A stretch of 37,073 nucleotides of DNA from IMG/VR virus record IMGVR_UViG_3300025630_000025, positions 1-37,073 of that record; one strand, 5' to 3'. The notes below the pieces were generated by a model. It was given only the letters and a program-made list of their open reading frames with translations. It was not told the DNA's origin and ran no database searches. Within the stretch, counting starts at the first letter, position 1. The number at the start of each line of letters is the position of its first letter. Of the stretch, positions 1 to 37,073 are shown in pieces. Source of the DNA: a virus (taxonomy: Duplodnaviria; Caudoviricetes). The position numbers and the translations under genes were made by a program.

Positions 1-391
1 CGATCACGGTGACCCGCACCTCGAGTGTTCCCGGGCAGCCGACCGGGGTGTCGCTGGATGCCGGTGATGGGCAGATCACTGTGACGTGGTCAGCACCTGA
101 TGACGATGGTGGATCAGCAATCACGGGATACACGGCGTCCACCGCATCGGGCGGCACCTTGTTAATCAAGACGGTCAGTTCGTTAGGAGCGCCGGGAAGC
201 CTGCCAATTAAGTCAGATGGCTCACAGGCCAGGGCCTCCGATAGTGCCTCCAGAATGGGCTGGGAATAGGGCTGCTTGCCCGTCTCGATCCTAGACAGGG
301 ACGGCTGGGTAATTCCCACGCGGTTGGACAGTTGAACTAGGGTTAACCCCCGGAATTTCCGCCACTCGCGTATGTAAATTCTCCTCGTCAT
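1..391 (-). CDS. XRE/CI-like phage repressor, runs off the left edge; C-terminal part possibly chimeric
   Basis: Not in ORF track. Manual translation from ATG at 391: MTRRIYIREWRKFRGLTLVQLSNRVGITQPSLSRIETGKQPYSQPILEALSEALACEPSDLIG, a typical XRE HTH, divergent from the cro-like gene. Confidence 0.85.
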   Translation of the reverse strand, partial: MTRRIYIREWRKFRGLTLVQLSNRVGITQPSLSRIETGKQPYSQPILEALSEALACEPSDLIGRLPGAPNELTVLINKVPPDAVDAVYPVIADPPSSSGADHVTVICPSPASSDTPVGCPGTLEVRVTVI

Positions 392-453
392 TTGTCCATT
401 TTGCCCGCGCCCCCCTATTGCGCAAAATATGCGATACCCGTATATTGCGCCTC
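392..453. promoter_or_regulatory. Divergent repressor/cro promoter region
   Basis: Plus strand: TTGCGC(418-423)-17 nt-TATATT(441-446). Minus strand: TTGCGC(425-420)-16 nt-CAAAAT(403-398). Direct repeat TATTGCGC at 416-423 and 443-450. Confidence 0.55.
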
Positions 454-672
454 ATGAAACTCGAAACATGGTTAGCCCGTCAGGGCCTCACGCAAGCGCA
501 ACTGTCCGAGATGGCCGGGGTTTCCCAGCCAACAGTCAGCAGGATTTTGAGCGGTGAAACGCCGCTACCGAGTTGGCGGACCATTGCCCGTCTCCACCAA
601 GCGACTAAGGGCGCTGTGACTGCGAACGACTTTTTCAAGTCTGCTCAACAGGGGACGGAAGCAGCATCATGA
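454..672 (+). CDS. Cro-like HTH regulator
   Basis: MKLETWLARQGLTQAQLSEMAGVSQPTVSRILSG...VTANDF is a Cro/XRE pattern. ATG 454 preferred over TTG 418. Confidence 0.85.
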   Translation: MKLETWLARQGLTQAQLSEMAGVSQPTVSRILSGETPLPSWRTIARLHQATKGAVTANDFFKSAQQGTEAAS

Positions 673-1022
673 AACATCAAGTTGAAAGCGACCGCAACGA
701 CTCTAAAGACTTTTCTGCTGAACTTGTGACGAGCGGGACAGTTAGTGTTGAGCAAGTCCAGAACGCACAACCGTTAGGGCAGAGGCTTGGCCTATCCTTC
801 TCCTGGCGATGCCTTCAGCTGTTCAACGAAGGCCACGACACGCACCACATCGCGAAGATCATGGAAGCCGAGCGGGTCAAGCGCCCCGGCAAGAACACCG
901 TCATCACAGAAGCACGAGTTTACAACGCGATGAGCAAAGCGCGGGACAGCATTTACGAGCGGGGGCTTACGTTTCCGCGCGTGAAGGTGGGGGAAGTGAA
1001 GTCGAAGAGGAGTGAAGCATGA
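669..1022 (+). CDS. Hypothetical protein (possible DNA-binding protein)
   Basis: ATGA overlap with cro; part of the coupled early operon. Confidence 0.55.
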   Translation: MKHQVESDRNDSKDFSAELVTSGTVSVEQVQNAQPLGQRLGLSFSWRCLQLFNEGHDTHHIAKIMEAERVKRPGKNTVITEARVYNAMSKARDSIYERGLTFPRVKVGEVKSKRSEA

Positions 1023-1447
1023 AAATCCTTTCTTTCATTACTGACAAAGCCGAAGCCATCAACCGCAGTGAGGGCCGCGTTACTGAGGTCAAGGGGCGCT
1101 ATCACCGCTTGTGCCACCAGAACGGCCTGATTGAGCTTTCATTCAATCTGGCACCCGACCAGCGAGCCGCTTTCGACCAGAAGGCCGTCAGCTTGGAAGC
1201 CGTCATGAACAAGACGGTTTCATCTGCCACGGACGCGATGAACGCCAAGATTGCGGCGGCAAAGCGTGAAGCCGAGGACCTTGTGTCCAAGGCTCGCGCT
1301 CAGTACGACGCGGACGTGTTCGCCTTGTTTGCTGAGTTTGGCAAAATCCCGAGCAGGGAAGCCCTCATCACGAATGACACCCCGGTAGGCCACGTTGTGC
1401 GCTTGCCGGAGAGTGCCATCGTCCAGCCAGCAAAGAAGGCGGGCTAA
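1019..1447 (+). CDS. Hypothetical protein
   Basis: ATGA overlap, 142 aa, helical composition. Confidence 0.6.
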   Translation: MKILSFITDKAEAINRSEGRVTEVKGRYHRLCHQNGLIELSFNLAPDQRAAFDQKAVSLEAVMNKTVSSATDAMNAKIAAAKREAEDLVSKARAQYDADVFALFAEFGKIPSREALITNDTPVGHVVRLPESAIVQPAKKAG

Positions 1448-1452
1448 CGAAC

Positions 1453-2295
1453 ATGACCCGGAAGGTCCCCCCGACTACTAGTTCCGGGTCATCAGTCCCC
1501 GACGCGGCTTGCTCCCCAGCGACTGCGTTCCGCGTCGGGGCATCTCATTACGACGCAGAGCAAAACAGCAAGGAAAGCTACGCGGTGGCAATAGACGCAA
1601 TGCGGGAGAAGCTGGAATCCTTCCGCTGTGAGCGGGTGGGGGATGCCACGCTTTACCTTGGTGATTGCAGGGAAATCCTTCCTTTGCTTCCGAAGGTGGA
1701 TGCTGTGGTGACTGACCCGCCTTATGGTATTGGCAAGGACGGGCAGAAGCGAACAACAGGCGGGCACGGCGGGCGCAAGGCTTACGACTTCATGGGATGG
1801 GACGCCTCACGACCTGACCCTGAGACATTCGCCGCTCTACTGAACGCAGGCGCGCAACACGTCATCTGGGGCGGGAATTACTTTGCAGACCTCTTCCCCC
1901 CGACCGGGAAGTGGCTTGTTTGGGACAAAGGGCAACGCATCAACCAGTCAGACGGCGAACTCGCTTGGACGAGCCGTCAGGTAGCGTTGCGCATCTTTGA
2001 ACTTAACCGGGTCGCGCTGATGCTCGACGGCGCACAGCACCCGACGCAAAAGCCCGTCGAAATTATGCAGTGGTCAATAGAGCAACTCGAAAGCCCACGC
2101 ACCATCCTAGACCCCTTCATGGGTTCCGGCACTACAGGCGTAGCCTGTGCCAAGCTAGGGCGGAAGTTCATCGGGATTGAATTGGAGCCGAAGTATTTCG
2201 ACATAGCCTGCAAGCGCATAGATGACGCTTACAAGCAGCCAAGGCTGTTCAAGGACGAGCCAGCGCAGAAGCCGAAGCAGGAGGAACTGCTTTGA
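1453..2295 (+). CDS. Orphan DNA N6-adenine/N4-cytosine methyltransferase (beta class); true start may be ATG 1600
   Basis: Motifs GDC...VVTDPPY, HPTQKP and ILDPFMGSGTTG...GIE in beta order. No cognate restriction enzyme nearby. Confidence 0.9.
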   Translation: MTRKVPPTTSSGSSVPDAACSPATAFRVGASHYDAEQNSKESYAVAIDAMREKLESFRCERVGDATLYLGDCREILPLLPKVDAVVTDPPYGIGKDGQKRTTGGHGGRKAYDFMGWDASRPDPETFAALLNAGAQHVIWGGNYFADLFPPTGKWLVWDKGQRINQSDGELAWTSRQVALRIFELNRVALMLDGAQHPTQKPVEIMQWSIEQLESPRTILDPFMGSGTTGVACAKLGRKFIGIELEPKYFDIACKRIDDAYKQPRLFKDEPAQKPKQEELL

Positions 2296-2660
2296 GTTAC
2301 GCAGAAGCCCGCTTTGACATGCCCCCCTCCGCCAACCGCATGTGGCGCAAGGGCCCGTTCGGGATGCATCCGAGCGCGGAATACAAAGCCTGGAAGACGG
2401 CTGCGTCCACTCAAGTCCTCATAGGCCGCAAGGGCCTCACGATCGACGCCCCCGTCGAAGTCACAATCGTAGCGAAGCAGACCCACAAGGGTCGCGATTT
2501 AGACAACATCATCAAACCCTGCGTGGACGCTCTCCAAGAAGGCGGGCTGCTGTCCAATGACAACCATGTGCGCCGCCTGTTCGTCAGGTGGGCTGACTTT
2601 GCGCAGGACGAGAAGGAATTGGCTGGACGAGAAGTTCGCATTGAAGTGAGGACACTGTGA
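2292..2660 (+). CDS. rusA: RusA-family Holliday junction resolvase
   Basis: PPSANRMWR...RDLDNIIKPCVDAL...LLSNDNHV matches the RusA catalytic DxDN...K...D pattern. Confidence 0.85.
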   Translation: MSYAEARFDMPPSANRMWRKGPFGMHPSAEYKAWKTAASTQVLIGRKGLTIDAPVEVTIVAKQTHKGRDLDNIIKPCVDALQEGGLLSNDNHVRRLFVRWADFAQDEKELAGREVRIEVRTL

Positions 2661-2971
2661 TGACTCAAGACGCACTTGATTTCTTCGGCATGTCACGAAC
2701 TGCCGACCCTGTTACATCCAAGGATGCCGCCGCGAAGGTGGATGCAAGGGGCCTTAGCAAGCTGGTGTTGAAGGCGCTGAAGGTAAGCCCGAAGACCTCA
2801 GAGGAAACGGCAGCATTTCTTGGCCGTGAGTTGGGTTCCATTACGCCCCGCTTCAAGCCCTTGGAGACTGCTGGCCTGATCCAGAAGACCGGGACCAAGC
2901 GCGCTGGCAAGTCTGGCTCACAGCGCGTGGTGTGGGAAGTCACCTTGCTGGGGGCCATCCATGCTGCGTGA
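2657..2971 (+). CDS. Winged-helix DNA-binding protein
   Basis: RTADPVTSKDAA followed by TSEE...ITPRFKPLE...GLI, a common phage wHTH pattern. Confidence 0.65.
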   Translation: MMTQDALDFFGMSRTADPVTSKDAAAKVDARGLSKLVLKALKVSPKTSEETAAFLGRELGSITPRFKPLETAGLIQKTGTKRAGKSGSQRVVWEVTLLGAIHAA

Positions 2972-3242
2972 CATCACCCCAATCCTGATGGGCGATCCCG
3001 GCTCAACGTATCGGAGAAATCCGACGCCATCGGAAATGAACATGCATTCGGTTGGCAAGTGGACGAGAACCCCAACAGTCCGCCGCCGCAGGGCTTCCAT
3101 GTGGAACATGGAGGTTGGGCAGTCGTTCCTGGTTGGCTCACGCACTGCGGCCATATCGGCTTGCAGGAGGCTTCGTGAAGGCGGGGTTGAATGCCGGATG
3201 GAGAAGTGCGCCGATGGGTATTTAATCAGGAGGGTTGGGTGA
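2961..3242 (+). CDS. Hypothetical protein
   Basis: Fits the operon. MEVGQSF motif is seen in small phage DNA-binding proteins. Confidence 0.55.
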   Translation: MLRDITPILMGDPGSTYRRNPTPSEMNMHSVGKWTRTPTVRRRRASMWNMEVGQSFLVGSRTAAISACRRLREGGVECRMEKCADGYLIRRVG

Positions 3243-4052
3243 ATGGCCCGCATCAGAACCATAAAGCCCAGCTTCTTCCGGCACGCGGACCTGTTCGACG
3301 CCGAGCAGAAGCACGGCCTGCCTCTTAGGCTGGCGTTTGCTGGCTTATGGACAGCAGCAGATCGTGAGGGACGCTTTGAGTGGAACCCGCGCGCCTTGAA
3401 GCTGGATGCACTGCCATACGATGAAGTTGACTTCGGCAAGGTTCTGGACGCCCTCGCCTTGGAAGGATTCCTCGTCAAGTACAAGGTTGGCGCACGCACA
3501 TATGGGTGCATCCCGAGTTGGGCGAAGCATCAGCAGGTAAATTCGCGCGAAACCGCCAGTTTAATCCCTGCGCGAGACGAAGCAGGCGCAAGCACGTGCA
3601 CGCACATGCCTGAACCAGTGCAGGAACGAGGGGAAGGGAAGGGAAGGGAACAGGAAGGGAAGGGAACGGATACTGCTACGCAGACGGAAAAAGTTCCGTC
3701 GATTGAGCAGCCAAGTCCGCTTGACCTGAAGAAAGAAATGTTCGCCAGGGGTGTGAGTTATCTGACCTCGTGCGGACTTTCCCAGCCTGATGCCCGCTCG
3801 ATGCTCGGAAAATGGAGGCGTGACCACGGGGAGGTCGCCACGCTGATGGCGCTTGCGACTGCGGAAGGTGCCGCAGTTTCAGAGCCAATTCCTTACGTTC
3901 AAGCCATTCTGAGAGGTAACAAAAATGGAAAACAACCCAGCAAGCAACCGCTCTCTGATCACCCGCTCGGGATTTTTGGCGAACTCGGAGACGAGATTGC
4001 AGAAGCTGACGAAGGCAGTCGGGGAGCCGATTACGCCAAGGCAGTTAACTGA
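3243..4052 (+). CDS. Phage replication initiator / replisome organiser
   Basis: N-terminus MARIRTIKPSFF...GLWTAADREGR; GKGREQEGKG linker encoded by purine-rich repeats. Confidence 0.8.
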   Translation: MARIRTIKPSFFRHADLFDAEQKHGLPLRLAFAGLWTAADREGRFEWNPRALKLDALPYDEVDFGKVLDALALEGFLVKYKVGARTYGCIPSWAKHQQVNSRETASLIPARDEAGASTCTHMPEPVQERGEGKGREQEGKGTDTATQTEKVPSIEQPSPLDLKKEMFARGVSYLTSCGLSQPDARSMLGKWRRDHGEVATLMALATAEGAAVSEPIPYVQAILRGNKNGKQPSKQPLSDHPLGIFGELGDEIAEADEGSRGADYAKAVN

Positions 4053-4533
4053 GCAAATGGCTAGGCTGAACGCCACATTCGGGACGCCGAAGGACCGCAC
4101 ACCGGAGCAGGCCAGGATCATGGCGAATGAGTGGTTCAAGGCCCTGCGTGGGTTTGGCGAGCGCACCGTGGTTGGGGCGATAACAAAGGCAATACAGGCA
4201 TGCAAATGGTGGCCTTCATTGGCCGAGATTGCCGAGCATTGCCGGAACGATGACGAGAGCTGGCGGGAGGCTATTGGCGTCAAGGGAGAAACTGGCGGGC
4301 CGAAAAGGTTTACCGAGAAGCAGGAACCCGACCTGACGCCGGACGAGATCAGCCGCCGCGCTGCGGTCATTGCCGAAGCCAAGCGCAAATACGGCTGGTC
4401 CCCAGCCTTTGACGCATGGGACGAGTGCAACAAGCCCCAGAAGGCCGACAACGGCCCGTTTGTAGTCGAGGTCAGCGACGTTTCAGACGAACTACGGGCA
4501 GTTTTGAAGAAGCAGAAAGGACGCAGCCAATGA
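3925..4533 (+). CDS. Putative helicase loader/inhibitor-like replication protein (start uncertain, 3925 or about 4057)
   Basis: Directly follows the initiator; W...L...AI...KWWPSLAEI motif. Confidence 0.55.
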   Translation: MENNPASNRSLITRSGFLANSETRLQKLTKAVGEPITPRQLTEQMARLNATFGTPKDRTPEQARIMANEWFKALRGFGERTVVGAITKAIQACKWWPSLAEIAEHCRNDDESWREAIGVKGETGGPKRFTEKQEPDLTPDEISRRAAVIAEAKRKYGWSPAFDAWDECNKPQKADNGPFVVEVSDVSDELRAVLKKQKGRSQ

Positions 4534-4739
4534 CTGACATGGAAATCATGCAAATCCTAACAAGCGGCATGGACATCTTTGACCAAGGGAAGGCTTTTAG
4601 GAAAGCGTTTGACGCCCTGAAGCCATCAGCCCTCAAGGTCCAGCCAATCAAGGAGCGCAAGAAGCGTGTCAAAACTGCACTCATCCAGACTGAAGCCGGA
4701 CTAGTCCAGAATGGCCTTGACCATGCCGAAGCGAACTGA
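4530..4739 (+). CDS. Hypothetical protein
   Basis: ATGA overlap at 4530 (MTDMEIM...). Confidence 0.5.
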   Translation: MTDMEIMQILTSGMDIFDQGKAFRKAFDALKPSALKVQPIKERKKRVKTALIQTEAGLVQNGLDHAEAN

Positions 4740-5226
4740 GCCGACTGAGGGCTCTGACTACGGCACCCCGGAGGCCCGTCGCAGGGCCTTCTGGGTGGTC
4801 GAGCAGCCCAACCCAGAAGACCGCTCCACCAAGCGCATTCGGGTCGAGCAGGACATGATTGATTGGTATCTGCGCCGCCAATACATCACGGTCATCCAGG
4901 CTGATGCCCTCCGCAAGTGGCAGGCTGATGCCTACCTCAGTGGCCTCCTGCCAGCCTGTATCGGGGGCTACCAACAGAGCATTTACGGGGGCCAGAGCGA
5001 ACTCTCTGACCTCCGCATTGCAGCCCAATCCCGCAGGGCAAACGCCATCAAGTTCGTGGCGAAATTGGGCCACAACGCCGTCCAATTGGTGGATGCTGTG
5101 GCTGTAAATGGCAAATCAGCGGGAAGGTGGTGGCTGGAAAACATAGGCGGGCCAGCGAATGATGCGCTTGTCATGCTGGATAAATTGGCTAATGGTCTGT
5201 CTAGGCATTATGGGCTCGCTAAGTGA
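4711..5226 (+). CDS. Putative late-gene activator/antiterminator (Q position)
   Basis: Last early gene before a promoter-terminator unit. C-terminus ...LANGLSRHYGL resembles alphaproteobacterial prophage DUF6456-type proteins. Function inferred from position. Confidence 0.55.
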   Translation: MALTMPKRTEPTEGSDYGTPEARRRAFWVVEQPNPEDRSTKRIRVEQDMIDWYLRRQYITVIQADALRKWQADAYLSGLLPACIGGYQQSIYGGQSELSDLRIAAQSRRANAIKFVAKLGHNAVQLVDAVAVNGKSAGRWWLENIGGPANDALVMLDKLANGLSRHYGLAK

Positions 5227-5238
5227 TAAAAACATCAC

Positions 5239-5267
5239 TTGACCTTAGAAACCATCTAAAGTAGAAA
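5239..5267 (+). promoter_or_regulatory. Putative late promoter (pR'-like)
   Basis: TTGACC-17 nt-TAGAAA, overlapped by inverted repeat AAGTGAT/ATCACTT (5221-5240). Confidence 0.5.
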
Positions 5268-5323
5268 AACGGTAGCGCCCGAACTGCGTTCGAAGCGCGA
5301 CTCCATCCTCCTCCGAAACTGTC

Positions 5324-5348
5324 AGCCCTGCGAAAGTGGGGCTTTTTT
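5324..5348 (+). terminator. Intrinsic terminator (tR'-like)
   Basis: AGCCCTGC-GAAA-GTGGGGCT stem followed by a T run, upstream of terS. Confidence 0.8.
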
Positions 5349-5393
5349 CATGGGTGACTCATGGCGAAGAAGCGCAAGGGCGGTCGCTGCTAA

Positions 5394-5795
5394 GTGGCTC
5401 TCGCCGAAACTGAATCAACACAAGAGAAACACTGGCTATGGAAGCCGGGGGCCTCACCAAATCCTGCGGGCAGGCCAAAAGGAAGCCGTAACAAGCTGGG
5501 AGAGGCTTTTGTCGCTGCTCTCCAGGACGACTTCCTCGAACACGGGCCGAAGGTCATTGAGACTGTCAGGGTTGAGAAGCCTGACGTTTACCTCAAGGTC
5601 ATTGCCCAGGTGATCCCGAAGGAAATGACCATCAAGACGGATACATTTGACGGCATCACAGATGAGCAACTCGCCGCTATCGTCGCTGCCGCCAGAGATG
5701 CTCTTGGCCTTGGTGAAGGCGGGATCATCGACATTACAGACGCGAGCGTCGGAAAACCGGCTGAAGAATTACAAGCCATACCCAAAGCAGGCTGA
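5394..5795 (+). CDS. terS: Terminase small subunit
   Basis: WKPGASPNPAGRPKGSRNKL N-terminal motif; immediately upstream of terL. Confidence 0.75.
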   Translation: MALAETESTQEKHWLWKPGASPNPAGRPKGSRNKLGEAFVAALQDDFLEHGPKVIETVRVEKPDVYLKVIAQVIPKEMTIKTDTFDGITDEQLAAIVAAARDALGLGEGGIIDITDASVGKPAEELQAIPKAG

Positions 5796-7122
5796 GTTTC
5801 ACGCGGCTGGCTCATCTCATCGTGAGCGCCTCTTCATGGCGGCGAACCAAGTCGGGAAGACCCTCTCAGGTGCGGCTGAAGCCTCGATGCACCTCACGGG
5901 CCTCTACCCGGATTGGTGGCAAGGCCGCAGATGGGACAAGCCTGTAGTCGGTTGGGTTGCAGGCGTAACTGGCGAGAGTACACGCGACACGGTCCAACGC
6001 CTTTTATTGGGCGGTCCAGGTCGCCACGGAACTGGCTATATCCCAAAGGCATGTATAGTTGACAGCCCAGCTGCCCGTGGCGTCCCGGACTTGGTGGATC
6101 ACATCACGGTCAAGCACGTCAGTGGCGGGACTAGCCTGGTTTACGCCAAGTCATACGAGAAGGGCCGCGAACGCTGGCAGGGCCAGACGCTTGACTTCGT
6201 TTGGTTCGATGAAGAGCCCCCACCAGACATATACTCCGAGGGGCTCACTCGTACCCAAGCAACCAATGGCATGGTGTGGATGACATTCACGCCGCTCTTG
6301 GGCATGTCAGATGTTGTCATGAGGTTCCTGATGGAGCAAAGCCAAGACCGCTCCGTCACGCAGATGACCATTGATGACGCCGAGCATTACACGCAGGAAG
6401 AGCGGGACCGCATCATCGCTGGCTATCAGCCACATGAGCGGGAAGCACGGGCCAAGGGCATTCCCATCATGGGATCAGGCCGGGTGTTCCCGGTCAGCGA
6501 AGAGCAAATCACCTGCGATCCGTTCCCAATCCCGAATTGGTGGCCTGTCATCGGCGGCATTGACTTCGGGTGGGACCATCCATTCGCTGCCGTGAAGCTG
6601 GCCTATGACAAAGATTCAGACATCGTCTATGTGACGAACGCCTATCGGATACGGGAGGCAACGCCTCTCATCCACGCGGCTGCGCTCAAGTCCTGGTCGA
6701 AGGGCTGGGAGGCTGGCACGAACTTTTATTACGCATGGCCCCACGACGGCCTGCAGCATGACAAGGGCAGCGGCAAGCAACTGGCCCAAATCTACCGTGA
6801 CGAGGGGCTTCAGCTTTACTACGAACACGCCAAGTTCCCGGATGACAGGGGAACGGGTGTCGAAGCAGGCATCACGCTGATGCTGGAGCGCATGCTGCAG
6901 GGCAGGCTCAAGGTGTTCTCGAACCTGACCGAGTGGTTCGAGGAGTTCAGGCTCTACCACCGCCTTGAAGGCAAGATCGTGAAGGAGCGTGATGACCTCA
7001 TGTCAGCCACGCGCTACGCCATCATGATGCTTAGGATTGCCAAGGGGCAGGCGCGAGAGCCCGTGAACGACAGGTATCGCAGACGCTCGTCATCGAGCGA
7101 TGGGAGTTGGTTGACGCAATGA
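5662..7122 (+). CDS. terL: Terminase large subunit, P22-like (start 5662 or 5698)
   Basis: YPKQAEFH, Walker A-like AANQVGKT, Walker B VWFDEEP, TFTP, nuclease motifs GIDFG and DDLMSATRYA. Confidence 0.95.
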   Translation: MSNSPLSSLPPEMLLALVKAGSSTLQTRASENRLKNYKPYPKQAEFHAAGSSHRERLFMAANQVGKTLSGAAEASMHLTGLYPDWWQGRRWDKPVVGWVAGVTGESTRDTVQRLLLGGPGRHGTGYIPKACIVDSPAARGVPDLVDHITVKHVSGGTSLVYAKSYEKGRERWQGQTLDFVWFDEEPPPDIYSEGLTRTQATNGMVWMTFTPLLGMSDVVMRFLMEQSQDRSVTQMTIDDAEHYTQEERDRIIAGYQPHEREARAKGIPIMGSGRVFPVSEEQITCDPFPIPNWWPVIGGIDFGWDHPFAAVKLAYDKDSDIVYVTNAYRIREATPLIHAAALKSWSKGWEAGTNFYYAWPHDGLQHDKGSGKQLAQIYRDEGLQLYYEHAKFPDDRGTGVEAGITLMLERMLQGRLKVFSNLTEWFEEFRLYHRLEGKIVKERDDLMSATRYAIMMLRIAKGQAREPVNDRYRRRSSSSDGSWLTQ

Positions 7123-9434
7123 TGATGACGCAGGAATCCCAAGTCCTCGCTGGAGGTGAAGGCGGCGAGGGCGGGGAAGCCGCGTCTGATGACACCGATC
7201 TCGTTGCAGAAATCCGTTCCAAGGCCAAGGACGCGAGACAATCGCGCCAGGCATGGATTGACGAGGCCAAGGAATGCCGCCGCATGGTGGCGGGCGATCA
7301 GTTCTCGGATGAGGACAAGCGCATCCTGCAGGAGCAGCGCCGCCCTCCCGTGGTGTTCAACCGCATCGGCCCTGTCGTTGACGTGGTTGGTGGCCTTGAG
7401 GTCTCGAACCGCCAAGAGGTGCGCTACATCCCCCGCGAGTTGGGTGATGCTGGCCTGAACGAAGTCCTGACTGGCGCTGCCAAGTGGGTACGTGACGAGT
7501 GCAACGCCGAGGACGAGGAATCGGAAGCGTTCCTCGACATGTCCGTCATTGGCGAGGGCTGGACCGAGACGAGGCTGGACTACGAGTACGACCAAGACGG
7601 GGCTATCGTCATCGAGCGCGTTGATCCGCTCGAAATGCTACCGGATCCAGCCTCGACCAAGAAGAATTACCGTGACGCCGAGTGGATCATCCGCGAGAAG
7701 ATGGTCCGTTTGGCGTGGGTCAAGGAGACGTGGCCGGACAAGGCCGACGAGTTGGGCATGGCCCGCCTTGCGGAAGATGATGGCGACTTTGATGGCGAGA
7801 GCGTGCACCGCAATGTGGTGGGCGACCAGTATCAGGCCCCGTCCTCCACGGGCAGCAGCAAGGCGTATCAGCAGCAGGTCAAGCTGACCGAGTACCAGTA
7901 CAAGAAGCGCGAGCCGTATTACCGCGTTCAGCACCCCATGACGGGGCAGGTGACGGAGCTAACGGAGGCGGAACACCAGAAGCTCCAGGCGCGGGCCACG
8001 GCAATGTTCGGTGGACCGGTCAAGTCGGTCAAGCAGAGCCGCTGCGTTTATTGGCGTGCCTTCGTGGTTGGCGAAGTGCTTCTGGAGAACAAGGAATGCG
8101 CCGACCCGACCAGCTTCTCCTACAAGGCCATGACCTCCAAGCGCGATGCGGCCAAGGGCTGCTGGTATGGCCTCGTCCGTGGCATGAAAGACCCCCAGCA
8201 ATGGGCGAACAAGTTTTTCAGTCAATCCATGTATATACTCAACGTGAACGCCAAGGGTGGCGTCATGGTCGAGAAGGATGCCGTGGACAAGGTGGCAGAC
8301 TTCGAGCGGACATGGTCAAATCCGCAAGCAATCACATGGGTTGAGCCTGGTGCAAATGTGCAGGGCAAGGTTGTCCCAAAGCAGCCTCCTGCATTCCCGC
8401 CTGAGATTGCCAATCTGATGCAGTTTGCCATCCAGAGCATTCGGGATGTGTCCGGTGTGTCGGTTGAATTGCTTGGCATGGCAGATCGTGACCAGCCTGC
8501 ATCTCTGGAGTATCAGCGCAGGCAGGCTGGCGTGACCATCCTTGCCACGCTGTTCGATGCACTGCGCAAGTACCGCAAGGAGCAGGGGCGGTCGCTGCTG
8601 TATCTCATCGAGAATTACCTGTCGGATGGCAGGCTTGTCCGCATCGTGGGCGAGAACGGGCAGCAATATGTGCCGCTCGTCCGTTCCCAGAAGGACAACG
8701 CCCGATATGATGTCATCATCGATGAGGGTCCGAATTCGCCCAACATGAAGGAGAAGACGTGGGCCATTCTCCAGCAACTCCTCCCCATGCTTCTTCAGGC
8801 TGGCGTCAAGATACCGCCGGGCGTGATTGACTACCTGCCTCTGCCTCAGTCGTTCATTGATCAGATGAAGAAGCCTGATCCGCAGGCCGCGCAGGAAGAG
8901 AAGGTGCAGAAGCAGCTCATGGTGGAGGAGAAGCAGGCCGATACTGCCAAGACGCAGGCGCAGGCCGCTCTTGCGGCGGCACAGGCTAGGCTTGCAGAAG
9001 CGCAGGCGCAGCAGGCACAGGTCGAGGCTAGCCTGCAGGGCCAGCAGCTTCAGGCGTCAGACCAGAAAGTCCTGCACGAAATGCAACTCAAGACGGCGCA
9101 GGCGCAGCAGCAGATGGAACTGGCGCAGCGCAGTGTTGCCCTTGAGCAATGGAAGGCAGAGCAGGACATTGCCCTCAAGCGCGAGGTTGCGGCGGCAGAT
9201 TTGCGGCTGAAGCACGCGAAGCTTGAAAGCGATGCTGCGGCGCAGGCCAAGCAGGCCGAGATGAGGGACGCGAAGCCCAAGGACGAGGGTGGCGGGAAGT
9301 CGGATGCGAGCATGCTTGCGGTGGCGCAGGGTCTTGAGGCCATCGGGCGCGGCCACGAAGCGATGGCTGCGGCGTTGAGCAAGCCAAAGACGATTCATCG
9401 CGGCCCTGATGGCAAAGCCTTGGGGATTCAATAA
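7119..9434 (+). CDS. Portal protein, P22-like, with long Q/A-rich coiled-coil C-terminus
   Basis: GDQ...RPPVVFNRIGP, YGLVRGMKDPQQWANK and YDVIIDEGP; follows terL. Confidence 0.92.
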   Translation: MMMTQESQVLAGGEGGEGGEAASDDTDLVAEIRSKAKDARQSRQAWIDEAKECRRMVAGDQFSDEDKRILQEQRRPPVVFNRIGPVVDVVGGLEVSNRQEVRYIPRELGDAGLNEVLTGAAKWVRDECNAEDEESEAFLDMSVIGEGWTETRLDYEYDQDGAIVIERVDPLEMLPDPASTKKNYRDAEWIIREKMVRLAWVKETWPDKADELGMARLAEDDGDFDGESVHRNVVGDQYQAPSSTGSSKAYQQQVKLTEYQYKKREPYYRVQHPMTGQVTELTEAEHQKLQARATAMFGGPVKSVKQSRCVYWRAFVVGEVLLENKECADPTSFSYKAMTSKRDAAKGCWYGLVRGMKDPQQWANKFFSQSMYILNVNAKGGVMVEKDAVDKVADFERTWSNPQAITWVEPGANVQGKVVPKQPPAFPPEIANLMQFAIQSIRDVSGVSVELLGMADRDQPASLEYQRRQAGVTILATLFDALRKYRKEQGRSLLYLIENYLSDGRLVRIVGENGQQYVPLVRSQKDNARYDVIIDEGPNSPNMKEKTWAILQQLLPMLLQAGVKIPPGVIDYLPLPQSFIDQMKKPDPQAAQEEKVQKQLMVEEKQADTAKTQAQAALAAAQARLAEAQAQQAQVEASLQGQQLQASDQKVLHEMQLKTAQAQQQMELAQRSVALEQWKAEQDIALKREVAAADLRLKHAKLESDAAAQAKQAEMRDAKPKDEGGGKSDASMLAVAQGLEAIGRGHEAMAAALSKPKTIHRGPDGKALGIQ

Positions 9435-9844
9435 TGGCGATCCAGTTCTCGACAGCCGTGCGCAACGCCATGCTTGACGCGATTGAGACGAGCATAGGCA
9501 CTTCGGCTGTCCTCAAGATCAGGACGGGTGCGGCTCCTGCGAATTGCGGCTCCGCTGACACCGGCACGGTTCTGGCAACCATCAATCTCGCGGCCGATTG
9601 GGCTGCGGCTGCGTCTGGTGGGACAAAGGCATGGTCCTCGTTGCCGGTAAGTGACACGAGCGCGGACAATACCGGCACGGCGGCTCACTTCCGCCTGTAT
9701 GCAAGCGACGGCACGACTTGCGGGAGCCAAGGCACGGTCACGGCTACCGGCGGCGGCGGGGACATCGAAGTAGACAGCACATCATTCACGGCAGGCCAGA
9801 CGTTCCAGATCACAGCCTGGACGTGGACGGCCCCGAACGCATAA
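9434..9844 (+). CDS. Virion structural protein (putative head decoration)
   Basis: TAATG-coupled; A/T/G-rich beta protein with RNAMLDAI...GTAAHFR. Confidence 0.7.
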   Translation: MAIQFSTAVRNAMLDAIETSIGTSAVLKIRTGAAPANCGSADTGTVLATINLAADWAAAASGGTKAWSSLPVSDTSADNTGTAAHFRLYASDGTTCGSQGTVTATGGGGDIEVDSTSFTAGQTFQITAWTWTAPNA

Positions 9845-9853
9845 GGACAGCGC

Positions 9854-10429
9854 ATGTCGATCAATAGCTGGCAAGAAACCATCATCAATGCCGCCGTTGA
9901 CGGCGCGGCACTATCGAACAGTTCGTCTGCCACATCCATCCTTGGCGGCAGCGGCACGGGTGCCTCACAGGCCAAGGTGACCCTACCTGCGAACTACTTC
10001 CAGATTGGCAAGATGCTGCGCATCACGTCCACAGGCCGCATCAGCACGCTTGTGACATCCCCCGGCACGCTGACGCTGGATATACGCTTCGGCGCTGTGA
10101 TTGTCGCGAATGGTGGCGCAATGACGCTATCCACCACAGCCAAGACGAACGTAAGCTGGCACATGCAGTGGCTGCTAACGTGCCGCGCGATTGGTTCCGG
10201 CACGACGGCGAACATGATGCACACAGGCTTCTGGCAGTCTGAAGCGGCAGGTGCCACCACGGTCTCCGGTGAAGCCAAGACGATCCTGCTGCCACAGTCG
10301 GCACCGGCAGTCGGCACCGGCTTCGACAGTACGGCATCGCAGACGGTGGATTTGTTCGCCACATGGTCAGTTGCGAATGCCTCAAACAGCATTCAGACGC
10401 ACCAATACATGATTGAGTCGTTGAACTAA
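9854..10429 (+). CDS. Putative virion structural protein
   Basis: AAGGA RBS; S/T/G-rich beta-sandwich composition. Confidence 0.7.
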   Translation: MSINSWQETIINAAVDGAALSNSSSATSILGGSGTGASQAKVTLPANYFQIGKMLRITSTGRISTLVTSPGTLTLDIRFGAVIVANGGAMTLSTTAKTNVSWHMQWLLTCRAIGSGTTANMMHTGFWQSEAAGATTVSGEAKTILLPQSAPAVGTGFDSTASQTVDLFATWSVANASNSIQTHQYMIESLN

Positions 10430-10938
10430 TGACTTCCGCGCATTCGGCCTTTGTCCCGCTTGCGTACTCGATTTCCACGGGTTCCGTGGCGGCGATCACC
10501 ACGCCCACGTTCGATGCCTGCAGCTACCTCATGGTGCTGGTTCGTATCTCGGGCTACAGCGGCAACGCCATTGCTCAGTTGCAGTTCAACGGCGATACGG
10601 GAACGACTGCTTACGCTTATCGTGTGAGCAATAACAATGCGGCAGCAACGACGGGTGTTTCCGGTGCGGCTGCTGGCATAAAGGTCTCGCAAACGGCAAC
10701 GACAAACCCGCGTGCGCTGATCCAATTCTGGATTGGCAACGTGTCAGGCCGCGCGCATGGTGTGCAGTATCAGTCATCCGATTTGAGCGAGAGTGCCGCG
10801 ACTGCCCCGGACATGGTCGTCGGATCTGCCATCTGGACAAACACTGCGCGGATCACGCGCATTACTCTTGATGGTGGTGGACAAAACTTGTTGACGGGAA
10901 CGGATATCGCCGTATTCGGGCTTCAGGGGTTAGGCTAG
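10429..10938 (+). CDS. Putative virion structural protein
   Basis: Coupled ORF; LQFNGDTG...Y...W.NT.RIT.I pattern seen in fibre-tip domains. Confidence 0.7.
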   Translation: MTSAHSAFVPLAYSISTGSVAAITTPTFDACSYLMVLVRISGYSGNAIAQLQFNGDTGTTAYAYRVSNNNAAATTGVSGAAAGIKVSQTATTNPRALIQFWIGNVSGRAHGVQYQSSDLSESAATAPDMVVGSAIWTNTARITRITLDGGGQNLLTGTDIAVFGLQGLG

Positions 10939-11327
10939 TGCCTGCGCAGTACATCAGGACACCACGAGGGCAAGGTCCCAACCGCATGGGTGTGGGCGTC
11001 CGCACGGTGGACATCCTTCTGCATGACGATCACCCGATGTTTTCGCCAAGGGGCGAGCGCAAGTTCATCAGCCCTAAGTTCAAGGGCTACTTCACCTTGT
11101 CCGGCGTGACGCGCAACAACGTAGGCACTGCGCTGGGCAACTGCACAGTTCGCATATTCACGAATGAGAACAGCCTGGCCGGGGAAACCGTATCTGACGG
11201 GTCAGGCAACTTCTCGTTCACGCTGGGCAACAATGCCGGTGGCTTTTGGCTTGAGGCGTACCTGATAGGCTCGCCGGACGTGGCAGGAACAACCGCGAGG
11301 AACGTGCCAGCAACAGCCGTAGGGTGA
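10938..11327 (+). CDS. Putative structural protein with carboxypeptidase-regulatory/Ig-like domain
   Basis: LSGVTR...V.I...TVSDGSGNFSF pattern. Confidence 0.65.
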   Translation: MPAQYIRTPRGQGPNRMGVGVRTVDILLHDDHPMFSPRGERKFISPKFKGYFTLSGVTRNNVGTALGNCTVRIFTNENSLAGETVSDGSGNFSFTLGNNAGGFWLEAYLIGSPDVAGTTARNVPATAVG

Positions 11328-11331
11328 CAAT

Positions 11332-12135
11332 GTGGTCGATATCTACCTGCGGTCAGTCCCGTCTGATTCCAATTCGGGAGATGTAAGGCTTTACGATCCG
11401 ACTGCAGTCGATGTCATCGGCGGCACGATATCCGGCACCTTTGCCAGGACGCTGGATGCGTTCACACAGTCTGCCACCGGGCAATTGCTCATCAAGGGGA
11501 CGGCATCGGCCACCCTTGGGACATTTACGCAGGTTGCGACGGGCAATGTACTCGTCAAGGGTACGCTATCGCAGACGCTAGGGGCATTCACCCAGAGCGG
11601 CACGGGTGCCTTGACGATCAAGGGCCAGGCGTCACAGACGCTGGGTTCCTTTGCGCAGACATCGACGGGATTGCTTCTCATCCAGGGGCAATTCGGCGTC
11701 ACGCTTGGGGCGTTTACGCAGACTGCCGCAGGTTCCGCACCATCCAGCGGGGTTTCCGGCACGGCTTTTCAGACGCTGGATGCGTTTACGCAGGTTGCAA
11801 CCGGGTCAGTGGATGTCCCTGTCCTGCTGCACTCCCGCAAGCGGCGGGCTCGTCGCAAGTCGCGTCCGCTTGAGTTGGCTGGCTTCTTCGAGACGATTGA
11901 AACGGTGCCGCTTGAGGACGTTTCTGCCCCGGTCGCTGCGCAAGCGCGAGCGGCAGAGAATGCCGCAAGGCAGTACCTGGAAGTCCGTATTGACGATGCC
12001 ATAGCCAAGGCGCTTCTTGAGCGGGCAAAGGCAGAGATTGAAGAGTTTTATGCGTTGCTGCGTGCAGATGAAAAGCGCCGCAGGGACGAGATGGACGAGG
12101 AGGACGAGGAAGACCTCATCCTTCTCATGCACTAG
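11332..12135 (+). CDS. Repeat-containing putative virion protein
   Basis: Six TLxxFxQxxxG repeats at about 21-aa spacing, then basic RKRRARRK and acidic C-terminus DEEDEEDLILLM. Confidence 0.7.
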   Translation: MVDIYLRSVPSDSNSGDVRLYDPTAVDVIGGTISGTFARTLDAFTQSATGQLLIKGTASATLGTFTQVATGNVLVKGTLSQTLGAFTQSGTGALTIKGQASQTLGSFAQTSTGLLLIQGQFGVTLGAFTQTAAGSAPSSGVSGTAFQTLDAFTQVATGSVDVPVLLHSRKRRARRKSRPLELAGFFETIETVPLEDVSAPVAAQARAAENAARQYLEVRIDDAIAKALLERAKAEIEEFYALLRADEKRRRDEMDEEDEEDLILLMH

Positions 12136-12143
12136 GAGATGAC

Positions 12144-12467
12144 ATGAGCTATCGACCACCAACGTCCAACGGGCAGCTTGTGCAGATTCCGGGCTATCCG
12201 GTTGCAACGCAATCCGTTGCCTATACCGGCACCGCTGCGGCAAGTTCTGCTTTCAGCACGACCACGGCAATGGTTCGCATTCGCGCCACGACGGACTGCT
12301 TCATCAAGTTCTCGACGGCAGGAACGGCGGCGACCACGTCCGATGCGTTCCTCCCGGCTTCGGAGACGCAGGACTTTGCAGTCCAGCCAAGCGACAAGGT
12401 GAGCGCGATCCAGTCAGGCGCGAATGGAACGCTGTACATCAGCGAATTCCGGCTGAACGCGAACTAG
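12144..12467 (+). CDS. Small virion protein (head-spike base-like)
   Basis: GGAG RBS; beta-rich; precedes the spike/fibre gene. Confidence 0.65.
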   Translation: MSYRPPTSNGQLVQIPGYPVATQSVAYTGTAAASSAFSTTTAMVRIRATTDCFIKFSTAGTAATTSDAFLPASETQDFAVQPSDKVSAIQSGANGTLYISEFRLNAN

Positions 12468-12470
12468 CCC

Positions 12471-13769
12471 ATGAGGATGCTGAAACTCGGCCTGCCGTAT
12501 CTGGGCGGGGGCGGGGGAGCCGCGTCTTATCACGATGGCATCGGTCTGGATTTCACGACGGGCGTTTATTACACGCGGCCCACTGGCGGCGTTGTCAATC
12601 GTGCTGCACTGACGAGCCTGTTCACGTTCACGGGCGGGAACCAGAGCAAGTACATGGGCGCGGGCGGTTTGCTTGTGTCCTCGTCCACGAACACGCCCAG
12701 GATTGAGTATCAGTCAATCAGTTCTCCAGCCTGTCTCGGCCTCCTCATGGAAGCGAGCAGGACGAACATATGGACACAGTCGGAAGACTTTAGCACGACG
12801 TGGTCGCCATCCAACATCACGGTTGTCACCAATCAGGTTGCGGCACCGGACGGAGCAACCACAGCGGACTTTCTCAAAGAGGCGTCCGGGGTCGGGACGA
12901 AGAATGTATCCAATAACGTCGCCCTTGCAGCCAGCACAACCTACACCCAATCTGTTTTCGCCAAGGCGAAAGAGAGGTCTTGGTTATATATTCAGGCACA
13001 AACGCCTGACGGTGTATTCAGGACCGGCTGGTTCAACCTGTTCACTGGCGTTGTCGGCACGGTATCAAATTGCACGTCAACGATTACATCCTACCCTAAC
13101 GGCTGGTATCGCTGCACGATAACACACACTGGCGGGGCTGGGGCTGGCTCTCCTGTTGCAAGGCTTGGACCTACCGATGCTGACAACGTCACGTCCTACA
13201 CTGGTGACGGAACTTCAGGGCTTTATGTATGGGGCGCGCAGATTGAGGCCGCAGCCTTCGCCTCCTCCTACATCCCCACCACCACAGTAAGCGTAACCCG
13301 CACTGCTGATAATTGTGTTCGCACACTTTCAACTGAATTTAGCGCAACTGTTGGAACCGTTGTTGTTGATGTAGCCGACTTTCAATCTTCTGACGTTTCA
13401 GTAAACAATGCCATTGCGTCATTTGATGACGCGACAGCTAATAACAGGTTCACACTGCAACGGACAAATACAGCGGGCGCGATGCGTCTGAACGTGTTCA
13501 CGGCGGCGGTGAACCAAGCATCAATTGACGGATTTAGCGCAATCTCAACTGCAAGGGCAAAGCTCGCTGCCGCTTGGGCTGTGAATGACTTTGCAATTTC
13601 AGGAAATGGTGGAGCGGTTGCACCGGACAATCTTGGCACCTTGCCAGCAGTCACTCAGTTGAGCCTTGGGGCAAGGCTTACTGCGGAGCAATTGCAAGGC
13701 CACATCCGCACATTCGACTATTACCCGACACGCCTCCCCAACACCTACCTGGTTTCAGCCTCCACTTAA
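12471..13769 (+). CDS. Head spike/fibre protein with carbohydrate-binding-like domains
   Basis: PRIEY...GLLMEASRTN, NGWYRC, WGAQIE...SSYIPT...TRTAD are hallmark motifs of phage head-fibre/lectin-like proteins. Confidence 0.8.
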   Translation: MRMLKLGLPYLGGGGGAASYHDGIGLDFTTGVYYTRPTGGVVNRAALTSLFTFTGGNQSKYMGAGGLLVSSSTNTPRIEYQSISSPACLGLLMEASRTNIWTQSEDFSTTWSPSNITVVTNQVAAPDGATTADFLKEASGVGTKNVSNNVALAASTTYTQSVFAKAKERSWLYIQAQTPDGVFRTGWFNLFTGVVGTVSNCTSTITSYPNGWYRCTITHTGGAGAGSPVARLGPTDADNVTSYTGDGTSGLYVWGAQIEAAAFASSYIPTTTVSVTRTADNCVRTLSTEFSATVGTVVVDVADFQSSDVSVNNAIASFDDATANNRFTLQRTNTAGAMRLNVFTAAVNQASIDGFSAISTARAKLAAAWAVNDFAISGNGGAVAPDNLGTLPAVTQLSLGARLTAEQLQGHIRTFDYYPTRLPNTYLVSAST

Positions 13770-13778
13770 CGAGGAACT

Positions 13779-14768
13779 ATGACCCAACCCAACGCAGTGC
13801 CTGACTTCCTTGCAGCCGATGTGGCTGACATGGAAGCCAATCCCGTCCAGCCCTCGCAGACCGAAGCCCCTGCGCCCACGCCCGCTCCTGAAGCCGAGCA
13901 GGTCGAGAATGTCCCTGCCGAGCAGCAGGCACCTCCCACGCCAGACATTGAAGCCATCGACGGCGAGGACCGTGGACAGTTCATCCGCAAGGCGGCTCTC
14001 TACGAAGAGCGACAGCGCCGCAAGGAAGCAACGGAACGCTCCCGCGAGTGGGAACGGCGCTACACGGAAGACATGCGCAAGGCGCAGGAGCGTCTTGAAA
14101 CGCTCTTCCGCAACGCGCAACAGCAGAACAACCCGCAGCCGCAGGCCCCGCAAATCCCGTCCCTTGAGGAAGACCCCATCGGGCATTTCAAGGCACAGAA
14201 CGAGGAATTGCAGCGCAAGTTGCGCGAGCAGGAAGAGTGGCGCAAGTCGCTCGACCAGCGCAACGAGCAGGCCACTCGCGTCCAGCAGATTTCGCAGGAC
14301 ATCCAGCGACAGGAAGCCGAGTTCGCCGCTGTCAACCCTGACTATTACCAGGCGCATGAGCATCTGCAGAATGCATGGGTTGCCGAAGCCAAGGCGATGG
14401 GCATCCCGGACCAGGACATTCCAGAGGCCATCCGCGCCCGTTCCATTGAGACGGTGCAGATTGCCCAGCGGCTGAACCGCAACCCGGCAGAGGTCGCCTA
14501 TCAGCGTGCACAGGCTCTCGGCTACAAGGGGCCACAAGCGGCACCGGCAGCAAAGGCACCGCAGGCAAAGGGGCCAGACCTCGACCGCATCGCGAAGGGG
14601 CAGGCGGTCGCCAAGTCTCCGTCTGCAGCCGCAGGAACGCCCGCAGCATCCTTGCAGAGCATTGAAGCACTTCTTGCCCTGACGGAGGACGAATTCGCTT
14701 CGCAGTTCGGCTCTTCCGATAACAAGAATTGGGAAAAGCGCATGCGCGCCATCATGGGCGCTCAGTAA
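13779..14768 (+). CDS. Capsid scaffolding protein
   Basis: Acidic/Pro N-terminus, ALYEERQRRK coiled coil, directly upstream of the capsid gene; GAGG RBS. Confidence 0.8.
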   Translation: MTQPNAVPDFLAADVADMEANPVQPSQTEAPAPTPAPEAEQVENVPAEQQAPPTPDIEAIDGEDRGQFIRKAALYEERQRRKEATERSREWERRYTEDMRKAQERLETLFRNAQQQNNPQPQAPQIPSLEEDPIGHFKAQNEELQRKLREQEEWRKSLDQRNEQATRVQQISQDIQRQEAEFAAVNPDYYQAHEHLQNAWVAEAKAMGIPDQDIPEAIRARSIETVQIAQRLNRNPAEVAYQRAQALGYKGPQAAPAAKAPQAKGPDLDRIAKGQAVAKSPSAAAGTPAASLQSIEALLALTEDEFASQFGSSDNKNWEKRMRAIMGAQ

Positions 14769-14937
14769 TTCCCGGCAGAATACGCCTTTCGTCACTCGCG
14801 ACGTTAAACGAGATGTCCCGCGCACATTGAGCCGCGTTCCGTCTGCCCGACGTTAAACAAGGCACCACGTTCCGCACACGTTAGCTGCGCTCAAGACCCC
14901 AAAAAATCACATCAACATTCTGAAAGGAACAGTAGCT

Positions 14938-15338
14938 ATGGCAGCTACCCAATTCCTGACCGGAAATGCTTTGACGGTGAAGGCATGGGCGAAGAAGCTA
15001 TACGTACAGGCGATTTACGACTCGTATGCTTCTCGTTTCATGGGCTCTTCGGCGTCCTCGCTGATCCAGGTCAGAGACGAAGTGCGCAAAGGCCCCGGTG
15101 ACAAAGTCACGGTCGGTCTGCGCATGCAGCTTTCCGGCACCGGCATCGCTGGTGACGATACTCTGGAAGGCAACGAAGAGGCGCTCATCACGTACTCGGA
15201 CGCGGTCCTCGTTGACCAACTCCGACACGCAGTTCGAAGCAAGGGCAAAATGTCCGAGCAGCGCGTTGCGTTCGACGTGATGGCGGAACATCAGTCGGCT
15301 CTGTCTGACTGGTTCGCGGATCGTATTGACTCGGCGTT
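14938..15338 (+). CDS. Major capsid protein exon 1 (N4-gp56-like); join(14938..15338,16138..16825) = 362 aa
   Basis: VKAWAKKL, GDKVTVGL, GDDTLEGNEE, VDQLRHAV, MSEQR. Splicing gives ...DRIDSAF-FNQLSGN in frame. Confidence 0.9.
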
Positions 15339-16137
15339 TAAACTGAATTGACGGACGCCCTGCCGGGTAACTGGCAGATAATAAACTGTGTGAACTGCTG
15401 GAACATCTCTCTGAGACAATCAGCAGCCAAGCCTTGATGAGTTAGGTATAGTTTGGTAGAGTGATAGAATGAAAAACGATCACGCAACCAGACTGTGCAA
15501 GAAGTGCAATTCCATCTTCCCGTTGAACACGTTTCCCAAGTACGGGGGCGACAATGGCGGGAGGCGGCATGAGTGCCACGATTGTTATCGGGCGCGAATG
15601 ACCGAGCATTACGTAGCCAACCGAGAGCATAGGAAACGGGCGGCTCGTATAAATTACGCCAAAAACCCCGCTGCTCATTGGACGCCTGAAAGACGGGCAA
15701 GGGCCAATGAGTTGGCAAGGAAGCGTAATACCGAACTACGCACAAAAGTGTACGCGATGTACGGCGGAGCATGTGTTTGCTGCGGCGATGCAGAGCCACT
15801 CTTTCTGACGTTGGATCACATTGATAACAACGGAAAGATGATGCGTAAGGAAGTGCATGGAAAGGCAAGCCTGAACCTTTACAACTGGGTTGTGAAAAAC
15901 AACTATCCAAAGGTTCTTCAGCTGCTCTGCATGAACTGCAATTTCGGGAAGTCCCGGAATGGCGGAACTTGCCCTCATCATTGAAGGTTCAACGACCATC
16001 CCGCAAGGGAGTAGGGCCAAGCGGCCCGAAGCGCACAGCCCCTCACGTTGAGGGTGATGATATGGTCTACTCTTACTGGCGACAGTAAGCAGCCGAAAGG
16101 CGGACTCCAGGTTAGCGACCTGAAGTCGAATACATGG
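15339..16137 (+). ncRNA. Group I intron (IA-like, 799 nt) in the major capsid gene, HNH ORF in L6
   Basis: P1: exon GGCGTT pairs with GACGCC with terminal U.G. P AACTGCTGGAA 15393-403, Q AATCAGCAG 15418-26, R GTTCAACGACCA 15987-98, S TGATATGGTCT 16058-68. P3 CTGTGTG/CGCACAG. Terminal G 16137. Removal restores the frame. Confidence 0.93.
15469..15984 (+). CDS. Intron-encoded HNH homing endonuclease
   Basis: CKKC/CHDC Zn motifs; CVCCG...LTLDHIDNNG...LLCMNCNFGK; located between Q and R. Confidence 0.88.
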   Translation: MKNDHATRLCKKCNSIFPLNTFPKYGGDNGGRRHECHDCYRARMTEHYVANREHRKRAARINYAKNPAAHWTPERRARANELARKRNTELRTKVYAMYGGACVCCGDAEPLFLTLDHIDNNGKMMRKEVHGKASLNLYNWVVKNNYPKVLQLLCMNCNFGKSRNGGTCPHH

Positions 16138-16825
16138 CTTCAACCAGCTTTCTGGCAACACGGCCCAGACGGACACCCGCTACACGGGTTCCAACTCGAC
16201 CGTGGCACCGTCAACGAATAACCTCATTCGTGTCGGTACGTCGGCAACCACGTCGGACGCTTCGTTGTCCACCGTTGACACCTTCACCATCACGACGCTT
16301 GACCGCGCCGTGGCGAAGGCGAAGACGCTCAACGACAGCGGCCAGCCCATCATTCGTCCGATCCGCTACAAGGGTCAGGACAAGTATGTGGCGTTCCTCC
16401 ACCCGTACCAGGTCTACAGCCTGCGCACGACGGCCACGGCGAACACCGTGACGTGGTGGGAAATCAACCGTTCGGCTCTGTCGGGCGGTCGGGAGGAAGG
16501 TGCTGACAACATCTACCGTGGTTCGGTTGGTGAATACAACAACGTCATCATCCACGAGTCGGCCCGCGTGCCGCTTTGCTGCGATACGACGACGCCTGTT
16601 GCGAACACCCGTCGCGCGATTTTCTGTGGCGCACAGTCGGCCATCATGGCGACCGGGCGCGACAGCGACTCGCCTGACGCCAAGATGTCGCTGAAGACCG
16701 AAGAGTTTGACTACGGAAACCAAGTAGGCGTTTCCGCTGGTCTCATCTGGGGTCTGAAGAAAGCTATCTTCAACAGCAACGACTTCGGCGTCATCACCAT
16801 GCACAGCTATGCTGCGGCACCGTAA
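16138..16825 (+). CDS. Major capsid protein exon 2
   Basis: YVAFLHPYQVYSLR, GEYNNVIIHE, RRAIFCGAQ, EEFDYGN, GLKKAIFNSNDFGVI. Confidence 0.9.
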
Positions 16826-16838
16826 GGAGGGATGAACT

Positions 16839-17300
16839 ATGGCTGATTGGACAATGACCAATTCGCCTGCCCTCACGGGTGGGTTGAATAGCAACGTGGT
16901 GGAAGTGCATGCCGGATCGACGACTGTCCCGTTCGCATGGACGGCTAACGGCACGTCGATTTCGACATCTGCCCTCATCATGCTGGCTCGTATTCCGCAC
17001 GGCGCGGTTATCACGAACCTTCAGGTGGCGGGGTGGAGCCCTGCCGACATCAAGGCGGATCTTGGCCTCACGGGCCAGGATGCGTCCCTGTATGTCGCTG
17101 GCGGCGGCATGTCCTCGACCGGCACGGCGGCATGGACGATCAAGACGGGCGCATTGCCGTCCACTTGCTCGCTCTCTGACGATACGCAGCCGCGTTATCG
17201 CATGCTGACGGCGAAGATCATTTCCGGGTCTTCGTGCGTGACTGCAATCATCCGTGGCTCGATCACGTATGTGGTCGGCACGGGTCGATCTGGACTGTAA
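16839..17300 (+). CDS. Capsid decoration/cement protein
   Basis: AGGAGG RBS; follows the capsid gene; IPHGAVI motif. Confidence 0.7.
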   Translation: MADWTMTNSPALTGGLNSNVVEVHAGSTTVPFAWTANGTSISTSALIMLARIPHGAVITNLQVAGWSPADIKADLGLTGQDASLYVAGGGMSSTGTAAWTIKTGALPSTCSLSDDTQPRYRMLTAKIISGSSCVTAIIRGSITYVVGTGRSGL

Positions 17301-17307
17301 CGACTGC

Positions 17308-17333
17308 GGGGGCGGGCAATCACGCTCGCCCCC
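17308..17333 (+). terminator. Strong hairpin after capsid/decoration genes (weak terminator or stabiliser)
   Basis: GGGGGCGGGC-AATCAC-GCTCGCCCCC, with no clear U tract. Confidence 0.5.
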
Positions 17334-17353
17334 AACTTCAACCACGGTGCCTT

Positions 17354-18766
17354 ATGCAATTCAGGAAGCTGCAAGACGTTCTGGAAGAGGGGATCGAATA
17401 CCACGCCAAGGCAATGGAGGACCTTTCGCTGCTGCGAAGCGAGCGGGTCGAACTCTATCGCAAGGCAGAGTTCTGCTACGACCACGTCTTGAGTTACCAG
17501 CCTGATGCACCGATTACTTTATCCAATCTCGGCGCGCTCTATGCCGAGTTGGGCAAATACGGCATAGCCATTGCGCTCATCACGCGGGCCTATGAGTTGG
17601 ACCCGTCATGGGACAACCTGAATGCCCTTGGCGCTGCCTACAAGCGGGCGCAACACATTGAAAAGGCGCGCGAGATACTGAAGAAGGCTCTGGAAATGGA
17701 GCCGAACAACAAGTTGACGCTTCACAACCTGTCAGGCTGCTACATCAACGAAGGCGAGCCGGAAGAGGCTATGAAGTACGCCCTGAAGGCCCTGGAGCAA
17801 GACCCGGACAATCCAAACTTTGCGCTCAATGCCAGTTTTGCGCAGCTTGAGATGGGTGACTTCGCGAACGGGTGGGACAATTACGACAAGGGCCGCGCCC
17901 TTACGACATGGGCCGCGCGAGATTACGGCAACGACATCGGACGATGGAATGGCGAGCCGGGGCGGAACATCATCGTATACGGGGAGCAAGGTGTCGGGGA
18001 TGAAATCCTCTTCGCCTCATGCATTCCTGACCTTCTGAAGATTTCCAAGTCGGTGATCATCGACTGCCACCCGCGTCTGGTGGACATCATGAAGAGGGCA
18101 TTTCCCCAGTGCGTTGTGCATGGCACGCGCAAGGAGGAGTTCATATCATGGGATCCGAAGGAGTCGGGCGCGGATTGCAAGGTTCCGATTGGTGCCTTGC
18201 CGAAGTTCTTCCGGCGCGACCTCAAGTCATTCCCGAAGGTCGCCAACTACATCAAGGCAGACCCGGAACTGGTGAGGAAGTACAAGAAGCCGGGGCTTCG
18301 CATTGGCCTGTCGTGGGCTGGCGGGACCAAGATGACGAATGTTTCCCACCGCTCCGTCAACCCGGAGGACCTGGGGCCATTGCTGACCGTCCCCGGCATT
18401 GATTGGGTTAGCCTGCAGTACACCGCCAAGGCGGGGGAAGAGGTTGACAAGATGCGCAAGCTGTTCGGCTGCAGCATCGAACACGATGACGCGATGAATG
18501 CGGACCTGAACGAACTGTTCGGCTGCGTTGCGGGCCTTGACCTCATTGTCACCGTCTGCACCAGCGTGGTGCATTTCGCGGGGGCAATGAACAAGAAGGC
18601 CATTGTGATGACGCCCATCAAGTCCGCATGGCGCTACATGGTCAGGCCCATGCCGTGGTATCCGCAGCATGAACTGATTGTGCAGCAAAAGCCGGGTGAG
18701 TGGGGCGATGTCCTGCAGACCATACGCGGCAAGCTGATGGACATGACAAAGGCGAGGGCTGCGTGA
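17354..18766 (+). CDS. TPR-repeat plus GT-B (GT9-like) glycosyltransferase
   Basis: N-terminal TPRs (LSNLGALY, LNALGAAY, LHNLSGCY), then EQGVGDEILF, IGLSWAGG, WVSLQY and LDLIVTVCTSVVHFAGA. Confidence 0.85.
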   Translation: MQFRKLQDVLEEGIEYHAKAMEDLSLLRSERVELYRKAEFCYDHVLSYQPDAPITLSNLGALYAELGKYGIAIALITRAYELDPSWDNLNALGAAYKRAQHIEKAREILKKALEMEPNNKLTLHNLSGCYINEGEPEEAMKYALKALEQDPDNPNFALNASFAQLEMGDFANGWDNYDKGRALTTWAARDYGNDIGRWNGEPGRNIIVYGEQGVGDEILFASCIPDLLKISKSVIIDCHPRLVDIMKRAFPQCVVHGTRKEEFISWDPKESGADCKVPIGALPKFFRRDLKSFPKVANYIKADPELVRKYKKPGLRIGLSWAGGTKMTNVSHRSVNPEDLGPLLTVPGIDWVSLQYTAKAGEEVDKMRKLFGCSIEHDDAMNADLNELFGCVAGLDLIVTVCTSVVHFAGAMNKKAIVMTPIKSAWRYMVRPMPWYPQHELIVQQKPGEWGDVLQTIRGKLMDMTKARAA

Positions 18767-19032
18767 GCGGCAAGAAGCGCCCCCTTAAGTATTTCATAAG
18801 GGGTCGCTCGCTGGAGCCTAAAACGGTTGGCTGGCGCACCATCTGCGAGGTTCACCGCAACATATTGAAAATCGTTGATGACGAAATAAAGCCGAAGGAC
18901 GAGGCCCTGGCTGCGCGTCTCTCTGACCTGGTCGAGGAGTGTTATGATCTCGGCAAGCGCATGGACGCCAAGTTGCGGGAGAATTCGGTCGATTACATGT
19001 CACAGGTCTATATCAAGAACTCAGGCAGGTGA
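18763..19032 (+). CDS. Hypothetical protein (paralog A)
   Basis: GTGA overlap; shares WRTICEV...YDLGKRMD with the next gene. Confidence 0.75.
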   Translation: MSGKKRPLKYFIRGRSLEPKTVGWRTICEVHRNILKIVDDEIKPKDEALAARLSDLVEECYDLGKRMDAKLRENSVDYMSQVYIKNSGR

Positions 19033-19310
19033 TTGCACACATGAAGACACACAAGCGCCCCCTGCAATACTTCATCAGGGATAAGTCCCTTGAGCCCGCA
19101 AAGAGTGGCTGGCGCACCATCTGTGAGGTTCAGCGGCAGTTGCTGAAGATGGTGGATGACGAATTGAAGCCAAAAGACCCGGAACTGGCATCCAAGTTCA
19201 CGACGCTGATCGAGGAGTCATATGACCTCGGCAAGCGGATGGACAGGCGACTGCGCGAGTTCAACGGGCATTACATCCAGGATGTTTATGAGCAAATCCA
19301 ACCTGATTAG
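19029..19310 (+). CDS. Hypothetical protein (paralog B)
   Basis: GTGA overlap; tandem paralog of the previous gene. Confidence 0.75.
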   Translation: MIAHMKTHKRPLQYFIRDKSLEPAKSGWRTICEVQRQLLKMVDDELKPKDPELASKFTTLIEESYDLGKRMDRRLREFNGHYIQDVYEQIQPD

Positions 19311-19806
19311 CGACGAATACAAGCAACTGCAGATCAAGACACACGAGGATAACCCGGAGTGGGGACGGGCGGCTCAAGCCAATGCTTCTGCCATCTTGAA
19401 GTTCTGCAAGGATAACGGCTTCAAGAAAGTTCTCGACTACGGATGCGGCAAGCAGAGGCTTAGGGATGCCTTGGCCCCCCACGGCATTGAGGTGTCGGGC
19501 TACGATCCCGGCATTCCGGGGCTGGACGTGTCGCCACCGCCACATAACCTCGTGGTCTGCATTGATGTCCTTGAGCATATTGAGCCTGAGTACCTTGACG
19601 ACGTCTTGCAAGACATCAGGCGTCTGACGAAGAAGATTGGCATTTTCACGATCTCGACACGACCTGCCGAAACGATTTTGGCAGACGGCACGAATGCACA
19701 CCGGATCATAGAGCCGTCAAGCTGGTGGCTGGACCGGCTTTGCCGGGTTTTCAGCGTCCATATGTTCACCCGCGAAAAGGACGGCTTCGGAGTGCTTGTG
19801 CAATGA
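19288..19806 (+). CDS. Class I SAM-dependent methyltransferase
   Basis: VLDYGCGK, YDP, VVCIDVLEHI. Confidence 0.9.
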   Translation: MSKSNLISDEYKQLQIKTHEDNPEWGRAAQANASAILKFCKDNGFKKVLDYGCGKQRLRDALAPHGIEVSGYDPGIPGLDVSPPPHNLVVCIDVLEHIEPEYLDDVLQDIRRLTKKIGIFTISTRPAETILADGTNAHRIIEPSSWWLDRLCRVFSVHMFTREKDGFGVLVQ

Positions 19807-20522
19807 AGATATACATCGGCTACGACGATCGCGAACAGACAGCCTACGACGTTTGCAAGCATTCCATATTGAAGCGTGCGAGCATCCCGGTGGAAGTCAT
19901 TCCGCTGATGCACAAGCCCTTGAGGAACTCTGGGCTGTTCAAGCGGCCGTGGAAGATTGACGCTCTTGGGCAGTACATCTGCGAAGTGGACGGGCGTCCT
20001 TTCTCGACGCAGTTCAGTCATTCAAGGTTCCTCGTGCCGGAACTGGCGCGGCTCACGGAAACGGAATGGGCAGTCTTTGTCGATTGCGACTTCCTGTTCC
20101 TTGATGACGTGAAGAACCTCTTTGACCTCCGAGACCCGTCCAAGGCCATCCAGGTCGTGAAGCACAATTACAAGGCGGATGGGATGAAGATGGATGGCTG
20201 CATCCAGCAGTCCTACAACCGGAAACTCTGGTCGAGCCTGATGCTGTTCAACGTGAATCATCCGGCCCACGACAAGATGACCCACAACGAAGTGAACGAG
20301 TGGGATGGGCGGGAACTGCATCAGTTGAAGTGGCTTGATGACAAGCACATCGGGGCGCTTCCTGAAGCATGGAACTGGATACCGAGCCACTCTAAGGGAA
20401 GCCCGTCTGCCGTGCATTATACGGAAGGGATGCCCTTCATGCCTGGATATGAGTGCGAGCCCTATGCGGCCGAGTGGGTCAGGGAGCTGGCGGGCATGCA
20501 CCATCCGAGCATGAAGCTATGA
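19803..20522 (+). CDS. GT-A fold glycosyltransferase (GT8-related)
   Basis: KIYIGYD, TQFSHSRFLVP, FVDCDFL (DxD), RKLWSSLMLFN, WNW, VHYTEG.P. Confidence 0.85.
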   Translation: MKIYIGYDDREQTAYDVCKHSILKRASIPVEVIPLMHKPLRNSGLFKRPWKIDALGQYICEVDGRPFSTQFSHSRFLVPELARLTETEWAVFVDCDFLFLDDVKNLFDLRDPSKAIQVVKHNYKADGMKMDGCIQQSYNRKLWSSLMLFNVNHPAHDKMTHNEVNEWDGRELHQLKWLDDKHIGALPEAWNWIPSHSKGSPSAVHYTEGMPFMPGYECEPYAAEWVRELAGMHHPSMKL

Positions 20523-20761
20523 GGCGACGACAGGCATTGGCCGCACAGACGGCGGCGAAGGAAGCGGCACGGGTTTCTCCCGTTGTCGAGTTGGCCCCGG
20601 TTCCCGTGAAACGCGGCAGGCCAAAGGGCTCAAAGAATAAAGCGAGGGTAGTCAATGACGACATTCGGGGTCATGCAGGACCGGATAGCGGACGAGTTGA
20701 ACAGGACGGACCTGACCACGCAAATCCAGTATGCGATCAAGACGGCGATCAAGGTCTATGA
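20519..20761 (+). CDS. Small basic protein with AT-hook-like KRGRPKGSKNK (uncertain; overlaps next gene)
   Basis: ATGA overlap at 20519; fills the gap before 20655. Confidence 0.4.
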   Translation: MRRRQALAAQTAAKEAARVSPVVELAPVPVKRGRPKGSKNKARVVNDDIRGHAGPDSGRVEQDGPDHANPVCDQDGDQGL

Positions 20762-21290
20762 CAAGCAGCGGTTCTGGTTCAACGAATCGCGCTCCTTCAC
20801 GTTCTCGACGGTAGCGGCGCAGGAATTCTACACCTCGTCGGACAACGCCGACATTCCGAACTTGCTTGCCATCGACAGCGTACAGATTGCCATCACGTCT
20901 ACGGACAAGTATCTGCTCCAGAGGGTGCCTTACGAACAGATTGAGGCCATCAGTGCTAACGGAACCTCGGATGAGGGGCAGCCCACATGGTTCTGTTATT
21001 ACAACAAGCAAATCCGTCTCTATCCCATCCCCGATGCCACCTATACCATTCGCGTATCGGGACATTGGGCCTTGTCTGACCTGAGTGCCACCACCGACAC
21101 CAACAACTGGATGACGGACGGGGAAATCCTCATTCGCTCACGGGCGAAGCGTGAACTCTACACGCACGTCATACGAGACGTGGACGGGGCTGCAGCAATG
21201 GCGCAGGCGGAAGGTGCCGAACTGAAGGAACTGAGGTCGGCTTCATCCCTGCGTGGCTCATCCGGCCTCGTTGCCGCGACTGACTTCTGA
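20655..21290 (+). CDS. Head-to-tail adaptor protein
   Basis: RIADELNRTDL, G.P..F, IRLYPIPD.TY, TNNWMT; position after the head genes. Confidence 0.8.
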   Translation: MTTFGVMQDRIADELNRTDLTTQIQYAIKTAIKVYDKQRFWFNESRSFTFSTVAAQEFYTSSDNADIPNLLAIDSVQIAITSTDKYLLQRVPYEQIEAISANGTSDEGQPTWFCYYNKQIRLYPIPDATYTIRVSGHWALSDLSATTDTNNWMTDGEILIRSRAKRELYTHVIRDVDGAAAMAQAEGAELKELRSASSLRGSSGLVAATDF

Positions 21291-21292
21291 CC

Positions 21293-22732
21293 ATGAAGCT
21301 CCCATTTGGGCCTTGGCTTCCAGACCTTCCGGCTCTGGGAAATCCCGGAAACACGGACGCGAAGAACGTCATTCCCGGCTCCAACGGGTACATGCCGTGG
21401 TATGCGGTGAATCCGTATTCCAATGCCCTGACAGCACGCGCCCAAGGGGCCTTTGCCACGAAGGACAATGCAGGCACCGTCCACGTCTATGCGGGCGATG
21501 CGACGAAGCTTTACCTTCTATCCTCTGCCACATGGACGGACGCCAGCCGATTGGTTGGCGGGGCCTATGCATGCCCCACTGACACGCAGTGGCGCTTCGT
21601 GAAGTATGGCTCGACGGCGATTGCCGTGAACGGGGCGGATGCGCCACAGGCCATTTCTCTGTCAGCCGGTGCAAATTTCGCTGCCCTTGCCGGGTCGCCA
21701 CCGACAGGGCGGCACATTGCTGTCGTGCGGGAATTCGTTGTGATCGGGAATATCACGTCGGCCCAGAACAGGGTGCAGTGGTCATCCTCGAACAACTCGA
21801 CATCCTGGACAACGGGAACGAACGAAGCCAACCAGCAGGACATTCCTGACGGTGGCATTGTCCAGGCCATTGTTGGGGGCGAAGTCGGCTACGTATTCAT
21901 GGAACGCCAGATCGTTCGCATGGTGCGTGTACCGGCTCCCATCACATTCCAGTTCGACGTGGTCGAGCAGGCGCGTGGTGCGCTTGCGCCTTATTGCGTG
22001 GTCCCGGTCGGGTCGGGCGTGTTCTACCTGTCGGCGGACGGGTTCTTCTACTTCGACGGGGTGCAGTCACAGCCCATTGGTGAAAACGGCATAGACCAGA
22101 CGTTCTTCAGCGAGGTGAACACCTCATATTATGACCGCATCAGCGCGGTGGTGGACCCGGTCAGGAAGCTTGTCTTCGTGGCTTATCCAGCAGGTGGTGG
22201 CGGTATCTGCAATAAAATCCTGTGCTGGCACTGGCCCGAAAGGCGTTGGTCATACGTGGTTCAGGACGTTGAGTTGCTCTACAACCACTTCGGCCTTGGT
22301 GTCGGATTGGACAGCATCTCAGGCACGCTTGAGAGCCAAAGCCTGTCATTCGACTCCACAGCCTATCAGGGCGGCAACCAATCCATCGGGGCGTTCAACT
22401 CGGCGCACAAGTTGTCATTCTTCGACGGGTCCAGCCTTGAAGCCGTGATGACCACGGCAGAAGCCCAGATCAATGAGACGGGACGCGCGCAGGTGCAGGA
22501 AGTTGCCCCATTGGTGGACACTTCGTCAGCCACGATTTCCATTGGTTCGCGTGAAACCCAACACGGTTCGGTTTCCTACTCTGCAGAGTCTTCGCAGAAC
22601 TCGGCTGGTATTTGCCCCACGCGCTCGTCAGGGAGGTTCCTGCGGGCAAGGATGACGATACCGGCTGCGACAACATGGAACTATGCGCAGGGCGTTGACC
22701 TTGTGAAGGTTTCCTCGATGGGGATGAGATGA
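21293..22732 (+). CDS. Tail nozzle/hub (P22 gp10-like beta-propeller)
   Basis: FGPWLPD...AKNV, RVQWS, VFYLSADGFF; podoviral gene order. Confidence 0.75.
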   Translation: MKLPFGPWLPDLPALGNPGNTDAKNVIPGSNGYMPWYAVNPYSNALTARAQGAFATKDNAGTVHVYAGDATKLYLLSSATWTDASRLVGGAYACPTDTQWRFVKYGSTAIAVNGADAPQAISLSAGANFAALAGSPPTGRHIAVVREFVVIGNITSAQNRVQWSSSNNSTSWTTGTNEANQQDIPDGGIVQAIVGGEVGYVFMERQIVRMVRVPAPITFQFDVVEQARGALAPYCVVPVGSGVFYLSADGFFYFDGVQSQPIGENGIDQTFFSEVNTSYYDRISAVVDPVRKLVFVAYPAGGGGICNKILCWHWPERRWSYVVQDVELLYNHFGLGVGLDSISGTLESQSLSFDSTAYQGGNQSIGAFNSAHKLSFFDGSSLEAVMTTAEAQINETGRAQVQEVAPLVDTSSATISIGSRETQHGSVSYSAESSQNSAGICPTRSSGRFLRARMTIPAATTWNYAQGVDLVKVSSMGMR

Positions 22733-23130
22733 CGGTTTCGAACTTCACCCCGGTCAGGAAAATCCCCCCGCAGGCGACTACGCGCGAAATCGTGGACGCG
22801 GTCAATTCCATCATAACCAATTTCCCGCAATTCGGGTTCCGTGACCATCGTGGCATTTGCACCGTGGTTGCGGACTACACGGTCACGGAAGGCGATTGGA
22901 CAATCCTTGCCGATGCGAGTGCGACGACAACTTTGGTTGTTACGCTTCCGGCCGTGTCATCCTATCCGTGGCGAACGCTGAACGTGAAGAAGATTGATTC
23001 ATCTGCCCATCCGGTCATCATTGACGGGAACGGGGCAGAGACGATTGACGGGGCTACGACGAAGTCCACGACAACGCAATACGCAGGCTGGGCGCTCCAT
23101 ACGGATGGCAGCGCCTGGTACATCATTTGA
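22729..23130 (+). CDS. Putative minor tail protein
   Basis: TLPA...VKKID...ETIDG...DGSAW domain, like the repeats in the tail fibre. Confidence 0.65.
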   Translation: MTVSNFTPVRKIPPQATTREIVDAVNSIITNFPQFGFRDHRGICTVVADYTVTEGDWTILADASATTTLVVTLPAVSSYPWRTLNVKKIDSSAHPVIIDGNGAETIDGATTKSTTTQYAGWALHTDGSAWYII

Positions 23131-23543
23131 GCGGCGAATTTTTCCAGCTTCCGCCCAATACGGTGGCGCAGGCTTGGCCTGTGATCCGTCCGCGCATCAT
23201 GAGCGGGGTGGAGCGGTCCACGGGCCGTCTCACGGAGATGGCGGCTTTCGACTACATCGCGTCAGGCAAGTGGCAATGCTGGGTGTACTGGGAGGCGGGT
23301 GAGTGCCTCGCGGCCTGCATCACCCGCATCAACGTCCATAGTTCTGGGTCAAAGTCCGTCGAAGCCATCATGGCTTCCGGCGACCATCGCGAGAAGTGGC
23401 AACGCCTCGCTGTCGAGACGTGGAAGAAGTTTGCAAAGTCGGAGGGGTGTTCTCTCCTTGAGTTGTACGCAAGGCCAGGGTGGGAACGTGTGTTTACAGA
23501 GTTCAAGAAGACGCACGTTGTACTTGAATTGAGGATTGATTGA
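23127..23543 (+). CDS. Tail/ejectosome assembly protein, GNAT-like
   Basis: FAKSEGC...ARPGW.R motif; usual position before ejection genes. Confidence 0.65.
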   Translation: MSGEFFQLPPNTVAQAWPVIRPRIMSGVERSTGRLTEMAAFDYIASGKWQCWVYWEAGECLAACITRINVHSSGSKSVEAIMASGDHREKWQRLAVETWKKFAKSEGCSLLELYARPGWERVFTEFKKTHVVLELRID

Positions 23544-24364
23544 TGAGCAAAGACCAGAAGACCACGACCACGCAGCAGAATGATCCGTGGAAGCCAGCGC
23601 AGGGTGCGCTTAAGGACATTCTCAGTCGGGCGCAGTCTCTTAACGCCAAGGGGACCAACTATTTCCCCGGCTCGACGGTTGCTCCGTTCTCTGGCGATAC
23701 CATGAACGCCATGAGCGCCATTCGCAACATTGCGAATGGCGGGAGTGCGCTCTATGGGCAGGGTGGAAATGCCATCACAGGGGGATTGAGTCAGGCGCTC
23801 TCTACAGCCAATGGCGATTACCTGAACAACAACCCGCACCTGCACGACATGTTCTCAGCCCTGTCGGGCGACGTGCAGGACGCGGTGAACTCTCAGTTCA
23901 GCGCATCGGGCAGGACGGGAAGCCCCGCGCACGCAGGCGTGATGACGCAGCAGTTGGGGAACTTGGGCGCGCAGATTTACGGACAGAACTACGCCAACGA
24001 GCGACAGAACCAGATGCAGGCGATCAACCAGTTGGGCAACCTTGCGGGCATGATCCCGGGCTATGACGCCTACAAGTACAATGACCTGAACCAACTTCAG
24101 GGCATCGGCGCGCAGCAGGAGAACAAGGCGCAGCAGGGCCTCACGGAAGACTTCAACCGCTACATGTATAACCAGCAATCCCCGTGGGACAACCTCATCA
24201 AGTACGGTGGCCTCGCCTCTGGAATTGGCTCGATGGGCGGTACTTCCAACGGTACGCAGACGCAGCCGGGTCCAGGGATTCTTGGTGGCATTGGTGGCCT
24301 GTTTGGCCTCACGGGCGCATTGAAAGACACGGGCGCATTTGGCCCAGCCGGATGGCTCTTTTAG
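23540..24364 (+). CDS. DNA ejection (internal virion) protein
   Basis: TTTTQQNDPW, Q/N/G-rich, glycine-rich hydrophobic C-terminus. Confidence 0.7.
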   Translation: MMSKDQKTTTTQQNDPWKPAQGALKDILSRAQSLNAKGTNYFPGSTVAPFSGDTMNAMSAIRNIANGGSALYGQGGNAITGGLSQALSTANGDYLNNNPHLHDMFSALSGDVQDAVNSQFSASGRTGSPAHAGVMTQQLGNLGAQIYGQNYANERQNQMQAINQLGNLAGMIPGYDAYKYNDLNQLQGIGAQQENKAQQGLTEDFNRYMYNQQSPWDNLIKYGGLASGIGSMGGTSNGTQTQPGPGILGGIGGLFGLTGALKDTGAFGPAGWLF

Positions 24365-24373
24365 GGGTAGAAA

Positions 24374-25696
24374 ATGGCAGCACCGTATTATCTCGCGGCC
24401 CCCAAGGGCGACGAGTACCAGCCATCGTTTTTCGAGAAGCTATCCAACGGCATCAACAACATGCCGAGCGAGAGCTTCTACAACCTCGCCAGTGCGCTTG
24501 CGACCCCGGGGCCTTGGGCGCAGAGGCTCACCGCTGGGCTTGCCGGATTTGGCTCGCCCATCGCAGCACAGAAGAAGAAGCAGGGCCTAGCTGCTGCCTT
24601 CGACCAGCTTCTCCCCACCATCCCGGAAGCACAGAGGCCGATCTTTGCCGAGATGGTGAAGAATGACCCGCAGGCTCTCATGGGTGCACTCTCAACGCAG
24701 ATGTTCGCAAAACCGAACGAGCCGACAAGCGACATCCAGAACTACCAGTTTGCGGTTCAGCAGGGCTTCCCGGGGACGTACTTCGACTTCAAGAAGCAGT
24801 TGGCGCAGGCACAGGTTACGCCTCTTGGGGTAGACGTTCCAGGCGTTGGGACCATTGACCCCAAGACCGGCGCTCCGATGGCACCATCAGCACCACCTCC
24901 GCAGGCCATGCCATCGCCGTCCCGTGGTGCGCCCGTGCCGCCACCTGCGTCGGTCATTGCTCCTGACAGTCCGGGACAGTTCTTCAATCCCGACATGCAC
25001 AAGAACACGCTTGGCGATGGCATGATGCCGCCAGAGATGCAGGGGCCTCCCCCTCTCAATGCGGCTGACTTCCCGCCCGCGCCTGCTCCTACAGCGCCAC
25101 TGCGACCCATCCTCGACCCGCAAGCCAAACTGCTGAACCTTGGTGCGCCTCCGCAGGGCCAAATGTGGGTTTACGGCGCGGATGGGAAAACTCCTACGCT
25201 GCAATCTGTTCCCGGTTACAAGGCTCCGGCGGGGCAAGTCCCAGCCGAGGTTGGGGCAAGAATTGGTTTGGCCGAAGGGTTCCTGAAAAGGTTTGACCAA
25301 ATCAAGAAAAGGCTCCCTGAACTTGATAGCATCCAAGGTCGTGGGCAAATCCTGTTCAACACGGGAACAGGGGCGGAGGTTAAACGCTACATTGAGAGCG
25401 GGTCAGAGGCCCTCATCAGAAGCCTCACTGGCGCAGGAAAGTCACAAGAAGAAGCCAGAAGCTATGCAAGCCGCTATCTTCCGCACCCGCTTGATACAGA
25501 CTTCGACCTGAACAGCAAGTTGGAGGGCCTCAAGTATGACCTTGAGAACTCAATCTCTGGAACCATGAGTGATCGTGGTGGATGGCAGTCCCCTGCCAAA
25601 GAGCCAGAGCCATCCAAGGAAGACCTTGAATTTACAGCCAAGAAATACGGAATTTCCGTGGAAGAGGTTAAGCGGAGGCTGAAGAATGCCAACTGA
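24374..25696 (+). CDS. DNA ejection (internal virion) protein
   Basis: PTSDIQNYQF motif, Pro-rich linker, gene order. Confidence 0.65.
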   Translation: MAAPYYLAAPKGDEYQPSFFEKLSNGINNMPSESFYNLASALATPGPWAQRLTAGLAGFGSPIAAQKKKQGLAAAFDQLLPTIPEAQRPIFAEMVKNDPQALMGALSTQMFAKPNEPTSDIQNYQFAVQQGFPGTYFDFKKQLAQAQVTPLGVDVPGVGTIDPKTGAPMAPSAPPPQAMPSPSRGAPVPPPASVIAPDSPGQFFNPDMHKNTLGDGMMPPEMQGPPPLNAADFPPAPAPTAPLRPILDPQAKLLNLGAPPQGQMWVYGADGKTPTLQSVPGYKAPAGQVPAEVGARIGLAEGFLKRFDQIKKRLPELDSIQGRGQILFNTGTGAEVKRYIESGSEALIRSLTGAGKSQEEARSYASRYLPHPLDTDFDLNSKLEGLKYDLENSISGTMSDRGGWQSPAKEPEPSKEDLEFTAKKYGISVEEVKRRLKNAN

Positions 25697-27128
25697 CCTT
25701 CTCGCCCCTGCAAAGACCAATAAACCCAAGGACTTGCTTGCCAAGCAGCCAAGCGTATTTGATGAAATCATGCAAGGCCCTGTTGGTCAGGTAGGTTCTG
25801 GTATATTGGAGGGGGTCGCCTCACTTCCGGGCCTTCCGGTCGAATTGGCGTCATGGGCGAAAGGCATTCCGCTTGAAGGTTCCAACCTTGAGAATTGGGG
25901 TGCAAAAGGCTGGCAAGACTTTGCCCGCCGCAACATCGGCGAAATCTCCGCCCCAGCACCGACAGACGACCTTGGCCGCGCCTCGCGCAAGTTGGGCGGG
26001 TTCCTGGGTGGTGGTGCGGTTGCGGGGCCTGCGGCAATGGTCCCCAGTCTCACAGGCTTCGTCGGCTCTGAAATTGGTCGCGAGACGGATAAGGCTGGCC
26101 TTACGGGAGGTTACGGGGAAACTATTGGGGGACTTGCTGGAGCTACTATCCCCGGCCTCGTCCGTGGACAGCTCACTTCAGGACTCAAGAAAGCCCCATC
26201 AAACGACGAACTCAAAGCCGCAGGGCAAGCAGCGTACCACGCAGCAGATAATTCAGGGGTCATGTTCACCCCCGGCGGTCTCTCGAAACTCGCCGAAAGC
26301 GTTAAGAGCGCAGCCGCCGACTTCGGGTATGATCCGGCTCTCCAGCCCGGGATCAAGGTCGTCCTCGACAGGCTTGAACAAATCGCCCAAAACCTGACGA
26401 CCTTCAAGGGTCTGGATCAGGTTCGCAAGATCGCCAATAACGTTGCTCGCGATGGCACCAACCCTTCGCAGCGATCCCTTGCCGGAAGCATCGTCACCAA
26501 GATTGACGACTTCATCGAACACGCTGGCCCGACTGATGTGGCATCGGGCGATACCGCAGCGGCTCAGACGGCAGTCAGGACGGCTCGTAACCTCTGGAGC
26601 AGGCTCCGCAAGTCGGAGATGATTGACGAGGCTCTTGGCAAGGCTGAGAGACGTGCCGCGTCTACTCACTCGGGTGGGAACCTCGACAACGCCACACGGC
26701 AGAACATCCGCGCCATTCTTGACAACCCAAGGAAGGCAAGGCTGTTCACCAAACCAGAGCGTGCGCTCATGGAGAAGGTTGTGCGCGGCACGGCATCCCA
26801 GAACGCGCTTCGATTGCTTGGCAAGCTATCGCCGGATGGTAGTGGGCTAATGTCGGTTTTTGGTATTGGTGCAACCTATGGGGCGGGCGGCATTGGTGCG
26901 GCTCCGTTCCTTGCGGGCTATGTCGCCAAGAACATCGCGAACTCCCTTACCGAGCGAAACATCAAGTTGCTGTCAGAGGCAGTCCGCAGGGGCAGCCCCG
27001 GATCATCACCGGCGGACATTGCGGAGAAAGTTCGACTCATCATGGGTGAGGCACAGCGCCGTGCCGCTCTCGCTGGAAAGTCAGCAGCACCCGCTATTCT
27101 CGGCTCATTCAATACGAGGTCTCAATAA
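25686..27128 (+). CDS. DNA ejection (internal virion) protein
   Basis: G/A-rich helical protein with hydrophobic segments; gene order. Confidence 0.65.
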   Translation: MPTDLLAPAKTNKPKDLLAKQPSVFDEIMQGPVGQVGSGILEGVASLPGLPVELASWAKGIPLEGSNLENWGAKGWQDFARRNIGEISAPAPTDDLGRASRKLGGFLGGGAVAGPAAMVPSLTGFVGSEIGRETDKAGLTGGYGETIGGLAGATIPGLVRGQLTSGLKKAPSNDELKAAGQAAYHAADNSGVMFTPGGLSKLAESVKSAAADFGYDPALQPGIKVVLDRLEQIAQNLTTFKGLDQVRKIANNVARDGTNPSQRSLAGSIVTKIDDFIEHAGPTDVASGDTAAAQTAVRTARNLWSRLRKSEMIDEALGKAERRAASTHSGGNLDNATRQNIRAILDNPRKARLFTKPERALMEKVVRGTASQNALRLLGKLSPDGSGLMSVFGIGATYGAGGIGAAPFLAGYVAKNIANSLTERNIKLLSEAVRRGSPGSSPADIAEKVRLIMGEAQRRAALAGKSAAPAILGSFNTRSQ

Positions 27129-27169
27129 TGGCAACAGGCGTCAAATCCTGGTCTAGACCATATCGTTAA
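27128..27169 (+). pseudogene. Orphaned original 5' end of the tail-fibre gene (MATGVKSWSRPYR*)
   Basis: TAATG-coupled to the ejection gene; first 9 codons encode the same peptide as 27801-27827. Confidence 0.8.
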
Positions 27170-27205
27170 CTGTGGTAGAATAGTCTCGTCAATTAACGAC
27201 GAGGC
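27154..27205 (+). promoter_or_regulatory. Promoter and RBS-sequestering hairpin of the free-standing endonuclease
   Basis: TAGACC(27154-59)-16 nt-TAGAAT(27176-81) with extended TG. Hairpin GTCTCGTC(27183-90)/GACGAGGC(27198-205) covers the GAGG SD. Confidence 0.65.
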
Positions 27206-27827
27206 AAGCCATGAAACTGAAGGACATGACGCCTGAAGAGGCTGAACGCAGACGGGAAACCCTGCGGCGCTACAACGGCAAGCCAGAGCGCAAAGAGTAC
27301 ATGCGGGCTTGGTACGAGAAGAACCGGGAGCGGCACCGGGAACTGGGCCGCAAGTGGCAGCGTGAAAACCACGAATACAGCTTGGCTTTGCACCGAGATG
27401 GATACCGCAGGAACAGGACTGCACGACTTGAGAAAGGTCGCGGCGCATATCATCGGGACAAGCTGACCCCGAAGATGATCGCCAAGAACCTGATGGGTGG
27501 GGCGCGCAGGCGAGCGCGTGAAAGTGGCATTGAGTTCACACTGACCAAGGAATGGGTGCTTGAGAAGGTGCTTGCCGGGGTCTGCGAAGTGAGCGGGCTT
27601 AGGTTTGAGCCGGGGAGCGGGCTTCACCACCCGATGTCTCCATCACTGGACAAGATCAGCCGAGATGCTGGCTACACGCCAGAGAACACGCGCCTAGTTA
27701 TATGGGCCGTGAACAATTTGAAGGGCATAGGAACTGACGAGACAATGTGGAAAGTGGTTGAAGCGATGATTTCCAATCGTAGCAAGAAGGGGCCTAGATA
27801 ATGGCAACTGGTGTGAAGTCTTGGAGC
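27155..27827 (+). mobile_element. Free-standing homing-endonuclease cassette carrying a promoter and a replacement gene start (boundaries approximate)
   Basis: Lies between two recoded copies of the tail-fibre start; contains a promoter, an RBS hairpin and an HNH-like ORF. Confidence 0.65.
27211..27801 (+). CDS. Free-standing HNH-like (beta-beta-alpha-Me) putative homing endonuclease
   Basis: Basic helical N-terminus; ARRRA...GIEFTL, CEVSG, SPSLDKI...GYTPENTRLV...VNNLKG (SxDRID-type variant). Confidence 0.75.
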   Translation: MKLKDMTPEEAERRRETLRRYNGKPERKEYMRAWYEKNRERHRELGRKWQRENHEYSLALHRDGYRRNRTARLEKGRGAYHRDKLTPKMIAKNLMGGARRRARESGIEFTLTKEWVLEKVLAGVCEVSGLRFEPGSGLHHPMSPSLDKISRDAGYTPENTRLVIWAVNNLKGIGTDETMWKVVEAMISNRSKKGPR

Positions 27828-27887
27828 ACAACGGCGGCAAGTAACGACTCTGCCGACTCCGCGATTAATTGGCTGGAAGGACAGGCT
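27801..27887 (+). CDS. Tail fibre exon 1; join(27801..27887,28136..29719) = 556 aa
   Basis: Not in ORF track. MATGVKSWSTTAASNDSADSAINWLEGQA joins PSTVNDSSRAMMA, giving the familiar WSTTAxxN...EGQAPSxVNDSxRAMMA N-terminal anchor. Confidence 0.88.
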
Positions 27888-28135
27888 TAATTTGGGCCCC
27901 TTGTGGTGAAAGCCACATTGAATAACAGCGTGAATTGCTGGAACGTCTCGCAAGAGAAAATCAGCAGCCAAGCCCCTCACGGGGAAGGTTCAACGATCAG
28001 GGTTTAACCCGTAGGGCCAAGCGGCCCGAAGCGCGCTGCACCCCAATGGGGTGATGATATGATCTGATCTCAAAGGCGACTTTGAGCAGCCCGAAAGGGC
28101 GGTTTGGGACTTTGCACGCCCAAGCGAACATAATG
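27888..28135 (+). ncRNA. ORF-less group I intron (IA-like, 248 nt) in the tail-fibre gene
   Basis: P1: exon GGCT pairs with GGCC (U.G). P AATTGCTGGAA 27933-43, Q AATCAGCAG 27959-67, R GTTCAACGATCA 27988-99, S TGATATGATCT 28055-65. P3 CAGCGTG/CGCGCTG. Terminal G 28135. Starts with an in-frame TAA. Confidence 0.93.
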
Positions 28136-29719
28136 CCATCCACAGTCAATGATTCATCCCGCGCCATGATGGCTGCGGTGAAGTCTTGGTATAATCTCAT
28201 CGCTGGTGGAACTGTGTCCACGGGGACGGTGGGTGGAACTACTAGCGCCGTCACACTCACTTGCTCGCCTACGGTGGACGCTCGTTCCAACGGGCAGAGG
28301 TTCCTGTTCAAGGCAACGTCAGACCTTGTCGCTTCTGCCACCTTGTCGGTTGACGGACTAACGGCACTGGCCCTGACCATCAAGGGCGTTGCCATCTCGA
28401 CGGGTCACGTCAAGAACGGAGACCTGATTGTGGTGTCCGACGATGGGACGAACTACGAAATCATATCGCAGCTTCGCTCGTCCCAGATCGTCAATGCCCA
28501 GACGGGAACAACCTACACGGTCCTTTCCTCTGACCGTGGAAATCTTGTCACCATATCAAATGTTGCTGCCATTGCCATCACGCTGCCACAGGCGACGTCG
28601 TCTAGCGCATTCTCGGCAGGATTCTGGACCGAGATTGAGAACATCTCAACCTCAAGCCTTGCCACGATTACCCCCACGACTTCGACCATCAATGGCGCTT
28701 CCACGCTCATTGTTTATCCGGGGCAGCGGTACAAGATTACAAGCGACGGCACGAACTACCGCGCCATCAAGATGGGCTCTGACTTGTGGCGGTACAGCGC
28801 GAAGACGGCGAACTATACGCTGCTCCCTGCTGACGTGAAGCCGCCGACAGTTTTTGACTTCACGACTGCGTCTGCCACATTGTCAACCAATGTCGCTTCC
28901 AGCAACTTTTCCGGTGGCGTGTTTATTGTAAAAAACTCGGCATCCACAGGGGATGTGACCTTCGATCCGAACTCGACAGAAACCATAGACGGATCGACAA
29001 CCCTCATCATTCACCCTGGACAAACGTATCTGATCCAGAGCGATGGCTCTAACTGGAAGTCGATTGGCGACAACGTTCTGATGAAGTCGTCGGCCATTGC
29101 GTCGAAGACAGGAAGTTACTCGGCCACGACTGCGGACAGGGGCAAGAGCATCCGCTTTGCGGGTTTGGCAGCAGACGCAACCTTGACACTCCCGGCGGCT
29201 GCTACGTGCGGTGATGGATTTGTGCTGTACGTCAGCAACGAGGACACCACAGACACCGCTCCGTTTGGTGTCATCGTTGATCCGAACGGTGCAGAACTGA
29301 TCGACGGCTTTTCGACCCGCAAAATGTACACGGGATCGCGCGTCACGCTCCTCTGCGACGGTACTGGCTGGCGCACGGTAAATGGTGTTTACAGGTTTTT
29401 CTCTGGCGACCAGACACTAGCAACGTCCACCGTTACCACGTTCACGCACGGCTTGGGCGTGAGGCCGAGGCGCATGTGGGGCGAGTACAAGTGCACAACA
29501 ACAGACCTCGGATACGCGGTTGGAGATGTCGTTAGCGCGGCCGGAGCAATCGAATCTGACGGCGCGGTTGTTCGAGGCGTTACCCACACCTCAGACTCAA
29601 CAACGCTGAAGATGATAACGGGCAACAGTGTAAATCCGTACTACCCGCGCAAAGATACCGGCGCGCTCGCAAGTATTACGGCAGCAAGTTGGCGCTACCG
29701 CGTCTACGCGGAGGACTAG
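28136..29719 (+). CDS. Tail fibre exon 2
   Basis: S/T-rich; repeated modules YT...DRG...TLP...TIDG...SDGxNW. Confidence 0.85.
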   Translation, partial: PSTVNDSSRAMMAAVKSWYNLIAGGTVSTGTVGGTTSAVTLTCSPTVDARSNGQRFLFKATSDLVASATLSVDGLTALALTIKGVAISTGHVKNGDLIVVSDDGTNYEIISQLRSSQIVNAQTGTTYTVLSSDRGNLVTISNVAAIAITLPQATSSSAFSAGFWTEIENISTSSLATITPTTSTINGASTLIVYPGQRYKITSDGTNYRAIKMGSDLWRYSAKTANYTLLPADVKPPTVFDFTTASATLSTNVASSNFSGGVFIVKNSASTGDVTFDPNSTETIDGSTTLIIHPGQTYLIQSDGSNWKSIGDNVLMKSSAIASKTGSYSATTADRGKSIRFAGLAADATLTLPAAATCGDGFVLYVSNEDTTDTAPFGVIVDPNGAELIDGFSTRKMYTGSRVTLLCDGTGWRTVNGVYRFFSGDQTLATSTVTTFTHGLGVRPRRMWGEYKCTTTDLGYAVGDVVSAAGAIESDGAVVRGVTHTSDSTTLKMITGNSVNPYYPRKDTGALASITAASWRYRVYAED

Positions 29720-29722
29720 CCC

Positions 29723-30178
29723 ATGCTCATCCCCGCAATTGCCGCGCTTATAGGCGCTATCCTCTACCGCCTTCGTGGTGGGCCTCTCAAAGACTGGTTC
29801 GGCATCGGCACTCAGTTGTCGCGCCTTGCTTGGGCCATCCCCACGGCTGCACTGATGACGGAGATGTCTCACGCCCCGTGGTGGCTTGCGCCCATCCTCG
29901 TCCTCACGAATTGGGGCTCTCTCGTCATGTTCGGGACAGGGCAATACCTGCCCCTGAACGCCAAGCTGAACTACCCAGACTTGCTTGGCTTCTACCGCAA
30001 CTGCCTCGCAGCCATTCCGGTGTTCTACTTCTCGCCTGAGATGTTTGGCTTATACGCGATAGTTGGTGCCACTCATTCGGCGCTCTACTGGCTTGGGCAT
30101 CGCACTGGATACGGCTCACAGGCCGGTGAATGTCTTGTTGGTGCGGCTTCATGGGTGGCAATAACGATATGTCGATGA
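29723..30178 (+). CDS. Multi-pass membrane protein
   Basis: GGAGG RBS; several hydrophobic segments; YRLRGG motif. Confidence 0.7.
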   Translation: MLIPAIAALIGAILYRLRGGPLKDWFGIGTQLSRLAWAIPTAALMTEMSHAPWWLAPILVLTNWGSLVMFGTGQYLPLNAKLNYPDLLGFYRNCLAAIPVFYFSPEMFGLYAIVGATHSALYWLGHRTGYGSQAGECLVGAASWVAITICR

Positions 30179-30645
30179 AACCTTCAGATTGGGTTCTAAG
30201 CTTCCTGAAGCAGTTTGAGGGCTTGGCCCGCGTCGGGAACGATGACCTTGTGTACCCGTATAAGGATTCATCCGGCTACCCAACTCAGGGCTATGGGCGG
30301 CTTCTGAGCAAGGACACGAATGCCCCGCTGAGTAATTGGCCACCAATCACGAAGGATGAGGCCGAAGCGTGGTTTGCGCATGATGTTGGTGTGGTTGCAG
30401 ACCAAGTCAACTCCGCTGTGAAAGTAACGCTAGACCAAGCGCAGTTTGACGCTCTTGTCAGCCTCACATTCAACATTGGCGTCGGGCAACTTCTGACCTC
30501 AACGCTACTCAGAAAGCTAAATGCACATGACTATTTGGGCGCGGCTGGCCAGTTCGTCCGCTGGAACAAGGACCAACACGGAAAGCCAGTTTTAGGACTT
30601 ACTCGCAGACGTGCGGCAGAGCGCGATCACTTTCTTAGGGGCTAG
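30175..30645 (+). CDS. Endolysin, GH24 lysozyme
   Basis: FEG...YKDSSGYPTQGYG (E...D...T triad), QFDALVSLTFNIG, GLTRRRAAE. Confidence 0.93.
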   Translation: MKPSDWVLSFLKQFEGLARVGNDDLVYPYKDSSGYPTQGYGRLLSKDTNAPLSNWPPITKDEAEAWFAHDVGVVADQVNSAVKVTLDQAQFDALVSLTFNIGVGQLLTSTLLRKLNAHDYLGAAGQFVRWNKDQHGKPVLGLTRRRAAERDHFLRG

Positions 30646-30647
30646 AG

Positions 30648-30962
30648 ATGGATGAGCTTAATCATTGGGTTGGTCTTGTTGCTGCTGCTGTTGGTAGCTT
30701 CTTCACGGCAGCAGTAGGCGTTGCCATGAGGCACGCCCACAAGGTGCAGAGGGGCGAGCCATTCAGCTGGATTCGCGTTGCCCTTGACGGGCCTACCGTC
30801 CTGTTTATGGGCCTCGTAGGTGGTGCGCTGGGGCAATACCTCCACTCGGCATACGCCATGCCGGAATTGTTCGGCAGCGTCATTGCGGCGTCAGGTGGCT
30901 ACCTTGGCCCATCCGTGGTTGACAGGCTGGCGGAAGCCATCGCGAAGAGGGCAGGAAAATGA
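30648..30962 (+). CDS. Holin
   Basis: Two or three TM segments, GGYLG motif, basic C-terminus, adjacent to the endolysin. Confidence 0.7.
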   Translation: MDELNHWVGLVAAAVGSFFTAAVGVAMRHAHKVQRGEPFSWIRVALDGPTVLFMGLVGGALGQYLHSAYAMPELFGSVIAASGGYLGPSVVDRLAEAIAKRAGK

Positions 30963-31102
30963 TGCGCCGCGCCCTTCGGAACACCCCGCTGCATGTTGGG
31001 AACATCATTGCGTGGCTGATCCTGGCGCTGTCGATTGGTTTTGCCGTTGGGTGGGTAGCAAACGGTGAGCGTCTTTACGGCAACTGCACGGTGATAGTGT
31101 GA
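30959..31102 (+). CDS. Small membrane protein (47 aa)
   Basis: Manual ORF MMRRALR...IIAWLILALSIGFAVGWV; ATGA overlap. Confidence 0.55.
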   Translation: MMRRALRNTPLHVGNIIAWLILALSIGFAVGWVANGERLYGNCTVIV

Positions 31103-31275
31103 GCAAGCAAAAGAAGCCGAAGCGCAAGGGCGGGGATACCACCAAAGCCTCGCAGCGCATTTTCTACCGCCGCCCACGAGACATGTTTGCCGAATTCATG
31201 TGGTCAGGTCCCGGCTTTGTGTTCGCCGTTCTCGTCTTCGGCGCGCATGTCATATTCATCCATATGTTTGGGTGA
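31099..31275 (+). CDS. Small membrane protein (58 aa)
   Basis: Manual ORF from GTG; basic N-terminus and C-terminal TM; GTGA overlap. Confidence 0.5.
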   Translation: MSKQKKPKRKGGDTTKASQRIFYRRPRDMFAEFMWSGPGFVFAVLVFGAHVIFIHMFG

Positions 31276-31278
31276 CGG

Positions 31279-32553
31279 ATGCCCTATCCACGGCTTTCCA
31301 AAAAAGAGTGGAACAGGCGCAAGAGTTTCATCCATAAGGCACTAAAGGCCGGATACCCACCTCCGGGGACGATAGGCCACCACGGGCAGGCGGCAATTGC
31401 CGTCGCCGCGAGGGCGCTAGGAATCCAGCCATGCTCGCTGCAGAACGCAATCCGCTCTGCCGAACTGCAGGGCTTCCCAATGCCGGATTGGTCGCTCTAC
31501 AAGCAGGATGACGGCAAGGCGATACCGGACAAGACACCGGACACGATCAGGACACGCAACCAGATTGCTGACCTGAAGCGGCGACTTGACGAGGCCCTGA
31601 AATACGCGGCGAAGCTGGAGGACATCCGGGGATCAGTCTTCAACCTTGCACCGGACAAGTTGCAGATACCCAAGTGGCAGGTTCCTGCAACAAGCACCAA
31701 GTCACAACCGGAAATCCCCACGCTGTTCACGTCAGACTTCCAGGCGGGTGAGGTTATCCGCTCAAGTGAGTTGGACTTCCCGAACGACTACAGCCCCGAC
31801 ATTTTCCGGGAACGCTATCGCCGCCTGATCCGCACCAGCATCAAGCTGCTGGAGCGCGAAAGCCCGAAGATGGAATACCCCGGCTTCGTCTATCTCCGGG
31901 GAGGCGATGCGGTATCGGGCGACATACACGCCGACTTGAGTGAGACGCAGGACACGGTCCCCACCGAACAAACACAGATGGTGGCGGAAGAGGAGATACG
32001 CGGCCTTGAGGAACTGCTGCGCGTCGTTCCCAAAGTAACCGTCTATTCCGTTCCCGGCAACCATGACCGGGCCACGCTGAAGCCACGGGCGAAGAGGTTC
32101 GTGGCGCTTACCTATGACTACCTCGCCATCTGGGCGATTGAATCCTACTTCAAGGCCAAGGGTGAGACGCGCATCACGTTCTGCGCACCTCCATCTGGTG
32201 ACGCCTATTACACGCTGTTCAACACGCATTACCTTCTGACGCATGGCGACAGGATAGGGGCAAGGGGCGGGCAAGGCTTCATCGGCCCATCGGCTGTCAT
32301 CAGCAAGGGGATTCACAAGGTTCGTGCGCAAATGGCGCGCATGGGAAGGCCCGTGGACTACGTCCTGACAGGCCACTTTCATGTTGCGATGCAGCTTCCC
32401 AACGGGATTGCAAATGGGTGCCTTGCTGGATTCAGCGAATACGCCAAGAGCGAGTTACGGGCAGAGCCAGAGCCACCAACACAAACCATGTGGTGGACGC
32501 ACCCCAAGTGGGGCCTAACGACGATCAGGCGAGTGAGGGTGGATCATGACTGA
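31279..32553 (+). CDS. Calcineurin-like metallophosphoesterase with N-terminal HTH/coiled coil
   Basis: SDFQ, GGDxxSGDIH, GNHDR, THGD, GHFH motifs. Confidence 0.85.
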   Translation: MPYPRLSKKEWNRRKSFIHKALKAGYPPPGTIGHHGQAAIAVAARALGIQPCSLQNAIRSAELQGFPMPDWSLYKQDDGKAIPDKTPDTIRTRNQIADLKRRLDEALKYAAKLEDIRGSVFNLAPDKLQIPKWQVPATSTKSQPEIPTLFTSDFQAGEVIRSSELDFPNDYSPDIFRERYRRLIRTSIKLLERESPKMEYPGFVYLRGGDAVSGDIHADLSETQDTVPTEQTQMVAEEEIRGLEELLRVVPKVTVYSVPGNHDRATLKPRAKRFVALTYDYLAIWAIESYFKAKGETRITFCAPPSGDAYYTLFNTHYLLTHGDRIGARGGQGFIGPSAVISKGIHKVRAQMARMGRPVDYVLTGHFHVAMQLPNGIANGCLAGFSEYAKSELRAEPEPPTQTMWWTHPKWGLTTIRRVRVDHD

Positions 32554-32770
32554 TGACATCGAAGTCGAGCGCACCGTCACTGTAGCCGTTGAGGCGTTGC
32601 CGTTCTGGCACGCGCACGCGCACGACGCCACGCTGCGCATGTGGATATTCCGCGAGATTCACGGCATCGAAATGCCACTCACCCCCGCAACACTCGAATA
32701 CATGGAAAGCGCGTTTCAATGGATCAAGAAGGGCAAACGGAAAAAGCCGGACTTGAAGGTAGTGAAGTGA
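32546..32770 (+). CDS. Hypothetical protein
   Basis: Overlap-coupled; ends LKVVK. Confidence 0.6.
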   Translation: MTDDIEVERTVTVAVEALPFWHAHAHDATLRMWIFREIHGIEMPLTPATLEYMESAFQWIKKGKRKKPDLKVVK

Positions 32771-32973
32771 TGCAAGCCCCCAACAGAAGGTTTTCGGTGA
32801 ACGAGGGAGTCGGGCCATTTGTGATTTCTGTGGGCTTCACGCAGGATCACACGGGGGCCTGGACGGTTCCTTATGAGGCTTTCATTAGCTCGCGAGGAAG
32901 AAGCGGCACCGAACTCGATGACCACTTGTATGAGATAGGCGTCCGCATTTCGAAAATAATGCAGGGCGAGTGA
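32770..32973 (+). CDS. Small protein resembling a TSCPD (class II RNR C-terminal) domain
   Basis: TGATG coupling; PYEAFI...RSGTELD...ISKIMQG. Confidence 0.45.
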   Translation: MQAPNRRFSVNEGVGPFVISVGFTQDHTGAWTVPYEAFISSRGRSGTELDDHLYEIGVRISKIMQGE

Positions 32974-32974
32974 C

Positions 32975-33484
32975 GTGCTTGCGGTGCCGCATTATCGGCA
33001 ACGCACAAACTACACTTGCGGGCCAGCCTGCTTGCGCATGGTACTTGAGTACCACGGAAAGTCACTCAGCGAAGAAACCATTGAAAAGCGGTGCGGGGCA
33101 GACCCTGCAAATGGAACATCACCTTTCAAGATTGCAAGGTTTCTGAGACGCAACAGGTATAGCCACAAGCAGCAGCAGCGCATGACGCTGTCGTTGCTCA
33201 CCGCGTATCTGGAGCGCGGATGGCCCGTCATCGTGGCCTATCAGGCATGGCCTCACAAACCATCACAGACTGACTTGGGGAGGTCGTGGGATCATGGACA
33301 TTATTCAGTTGTGGTTGGCATTCGCGATGCTCGTGTTTGCCTGGTGGACCCTTCTTCCAGAAGACCACGACGGTATCTAGACGCGGACAAGTTCATCGCT
33401 TCATGGCGAGACATTGAGAACAGCGGGCGCATTTACCGCCGCTGGGGTGTGGCCGTTGGGCCGAAATACAGGAGGCGCACATGA
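32975..33484 (+). CDS. C39-like cysteine peptidase
   Basis: Q...TCGPACL, GWPVIV, GHYSVVVG, DP (Cys-His-Asp). Confidence 0.85.
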   Translation: MLAVPHYRQRTNYTCGPACLRMVLEYHGKSLSEETIEKRCGADPANGTSPFKIARFLRRNRYSHKQQQRMTLSLLTAYLERGWPVIVAYQAWPHKPSQTDLGRSWDHGHYSVVVGIRDARVCLVDPSSRRPRRYLDADKFIASWRDIENSGRIYRRWGVAVGPKYRRRT

Positions 33485-33684
33485 AGTGTGGCGAATGCAG
33501 ATTCTACAACGAAATCCGGCATCGGGGCGGCGAATGCCGCGCCGACCCGCCGAGACTTTTCATGGATGGAAGCGGCCGGTCTGGCTGGCCGCCGACAGGG
33601 CGAGACGAATGGTGCGGTCGTTTCGTTGCGAAGGATAGCACCGCAACAGAGGTCGTTGTCGGACAGCCTCACATTCAGGAGTAA
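33481..33684 (+). CDS. Small Cys-rich protein
   Basis: CGECRF...CRADPP...WPP...WCG, a common phage motif. Confidence 0.65.
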   Translation: MKCGECRFYNEIRHRGGECRADPPRLFMDGSGRSGWPPTGRDEWCGRFVAKDSTATEVVVGQPHIQE

Positions 33685-33689
33685 CACAC

Positions 33690-33998
33690 ATGGACGTTCC
33701 TTATGGAAAGTCGGTCGTTGTGCCGTTCAGTTTCGTGGACGCAAACGGCAACGCGGCGAAGGTAGACGGGCTCCCGGTCGTTTCCTCAACGCTTGGCGAA
33801 GTTGTTGTAGCAGCTACGGACACTGGCTTTACGGCTACGTTGACCATTGGCGCGGTAGGTGCTGCCTCCCTTTCCGGGACGGCTGACGTTGACCTTGGCG
33901 AGGGCGTGAAGGACCTGGCGTTCGCGCTGGGTGACTTTGTCGGCCTTGCCTCGCCGGAAGCCGCCGCCGTTCAGGTTGGCGAGCCTTCCATCATCTAG
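33690..33998 (+). CDS. Small acidic Ig-like protein
   Basis: AGGAG RBS; DANGN, beta-rich. Confidence 0.7.
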   Translation: MDVPYGKSVVVPFSFVDANGNAAKVDGLPVVSSTLGEVVVAATDTGFTATLTIGAVGAASLSGTADVDLGEGVKDLAFALGDFVGLASPEAAAVQVGEPSII

Positions 33999-34005
33999 TG
34001 AAGTC

Positions 34006-34039
34006 GGGCGGGTGGTAAGGCCCATCCGCCCTTCTTGTT
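34006..34039 (+). terminator. Probable intrinsic terminator
   Basis: GGGCGGGTGG/CCATCCGCCC stem then TTCTTGTT. Confidence 0.55.
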
Positions 34040-34105
34040 CCGCCTGCCAAGTGTAGGACGGACATTCGGGGTCGCTAGTCGCCCCTAGCAATGAAAGGAA
34101 ACAAC

Positions 34106-34282
34106 ATGCTTGCACTTCTTCCGAAGGAATTCTTCTTCAGCTTGATCCGCCACGCCCTCACGGTTGGGGCTGGATGGCTTGTCTCTCAGGGCATGACTGA
34201 CGGTGATTCAGCCCAGGCGCTCATTGGTGGCGTCATGGGAACCATTGCGGTTTCGTGGTCCCATTGGGTCCACACGCCGTAA
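34106..34282 (+). CDS. Small two-TM holin-like protein
   Basis: AAAGGA RBS; IRHALTVGAGWLV...G...WS. Confidence 0.65.
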   Translation: MLALLPKEFFFSLIRHALTVGAGWLVSQGMTDGDSAQALIGGVMGTIAVSWSHWVHTP

Positions 34283-34602
34283 TGGGCTGGCTTAGAACAG
34301 CGGGGGCGGCAGTCGCCGTCCTCGTAATTCTCTACGCGGGCTGGACTGCTGCTGGCTGGCGTGCAGATGCCATGCAACTTGAGAGTGCCAAGATTGAGCT
34401 TCGGAACCAGATAGAGCGTACCGTCGCCTCTGACCGCGAGCGACTTGCCGTTCAGGAGAAGCTGACACAGGCCCAGGAAATGCTCGCCAAGAAGCTAGGA
34501 ACAACCCTCAAAGCGATTCAAGACCATGCACCGAAAAGCCATGACTGCGATATTCCTGACCCTGTCGCTAGTCAGTTGCAATCACTTAGATCAGGCCAAT
34601 AG
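34282..34602 (+). CDS. i-spanin (Rz-like)
   Basis: N-terminal TM, coiled coil, C-terminal Cys. Confidence 0.7.
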   Translation: MGWLRTAGAAVAVLVILYAGWTAAGWRADAMQLESAKIELRNQIERTVASDRERLAVQEKLTQAQEMLAKKLGTTLKAIQDHAPKSHDCDIPDPVASQLQSLRSGQ

Positions 34603-34804
34603 CTGTCCCCAGCCGCCCCCGGTTCTGCTTCAGCGTGAACCATCCCTTGCAGAAATCAATCCGCTCAAGATGCCGTTGAGCCAGCAAGAGGCTTTGACGC
34701 TATGGGCGAAGGACGCCGCGCAGTACGAAGCCCTGCGGGAGCGTCACACCGATTTGCAGATGTGGATTCGTTACTGGTGCCTCGCTCACTACGGGAACAA
34801 ATAA
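34541..34804 (+). CDS. o-spanin (Rz1-like lipoprotein)
   Basis: Lipobox LVSC, CPQPPP; overlaps the i-spanin 3' end. Confidence 0.7.
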   Translation: MTAIFLTLSLVSCNHLDQANSCPQPPPVLLQREPSLAEINPLKMPLSQQEALTLWAKDAAQYEALRERHTDLQMWIRYWCLAHYGNK

Positions 34805-36325
34805 ATGCCATCCCTAGCCGACCTTCTCCGCAATGACCCGTGGGGCGCTCCCCCGCAAACACCGCTTGCCAAGACAGTGACGGATGTCGGCTTTGACCCG
34901 TCCTTGGGCTTTGCCGGGGCGGTGGATACCTACCTCGCACGCCTCAAGAAGATGCAGGGCGGTCTTGCACAGGACATGCTCGACACCGCTGCGGACCCTA
35001 ATGCAGAGGGCATCCAGAGGGCAGCGAACCTGCTAGGCGGGCTTGGGCTGAAGATCGCAAACGTGCCTATGGCGCTGATGCCATCGTCTCAGGAACTCAG
35101 GGACCGTGCCTATCAGGCGGGGGCATCTCCAGAGGTCCAGGCGCTTGGTGGGGCTTTGGGTGATGTGGTCAACATTCCAGACCCTGCTACGGTAGGTCCT
35201 GCGCTTGCGGCTCTTGTGAAGGCGGGGGCGACAGCGAAGGGTCTGGCTGCGGCTGCACCATTGGGGTTTAAGGCTATGGCCGTTGCTCCGGGTAAGGGGC
35301 GCGGTCTTGCAGAACTTCTCGCAGACGCTACTCCAGCAGAACAAGCAGCCCTCAAGGCTAGGCTGGAAGCAGAAGCAGCACAGACAGGTGGTCAGGCTTC
35401 CAGTGTTTCACGGGAACAAGCCTTGAATGGGCTGACGGGGGATAACGGCATCATCGCCTATCACGGTTCCCCTCATTCCTTCGACAAGTTCGATATGTCG
35501 AAGATTGGAACGGGTGAGGGGGCGCAGGCTTATGGGCATGGGTTGTATTTTGCTGAGAAAGAGGATGTTGCAAGGGCGTATCGGGACGCTCTTTCTGATG
35601 CAAAGGTCCAATCACCAGATGGGTCTCAGGTATGGTCGTTCCCAAAAACTGGTGGCATTTCCCTAAGTATAAACCCAAATAACGAAGTTGATTGGGCGGC
35701 TAGTAGTTACCTACAGAACGCTAACGGTGACGTTGATAAGGCAATCAGCAACATTATGAAGTCCAGATATGCGGACTCGCCTCTGGAAAAAAAGACTATC
35801 GCAAAACTGAATGAGTGGAAATCATCAGGCGTAAAATTATCGTCAGACGGCTCCATGTACCAAGTCCACCTCAACGTCCAGCCCCATGAACTGCTTGATT
35901 GGGATAAGCCTCTGAGTGAGCAGCCGAAGGCAGTGAGAGACGCGCTTCATTCACAGCCTGAAGTTCAGCAGAGAATTGCTGACGCATCCAAGATTCTTGG
36001 CCCAAAAGCGGCAGACATGAAGGGGGAGTCGGCATATGCGGCGCTAACTGGGTGGCGTCGTGGAGCTCAATTGTCGCCCCCTACAGAAGTTTCTGCGGCT
36101 GTGTCTCAAAGGCTGAAGCAAGCAGGCGTAAAAGGCATAAAGTACAAAGACGCAGGCTCCCGTGACGGTGTTGGCGGGACCAACAACTACGTCATATTTG
36201 ATGACAATCTAATCACCATCCTAAAGAAGTATGGCATCCCCATGACCGCAGGCGCAGGCGGGGCAATGCTGGTTTCAGGTCAGCATATGCCCCCCGATAT
36301 TGCGGCCCAGCTACAGCAGCAGTAG
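34805..36325 (+). CDS. Protein with ADP-ribosyltransferase-like domain of phage polyvalent/internal proteins
   Basis: AYHGSPHSFDKFDMSKIGTGEGAQAYGHGLYF, LLDWDKPLSEQP, GIKYKD...NYVIFDD. Confidence 0.75.
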   Translation: MPSLADLLRNDPWGAPPQTPLAKTVTDVGFDPSLGFAGAVDTYLARLKKMQGGLAQDMLDTAADPNAEGIQRAANLLGGLGLKIANVPMALMPSSQELRDRAYQAGASPEVQALGGALGDVVNIPDPATVGPALAALVKAGATAKGLAAAAPLGFKAMAVAPGKGRGLAELLADATPAEQAALKARLEAEAAQTGGQASSVSREQALNGLTGDNGIIAYHGSPHSFDKFDMSKIGTGEGAQAYGHGLYFAEKEDVARAYRDALSDAKVQSPDGSQVWSFPKTGGISLSINPNNEVDWAASSYLQNANGDVDKAISNIMKSRYADSPLEKKTIAKLNEWKSSGVKLSSDGSMYQVHLNVQPHELLDWDKPLSEQPKAVRDALHSQPEVQQRIADASKILGPKAADMKGESAYAALTGWRRGAQLSPPTEVSAAVSQRLKQAGVKGIKYKDAGSRDGVGGTNNYVIFDDNLITILKKYGIPMTAGAGGAMLVSGQHMPPDIAAQLQQQ

Positions 36326-36490
36326 CTGGTTGATGGTGGTGATAGTCGCCCCAAACACGCTGATCCCCAATACGCAGCTAAACACCGACAGCATCAGCAA
36401 GGGGAAAAACCCCGACAGGTAAGCGTCTACACGCTCCCCACGGGTGGATGCCCAGCCGTGTTTTGGTCGGGTCAATACGCGCCGGGTCAT
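36311..36490 (-). CDS. Small membrane protein
   Basis: Hydrophobic C-terminal half; ATGA-coupled to the upstream minus-strand peptide. Confidence 0.4.
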   Translation of the reverse strand: MTRRVLTRPKHGWASTRGERVDAYLSGFFPLLMLSVFSCVLGISVFGATITTINQLLLL

Positions 36491-36585
36491 TGGATAGCCC
36501 AAGCGCAGGCGAGGACCATAAACGCCATCGCCAGGTCGAAGACAAACGCAAGAATCGCAACTATGATGAAAACAGCCTTACGCAT
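36487..36585 (-). CDS. 32-aa hydrophobic peptide
   Basis: Manual ORF MRKAVFIIVAILAFVFDLAMAFMVLACAWAIQ with GAGGG RBS. Confidence 0.4.
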   Translation of the reverse strand: MRKAVFIIVAILAFVFDLAMAFMVLACAWAIQ

Positions 36586-36679
36586 GATACCCTCATGTGT
36601 TGGTTAGGCCCTGCCATCACCTGTTAGCGCAGGCGGCGGGGCCGCTTCGTTTGAAGCCCGCACACTATGCGCTCAGTCC

Positions 36680-36860
36680 GTAGCCAAATCGCTAAAAGCC
36701 CAAGCGTATCAATGGGGATGTTTCTGCACTTAGCCGCGCCAAGCCTTTGAATTCATTGCACTTCGAGACTTCAGCTGGGCTCACCAACTGCAAAAAATAT
36801 CTTTTGTCTTTCAATGGCTTAGGTAAATTTTTGGCTAAGAGGTTATAACCTTAGCCACGT
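36680..36860. other. Putative attP
   Basis: Non-coding region next to the integrase 3' end. Contains a tRNA-3'-like CAGCTGGGCTCACCA (36772-86), TAGCC repeats in both orientations, and inverted AAGCCwTTGAA motifs (36741-51, 36810-20). Confidence 0.55.
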
Positions 36861-37073
36861 TCCTGTTCCCGCTTCAGGCCGTCTGCCGCCTGTTTCGCAA
36901 GACGCTCTTGGCTTGCCGCGCGGGTGTATCGCTCGACCTCTGCCAGTGATCTGTGGCCCGTTATTGCCATGATCTCGTGAACGGACTTCCCCGCCTCTGC
37001 TAGTCTTCGCGCCGCTGCCTTGCGCAAGCCATGCGCTGACACCTTCAGCCCCGCCTCGTTGCATCGATCCCGG
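36851..37073 (-). CDS. int: Tyrosine integrase, C-terminal part (runs off the right edge)
   Basis: RDRCNEAGLKVSAHGLRKAAARRLAEAG...ITGHRSLAEVERYT contains HxxR, GH and the catalytic Y. Confidence 0.92.
   Translation of the reverse strand, partial: RDRCNEAGLKVSAHGLRKAAARRLAEAGKSVHEIMAITGHRSLAEVERYTRAASQERLAKQAADGLKREQERG

Follow-up and report, generated by a model that had tools for sequence, protein, structure and literature searches.

Why would a phage carry the start of one of its genes twice, with a nuclease-like gene between the two copies? This question is raised by the window, by which we mean the whole stretch of DNA analysed here (a 37-kb virus record of 37,073 nucleotides). The phage is podovirus-like, its portal and terminase being of the P22 type, and the whole stretch is present in six runs, all of them freshwater metagenomes that may be its source. 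The gene that begins twice likely encodes a tail fibre, as suggested by 9 of 16 homologues that match phrog_11355 (tail fiber) and by a low-confidence structure model of a homologue (mean pLDDT 59), for which the Pa193 tail fibre was the top match (E 1.6e-3); among GenBank phages, a related tail start was found only in a Rhizobium phage (E 2e-7). Upstream lies a virion-region gene whose homologues (identities in Table 1) lie in front of the tail gene or of the cassette described below in the loci L018, L022, L098 and L102. The TAA of this upstream gene overlaps the ATG of the tail gene, leaving zero intergenic space.

Table 1. Features of the tail-gene locus, with positions counted from the first letter of the window.
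Feature	Position	Strand	Basis or remark
Upstream virion-region gene, 480 aa	25686..27128	+	homologues 44-56% identical
Copy 1, stub of the native tail-gene start	27128..27169	+	native to about 27153
Promoter-like site, left edge of the cassette	27154..27181	+	sigma-70-like, extended -10 TAGAAT
RNA hairpin over the nuclease RBS (GAGG, 27201-27204)	27183..27205	+	z -2.98
Free-standing endonuclease (predicted), 196 aa	27211..27801	+	phrog_3322 match, PacI-like fold
Purine-rich RBS and TAATG coupling for copy 2	27784..27800	+	sequence; within the last codons of the nuclease gene
Copy 2 / exon 1, 29 codons, working tail-gene start	27801..27887	+	likely donor-derived
ORF-less group I intron, 248 nt	27888..28135	+	Rfam match, restored frame
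Exon 2, likely tail-fibre gene	28136..29719	+	homology

The two copies of the start (27128-27154 and 27801-27827) both encode MATGVKSWS, and each ATG overlaps the preceding TAA (TAATG), just as a preliminary description of this DNA had stated. With 3 mismatches allowed, such starts were matched only twice in the window and never in 100 shuffles. The DNA of the two is less alike: 8 of 27 nt are different, which alters 6 of the 7 degenerate codons. After its native part, copy 1 runs into four junk codons (RPYR) and then into a stop at 27169. A fresh target-site duplication, against which the preliminary description had already argued, can be rejected since the two copies differ to this extent and since the length of the stub varies between the alleles described next.

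Contigs of six other runs (X7, X8, X9, X10, X15 and X24) were aligned to the locus, so that the evidence on alleles comes from short assembled contigs (depth 4-80) rather than from reads or whole genomes. Copy 1 was covered in X7 and X10, which belong to two other studies, and not in X8 or X9; over 27040-27300, X15 and X24 gave no matches and X9 gave scattered pieces only, which is not a sign of absence. Empty alleles, which the preliminary description had proposed to look for, do exist in X7 and X10, where they begin with copy 1 and read in frame into the tail gene. One X7 contig shows 0 differences from the window over 27040-27153 (114 nt) before continuing as an in-frame tail gene. Two further contigs, one more from X7 and the main one from X10 (depth 80), show 0 differences over 27128-27151 and, with 15 of about 107 letters differing over the aligned stretch, represent a more distant phage. 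Joints from 27151/27153 to 28158/28160 were found in X7 and X10, and the leftovers of two X10 contigs (115 and 117 nt) are those expected of alleles without the ORF and the intron, if each of these contigs begins at 27122. In viral contigs, a search for close empty alleles by their start pattern returned only the window's phage (3 contigs). Since the empty alleles start with copy 1, this copy is the stranded native start of the recipient, a stub whose length varies. It is the cassette that supplies the start now in use (copy 2), as originally proposed, and the empty alleles carry the codons of copy 1 instead.

X10 also contains an independent filled allele, which covers 27057-27896 with 61 differences from the window, has the same cassette edge and continues into the intron. 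Its stub comprises 16 codons and is 22 nt longer than that of the window (9 codons), with one silent change. The cassette extends from the promoter to exon 1 or beyond, and the stub of 9 codons may have arisen from the 16-codon one by deletion or may come from a separate insertion.

The preliminary description had gone further and proposed that the element carries its own cleavage-resistant gene start. On this reading, the first nine codons would be the target of the nuclease, and copy 2 would be a recoded replacement that selection keeps different. The change of 6 of the 7 degenerate codons under an unchanged protein fits this proposal, and so does the fact that the codons of copy 1 are exactly those common to the empty alleles. 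However, at least 6 of 7 codons were changed in 26% of 20,000 random codon draws made with this phage's codon usage; since unrelated pairs reach the same divergence this often, purposeful recoding of the nine codons is unsupported, and the silent differences between the copies likely reflect ordinary divergence between donor and recipient. Nor is there a single recoded form: a comparison of 27779-27896 with a further intron-bearing allele showed 21 of 118 nt to be different. Moreover, carriers retain the native codons 1-9 in their stub (16 codons in another carrier) and would be cut by their own nuclease if these codons were its target. We regard a nine-codon target as very improbable. Provided that the nuclease is site-specific and spares its own carriers, the persistence of native codons 1-9 with their upstream context in one carrier, and of 16 codons in the X10 carrier, means that the target extends beyond codon 16.

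Between the two copies, a promoter and an HNH-like ORF had been described. A promoter-like site and a 196-aa ORF are indeed present there, but the ORF departs from canonical HNH enzymes in that it lacks the catalytic histidine and is PacI-like. Promoter-like sites number 3 in the region against 0.6 expected, which is weak taken alone; the -10 hexamer of the site recurs before homologues in L022, L098/L099 and L102. The hairpin downstream of it had a stability that was equalled in 1 of 200 shuffles, and L099 has a similar one (z -2.11); this hairpin covers the RBS of the nuclease gene and may function like those of T4-type homing endonucleases (PMC2988022).

The ORF matches the endonuclease family phrog_3322 (E 2e-27) and has no Pfam match at E 0.01. 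Its structure model (mean pLDDT 87) predicts a basic helical N-terminus and a PacI-type ββα-Me domain (D147, K148, Y155, N159, N168). PacI ranked first in the profile search (E 0.048), in Foldseek (E 9e-4, TM 0.35-0.47) and in VIA (Z 7.9, in a range that the tool calls common, with an rmsd of 6.3 over 103 residues); each of these matches is modest, yet they are mutually consistent. Of the four aligned cysteines that belong to the zinc sites of PacI, only C125 is kept. Y155 aligns with the tyrosine of the PacI motif GYSPQN (residue 100), which we take to be the catalytic tyrosine of PacI. PacI-type enzymes are described as lacking the histidine and as giving a role to a tyrosine in the omega loop (PMC5714182).

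The nuclease family has 9,627 representatives at E 0.001, and out of 150 that were compared, 131 conserve the pattern D-[RK]...GY...N, while the remaining 19 gave no motif match. D147 is followed by lysine in the window's nuclease and by arginine in homologues, and D-H occurs in 0 of the 131 motif-matching representatives. With D147, K148, Y155 and N168 conserved, the catalytic residues of the domain are predicted to be intact. Membership of the DHHRN group (F-CphI / Endo VII) was rejected since D-K/R stands in place of D-H-H...R...N, and the canonical HNH type of I-HmuI does not apply either, the D-H general base being absent. Sequence and model together thus predict a PacI-type His-Me finger nuclease. 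Its gene is free-standing, lying outside any intron or intein and beside a conserved gene. Some of its homologues are annotated as Srd-like in GenBank, and prokaryote genomes gave 4 distant relatives with an alignment query and 0 with a single-protein query. For Skunavirus, PacI-like HNHEs have been classified and one of them was among seven proteins tested; in the published passage, the only proteins said to be active are two of the I-HmuI-like kind (PMC12724721).

The relatives of this nuclease often sit at the same place. The best 7 of 80 metagenome nuclease loci, together with L107, have the nuclease gene directly upstream of the tail gene (2 of these 8 loci are the window's phage), and so does L022 from the viral set. 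The carriers other than the window fall into four lineages (L022; L098/L099/L100/L107; L101; L102), which show no intron where their sequence reaches the site (L098 ends just past it) and no stub wherever upstream DNA is readable. In L022, L098/L099 and L102, the nuclease gene lies without a stub in an intergenic gap; in L022, L098 and L102, the gene before this gap is homologous to the one upstream in the window, and the gap contains the -10 hexamer mentioned above. A stub is no fixed trait of the element. Since the stub-less carriers have a gap, it appears where stop and start of the recipient overlap without one. The nuclease gene itself is optional: it was found within 1.5 kb upstream in 2 of 81 distinct tail starts, which were chosen without the motif discussed below (15 of the 95 loci behind this set may have short flanks), and in 1 of 78 in another set.

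The ORF-less group I intron of 248 nt that had been noticed 60 nt after copy 2 was corroborated by several features. Rfam RF00028 matches at 27878-28086, scoring 71 bits where the gathering threshold is 50, and excising 27888-28135 gives a 556-aa frame without stops. A U stands at the 5' splice site, the intron ends on a terminal G, and P1 has a U-G pair at the splice site. The predicted spliced junction carries the motif of intron-less homologues such as P0017, P0018 and P0022. In viral contigs, a search for other intron-bearing tail alleles gave 6 matches, of which 3 are the window's phage and 3 are chance matches. P0021 shows an intron-type N-terminus in another tail clade, and a related intron, which has its own nuclease, lies in the capsid gene; the nuclease of this capsid intron was rejected as a relative of the tail-locus nuclease, there being no significant match between them. 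Stubs and introns of this kind cause wrong start calls, as for P0009, P0012 and P0021, which begin inside exon 2 or the intron.

The preliminary description had also suggested that nuclease and intron may home together. Both are indeed present in the window and in the filled allele of X10, but the nuclease occurs without the intron in the four distant lineages. Conversely, X10 and X8 hold intron-bearing contigs in which the stretch from 27779, with the RBS of copy 2, is matched, with exon 1 and the start of the intron present, and in which other DNA lies upstream, so that the intron is not tied to the nuclease gene. Co-homing is thus plausible and not obligatory.

Which site would the nuclease cut? 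The intron site lies after codon 29 of the tail gene. In all non-window carriers, which are intron-less, the motif at this site is changed, whereas the window's exons keep the consensus. Within one tail clade, the third codon past the intron site encodes threonine in 0 of 3 intron-less carrier lineages versus 14 of 14 others (Fisher p 0.0015), a comparison that is biased in that 11 of the 14 others lack a known context, the motif was part of the search query and the window's tail gene lies outside this clade. As strong proof of the target, the motif change is weakened by the 81 tail starts chosen without the motif, since only 22 of them have this threonine. The evidence is weak, and it points to a target that likely lies at or near the intron site, as in collaborative homing.

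Plain intronless homing offers a simpler account, according to which resistance would come from the donor's codons 10-35 and the intron would be an independent passenger at a conserved site. Such independence would agree with the four more distant carrier lineages that lack the intron, with the intron-bearing alleles that have other upstream DNA, with P0021 (whose context is unknown) and with the related capsid-gene intron that has its own nuclease. Against it, the consensus motif is kept in the window's exons and changed in all the intron-less carriers, and the close X10 filled allele also continues into the intron; P0002 and the exon-2-like P0012, with a longest contig of 11042 each, add a hint in the same direction and only a hint. 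We consider plain intronless homing unlikely and retain cutting at or near the intron site.

A survey of homologues for flanking duplications of host-gene N-termini had been proposed from the start. Duplicated gene ends were indeed found. Among 164 nuclease loci examined, 78 distinct ones had enough flank for a stub test; stubs are a minority, being present in 3 of these 78 metagenome and viral loci (the window, L153 and L331) and in 1 of the 10 GenBank phage loci that were examined out of 42 phage records with a homologue. In L153, a 31-codon stub of a prohead-protease N-terminus lies upstream (E 5e-6), a diverged full start overlaps the end of the nuclease gene, and the nuclease is frameshifted near its N-terminus. 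L331 is a mirror image, with a C-terminal stub downstream (E 4e-10). In the Rhizobium phage RHph_X2_24 (L368), a 17-codon stub resembles the terL start (E 0.005) and lies 52 nt from the neighbouring reverse gene; in its relative P106B, terL starts only once, 56 nt from the reverse gene, and no nuclease is annotated there. Replacement of a gene end was accordingly recorded for the window and for L153, L331 and L368. Several candidates were set aside: L126 and L116 reached high plain local-alignment scores in low-complexity frames that vanished with composition correction, L110 has short DNA repeats and no gene end, and the weak flank matches of L140, L166, L293, L311 and L332 were not counted as stubs.

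These recurrent stubs also bear on a reading in which the ORF is a domesticated or passenger gene, such as an anti-competitor nuclease or a DNA-binding regulator, that moved with the tail-fibre module and left the stub as a recombination scar. Tail-fibre genes are frequently exchanged among phages, which would favour this reading, as would the missing catalytic histidine and the Srd-like annotation of some homologues. Yet the stubs recur at unrelated conserved genes, the presence of the nuclease gene is patchy and the L153 copy is frameshifted. A promoter-like site with an RBS-covering hairpin and the conservation of D-R/K, Tyr and Asn likewise do not fit, and we hold a passenger gene to be very improbable.

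The locus is probably explained by a selfish homing-endonuclease cassette that came from another phage and stranded the resident start, with its target at or near the intron site and with the intron providing immunity. The cassette would consist of the promoter, the predicted PacI-type nuclease gene and its own tail-gene start, here together with the ORF-less intron, and its arrival from another phage would have turned the resident start into the stranded copy 1. The nuclease may cut empty alleles within codons 17-35, with the cut likely falling at the position of the intron behind codon 29 or close to it. Of the two break ends, the right-hand one would then be repaired on the donor's tail gene, while the left-hand one likely underwent one-sided joining within the coding start, because the recipient had no intergenic space and a different left flank. 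In subsequent transfers between close relatives, either the upstream gene or the stub would act as the left homology arm. Self-cutting is likely prevented by the intron here and by amino-acid changes at the same motif in the intron-less carriers. A broader reading, which we offer tentatively and which may well prove wrong, is that the PacI-type, tyrosine-using family forms a homing-endonuclease class of its own that swaps either end of target genes in packed phage operons, with the intron recruited as an immunity device at the tail-fibre locus and with empty, filled, long-stub, short-stub and intron-less states coexisting.

The separate parts of this scheme are already published, which limits the surprise. 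According to the relevant passage of a review, how collaborative-homing arrangements first arise is unclear (PMC10448857), and the locus offers intermediate states for their origin. Its natural empty and filled alleles are good evidence for its history and illustrate that an operon whose stop and start codons overlap is open to invasion by a free-standing nuclease gene with no intron or intein around it. PacI-type nucleases become candidate homing enzymes and a candidate new class, and the cultured Rhizobium phages RHph_X2_24 and P106B are a possible test case for gene-start replacement. In the open-access literature, supplements excluded, we found no description of N-terminal replacement in phages, and the relevant passages of two papers on such nucleases describe no homing by the PacI-type class (PMC5714182, PMC12724721).

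Compared with known systems, the window's nuclease resembles PacI (PDB 3ldy/3m7k; group 20, PMC5714182) in having D-R/K for D-H, a loop tyrosine and a metal-binding asparagine. PacI is, however, a restriction enzyme with cysteine zinc sites, which are mostly missing here, and it lacks the long basic helical N-terminus of the window's nuclease. The passages on collaborative homing concern F-CphI and the psbA intron of cyanophage S-PM2 (PMC6083498, PMC3984707, PMC2988022). There, cutting at the intron site has been demonstrated, whereas for the window's nuclease we infer it; F-CphI is a DHHRN enzyme, in contrast to the D-K and tyrosine found here, and these passages describe no stranded gene start such as the window has.

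Intronless homing by the T4 seg and mob genes, as outlined in a section of PMC2988022, involves an optional free-standing gene beside its target, co-conversion by which the target is replaced, and RBS-covering hairpins, and one-sided illegitimate repair is described there for introns. The window is similar in that its optional free-standing gene adjoins the target and has an RBS-covering hairpin. The T4-type examples described are intergenic or split a gene into two working peptides (mobA/gene 60, Aeh1 mobE/nrdA), unlike the window's tail gene, which stays whole behind a dead stub.

The closest parallel to this last trait comes from fungal mitochondria, for which the passages at hand describe endonuclease elements with duplicated gene ends in Allomyces atp6, Ophiostoma rps3 and Phlebia atp6/cox2 (PMC4019555) and 'N-terminal duplication' elements in Tremella (PMC7315562). 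As at the locus described here, a mobile element supplies a diverged gene end and the resident end becomes a truncated duplicate; the window differs in being from a phage, in its nuclease class (LAGLIDADG/GIY-YIG in Phlebia), in its very short stub and in its separate downstream intron. The locus probably combines two published kinds of arrangement, the collaborative homing of phages and the gene-end replacement of fungal mitochondria.

Stranded gene ends were also found beside distant relatives of the nuclease, the predicted PacI-type ββα-Me free-standing endonuclease. At L153, the prohead-protease stub ends immediately 3' of a TPTPDR motif, while the layout at L331, with its stub downstream of the homologue, is the mirror image of the N-terminal-stub layout (see table). 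At another homologue locus (L110:1725-3010), the nuclease gene is instead bracketed by short near-identical DNA repeats of 39 and 29 nt. The L368 homologue, located at terL, bears the annotation of an Srd sigma-factor decoy. L361, L362 and L363 come from T7-like phages that infect Bordetella, Ralstonia and Pseudomonas; here the gene for the terminase large subunit overlaps the homologue at its start, and no stub was found at that start in these three loci.

Nuclease homologues with gene-end stubs, and the intron-split capsid gene of the window
Feature	Location	Record
N-terminal stub of a prohead-protease gene, then frameshifted homologue of the nuclease, then replacement start	L153:1896-2878	Ga0068855_100010507
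Nuclease homologue, then C-terminal stub of phrog_21047 gene downstream	L331:2085-2980	IMGVR_UViG_3300037264_003623
Nuclease homologue flanked by terL stub and terL	L368:1043-1720	MW960031.1
Major capsid gene (PF13252), split by a group I intron	window 14938-16825	
D-H-type nuclease ORF inside capsid intron	window 15469-15984	

At the tail-fibre locus of the window, a perfect 12-bp palindrome (27149-27160) lies at the left junction of the cassette that carries the nuclease gene; the allele with the longer, 16-codon stub lacks this palindrome. A third allele, present in metagenome runs X10 and X8, has different AT-rich DNA fused at 27779 to the ribosome-binding site of the tail gene, its exon 1 and the start of the intron. 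In X10, a reading frame terminates exactly at this junction, and the AT-rich DNA may correspond to a second nuclease gene, a rival for the same site. Separately, a tail-fibre N-terminal domain is common to two full-length genes standing in tandem at L023 and L024.

Elsewhere in the window, genes at 17234-20522, within the virion module, encode a protein with TPR repeats, a methyltransferase and a glycosyltransferase-8-like product. A 506-aa ORF (34805-36325) weakly matches ART-PolyVal ADP-ribosyltransferases, and its C-terminal part gives an endolysin-like match.

The group I intron that interrupts the major capsid gene is the second in the window; its Rfam match (15329-16089) has E = 1e-4 and scores under the gathering cutoff. 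The cores of this intron and of the ORF-less tail intron share 80-84% identity, indicating that a single lineage of introns is present in two structural genes, in one with an ORF and in the other without.
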